Origin: Dehalococcoidia bacterium
GTDB taxonomy: Bacteria > Chloroflexota > Dehalococcoidia > DSTF01 > JACRBR01
Assembly: GCA_038211505.1 (NCBI GenBank)
Contig: JBBQVO010000120.1
Span: 1-10,011, forward strand
Length of the DNA: 10,011 nucleotides
Direction of reading: 5' to 3'
Shown in pieces: positions 1 through 10,011 of this stretch. Under the pieces are notes generated by a model. It was given only the letters and a program-made list of their open reading frames with translations. It was not told the DNA's origin and did not search any database. The number at the start of each line of letters is the position of its first letter. Within the stretch, counting starts at the first letter, position 1. The position numbers were made by a program, and so were the translations under genes.

Positions 1-27
1 GGATCGACGGCGCCAGCTTGATCGCGT

Positions 28-1482
28 TCATCGCTGCGCTTTCGTCGCGCGCGCCGGCTTCGCATCCGCGCCGACCAGCATCGCATTGACCCTCTTACGT
101 GCGCGACGCAGCGCCGCCGTCACCTGCTTCGGCGCCGTGCCGCCGGGCACGTCGCGCGAGCGCACGGACGACATCACGTCGATGCGGCGTGCATCTTCGT
201 CGAACAGCGGCGAGAAGCGGCGCATCTCGTCGAGCGTCAGGCGGTGTAGCTCCATGCCCCTATCTTCGGCATATCGCACGAGCTTGCCGACGGCTTCGTG
301 GGCATCGCGGAACGGGAGGCCTTTGCGGACAAGGTAGTCGGCGAGATCCGTGGCGAGCGAGTAATTTGCGACGGCGGCGATGCGCGCGCGCTTCGCGTCG
401 ATCTCGATGTGCGGGAGCATCGCGGCGAGCACTTCGAGCGTCGACGTGAGGATCTCTTCGGCTTCGAACAGGATCGGCTTGTCCTCTTGCAAATCGCGGT
501 TGTACGACAGCGGCAGGCCCTTGAGCATCGTCAGGATCGCCACAACGCTGCCGATGACGCGCCCGGTGCGGCCGCGCGCCAGCTCGGCGACGTCGGGATT
601 CTTCTTCTGCGGCATGATGCTCGACCCGGTGGCGAAGGCATCGGGCAGGCGGATGAAGGCGAACTCCGCGCTCGACCAGAGCACGAGCTCCTCCGCGAGC
701 CGCGATACGTGGACCATCGCCAGCGCGGCGGCGTTGAGGTAGTCGGCGGCGAAATCGCGATCGGATACGGCATCGATGCTATTCGCGGTGATACCGGCAA
801 AGTCGAGCTCGTCGGCGACCGAAGCGCGGTCGATCGGGTACGGAACGCCGGCGAGAGCGCCGCTGCCGAGCGGCAACTCATCGATCATCTGGAACGCGAA
901 CCCGAAGCGTTTGACGTCGCGCTCGAACATCTCGACGTACGCGAGCATGTGGTGCGCGAAGAGGATCGGCTGCGCGCGCTGCATGTGCGTGTAGCCCGGC
1001 ATCGTCACGTTCTTGTTGGCGTCGGCCAGATCAAGCAACGACGACTGCAGCACGATGAGCCGCGCCATCGCCACGCACGACGCTTGTCGGACGTACATGC
1101 GGAAGTCCGTCGCCACCTGATCGTTGCGCGATCGCGCAGTGTGCAGACGGCCGGCGACGGCGCCGATCTTCGCGCCGAGGCGCACCTCGACGTTCATGTG
1201 CACGTCTTCGAGCTCGGGACGCAGCGTGAAGTCGCCGCGCTCGTATTCGTCGAGGATCTCCTTGAGGCCGCGAACGATCTTGTCCGCGTCGGCTTTCGGG
1301 ATGATGCGCTGGCGGCCGAGCATGCGAGCGTGAGCGATCGACGCCAGCACGTCGTATCGCAGCAGCCGCTCGTCGGCATCAATCGACGATGTGTAGCTTT
1401 CGACGAGGGCGTCCGTCGCCGCGTCGAAGCGTCCGCCCCACGGCTTCGCGCCGTTCGTCGAAGGAGCGGAGGCATCGCTCAT
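28..1482 (-). CDS. argH: Argininosuccinate lyase (ArgH). Likely start is the ATG at 1480-1482 (MSDASAP...KPWGGRF), not the upstream M of the six-frame ORF. Stop is at 28-30.
   Basis: Translation contains the fumarate-lyase/ASL hallmarks: N-terminal WGGRF, TxxSSIMPQKKNPD (GSSIMPQKKNPDVAEL), and full-length collinearity with ArgH (~484 aa). High GC3 coding bias. The ATG at 1480-1482 overlaps the TGA of the upstream gene (ATGA). Confidence 0.9.
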   Translation of the reverse strand: MSDASAPSTNGAKPWGGRFDAATDALVESYTSSIDADERLLRYDVLASIAHARMLGRQRIIPKADADKIVRGLKEILDEYERGDFTLRPELEDVHMNVEVRLGAKIGAVAGRLHTARSRNDQVATDFRMYVRQASCVAMARLIVLQSSLLDLADANKNVTMPGYTHMQRAQPILFAHHMLAYVEMFERDVKRFGFAFQMIDELPLGSGALAGVPYPIDRASVADELDFAGITANSIDAVSDRDFAADYLNAAALAMVHVSRLAEELVLWSSAEFAFIRLPDAFATGSSIMPQKKNPDVAELARGRTGRVIGSVVAILTMLKGLPLSYNRDLQEDKPILFEAEEILTSTLEVLAAMLPHIEIDAKRARIAAVANYSLATDLADYLVRKGLPFRDAHEAVGKLVRYAEDRGMELHRLTLDEMRRFSPLFDEDARRIDVMSSVRSRDVPGGTAPKQVTAALRRARKRVNAMLVGADAKPARATKAQR

Positions 1483-3146
1483 GGGGGCGCCGGCTGCGTC
1501 TTTGCGAGCGCGTCGCTTGCCCCGTGGCGCACCAGCAGATTGAACCACTTGTCCTCCCGGACCTGCACGACGCGGCGGTCGTACTCCGCCGCGAGCCGCG
1601 GGTTGTTGAGCATGTCGACGACGGCCGGGATGAAGACGCGATTCAGGCCCGCGTAGTCCTCGCCCGTCAGCGGCCGCGGCGACAGATCGTCGAACAAGAT
1701 GATGATATCAGGCTGCTGATCGAGCACGTACGCGGAGTCGTATTTCTCGTGGCCAGCGGCGAAGTCGCCGATCTTGATGTCGCGGTGCGCGATATGCTCA
1801 TCGTTGATGCCGAGCATGTCGATCACGGGCAGCTGCGATTCGTAGCCGATGGCGCCGACCGGCACCGCGGCGATGGTCGTCGTGCCGGCGACGTTGCCGC
1901 GCAGCCAGCGGCCGATGTCGGCGCGATCGTCGACCGCGTGACGCTCGCCGGCGATGTTGAGCGCGTCGGTGACCGACGGATGCAACGTGAAGGCGATCGC
2001 GGCGGCGGCGAGGATCATCGCAGCGACGCCGAGCGATCGGCGATTGATGCGCGCGTCGTCGCGAAGCGATGCGATGATCGCGGCCGCGGACGCGACGACG
2101 ATCGCGTAGAACAGCGGCAACACGGGCGCGACGAAGCGGAAGAGCAGCAGCGAATCGCCGCCGACGTAGGCCGTGTACGCGAACCAGGCGACGACCAGCG
2201 CGGCGACGTACGCGCCGGCGGCATGTCGGAGCCGCGGGGTCACGAGCGCGAGCGGCACGAGCAGCAGCAGCCAGCCGCCGTACTGCGACGCGAACGAGAG
2301 CGCGTACTCCAGGCCCCGATTGTACTGATCGATGCCGGAGCCGACCTTGGCGTAGTAGGTGTTCGGGTAGAGCCAGCCATACGTCGCGTACCGCCACCAG
2401 AAGTACGGCACGAACACCGCGGCGAAGCCGGCCGCCCAGACGATGAGGCGCACCACGTCTCCGAGCACACCCATGCGCCGACCGCCACTGCGGGCGCGCG
2501 ATACGACGTCGGCGAGCTTGAAGACGCCCGAGACAGCGAACAGCAACACCCCGTCGGGGCGCGTCATCGCGACGAGCGCCCAGATCGCGCCGGAGATCGG
2601 TGGCGTCCCACGATCGCGCTCGCGGATGTGCAGCAGCACGGCGGCAAGCATCAGCGTCGCAAAGAGCGGCGCTTCGAGGCCGGCGGTCGCCCACAGCGAC
2701 CAGGCGCCGGACGCGGCGAGCAGCAACGCCGCCGCGAGTCCGGCATGTGGCGCGAGATCGTTGTCATCGACGAGGTCGCGCGCGAGCGCGTACGTGCCGG
2801 CGGCGGCGGTGATCGCGAGCCCAAAGCCGAGCCAGCGTCCGGAGACGACGATATCGGCGCAGAAGTCGTGCGCGCCGGCGAGGATCACGACCCAGAGAAA
2901 ATTGGTGTAGCCCTCGACGTGCGCGCCGGGGTTCCAGACGAGGCCGTCGCCGTCCGTGAGATTGCGGGCGTAGCGGTACGAGATGTAGGCGTCGTCGCTG
3001 GTGTAGCGGAAGTAGAAGTACTGAAGCAGCAAGATCGCCGCGGACGCGATGATCGCGGTCGCGGCGTATCGCCCCGTGGTCCGCGCAACGGGCAGCGCTG
3101 CGACGGAGATGCCGAGAACGCCCACGACGAGCCACGGAAAGTTCAT
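1479..3146 (-). CDS. Polytopic membrane glycosyltransferase, GT-C fold, ArnT/PMT-like (GT83/GT39-like), with a ~190-aa C-terminal soluble domain
   Basis: 555-aa ORF with more than 10 predicted hydrophobic helices. First extracytoplasmic loop carries 'SDDAYISYRYARNL', matching the ArnT-type 'DExRYAEIxREM' acidic motif of GT-C transferases. C-terminal ~190 aa are hydrophilic. Stop TGA (1479-1481) overlaps the argH ATG. Antisense ORFs 1389..3179 and 1798..2694 are R/D/G-rich low complexity and rejected. Confidence 0.65.
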   Translation of the reverse strand: MNFPWLVVGVLGISVAALPVARTTGRYAATAIIASAAILLLQYFYFRYTSDDAYISYRYARNLTDGDGLVWNPGAHVEGYTNFLWVVILAGAHDFCADIVVSGRWLGFGLAITAAAGTYALARDLVDDNDLAPHAGLAAALLLAASGAWSLWATAGLEAPLFATLMLAAVLLHIRERDRGTPPISGAIWALVAMTRPDGVLLFAVSGVFKLADVVSRARSGGRRMGVLGDVVRLIVWAAGFAAVFVPYFWWRYATYGWLYPNTYYAKVGSGIDQYNRGLEYALSFASQYGGWLLLLVPLALVTPRLRHAAGAYVAALVVAWFAYTAYVGGDSLLLFRFVAPVLPLFYAIVVASAAAIIASLRDDARINRRSLGVAAMILAAAAIAFTLHPSVTDALNIAGERHAVDDRADIGRWLRGNVAGTTTIAAVPVGAIGYESQLPVIDMLGINDEHIAHRDIKIGDFAAGHEKYDSAYVLDQQPDIIILFDDLSPRPLTGEDYAGLNRVFIPAVVDMLNNPRLAAEYDRRVVQVREDKWFNLLVRHGASDALAKTQPAPP

Positions 3147-3170
3147 CGGCGCGCCACCGTCAGCACGCCG

Positions 3171-3836
3171 CTATTGTAATTGCCATTCGGGGCTGGCGCT
3201 CATGTGGAAGTTGTTGAGCTGCAGCCAGTGCAGCTCCTCATACGGCCGCCCCAGCCCGAAACACAGCAGCACCTCGCCGCCTACCGCCAACTGCTCCTGC
3301 GCCCATCGCACGCGCTCCGGCACCGGCGTACGCATATCGTCGGAGAACAGCCGCACGTCGGTGATCGGCAGATCGAGATCATCCTGCCATTGCAGCCGAA
3401 GCCGGCCTCCGGCGTTGATCCTCACGCGCACGGGGTCCGTCGTGCGAACGATGAGCAACGAGCAGCGACCTTTGCCCTTCGGGACGACGAGGTTCGTGCC
3501 CTGCTGTCGCAAGTCCTTGCCGATCGGTGAGAAGTCATCGACAGCGAGGCGACGTAGTCGCGCGATGAAGTCGGGTCCTGACGACGTCTCGACGGGACGA
3601 ATCGATGCGGGATCGAAGCGCACGTCTTCGACTTCGGGCCGCGATTGACGCGGCGACGTGCGTCCAATATCGATCACGCTACGGAGGTCAAGCGGCCCAC
3701 CGCGACTCGCGAGGAGACGAGCGCTAAGGGCAGATGCTGCGACCGGACGAACGCGGCGATCCTTGTCGACATCGATGCCGGCGACGCAGACGTGACCGTC
3801 CCGCATCCGCGTGAGATCGGTGATCAATACCTTCAT
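3171..3836 (-). CDS. Hypothetical protein, 221 aa, beta-rich, no family recognised. Translationally coupled to the DUF488-like gene immediately upstream of it.
   Basis: ATG at 3834-3836 lies 1 nt after the TAG (3838-3840) of the preceding minus-strand gene. Codon usage (GC3-rich) matches neighbours. TAA stop at 3171-3173, 24 nt before the GT-C start. Translation MKVLITDLTRMRDGHVCVAGIDV... has no motif I can assign confidently. Confidence 0.55.
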   Translation of the reverse strand: MKVLITDLTRMRDGHVCVAGIDVDKDRRVRPVAASALSARLLASRGGPLDLRSVIDIGRTSPRQSRPEVEDVRFDPASIRPVETSSGPDFIARLRRLAVDDFSPIGKDLRQQGTNLVVPKGKGRCSLLIVRTTDPVRVRINAGGRLRLQWQDDLDLPITDVRLFSDDMRTPVPERVRWAQEQLAVGGEVLLCFGLGRPYEELHWLQLNNFHMSASPEWQLQ

Positions 3837-3837
3837 G

Positions 3838-4266
3838 CTACAGATGCTCCAGGCTCGCGCCCCACGCGCGCGAAAGCATTTCAGCGACCAGGCGGCGGTG
3901 ACAATGATCGGCCGAGGCCTCGCTGCAGAGCAACGCCGTCTTGAGCTTGTAGGATTGCGGGTTGAGAGCGCCCGGCAGGCTCCGCTCGATCATCAATGCG
4001 AGGAATCCTCGCTCGTAGGCGGCCCAGTCCTTGGTACTTCGGTACTGCTTTAGCAAATCGTCGTTCGGCGCGAGGCGGAGATCGTGCGCGTACGCTATCT
4101 CCGCGCCCGCCAGGAAGAACTCCAGATCGTCGCGCTTCGCGAATCCATCGAGTTGCGATGTGTTGCGTAGACGCACGTCGACGACGCGTTCGACACCGGC
4201 GCCGGTCAGCCGTTCAAAGAAGTGCTGCGCTGAGGTCCGCGTGAAGCCGATCGTCGCGAGTTCCAC
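3838..4266 (-). CDS. DUF488-like family protein (142 aa), uncharacterised conserved family
   Basis: MELATIGFTRTS...VERVVDVRLRNTSQ...GFAKRDDLEFFLAGAEIAYAH...ALLCSEASADHCHRRLVAEML. This matches my recollection of the DUF488 (PF04343) pattern TIG[HY]S...F...L...VDVR..P.S...F...L...GI.Y.H...LG...LLCxE..P..CHR. Conserved Cys/Glu/His are present. Confidence 0.6.
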   Translation of the reverse strand: MELATIGFTRTSAQHFFERLTGAGVERVVDVRLRNTSQLDGFAKRDDLEFFLAGAEIAYAHDLRLAPNDDLLKQYRSTKDWAAYERGFLALMIERSLPGALNPQSYKLKTALLCSEASADHCHRRLVAEMLSRAWGASLEHL

Positions 4267-4817
4267 GTGATGCCTTGCTCAAACGGTCCCGACTGCACGG
4301 CGATCGACTCCTCCGGCATGCACAGCCCATCGCCCCGGATGTGCACGATTTTGGATCGCGGCCAGTCTTGAAGCGAGAGAGCGCGCGCCACGAGCAAGTG
4401 ACGATGACATCCGAGCGGACTCTCTTCGGAGCACATGAGCGCGATCCGTTGCTTGGTCGCCGCTCGCATCAACCGTCGCAGCCCGGCGCGAAACCGCTCA
4501 CTTTCGCTCCACTCGTAGTACAGCACATGACGTTCGGCGTCGTAGAACTGCGAGTTTGTCGGCCTACCGCCCAGCGAGTCACCCATGTACGCGTACCGAA
4601 ACCCGGCGCGCGTTAGAAGCGCCGCGAGCGGTCGGCGACTGAATTGCGGCGCGAAACGTGAGACGGGATGAGAGCGGACATCGACCACGACTTCAACGCG
4701 ATAGGGCATGAGCAGCGCTACGAAAGATTCGAAGGAAATGCTGGAGTGGCCGATCGTGAAGATGACCGGCGAACTGATATCCATACACGCGCCCAGATCG
4801 ACAAGGCTCGCAAACAT
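4206..4817 (-). CDS. DUF488-like family protein, second divergent paralog (~203 aa from the ATG at 4815-4817; alternative starts at 4862 or 4784), with a ~55-aa C-terminal tail
   Basis: ...PVIFTIGHSSISFESFVALLMPYRVEVVVDVRSHPVSRFAPQFSRRPLAALLTRAGFRYAYMGDSLGGRP...ALMCSEESPLGCHRHLLVARAL. Same motif set as the downstream paralog at ~35-40% identity. The ATG at 4817 sits 11 nt after the HAD gene TAG (4829-4831). The 3' end overlaps the next DUF488 gene by 61 nt in another frame. Local GC is lower (~50-58%). Confidence 0.55.
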   Translation of the reverse strand: MFASLVDLGACMDISSPVIFTIGHSSISFESFVALLMPYRVEVVVDVRSHPVSRFAPQFSRRPLAALLTRAGFRYAYMGDSLGGRPTNSQFYDAERHVLYYEWSESERFRAGLRRLMRAATKQRIALMCSEESPLGCHRHLLVARALSLQDWPRSKIVHIRGDGLCMPEESIAVQSGPFEQGITWNSRRSASRGPQRSTSLNG

Positions 4818-4828
4818 ACGTTCTGATT

Positions 4829-5659
4829 CTACTCGAAAATAGGCAGTTCTGTCATCTCCCACAGCGTGTGGATCGTGTATTCGGGCGTGATGCTTTCGTC
4901 GTGTGCGTAGTCGCCGAGGGCGCGGCCGGTCTGTGCTCGCGTTGCAGGCAGATCGGGCGGCACTTCGCCTACCTGCTCTGCTTCGTGCTTCGGATCGGGT
5001 TTGAGGACGACGCGCCAGATCGCCATCATGCCGAGCGCCTGCGACGCCGCGACATCTGCGCGGAGCGAGTCGCCGACCATCACAGTCTCGTTCGCGGCGA
5101 TGTGCATCTCGTCGAGCACATGTTGAAAAATCTGAGCGTGCGGCTTCATGTAGCCGAGATCGCAGGAGACCGCGGTCGATTCGAAGTAGCGGTCAAGGCC
5201 AAGCTCGCGCATTTCCTCGATGAAGCGCGGGCCGCCGAAGACGCGGTTCGTGACACAGCCGAGTCGGTAGCCGTGATCGCGCAGCCAGTCGAGCGTGGCG
5301 AAGGCGTCGTCGAACATCGTCCGGCCGAGCGTCAGCCCGCCGAGATTCCAGGCGTCCCACAATTGCGCGCCCTGCTCGAGCGTCACGTTCAAGCCCATGC
5401 CGTTGGCGATGTCACGGACAACGGAGTTGAAGTCGGGGCTGATGCAGTCGCCCTCGTACGCGGCGCGGTCGGCGCGCTCGACGCCGAGACGGATCTCGCG
5501 GCCGAGGAAGCGCAACTCGCCGTCGAGCGGGATGCCCCACTCCTTCAGCACGCCGCCGATGCGGCTCATCGTTTGCGTGCGAATCTCCATCGCCGGCGGC
5601 AGCTTCGGGAAGTGCCAGAGCGTGTCGCCTAGATCGAACAGGACTGCCTTGATCGCCAT
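4829..5659 (-). CDS. HAD-superfamily (subfamily IA-like) hydrolase/phosphatase
   Basis: All four HAD motifs are present: motif I 'VLFDLGDTLW' (DxD), motif II 'GCVTN', motif III Lys in 'GYMKP', motif IV 'VGDSLRADVAAS'. The ATG at 5657-5659 is preceded by GGAGG (complement of 5666-5670) at 6-nt spacing. The six-frame ORF's first codon is TTG at 5660-5662. Confidence 0.85.
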   Translation of the reverse strand: MAIKAVLFDLGDTLWHFPKLPPAMEIRTQTMSRIGGVLKEWGIPLDGELRFLGREIRLGVERADRAAYEGDCISPDFNSVVRDIANGMGLNVTLEQGAQLWDAWNLGGLTLGRTMFDDAFATLDWLRDHGYRLGCVTNRVFGGPRFIEEMRELGLDRYFESTAVSCDLGYMKPHAQIFQHVLDEMHIAANETVMVGDSLRADVAASQALGMMAIWRVVLKPDPKHEAEQVGEVPPDLPATRAQTGRALGDYAHDESITPEYTIHTLWEMTELPIFE

Positions 5660-5824
5660 CAATCGCCTCCGCCGCGAGGATAGCGAGCGCGCGCGCGACG
5701 GGCCACCACCGCCGCCCGCGCGCCATAGACGCTAGCTCGGAGTGCGATCTATGATCGATCGAGCGGTTACGAATATGTTGCCATCTGCGCGACGAACGTG
5801 ACTGCTGCTGAAAGGAGAGCCGGA
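5660..5824. promoter_or_regulatory. Divergent intergenic region between the HAD operon (-) and the flotillin gene (+). It should hold promoters for both and contains the flotillin RBS AAAGGAGAG (5811-5819).
   Basis: ~165-bp non-coding gap between divergently oriented start codons. Strong Shine-Dalgarno 6 nt before the ATG at 5825. Weak sigma70-like hexamers (TTGCCA 5778-5783, TATGTT 5774-5779) are not convincingly spaced. 8-bp palindrome TCGATCGA at ~5753-5760. Confidence 0.35.
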
Positions 5825-7873
5825 ATGGCTCCGCTCGCAATCCTGATCATCGTGCTTGTCGTGCTGGTCGTGTTTCTGTTTCTCGTGTTCTTCAGCGGCA
5901 TGCTGGTGAACGTCGGCGGCCAGCAGATCGGCGTTATCGAGCGCCGATTCTGGGGTAAGTCGCTGCCGGAGTCGCGCGTCGTCGCCATGCGCGGCGAGAT
6001 CGGCATCCAGGCGCGCGTGTTACAGCCGGGTCTCGCGATTTTGCCGCCGTTCATCTACAAGGTCTCCAAGGACGACATGCTCGTCATCGCCGAAGATGAA
6101 GTCGGGCTGCTGGAGTGCATCGACGGCCGGCCCCTCGAGCCGGGCCACATCTTCGGACGGCACGTCGAGGGCCACGATTCGTTTCAGGACGGCGAAGGCT
6201 TCCTGCGCAACGGGGGCCAGAAGGGGCCGCAGGTCGATATCCTCGCGCCCGGCAAGTATCGCATCAACACGTATCTCTTCCGCGTGCGGACGGAGCCAGC
6301 GCTCATCGTGACGCAGGGACAGGTTGGCGTCGTCAGCTCGCGCGACGGCGATCCGATGGCGTCCGGGCGTCTGCTGGCTCAGAAGGTCGACGGCCACCTG
6401 GGGTTCCAGAACGGCGAGGCGTTCTTCCAGGCGGGCGGCCAGCGCGGACCGCAGATCGAGGTGATCTTCCCCGGCCGCTACCGGATCAACATGGATCTCT
6501 TCAACGTCGAGGTGCAGCCGGCGACGATCGTGCAGGCGAACCAGGTCGGTCTCGTGACGGCCAAGGACGGCTCTCCCCTGCCCGGCGGCGAGCTCGTCGC
6601 CGCGACGGTGCCGAATCACAACGACTTTCAGGACGCGTCGGCGTTTCTCTCGAACGGCGGACAGCGCGGGCCGCAGTACGATCTGCTGAAGCCGGGCACG
6701 TACTACATCAACCCGCTGATGTTCGATGTGAAGCTCGATAACGTCGCCGTCGTCCAGCGCGGCGAGGTGGCGGTGCTGGTGTCGAACGTCGGCAAGGAGC
6801 CGGAGGACATTCCGATGTCGGAGCGGCTTGCCGGCAAGGAACGTTATGTCGTGCCAGCCGGCTTCCGTGGCATCCAGGCCGAGGTCGCCGGTCCCGGCGT
6901 CTATTATCTGAACCGCTGGGCGTACATCGCCTACATCATCCCGACCACCAACCTGACGATCGACTGGGCCGAGGAGAGCGGCACCGCGCCTGATGACGAC
7001 GGCGCCGGCGGCAACACGAACGCCAGCGGCGGCATCCGGCGCGCCCAGCTCTTCAACCCGCTGGCCGTCATCAGCCGCGAAGGCTTCGAGATGCGGGTCG
7101 GCGTCAAAGTCGTCATCCGTGTGCGGCCGGAGCAGGCGCCGCTGATGGTGGCGAAGATCGGCTCGATCGAGAACCTCATCGACCATGTCGTGCACCCGAT
7201 GATCGACTCGTCGTTCCGCAACCAGGCGTCGTCGTCGGAAGCGATGAACTTCATGCAGGATCGCGCCGATGAGCAGGCGAAAGCGGAAGCGCGTACGCGC
7301 GAGGAACTCGAGAAGTACCACGTCGAATGCGTCTCGGTGTTAATCTCGCAGATCATCCTGCCGCAGGAACTGATGGAGATTCACACGCGGCGCGTCATCG
7401 CCGCGCAGCAGCAGGACATGTTCGTCGAGCAGCAGAAGTCGGAAGAGAAGCGCATCGACACGGAGAACACGCGCGCCAAAGCCGACAAGCAGCCGGAGCT
7501 CGTGGCGGCGCAGATCTCGGTGCAGGTAGCCGAGCAGACAAAACAGCGCACGATCCTCGAAGCCGAGGGCCGCGCGCGTGGCATCGAAGTCGAAGGCGAG
7601 GCCGAGGGCACACGGATTCTCGCCATCGGCACCGCCACGGCGGAGGCGTACGAGAAGCAGGTCGCAGCCGTCGGCCAGGCGAATCTCGCCGGCATCGAGG
7701 TAACGAAGTCGATCGCTGGTGCCGGGCTGAAGATCACGCCCGAGATCAACATCGCCGGCGGCGACAACGGTGGCGGCAATATTTTCTCGGCGTTCATTGC
7801 CCAGTTGATGTCGCAGAACCGCAACGGCGGCGCCGGCACGAACGGCAGCGCCGGGACGCCGCCGCAGACGTAG
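5825..7873 (+). CDS. SPFH (band-7)/flotillin-family membrane protein, 683 aa, with an expanded internal repeat region
   Basis: N-terminal hydrophobic hairpin (LAILIIVLVVLVVFLFLVFF). SPFH start motifs 'VNVGGQQIGVIERRFWGK' and 'LQPGLAILPPFIYKV' match stomatin's 'VDEYERAVIFRLGR' and 'GPGLFFIIPIFEKAV'. SPFH C-terminal half 'REELEKYHVECVSVLISQIILPQELMEIHTRRVIAAQQ'. Flotillin-like Glu/Ala-rich tail 'EAEGRARGIEVEGEAEGTRILAIGTATAEAYEKQ', ending IAGGDNGGGN. Start chosen at the ATG at 5825 (SD AAAGGAGAG), not the GTG at 5798. TAG at 7871-7873. Confidence 0.75.
   Translation: MAPLAILIIVLVVLVVFLFLVFFSGMLVNVGGQQIGVIERRFWGKSLPESRVVAMRGEIGIQARVLQPGLAILPPFIYKVSKDDMLVIAEDEVGLLECIDGRPLEPGHIFGRHVEGHDSFQDGEGFLRNGGQKGPQVDILAPGKYRINTYLFRVRTEPALIVTQGQVGVVSSRDGDPMASGRLLAQKVDGHLGFQNGEAFFQAGGQRGPQIEVIFPGRYRINMDLFNVEVQPATIVQANQVGLVTAKDGSPLPGGELVAATVPNHNDFQDASAFLSNGGQRGPQYDLLKPGTYYINPLMFDVKLDNVAVVQRGEVAVLVSNVGKEPEDIPMSERLAGKERYVVPAGFRGIQAEVAGPGVYYLNRWAYIAYIIPTTNLTIDWAEESGTAPDDDGAGGNTNASGGIRRAQLFNPLAVISREGFEMRVGVKVVIRVRPEQAPLMVAKIGSIENLIDHVVHPMIDSSFRNQASSSEAMNFMQDRADEQAKAEARTREELEKYHVECVSVLISQIILPQELMEIHTRRVIAAQQQDMFVEQQKSEEKRIDTENTRAKADKQPELVAAQISVQVAEQTKQRTILEAEGRARGIEVEGEAEGTRILAIGTATAEAYEKQVAAVGQANLAGIEVTKSIAGAGLKITPEINIAGGDNGGGNIFSAFIAQLMSQNRNGGAGTNGSAGTPPQT
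6182..6847 (+). repeat. Intragenic tandem repeats: three clear ~74-aa (222-nt) protein-level repeats (R1 6182-6403, R2 6404-6625, R3 6626-6847) inside the flotillin-like gene. Degenerate copies flank them (R0 ~5993-6181, R4 ~6848-6967).
   Basis: Aligned units: FQDGEGFLRNGGQKGPQVDILAPGKYRINTYLFRVRTEPALIVTQGQVGVVSSRDGDP / FQNGEAFFQAGGQRGPQIEVIFPGRYRINMDLFNVEVQPATIVQANQVGLVTAKDGSP / FQDASAFLSNGGQRGPQYDLLKPGTYYINPLMFDVKLDNVAVVQRGEVAVLVSNVGKEP. DNA-level identity is only moderate, so this is an old duplication. Confidence 0.7.
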
Positions 7874-7938
7874 GATCGTCGAGGGACTGCTGCGGAGCTG
7901 ACATCGTGTTGAGAGAGAGCGTGCGCGCACGACGATCG

Positions 7939-8029
7939 CTCACCCCGGCCTTCGGCCACCCCTCTCCCTCAAGGGGAGAGGGGATCGTTTCGGCGATTTG
8001 AAGCTGAGACCGGGAGACTTTCAAGACAA
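7939..8029 (+). repeat. Intergenic structured repeat element, copy A (~90 nt), between the flotillin stop and the SGL start
   Basis: 'ctcaccccggccttcggccacccctctccc-tcaag-gggagaggggatcgtttcggcga' followed by '...gaagctg...agactttcaagacaa'. It shares ~80% identity over ~90 nt with 9615-9705, including a 29-nt exact block and a 22-nt exact block. Confidence 0.7.
7947..7996 (+). terminator. Candidate intrinsic-terminator-like hairpin pair: GGCC-UUC-GGCC mini-hairpin (7947-7957) plus a 10-bp stem with 5-nt loop (7959-7983), followed by AUCGUUUCGGCGA
   Basis: Perfect 10-bp GC-rich stem cccctctccc/gggagagggg with loop tcaag, 66 nt after the flotillin stop. The U-tract is weak (UUU), as is common for high-GC terminators. 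Confidence 0.35.
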
Positions 8030-8071
8030 TGGTGCCATGGGCGCGCGACGGCAGTTGAGGCGGAGGACACC

Positions 8072-8914
8072 GTGGGTGAGACGACGATCGTGCTTGACGC
8101 GCTCGTGTTTCCGGAGTGCCCGCGATGGCACGATGGGAAGCTCTGGTTCTCGGACGTGCATGCGCACCAGGTTCGGACGCTGGCGCCGGATGGTACGTCG
8201 GCGGTTGAGGTCGACGCGCCGTTGCAGCCCGCGGGGCTCGGATGGCGGCCGGACGGGACGCTGCTGGTCGTGAAGATGGCGGAGCGGCGATTGATGCGGC
8301 TCGCGGGCGGCGAGCTCATCGAAGTCGCCGATCTCAACGCGATGGAGGATGTGTCGCTCAACGACATGGTCGTCGATGCGTCGGGCCGCGCATACGTCGG
8401 CGCGTTCGGGTTCGACATCAACATCGGGCAGCCGTTGAAGCCTGCCAGCATCTTTCTCGTACAACCTGACGGCACGGCGAGCGTCGCGGCGAACGACCTG
8501 CTCTTTCCGAACGGCATAGTGATCACGCCCGACGGCCGCACGCTGATCGTCGCCGAGACGGCCGGTCGCCGGCTGACCGCGTTCGATGTCGCGACCGACG
8601 GATCGCTGAGCGGCCGACGCGTGTGGGCGGCGCTCGATGTGTTTCCTGACGGCATCTGTCTGGACGAGGAGGGCGCGGTGTGGGTCGCGTCGCCGGTCAC
8701 GGGTGAGTGCGTCCGCGTACGCGAGGGCGGCGAGGTGTTGGAGCGCGTGAAGGTTGCGGCGCGCGGCGCGTACGCCTGCATGCTCGGTGGCGAGGATCGC
8801 CGGACGCTGTACATGTGCACGGCGACGACGACGGGGCCGGAGCTTGCGAAGGGCATCTCGGTCGGGTGGATCGAGTCGGTGCATGTCGAGGGTGCGGGCG
8901 TTGGCTTGCCGTAG
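8072..8914 (+). CDS. SMP-30/gluconolactonase/LRE-like (SGL) beta-propeller protein. GTG start with GGAGG RBS.
   Basis: Translation carries SGL-family blade motifs: 'PECPRWHDGKLWFSD', 'NDMVVDASGRAYVG', 'LLFPNGIVITPDGRTLIVAETAGRRLTAFDV', 'PDGICLDEEGAVWVA'. The GTG at 8072 is preceded by GGAGG (8062-8066) at 5-nt spacing. TAG at 8912-8914. Overlapping minus-strand ORFs 7969..9084 and 8021..9094 are rejected as antisense artefacts. Confidence 0.8.
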   Translation: MGETTIVLDALVFPECPRWHDGKLWFSDVHAHQVRTLAPDGTSAVEVDAPLQPAGLGWRPDGTLLVVKMAERRLMRLAGGELIEVADLNAMEDVSLNDMVVDASGRAYVGAFGFDINIGQPLKPASIFLVQPDGTASVAANDLLFPNGIVITPDGRTLIVAETAGRRLTAFDVATDGSLSGRRVWAALDVFPDGICLDEEGAVWVASPVTGECVRVREGGEVLERVKVAARGAYACMLGGEDRRTLYMCTATTTGPELAKGISVGWIESVHVEGAGVGLP

Positions 8915-9051
8915 GCGGCGCGATGATGTCCATTCGTCGTGATGCGTCCGCGGCCCATCGCGCATGACGCCTCCGACAATGAGCGCTTCGTCGCCGCGCG
9001 GTAGTGCGAATGTACCTTGGCGATTCCTCGCCCGTCGCCGACTATGGTGGC

Positions 9052-9501
9052 ATGATTCAAGCTCACGCCGCGCTTCCGACTCATCGCCGATCATTGTGGG
9101 GCGCGCTCCTGCTGGAGATCGCGCCCGTGTTGGCGCCGGTCCTCGCGATCTCCGCGCTCGTCGGCCTGCTCTTGCTCGATCCGCCGTTGGTGGTCGCGCA
9201 GGTGCTCGTGACGCCGTTGTTCTTCGCGTGCTTCCTGTTCTTCCTGTCGGGGATGGGCTGGCTGTACGCCGGGGAACAGCGGATCGGGATCGCGTTGATG
9301 ATCGGACGCGGAGTCGCGGCGATGGCGCTCGCTTCGTTTTCGTTTCGCGCGCTGGGCGAAATCGACTGCGGTCGGAGTTGCGCGGGGCCGACCGATGTCG
9401 CGATTATCCCGCTGCTCTTCGTCGCCGTCGGCGTGCCGATCGTGTCGACGATCATGCTGGGCGTCGCGATGGTCGCCCAACGCTGGCGAGTAGACGGCTG
9501 A
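9052..9501 (+). CDS. Small hypothetical integral membrane protein (~4 TM helices). Start is uncertain: ATG 9052, ATG 9010 or GTG 9004.
   Basis: Four hydrophobic segments (LWGALLLEIAPVLAPVLAISALVGLLLL; VLVTPLFFACFLFFLSGMGWLY; IGIALMIGRGVAAMALASF; VAIIPLLFVAVGVPIVSTIMLGVAMV). High GC3 codon usage consistent with coding. No family recognised. The antisense ORF 9091..9636 is charged low-complexity and rejected. Confidence 0.5.
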   Translation: MIQAHAALPTHRRSLWGALLLEIAPVLAPVLAISALVGLLLLDPPLVVAQVLVTPLFFACFLFFLSGMGWLYAGEQRIGIALMIGRGVAAMALASFSFRALGEIDCGRSCAGPTDVAIIPLLFVAVGVPIVSTIMLGVAMVAQRWRVDG

Positions 9502-9614
9502 ACGATGATTGCGCAACGTGAGCGTGCGCGCCTCCAAGGAGTGGCTCGGAAAACGCACGCAGTTGGGCTTAGGCCCGACGCGTACGAGGATGAACGTCTC
9601 GTGGCAGCCGCCCA

Positions 9615-9705
9615 CCTCACCCCGGCCTTCGGCCACCCCTCTCCACGTTGTGGAGAGGGGATCGTTTCGGCGAGGGGAAGCTGGCGCGAAGAGACATTCA
9701 AGGCA
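9615..9705 (+). repeat. Intergenic structured repeat element, copy B (~90 nt), in the convergent gap between the membrane-protein gene and the right-edge minus-strand gene
   Basis: 'ctcaccccggccttcggccacccctctcca-cgttg-tggagaggggatcgtttcggcga' followed by '...gaagctg...agacattcaaggcaa'. Same orientation and same two-hairpin core as copy A. Confidence 0.7.
9623..9672 (+). terminator. Candidate (possibly bidirectional) terminator-like hairpin pair: GGCC-UUC-GGCC (9623-9633) plus a 10-bp stem with 5-nt loop (9635-9659), followed by AUCGUUUCGGCGA
   Basis: Stem cccctctcca/tggagagggg with loop cgttg. Located 114-171 nt downstream of the plus-strand stop at 9501 and 55-104 nt downstream of the minus-strand stop at 9727. 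Confidence 0.35.
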
Positions 9706-9726
9706 ACGCCGGGGAGAGTCGAAGGT

Positions 9727-10011
9727 TCAGCCGACGCCGGCGCGTTGCGGCTCGGGCGCTGGGGCGGTGGCGCGTTCGGGCTCGTCGGCCATCTGGTTGC
9801 GTTCGTAGTAGAGGCGAATCAGGGCGTCGGCGAGCTTCTTTGAATCGTGGCGGTAGCGGTTCTCTTCGGCGATGACGTCGGCCTTGACGACGCGCGCGCC
9901 GTCGAGGTTCATCTCGTCGATGCGCACCGGTTCCGAATGCCACTCTTCCGGCAGCGTCGCCTCGGTGTTGCTGTTGGCGAGGACGAAGTCGAACGGCGCG
10001 TCGCCCTTCAG
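9727..10011 (-). CDS. Partial CDS, 3' end only: C-terminal ~94 aa of an unidentified protein whose frame runs off the window edge
   Basis: Open minus-strand frame from the window end to TGA at 9727-9729 (...LKGDAPFDFVLANSNTEATLPEEWHSEPVRIDEMNLDGARVVKADVIAEENRYRHDSKKLADALIRLYYERNQMADEPERATAPAPEPQRAGVG*). GC3-rich codons. Convergent with the plus-strand genes. No family assigned. Confidence 0.5.
   Translation of the reverse strand: MKGDAPFDFVLANSNTEATLPEEWHSEPVRIDEMNLDGARVVKADVIAEENRYRHDSKKLADALIRLYYERNQMADEPERATAPAPEPQRAGVG

Follow-up and report, generated by a model that had tools for sequence, protein, structure and literature searches.

What does a pair of adjacent DUF488 genes do together with the two genes that adjoin it on the same strand? 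The question is raised by a gene group in a 10,011-nt stretch of DNA from a Dehalococcoidia bacterium, analysed here at its full length and called the window. A sequence-only reading had described the group, two DUF488-like paralogs, an unknown 221-aa protein and a HAD phosphatase, as almost certainly co-translated and as a candidate for an undescribed functional system. All four minus-strand ORFs were confirmed (Table 1).

Table 1. Positions in the window of the genes and predicted signals discussed in the text.
Feature	Position	Strand	Description
DUF488-long paralog (PDC-M45B-like)	4206..4784	(-)	192 aa from ATG 4784; PF04343, PDC-M45B
DUF488-N3a paralog (PDC-M45C-like)	3838..4266	(-)	142 aa; GTG start
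DUF488-long/N3a overlap	4206..4266	(-)	61 nt, out of frame; N3a in the -1 frame
DuOB (dual OB-fold) protein	3171..3836	(-)	221 aa; PF22557
HAD-IA hydrolase	4829..5662	(-)	PF00702, E 1.4e-19; resident flanking gene
555-aa polytopic membrane protein	1479..3146	(-)	resident gene on the other flank of the trio
Promoter-like site	4826..4855	(-)	ATGACA, 18-nt spacer, TAGAAT; 10/12 matches; in the 3' end of the HAD gene

DUF488 is a large family that includes YeaO of E. coli, and the proposed membership of both ORFs was borne out by Pfam: each matched PF04343 above the gathering threshold of 22.2 bits, the short paralog with 74.0 bits (E 2.2e-20) and the long one with 78.0 bits (E 1.2e-21). The short paralog also matched PF22751, the DUF488-N3a family (44.1 bits, E 2.9e-11; gathering threshold 27 bits), whereas the long paralog reached 17.4 bits on the same profile and is therefore not an N3a protein. 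Their identity, previously put at 35-40%, was measured as 31% over 138 residues, and the C-terminal extension of the long paralog, given as about 55 residues, comprises ~43 residues past a conserved HIRGDG motif. Part of the core motif said to be shared is indeed found in both (C.E...CHR), but TIGHS and D.RS.P.S occur in the long paralog only, the short one having TIGFT and VDVRLxNxS. Over 72 orthologs, the invariant residues of the long paralog lie in TIGHS, D.RS.P.S, LGG.P and CSEE.P..CHR, followed by HIRGDG and the tail, while the N3a motifs are TIGFT, D.R, S and LLCSE....CHRR. Two Cys are invariant in each paralog.

Structure models of the DUF488 proteins have a Rossmann-like alpha/beta fold resembling PTP, DSP and rhodanese domains. 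The highest-probability Foldseek match was SsoPTP (probability 0.94-0.99), and the fold search recovered PTP-type phosphatases, diphthine-synthase/TP-methylase domains and RapZ-C. The models put DUF488 in the vicinity of PTP/rhodanese-type Cys phosphatases and of tetrapyrrole-methylase N-domains; among solved structures, PDB searches by the N3a sequence and by its profile returned nothing relevant. The invariant C.E....C-H-R of both paralogs falls at a strand-loop-helix junction, where C114 of N3a closes the strand 110-114 and the helix begins at H123-R124, giving a C-X9-R spacing as against the canonical C-X5-R of the PTP loop.

The third protein, previously regarded as unknown, belongs to the Pfam DuOB (dual OB-fold domain) family, with 46.3 bits against a gathering threshold of 27 and residues 3-207 aligned to profile positions 3-207 of 210. 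Its model contains two OB-fold barrels, and the structural neighbours of this model are ssDNA-binding OB proteins; the ligands of OB folds also include RNA, oligosaccharides and proteins. BLASTP of the window DuOB against the DuOB of locus L089, which represents the canonical clade, gave no significant match, and HHalign joined the two clades with a probability of 96.2% (E 2.6e-9). Cys17, Arg30, Glu70, Thr159 and Asp160 are invariant across both subfamilies, suggesting a role for DuOB beyond passive binding. Fusions of DuOB with HRDC (P0200) and with HTH or sigma-70 region 4 (P0159, P0160) were also found.

The genes for these three proteins are closely packed. The 1-nt spacer reported between the N3a stop and the DuOB gene is correct (TAG c ATG), with GGAG 10 nt upstream of the DuOB ATG. 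Absent from the earlier description was the overlap of the two DUF488 genes, which is conserved across phyla, the stop of the long gene lying at most loci 49 nt past the first base of the TIGFT codons; a GGAGG-type Shine-Dalgarno sequence stands ahead of the N3a start and is conserved at that position in all clades. Overlap and spacer fit translational coupling of the trio, in line with the co-translation proposed earlier. A programmed -1 frameshift joining both DUF488 genes was considered, since the overlap is conserved and canonical starts are lacking in Rubrobacter. It was rejected for the window, where a stop interrupts the -1 frame 8 codons ahead of TIGFT and the open stretch that follows contains GTG 4266, with an upstream AAGG, 4 codons before TIGFT; the GGAGG conserved ahead of the N3a start position likewise speaks against it. 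At the upstream end, the reading frame of the long paralog is open as far as GTG 4862 (ORF 4862..4206). The distance of 11 nt given between the HAD and long DUF488 genes is obtained if ATG 4817 is used, but the called orthologs of 192 aa lead to ATG 4784 and a gap of 44 nt. Just upstream of the long paralog, a consensus scan, the only basis for this call, located one of two promoter-like sites (0.8 expected), which is suggestive of a separate promoter for the trio.

That the DUF488 pair has a dedicated third protein proved right, the three forming a conserved unit. The order DUF488-long, N3a, DuOB on one strand was kept at ~72 of 80 loci, in Chloroflexota, Actinomycetota (Rubrobacter), Planctomycetota, Armatimonadota, Verrucomicrobiota and others; the trio recurs in some phages too. 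The genes flanking the trio are conserved within lineages only. Stable, vertical synteny is seen in Rubrobacteraceae, Planctomycetes and Dehalococcoidia; in the first of these, 22 loci have identical flanking genes and 30 loci form one cluster at a DuOB identity of at least 60%. Housekeeping neighbours of the trio include argH, ScpB, IspF, CysS and MnmA. The immediate neighbours in 33 non-redundant loci belong to 156 different Pfam families, and only RecQ-associated domains (DEAD, Helicase_C, RQC, RecQ_Zn_bind, HTH_40, HRDC), a DNA methylase family and generic TPR repeats were present in at least three of these neighbours. The RecQ helicase is the sole neighbour to recur across phyla, at 5-6 of the 33 loci (~15%), all from Ktedonobacterales and Pirellulales, with varying orientation and with four of six from one order. 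A search for further conserved partner genes across phyla found none beyond RecQ and the DNA methylase (3 loci), and the PADLOC matches among trio neighbours were nearly all cross-matches to RecQ-like helicases. RecQ adjacency and the DuOB-HRDC and DuOB-HTH fusions point towards DNA.

The HAD phosphatase lies outside the cassette. Its adjacency to the trio is limited to the closest relatives within Dehalococcoidia, and no HAD family was among the 25 commonest Pfam families listed (the lowest with 2 members each) for 124 immediate neighbours in the 33 non-redundant loci. HAD orthologs at 76-82% identity are common, and at three loci (L128, L129 and L131; HAD 76-80% identical) neither DUF488 nor DuOB is present; there the HAD gene is succeeded by argH, either immediately or with only the 555-aa gene in between. 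For the HAD gene, this is the outcome that the earlier reading had named as refuting its proposal. In L131 a 56%-identical ortholog of the 555-aa gene starts overlapping the HAD stop. These trio-less relatives, with HAD joined to the next resident gene, identify the trio as a ~1.7-kb indel between the HAD and 555-aa genes; no direct or inverted repeats were found flanking the insertion. The 555-aa protein, for which a weak NCBIfam arabinofuranosyltransferase match was the only one, is possibly GT-C-like and is not a member of the cassette.

In a PADLOC search, the long paralog matched PDC-M45B (E 3.1e-47) and N3a matched PDC-M45C (E 1e-50). The PDC-M45A model gave no match to the window DuOB even at E 10, though the two are homologous at profile level, and the rest of the window, scanned without the argH and SMP-30 genes, gave no other PADLOC match. 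In the IMG/VR locus L089, the PDC-M45A protein adjoins B and C and belongs to Pfam DuOB (2.7e-87 and 1.1e-66). As judged from these profile matches, the trio corresponds to the PADLOC candidate PDC-M45, with DuOB as A, the long DUF488 as B and N3a as C. To call it an undescribed functional system was an overstatement, as all three proteins belong to existing Pfam families and the trio is already listed in databases as a candidate system; the DuOB of the window is of a divergent subfamily, missed by the PADLOC models. N3a and DuOB occur together in 40 IMG/VR contigs. PDC-M45 is found in prophage and phage contigs, the cassette of the phage contigs standing beside terminase, and in a phage-borne sister variant a fusion of mSLOG and DUF4326 takes the place of the long DUF488. 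A DuOB pattern scan of the viral contigs found nothing, the canonical DuOB subfamily having surfaced only through the N3a scan. In the literature we found no paper testing PDC-M45 and no functional study of DuOB, DUF488-N3, YeaO or DUF4326, in keeping with the earlier statement that DUF488 has no assigned function, which holds for experimental assignments in the searchable literature. Deletion of yeaO had a non-reproducible effect in a CRISPR-adaptation screen.

These findings lead us to favour, at about an even chance, a model in which the trio is a self-contained cassette, a chromosomal and sequence-divergent form of the PDC-M45 type, encoding a Cys-dependent complex that would process ends or adducts of DNA or RNA. 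DuOB would bind single-stranded or terminal DNA, possibly RNA, through its two OB folds and recruit both DUF488 paralogs, which probably form a heteromer. The paralogs would be Rossmann-like Cys enzymes of the PTP/rhodanese type, in which the Cys ends a strand and a loop then leads into a helix capped by C-H-R; they may transfer or remove phosphoryl or ribose-phosphate groups at nucleic-acid termini or adducts. DUF4326 has been described as a rhodanese-phosphatase clade with predicted terminal-phosphate processing on ribose (PMC9503650). For the lineage of the window, nucleic-acid maintenance seems a better description of the role than a mobile defence island. Points against the model are the C-X9-R loop, the wider ligand range of OB folds and the small share of loci with RecQ. 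A further one is the presence of the same families in phage and prophage contigs, flagged as defence candidates, which leaves some likelihood to a role in conflict. A narrower proposal, which we consider unlikely, is that the chromosomal cassette is an unrecognised housekeeping DNA-repair module, in which a heteromeric pair of Cys enzymes with the PTP/rhodanese fold is guided by the ssDNA-binding DuOB to DNA ends that are blocked or carry adducts. Stable inheritance in Rubrobacteraceae, Planctomycetes and Chloroflexota and the occasional adjacency of RecQ bear on this proposal. Rubrobacteraceae are radiation-resistant, and we know of no Cys enzyme of the PTP/rhodanese fold acting on blocked DNA ends in DNA repair. 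If the proposal were true, the version encoded by phages would serve to protect or process the ends of their genomes.

The phage connection lends itself to another explanation, namely that the trio is an anti-phage defence system which senses the nucleic acid of an invader or attacks it, one possible way being to block or modify the ends of phage DNA. The strong PDC-M45B and PDC-M45C matches, the identity of PDC-M45A with DuOB and the 40 viral contigs are consistent with it, as are the patchy spread across phyla, the position of the trio as an indel between resident genes and the DNA methylases that flank it in three loci. PDC systems are candidates only, however, and the neighbourhoods are diverse, with PADLOC matches nearly confined to RecQ-like cross-matches and none besides those of the trio among the scanned genes of the window. 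Stable vertical synteny also argues against defence, and the terminase-adjacent cassettes fit a phage-encoded function at least equally well; a defensive role is doubtful on this balance. Since rhodaneses belong to the fold superfamily of DUF488 and each paralog has two invariant Cys, the pair could instead act as sulfur carriers, with a persulfide on the conserved Cys, that thiolate tRNA or DNA together with DuOB. At L006, a locus of Anaerolineales, the trio is flanked by a class-V aminotransferase gene (cysteine desulfurase-like) and MnmA, with 4-nt overlaps at both junctions, and in Planctomycete loci a cysteine desulfurase-like gene lies ~2 kb upstream. Yet this link is confined to two lineages, the Planctomycete gene being separated from the trio by ScpB and oriented oppositely. 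Desulfurase genes are also commonly paired with MnmA as a housekeeping arrangement, and the location may then reflect no more than an insertion of the trio. As neither an ATP-pyrophosphatase nor another activating enzyme is conserved with the trio in the 33 non-redundant loci, and phosphatases and methylases, not rhodaneses, head the structural matches, we hold a sulfur relay to be distinctly improbable.

Least probable of all, to the point of being hardly credible, is the four-gene pathway originally suggested, in which the HAD phosphatase, the DUF488 pair and the 221-aa protein act on a phosphorylated small molecule or nucleotide derivative. The HAD gene shares the strand of the trio and precedes it by 11-44 nt, the nearest relatives keep the two together despite differences in the outer flanks, and HAD phosphatases stand in for rhodanese-phosphatase enzymes in some ADP-ribose-processing systems (PMC9503650). 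Against this, no HAD gene lies near the trio outside one Dehalococcoidia group, its close orthologs without the trio are coupled directly to the next resident gene, the HAD-to-trio spacing in relatives runs from 31 to >300 nt, and a promoter-like site lies between the two. A small-molecule substrate is also unsupported by the dedicated partner, a nucleic-acid-binding fold whose structural neighbours are ssDNA binders and which is sometimes fused to HRDC or HTH. Removing the HAD lead matters because it would have misdirected experiments to small-molecule metabolism.

The end- or adduct-processing model concerns a three-gene cassette found in many bacterial phyla and some phages, for which action on DNA or RNA is probable. 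One branch of DUF488 is thereby tied to a near-fixed trio with a predicted DNA-binding dual-OB protein, and through it to a PADLOC defence candidate and to phage-borne mSLOG-DUF4326 versions. The search for substrates can be narrowed to nucleic-acid ends or adducts, with a clean three-protein set for biochemistry.

Among known systems, the tandem-OB ssDNA binders (RPA, TEBP-alpha, Teb1, HIN-200) differ from DuOB in that at most ~130 of its 221 residues align, at <16% identity, and in that the five invariant residues are a feature of DuOB. Cys-based PTP and dual-specificity phosphatases that act on nucleic-acid ends or sugars (the baculovirus RNA 5'-phosphatase BVP, PIR1, laforin) have a C-X5-R loop, whereas DUF488 has C-X9-R and a second invariant Cys-His; sequence similarity between them is undetectable, and the window DUF488 proteins are two paralogs with an OB-fold partner. 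PDC-M45 and the window trio have their three protein families in common, and their genes are closely packed on a single strand. It differs in that the window DuOB comes from a divergent subfamily linked to it only by the Pfam profile and HHalign, in the gene order (B, C, DuOB as against the commoner A, B, C, although the viral loci L098 and L101 also have B, C, DuOB), in the B/C overlap (61 nt in the window, 0-4 nt in viral loci) and in context, chromosomal housekeeping genes replacing prophage; the anti-phage role of PDC-M45 is itself that of a candidate. Finally, Burroughs and Aravind, in NAR Genom Bioinform in 2023, reportedly placed DUF488 in the rhodanese-phosphatase superfamily, within a 'RapZ-C-DUF488-DUF4326 clade' with a predicted role in DNA-end processing. 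Nothing in this analysis contradicts that classification, whose activity is a predicted one: the fold matches of the window DUF488 proteins are those it would predict, and DUF4326 is swapped in within a sister system of the trio.

Pfam bore out the sequence-only reading in assigning both paralogs to DUF488 (E 1.2e-21 for the long, 2.2e-20 for the short) and the gene upstream of them to HAD, and the short DUF488/DuOB junction is TAG-c-ATG, as described there. The short paralog also matched PF22751, "active DUF488-N3 subclade". The 221-aa protein had been called unknown; it is indeed a real gene beside the paralogs, but its family exists as Pfam DuOB, "dual OB-containing domain" (46.3 bits against a cut-off of 27). 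The two paralogs were 31% identical rather than the estimated 35-40%, and the core TIG[HF]S ascribed to both reads TIGHS in the long one only, the short one having TIGFT. An 11-nt gap between HAD and the long gene had assumed a start at ATG 4817; ATG 4784, leaving 44 nt, was favoured because long-paralog orthologs are called at 192 aa.

Genes discussed, in order of transcription, with their family matches
Gene	Coordinates	Strand	Family match
HAD	5662..4829	-	Pfam HAD match
Long DUF488	ORF 4862..4206	-	Pfam DUF488
Short DUF488 (DUF488-N3a)	4266..3838	-	Pfam DUF488 + PF22751
221-aa gene (DuOB)	3836..3171	-	PF22557
555-aa membrane protein gene	3146..1479	-	
argH	1548..28	-	

Elsewhere in the window, two 81% identical copies of a ~91-nt repeat (7939-8029 and 9616-9706) occupy two intergenic regions flanking an SMP-30/gluconolactonase gene and a 165-aa membrane protein. 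The repeat contains a GC-rich hairpin (CCCCTCTCC...GGAGAGGGG), gives spurious ORFs on both strands and resembles REP or MITE elements. A 691-aa SPFH/Band-7 protein (5798-7873, plus strand) carries ahead of its Band-7 domain three tandem ~95-aa repeats, each with [SGD]FQ[DN]..[AG]F...GGQ[KR]GPQ then PG.Y.IN...F.V, for which no Pfam match was found.

The proposal that the two paralogs and their 221-aa partner belong together was examined by scanning one genome per species with a profile; this gave 80 loci, whose six-frame ORFs were searched with the window proteins. In about 72 of the 80, DUF488-long, DUF488-N3a and DuOB lie in this order on the same strand. The loci come from Dehalococcoidia, Ktedonobacterales and Chloroflexia, and further from Rubrobacteraceae and other Actinomycetota, Planctomycetota, Armatimonadota, Verrucomicrobiota, Thermodesulfobacteriota and candidate phyla. 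DuOB homologs are also present in metagenomes, and the family comprises 1,552 clusters (50% identity) at E of 0.001 or better. The trio is a true system.

The HAD phosphatase, counted earlier as a fourth member, was detected next to the trio in the closest Dehalococcoidia relatives alone. It is much better conserved than the trio (over 100 clusters at 70-82% identity), suggesting a resident housekeeping gene. HAD orthologs 76-80% identical were found on three long contigs where tblastn detected neither DUF488 nor DuOB: in two, HAD is followed directly by argH, and in the third (L131) by an ortholog (56% identical) of the 555-aa gene, its GTG start overlapping the HAD stop, and then argH. It follows that the trio forms a ~1.7-kb indel separating two resident genes, and HAD, as demonstrated here for the first time, is a bystander outside the cassette. 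No repeats flanking the insertion were found. Between HAD and the trio, a sigma-70-like promoter matches at 10/12 positions (4855..4826), a consensus match only.

The two DUF488 genes overlap out of frame by 61 nt (4206-4266, minus strand), a feature that the sequence-only reading had missed. The long gene terminates inside the N3a gene at a position matched in L011, L014, L021, L027, L030, L053, L074 and other loci, and the geometry is kept across phyla: the long-gene stop lies 49 nt past the first base of the TIGFT codons and consists of the invariant Leu20 codon of N3a plus the following base. The long paralog thus has a basic, Ser-rich tail that is set largely by the N-terminal codons of N3a. 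At the conserved N3a start position, 27 loci (26 of the Rubrobacter clade, one 'proteobacterium' MAG) have ACG, never ACC, ACA or ACT; they include L052 (Rubrobacter marinus NZ_CP045121, ~6556), L015, L018, L022, L023, L025, L031, L033, L036 and also L078. A Shine-Dalgarno sequence of GGAGG type, slightly varied in a few loci, precedes this codon by 6-9 nt, no ATG, GTG or TTG was found ahead of the first beta-strand, and sister loci have ATG at the same position. This appears to be conserved initiation at a near-cognate ACG; such genes would be missed or truncated by gene callers.

Clustering of the flanking ORFs of all loci revealed no gene conserved across phyla beyond the trio; synteny is kept within lineages only, with flanks common to 22 loci in Rubrobacter, ScpB upstream in Planctomycetes, and HAD upstream and argH downstream in Dehalococcoidia. 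The 124 immediate neighbours in 33 loci (non-redundant at 60% DuOB identity) contained 156 different Pfam families, among which only RecQ helicase domains (5-6/33 loci, two phyla, varying orientation), N6/N4 DNA methylase (3 loci) and generic TPR repeats recurred; their PADLOC matches were essentially RecQ-like cross-matches. Full-length RecQ (DEAD, Helicase_C, RecQ_Zn_bind, RQC, HRDC) adjoins the trio, in any of three orientations, in L013, L020, L026, L053, L069 and L077 (Ktedonobacterales and Pirellulales). A C-terminal HRDC domain is found in one DuOB protein (P0200, 318 aa), and two others (P0159, P0160) are fused to HTH or sigma-70 region 4.

Viral versions emerged when IMG/VR was scanned with the N3a profile. 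In 35 of the 40 viral or proviral contigs obtained, a ~230-aa protein is encoded beside the DUF488 genes, ahead of them in 33 contigs and downstream of N3a in 2. It matches both PDC-M45A (2.7e-87), of a PADLOC candidate defence system, and Pfam DuOB (1.1e-66); PDC-M45 thus comprises DuOB, the long DUF488 and N3a. A downstream mSLOG+DUF4326 fusion takes the place of the long DUF488 in 25 viral loci. The order in this phage/prophage variant is DuOB, DUF488-N3a, fusion (L095-L125, e.g. L110 5317-7040), its DuOB being of the canonical PDC-M45A type. In 12 of the 25, the cassette lies ~1.3 kb from a 643-aa protein that, judging from its sequence, we take to be large-terminase-like. DUF4326 is described as a clade within the rhodanese-phosphatase superfamily, with a predicted role in processing the terminal phosphates carried by the ribose of ADP-ribose derivatives (PMC9503650).

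Searching the PDB with the N3a protein and profile found no solved DUF488 structure, and Foldseek gave no match at E below 1e-3, the highest-probability matches being SsoPTP. Both paralogs have an invariant Cys at the end of a beta-strand, then an eight-residue loop with an invariant Glu, and then an invariant Cys-His-Arg opening a helix. This arrangement is similar to the Cys-loop-Arg active site found in PTPs and rhodaneses, but its spacing in DUF488 is C-X9-R.

The best-supported reading makes the trio a nucleic-acid-targeted machine of three subunits. DuOB would supply DNA (or RNA) binding, as proposed from its OB fold, its HRDC and HTH/sigma-70 region 4 fusions and the RecQ adjacency, and the DUF488 paralogs may act on termini or adducts by Cys-dependent hydrolysis or by transfer of phosphoryl or ribose-phosphate groups. 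Given how tightly the genes overlap, their products appear to be co-translated and probably form a heteromer. Such a machine could serve either repair and maintenance, to which stable vertical synteny, housekeeping neighbours and RecQ point, or virus-host conflict, consistent with the PDC-M45 label and the versions carried by phages. A role in sulfur relay is a weaker alternative, hinted at by one Anaerolineales locus (L006 3290-5087, MAG JBHHUI010000006) in which a cysteine desulfurase-like gene (Aminotran_5) and MnmA (tRNA 2-thiouridylase) bracket the trio, with 4-nt overlaps at the desulfurase/DUF488-long and DuOB/MnmA junctions; this could reflect either a link to sulfur or tRNA or the trio's insertion into a desulfurase-MnmA pair, itself a common arrangement.

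The cassette had been put forward as an undescribed functional system, which it is not, since Pfam already has its families and PADLOC lists the trio as a candidate. Burroughs and Aravind (2023) reportedly defined a RapZ-C-DUF488-DUF4326 clade and predicted DNA-end processing in conflict systems. The window DUF488 proteins match PDC-M45B (3e-47, long) and PDC-M45C (1e-50, short), whereas the window DuOB goes unrecognised by PADLOC models even at E 10 and gave no significant BLASTP match to the DuOB of IMG/VR locus L089. Profiles of the two DuOB subfamilies nevertheless align (96.2% probability, E 2.6e-9, 182 columns) and share invariant Cys, Arg-Pro, Glu, Ser and Thr-Asp positions, placing the window protein, by sequence comparison, in a divergent subfamily. 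New here are this divergent DuOB subfamily, whose loci mostly have B, C, DuOB gene order and a 61-nt B/C overlap, and the wide chromosomal distribution that it shows.

Follow-up and report, generated by a model that had tools for sequence, protein, structure and literature searches.

A predicted membrane-anchored SPFH protein with SPFH1 tandem-duplicated to five modules, and a proposed half-vault cage, in a Dehalococcoidia bacterium

The window analysed here, a 10,011-nt stretch of DNA from a Dehalococcoidia bacterium (contig JBBQVO010000120.1), encodes an SPFH protein in which a series of internal repeats precedes the bulk of the SPFH domain. A first-pass annotation had called it a flotillin, which raises the questions of where the repeats came from, to which known SPFH system the protein is closest, and what a stack of such modules could build. 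The reading that we favour, at a probability of roughly 0.6, is that of a stand-alone membrane-anchored SPFH (Band 7) protein whose SPFH1 subdomain has been tandem-duplicated to five stacked modules on a vault-like blueprint, and for which a "half-vault" cage is proposed.

Gene and protein layout

The start codon was assigned to ATG 5825 and not to GTG 5798 because a Shine-Dalgarno sequence, AGGAG, lies at 5813-5817; the resulting N-terminus, MAPLAIL..., aligned with the N-termini of homologues. The stop codon was read from the sequence at 7871-7873, and a promoter candidate was found within the 162-nt gap between a divergent HAD-hydrolase gene and the SPFH gene. An Rfam search of the window gave no match. 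The features of the locus are as follows.

5726..5755, + strand: sigma-70-like promoter candidate TAGACG-18-TATGAT (consensus match only; 1 found vs 0.3 expected in shuffles)
5813..5817, + strand: Shine-Dalgarno AGGAG, 7 nt upstream of ATG 5825 (sequence read)
5825..7873, + strand: multi-repeat SPFH protein gene, an open reading frame of 682 aa plus stop
5828..5902, + strand: predicted N-terminal transmembrane helix, aa 2-26 (helix pLDDT >90; Kyte-Doolittle mean 3.77)
5903..6085, + strand: U1, aa 27-87, divergent first SPFH1-like beta module without the helix insert (self-BLASTP, model, profile comparison)
6086..6307, + strand: U2, aa 88-161, strong 74-aa repeat (unit profile 121.8 bits)
6308..6529, + strand: U3, aa 162-235, strong 74-aa repeat (unit profile 115.5 bits)
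6530..6751, + strand: U4, aa 236-309, strong 74-aa repeat (unit profile 119.0 bits)
6752..6973, + strand: U5, aa 310-383, divergent last unit, the genuine SPFH1, continuous with the SPFH core and alignable to the N-terminal strands of prohibitin-1
6974..7039, + strand: Gly/Asp-rich low-confidence loop, aa 384-405 (pLDDT <50 at 391-404), variable in the family and without consensus
7040..7363, + strand: SPFH alpha/beta core (SPFH2, "shoulder"), aa 406-513
7364..7717, + strand: long E/A/Q-rich helices, aa 514-571 and 582-631, from the model; they align with the prohibitin, HflC and erlin helical region
7718..7870, + strand: C-terminal tail, aa 632-682, with a conserved KITP(D/E)-x-x-V-GG motif and a disordered Gly/Asn-rich end

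From its N-terminus, the protein comprises a transmembrane (TM) helix and five beta-rich units, after which come the SPFH alpha/beta core, long helices spanning about 120 aa and a tail that is disordered. Both features that the first-pass annotation had placed after the repeats, the helical half of SPFH and the E/A-rich helical tail, were seen in the model, and the long helices occupy the position that the coiled-coil/cap-helix region has in SPFH cages and in MVP, the major vault protein. Pfam Band_7 (PF01145) matched aa 346-540 with 63.4 bits against a cut-off of 23.6 (E 3.7e-17) and was the sole Pfam match at E values up to 1, with no match to Flot, Vault, Vault_2-4 or MVP_shoulder; NCBIfam held no family for the protein. 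Membership of the SPFH group was also indicated by the predicted alpha/beta fold, the C-terminal coiled-coil helices and the predicted N-terminal membrane anchor, the last of these backed by hydropathy.

The repeats and their family

Three well-conserved and two degenerate repeats had been described from the sequence alone, and this count proved exactly right in both self-BLASTP and profile-profile comparisons. In self-BLASTP by segment, aa 116-190 and 190-264 shared 50% identity (E 1e-26), and either of these aligned with aa 265-338 at 36-47% identity (E 1e-14 to 1e-18). E values of 1e-5 to 1e-9 were obtained for the N-terminal unit (aa 57-116), while the unit at aa 339-394 matched two of the three strong units at E 2e-4 to 1e-3 and the third at E 1.4, which is not significant. 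When the five units were cut out of a 75-sequence family alignment and compared profile to profile, U2, U3 and U4 matched one another with probabilities of 99.9-100% (E 1e-32 to 1e-40), and the divergent units were also linked to the series, as shown by the pairs U4-U5 (97%, E 3e-11), U3-U5 (96%, E 1e-8), U1-U2 (93%, E 3e-7), U1-U4 (90%) and U1-U5 (88%). The repeat period is 74 aa, with the boundaries of U1-U5 given above in structural register, and the family consensus agrees with the one originally proposed for a ~74-aa unit (FQxGxxFxxxGGQRGPQ...LxPGxYRIN...GQVGVV..DG.P). In the 74-aa units, some 20 conserved residues, FQDGxxFxxxGGQ[RK]GPQ, form an insert made up of a short helix plus a loop.

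A window of ~65% G+C on a 10-kb contig might raise the suspicion that the repeats arose by chance or from the composition of a high-GC gene, or that assembly created them. This reading is refuted by pairwise E values down to 1e-26, profile E values down to 1e-40 and a five-unit layout shared by hundreds of independent assemblies across several phyla, and the repeat feature is confirmed as real.

On the evidence of the alignments, the repeats are tandem copies of SPFH1, because the last unit is itself the N-terminal beta-subdomain (SPFH1) of the Band_7 match, which starts at profile position 19 (aa 346), inside U5. The earlier suggestion that the unit reiterates the SPFH N-terminal beta segment was thereby borne out, U5 also aligning to the N-terminal strands of prohibitin, whereas the accompanying idea that the repeats were inserted within the SPFH domain has to give way to tandem duplication of the first subdomain, with no foreign insertion. 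In relatives, the extra copies derive from duplication of the first strong unit. Units are positionally orthologous between phyla at 57-69% identity, and their motifs are invariant.

The SPFH repeat protein belongs to a large family. A survey of homologues for repeat-number variation, as had been recommended, showed that 1,289 protein clusters (50% identity) contain the 74-aa unit, each protein having 2 to 14 copies, nearly always upstream of Band_7, a domain found in 53 of 57 diverse carriers. Homologues amount to more than 3,600 clusters at 90% identity, and, besides Chloroflexota, full-length ones with 54-57% identity come from Bacteroidota, Ignavibacteriota, Desulfobacterota/Syntrophales, Acidobacteriota and Bacillota (at least six phyla in all); cultured species of Geomonas, Chitinilyticum and Paludibacterium also have homologues. 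Whether this is a common annotated architecture therefore has a divided answer: it is common, with thousands of homologues, but the 74-aa repeat is without annotation, having no significant family match in the Pfam or NCBIfam copies searched and no mention in the source names, which read "SPFH domain-containing protein" or, in some automated annotations, YqiK. Such repeats are not mentioned in the 2009 classification of prokaryotic SPFH proteins, and a literature search conducted mostly outside subscription-journal papers brought to light no account of an SPFH family with multiple repeats and a TM anchor. Several relatives also gave weak cumulative matches to CshA adhesin repeats, in which no stretch was individually significant, and one relative has a peptidoglycan-binding domain.

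Predicted fold and comparison with the major vault protein

AlphaFold2, run on the 75-sequence alignment, returned a monomer with a mean pLDDT of 81.1 and a pTM of 0.65, the repeat region being mostly above 90; a model built from 49 close homologues (72-87% identity) reached a mean pLDDT of 52 and was kept out of the fold searches. Foldseek against the PDB gave MVP as each of the best eight matches (E 1.9e-14 to 6e-12, with about 740-840 columns aligned); prohibitin came next (E 1e-11), and erlin, stomatin, HflK/C and flotillin (6e-7) ranked lower. The MVP R1-R7 fragment alone was matched at E 1.9e-6, and the repeat stack superposes on R1-R7, so that at the level of the fold, in a monomer model, the protein has tandem MVP-type beta repeats N-terminal to the shoulder. 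The first-pass annotation had not recognised the architecture as a described one, a view that needs correction, since reiterated beta modules followed by an SPFH "shoulder" and a long cap helix are the blueprint of MVP, the best structural match. SPFH cages, with MVP as an SPFH complex, are covered in PMC12624060, PMC13100048 and PMC13607799; in ECOD-based work, the N-terminal subdomain of SPFH is treated as equivalent to one MVP repeat and placed in the MVP-repeat group (PMC13607799), and "MVP domains" were called unique to the vault by a 2026 paper (PMC13100048).

MVP (PDB 4V60, 4HL8 and 9R86; R1-R7 fragment 3GF5) is the closest known system, but it is eukaryotic, it has nine repeats where the bacterial protein has five units, and it is soluble, with its halves joined through their N-termini. 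In the bacterial protein, a predicted TM helix stands directly before U1, in place of a soluble free N-terminal repeat that joins half-shells. MVP repeats are reported to be about 55 aa long (Tanaka 2009), too short for the ~20-aa helix/loop insert of the 74-aa bacterial units, and lateral packing could therefore differ.

The structural ranking and the superposition on R1-R7 would also be expected if the protein were a true MVP orthologue or of a direct ancestor type, its repeats, shoulder and cap helix co-descending from a multi-repeat ancestor shared with eukaryotic MVP. Consistent with this are a weak resemblance, by profile comparison, of aa 607-656 to residues 793-844 in the cap-ring region of MVP (probability 43%, E 2.4e-4, with a shallow tetrapod MVP profile), a short PGxYxI...V motif common to the units and the MVP repeats, which is not significant, and the presence of a Chloroflexota protein annotated as band 7, Herpetosiphon A9AUD4, amongst the published bacterial "MVP homologues" (PMC3762200). 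However, the vault families of Pfam (Vault, Vault_2-4, MVP_shoulder) went unmatched in the 57 diverse relatives as well, hhalign of the family profile with human MVP gave a probability of 2%, the unit profiles showed nothing significant against the nine MVP repeats, and the family profile found nothing in the repeats or shoulder against a shallow profile of tetrapod MVPs only. Additionally, the TM helix sits at the very end where MVP halves dimerise, and the repeat number is very labile in the family and grows by recent internal duplication, which makes independent expansion the simpler account. Co-descent with MVP is therefore improbable, and because the sequence tests failed for the repeat region, the MVP-like build may be due to parallel expansion from a one-repeat SPFH ancestor and not to shared descent of the array.

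Prokaryotic MVP-like proteins have been reported before, as bacterial "MVP homologues" (Daly 2013, PMC3762200; Sokolskyi 2019, bioRxiv 10.1101/872010), an Asgard MVP with five repeats (PMC12962969) and one-repeat SPFH proteins of archaea termed "compact MVP" (PMC13607799). They resemble the present protein in their order of one or more repeats, an SPFH/Band 7 shoulder and a helical tail, but these reports concern few organisms, proceeded from similarity to MVP and describe none with a TM anchor. Going by those descriptions, the present family is set apart by the lack of an MVP sequence match, by its own 74-aa signature and very wide distribution, and by the hydrophobic N-terminal segment of most of the relatives examined.

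Membrane anchor, orientation and the proposed half-vault

FloT/YuaG and YqiK share with the protein an N-terminal anchor, an SPFH domain, a helical tail rich in E/A and the prediction that the bulk of the chain is cytoplasmic. Were the protein an ordinary bacterial flotillin (FloT/YqiK), it would act as the usual microdomain scaffold, and its repeats would be no more than a lineage-specific, passive spacer that leaves the geometry of assembly unchanged. Unlike those flotillins, however, the protein has multiple SPFH1 modules and no Flot match, and when the family profile was compared with PDB sequences, prohibitins were closest (E 7e-4) and flotillin-2 fell to E 0.33. The first-pass annotation had correctly noted that no NfeD gene is adjacent, and the operon with an NfeD-family gene (YuaF/YqiJ) was absent from the window and from 83 related loci, although such a gene may still lie elsewhere in the genome. 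The conservation and positional orthology of the units over phyla, with their invariant motifs, would also be unexpected of a passive spacer. The flotillin assignment was dropped on these grounds, and a flotillin with inert repeats appears unlikely.

The orientation of the protein bears directly on what it could build. In a set of 298 relatives that are at least 550 aa long and have a hydrophobic segment (within the first 60 residues in 92%, and within 300 in all), the mean K+R was 0.16 in the N-flank of that segment and 1.78 in the C-flank; by the positive-inside rule, the sole basis for this assignment, the skew suggests an N-out topology with the bulk of the protein in the cytoplasm. HflK/C and prohibitins are oriented outward (PMC12624060), and a protein facing the same way could use its repeats as an extracytoplasmic stalk or binding array, e.g., for the cell wall or a ligand, for which the CshA matches and the peptidoglycan-binding domain seen in relatives might be cited. 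Those CshA matches have no individually significant stretch, though, and the flank statistics favour a cytoplasmic bulk. Moreover, about 17 of the representatives examined have no hydrophobic N-terminal segment, most of them beginning at the first unit (full-length starts or possibly truncated entries); these may be soluble, and soluble members in a family are more in keeping with a cytoplasmic protein. There is little probability, in our judgement, that the repeats face outward.

For the membrane-anchored protein with five stacked SPFH1 modules, the orientation, oligomerisation, cage formation and cellular role set out here are what we infer from a predicted monomer, which is the structural basis throughout. 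The most likely assembly would be a tall membrane-anchored SPFH cage on the cytoplasmic membrane face, and the extended membrane-proximal scaffold envisaged in the first-pass annotation would remain the most plausible reading. On the model of the vault and of SPFH cages whose structures are solved, many copies would pack side by side, such that the TM helices would form a ring in the membrane, the stacked SPFH1 modules a barrel wall, the SPFH cores a shoulder, and the helices and a C-terminal strand a closed cap. The outcome would be a tall "half-vault" around a patch of membrane, on its cytoplasmic face. HflK/C, prohibitin 1/2, erlin 1/2, stomatin and QmcA have one SPFH1 module as compared with five here (2-14 in relatives), and the protein resembles members of the solved SPFH cages only marginally in sequence (best E 7e-4). 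Judging by the dimensions of the vault, the wall would gain very roughly 9 nm from the four additional modules, and the copy number of 2 to 14 in relatives could set wall height.

Membrane cages are by now an established form of SPFH proteins, amongst which the vault is regarded as an exception, being closed, free in the cytosol and built with MVP domains, and the origin of these domains and the purpose of vaults are long-standing questions. The present family joins an ordinary SPFH membrane anchor with a vault-like stack of modules copied from its own SPFH1 and, as a natural intermediate form, bears on the origin of the vault. A more far-reaching possibility, which we regard as tentative and rather doubtful, is that the family as a whole builds bacterial membrane-anchored half-vaults, closed cages on the cytoplasmic face whose height would be set by the number of SPFH1 modules (2 to 14), with an array traceable by sequence to its own SPFH1 and with the apparently anchor-less members as the closest counterparts, or even relatives, of the free vault amongst prokaryotes. 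If true, the family would directly show a vault-type shell arising from an ordinary SPFH membrane cage, since the array can be traced in this way. The natural variants with 2 to 14 modules could also provide a tractable bacterial system for relating module number to cage shape, and the 74-aa unit is newly flagged here as an unannotated domain family of more than 1,000 protein clusters.

No conserved neighbour of the gene was found across the 83 related loci. Partner genes of the type that goes with the 39-fold half-shell of the vault (vault RNA, TEP1, PARP4 context) were not seen, PADLOC gave no defence-system match for the SPFH protein, and there was no sign of phage association, with only 8 loci in IMG/VR. 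Synteny was clade-local only, with close relatives sharing, e.g., DnaX, or an F420H2 quinone reductase and a TetR gene. One relative with a P-loop fusion gave a marginal PADLOC match to mad8 (E 0.0011).

Internal repeats of the window protein

The coordinates given for the SPFH gene in the first-pass annotation proved right, because a Shine-Dalgarno sequence lies 7 nt ahead of ATG 5825 and the N-termini of homologues start at the equivalent of MAPLAIL in the window protein; the ORF list had placed the start at GTG 5798. The gene stands alone at its locus, in a window of about 65% G+C, with a promoter candidate in the gap between it and a divergent HAD hydrolase gene and an SMP-30/gluconolactonase-type gene as its downstream neighbour. 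Comparison of related loci revealed no NfeD gene or any other neighbour conserved beside the family, common neighbours being found only among close relatives, which agrees with the earlier remark that an adjacent NfeD partner is absent.

Features of the SPFH gene and its product
5726-5755, + strand: sigma-70-like promoter candidate
5813-5817, + strand: Shine-Dalgarno AGGAG
5825-7873, + strand: SPFH gene, 682 aa, start ATG 5825
aa 2-26: TM helix (AlphaFold model)
aa 27-87: U1 (structural register, as for U2-U5)
aa 88-161: U2
aa 162-235: U3
aa 236-309: U4
aa 310-383: U5
aa 120-137, 194-211 and 268-285 (6182-6235, 6404-6457 and 6626-6679): insert FQ(D/N)GxxFxxxGGQ(R/K)GPQ of the three strong units, short helix plus loop in the model
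Between TM helix and core: a row of five small beta modules (AlphaFold model)
aa 406-513: alpha/beta core (AlphaFold model)
aa 514-571 and 582-631: helices (AlphaFold model)
C-terminal to the helices: disordered tail (AlphaFold model)

Self-BLASTP by segment detected significant internal repeats, with 50% identity between aa 116-190 and 190-264 (E 1e-26) and 36-47% identity between each of these and aa 265-338 (E 1e-14 to 1e-18). Weaker copies were located at aa 57-116 (E 1e-5 to 1e-9) and at aa 339-394 (E 2e-4 to 1e-3 against two strong units, the match to the third not being significant). Five unit profiles were also cut out of a 75-sequence family alignment and compared with one another, reaching E 1e-40. 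The three central units, U2-U4, matched each other with probabilities of 99.9-100% (E 1e-32 to 1e-40), U5 matched U4 (97%, E 3e-11) and U3 (96%, E 1e-8), and U1 matched U2, U4 and U5 with probabilities of 93%, 90% and 88%. Judged from these profile matches, all five units are homologous. Both comparisons thus bear out the earlier count of three good and two degenerate copies of a unit of about 74 aa, the period being 74 aa. Within the repeat, conservation is highest in the insert of about 20 aa, near-invariant in the three strong units and missing from U1 and U5.

Identity of the unit and predicted fold

Band_7 was the sole Pfam match of the window protein (aa 346-540), entered at model position 19 within U5, and the NCBIfam search gave no match. 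Additionally, in a comparison of the family profile with PDB sequences, U5 (ERYVVPxGYRGIQxEVAGPGxYYLN...) aligned to the N-terminal strands of prohibitin-1, which are without the insert present in the strong units. The N-terminal beta subdomain of the SPFH domain is named SPFH1 in the cryo-EM literature (PMC12624060). Because the Band_7 match begins in U5 and U5 aligns to those strands, U5 is the ordinary SPFH1 subdomain and U1-U4 are additional copies of it, upholding the proposal that an SPFH beta segment is reiterated.

AlphaFold, when given nothing but close homologues, produced a poor model (pLDDT 52), which improved when a second homologue search brought in relatives at 35-60% identity (mean pLDDT 81.1, pTM 0.65, with the repeat region mostly above 90). 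In a Foldseek search of the PDB with this model, the major vault protein (MVP) came top (9r86, E 1.9e-14; also 9z4w, 6bp7, 9mxv, 4hl8 and 4v60; about 740-840 aligned columns), ahead of prohibitin (1e-11), with erlin, stomatin, HflK/C and flotillin (6e-7) ranking lower. A match was also obtained to 3gf5_B, the R1-R7 fragment of MVP, which is without the SPFH domain (E 1.9e-6). From this ranking and the model, the window protein is predicted to have the MVP blueprint plus an N-terminal membrane anchor; in MVP the N-terminus is the end joining two half-shells. The first-pass annotation, in regarding the architecture as not described, had overlooked MVP. The architecture of the window protein itself is near certain, and computation supports its domain composition, fold and stacking. 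An artefact has practically no probability.

The label flotillin did not hold, since flotillin-specific features are missing. That absence, together with the strong conservation of the units, also makes it improbable that the protein is an ordinary flotillin whose repeats serve as a passive spacer.

Relation to MVP and proposed assembly

Repeats of MVP are about 55 aa long, too short for the insert carried by the strong units. Neither the window protein nor 57 diverse relatives matched the Pfam families Vault, Vault_2-4 and MVP_shoulder. In hhalign, the family profile matched human MVP (sequence identical to the PDB entry over 1-851) with a probability of 2%, and the unit profiles had no significant match amongst the nine MVP repeats, the best alignment placing PGxYxIN..V on MVP 148-167 (GPGTYIPRKEVEVV; E 0.04, not significant). 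The sole profile-level similarity was between C-terminal aa 607-656 (window 7643-7792) and MVP 793-844 in the cap-ring region, found with a tetrapod MVP profile; it falls at the equivalent position but is not significant alone (probability 43%, E 2.4e-4). As the sequence tests were negative, the likeness to MVP is one of fold and architecture, and common descent with MVP is not shown by them. Direct MVP orthology, against which the lability of the repeat number also speaks, is therefore unlikely. An ECOD-based survey of archaeal proteomes placed the ordinary SPFH N-terminal subdomain in the 'MVP repeat' group and described eukaryotic MVP as an identical architecture with eight tandem copies (PMC13607799); this fits the sequence evidence for the window protein.

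Our preferred reading, with a probability of about 0.6, is that a membrane-anchored SPFH protein, its SPFH1 module reiterated, assembles side by side into a tall half-vault. Copies would associate as in other SPFH proteins and MVP. The TM helices would span the membrane, the five modules would build a barrel wall, the SPFH core would form a shoulder, and a cap would be made up of the helices together with the C-terminal KITP(D/E)..V.GG segment, which is conserved, so that the half-vault would rise above a membrane patch. The earlier idea of an extended scaffold was judged to hold up, the assembly itself, with its oligomerisation, closure, orientation and role, being what we infer.

Charge statistics were drawn from 298 relatives that measure 550 aa or more and have a hydrophobic segment, which starts no later than residue 60 in 92% of them and falls within 300 residues in all. 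The mean K+R was 0.16 in the 15 residues before the helix versus 1.78 in the 15 after; in the window protein, none of the residues ahead of the TM helix is charged. The positive-inside rule would place the bulk of the protein in the cytoplasm, which argues against an outward-facing stalk or binding array, an unlikely alternative. Approximately 17 representatives examined (handles given: P0222, P0229, P0238, P0212, P0225, P0246, P0251, P0256) show no hydrophobic segment at the N-terminus; in most of them the sequence opens directly with the first unit, and a few may be truncated at that end. C-terminal fusions are present in two whose full sequences were inspected, and one of these has a P-loop ATPase motif. 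If some members are truly soluble, their design would come nearer to that of the free vault.

Published reports of bacterial 'MVP homologues' cover a few taxa and include a band 7 protein of Herpetosiphon (Chloroflexota) (PMC3762200; bioRxiv 10.1101/872010); MVP-like proteins of phages (bioRxiv 10.1101/2023.11.10.566534) and a five-repeat Asgard MVP (PMC12962969) are also on record. These earlier proteins may overlap with the present family. The literature searched, with incomplete coverage, contained no account of an SPFH family that is widespread and TM-anchored and has a sequence-defined, variable-number repeat derived from SPFH1.

Family breadth, array evolution and other features of the window

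More than 3,600 relatives were found at 90% clustering; the 120 nearest are of 660-700 aa and from Chloroflexota/Dehalococcoidia metagenomes. A one-genome-per-species scan gave 270 loci. Full-length homologues among these came from Bacteroidota, Ignavibacteriota, Syntrophales/Desulfonema, Acidobacteriota and Bacillota and showed 54-57% identity. The 74-position unit profile, searched against 1.84 billion representatives, matched 1,289 proteins at E <=1e-3, 719 at 1e-10 and 156 at 1e-30. The survey confirmed variation in repeat number, the matched stretches in a single protein ranging from 2 to 14: five strong units occur in 820-850-aa proteins of Geomonas, Geobacter, Chitinilyticum and Paludibacterium, and 11-13 (13-14 stretches in the library search) in relatives of 1,638-1,802 aa.

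Very long relatives
P0121 (NET58509.1), Symploca sp. SIO2E6, a filamentous cyanobacterium: 1802 aa, source name only 'VWA domain-containing protein'
P0122: 1793 aa
P0123: 1638 aa

Of 57 diverse carriers, Band_7 lies downstream of the units in 53, and 13 end in a VWA domain; P0121 and P0123, both TM-bearing, have Band_7 followed by VWA. Source names of relatives ('SPFH domain-containing protein', 'Band 7 domain-containing protein', YqiK, HflC, 'hypothetical') make no mention of repeats or vaults.

Each strong unit of the window protein is closest to the same-position unit of a 56%-identical homologue (57-69% identity), versus 42-43% amongst the units themselves. Proteins with six or seven units owe their extra copies to duplication of the first strong unit; these copies are mutually 61-70% identical, and the two units closest to the SPFH core remain orthologous. 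Many units of the very long cyanobacterial relatives are 60-78% identical inside one protein; identity reaches 74% in P0121 and 58% in P0123. It follows that array ends are stable and that the middle expands by tandem duplication.

In the viral collection IMG/VR only eight loci (L084-L091) occur; these contigs encode relatives at 34-53% identity and may be host flanks of prophages. PADLOC gave no defence-system match for the window protein; one unit-bearing relative had a marginal mad8 match.

A 91-nt direct repeat (81% identity) occupies two intergenic sites, 7939-8029, which begins 66 nt past the SPFH gene stop, and 9616-9706, after a small membrane ORF (9004-9501). Each copy contains a hairpin, CCCCTCTCC(n)GGAGAGGGG; Rfam gave no match for the repeat, which looks like a REP-/MITE-like element or a shared terminator.

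Other genes of the window
1479-3146, - strand: 555-aa polytopic membrane protein without a Pfam hit (E up to 0.001); its gene shares about 70 nt with the end of the argininosuccinate lyase gene
3171-3836, - strand: Dual-OB (DuOB, PF22557) protein, first of three consecutive genes (3171-4862)
3838-4266, - strand: DUF488 protein, matching the 'active DUF488-N3' subclade
4206-4862, - strand: second DUF488 protein

The DuOB gene and the two DUF488 genes may form a small nucleic-acid-related module.
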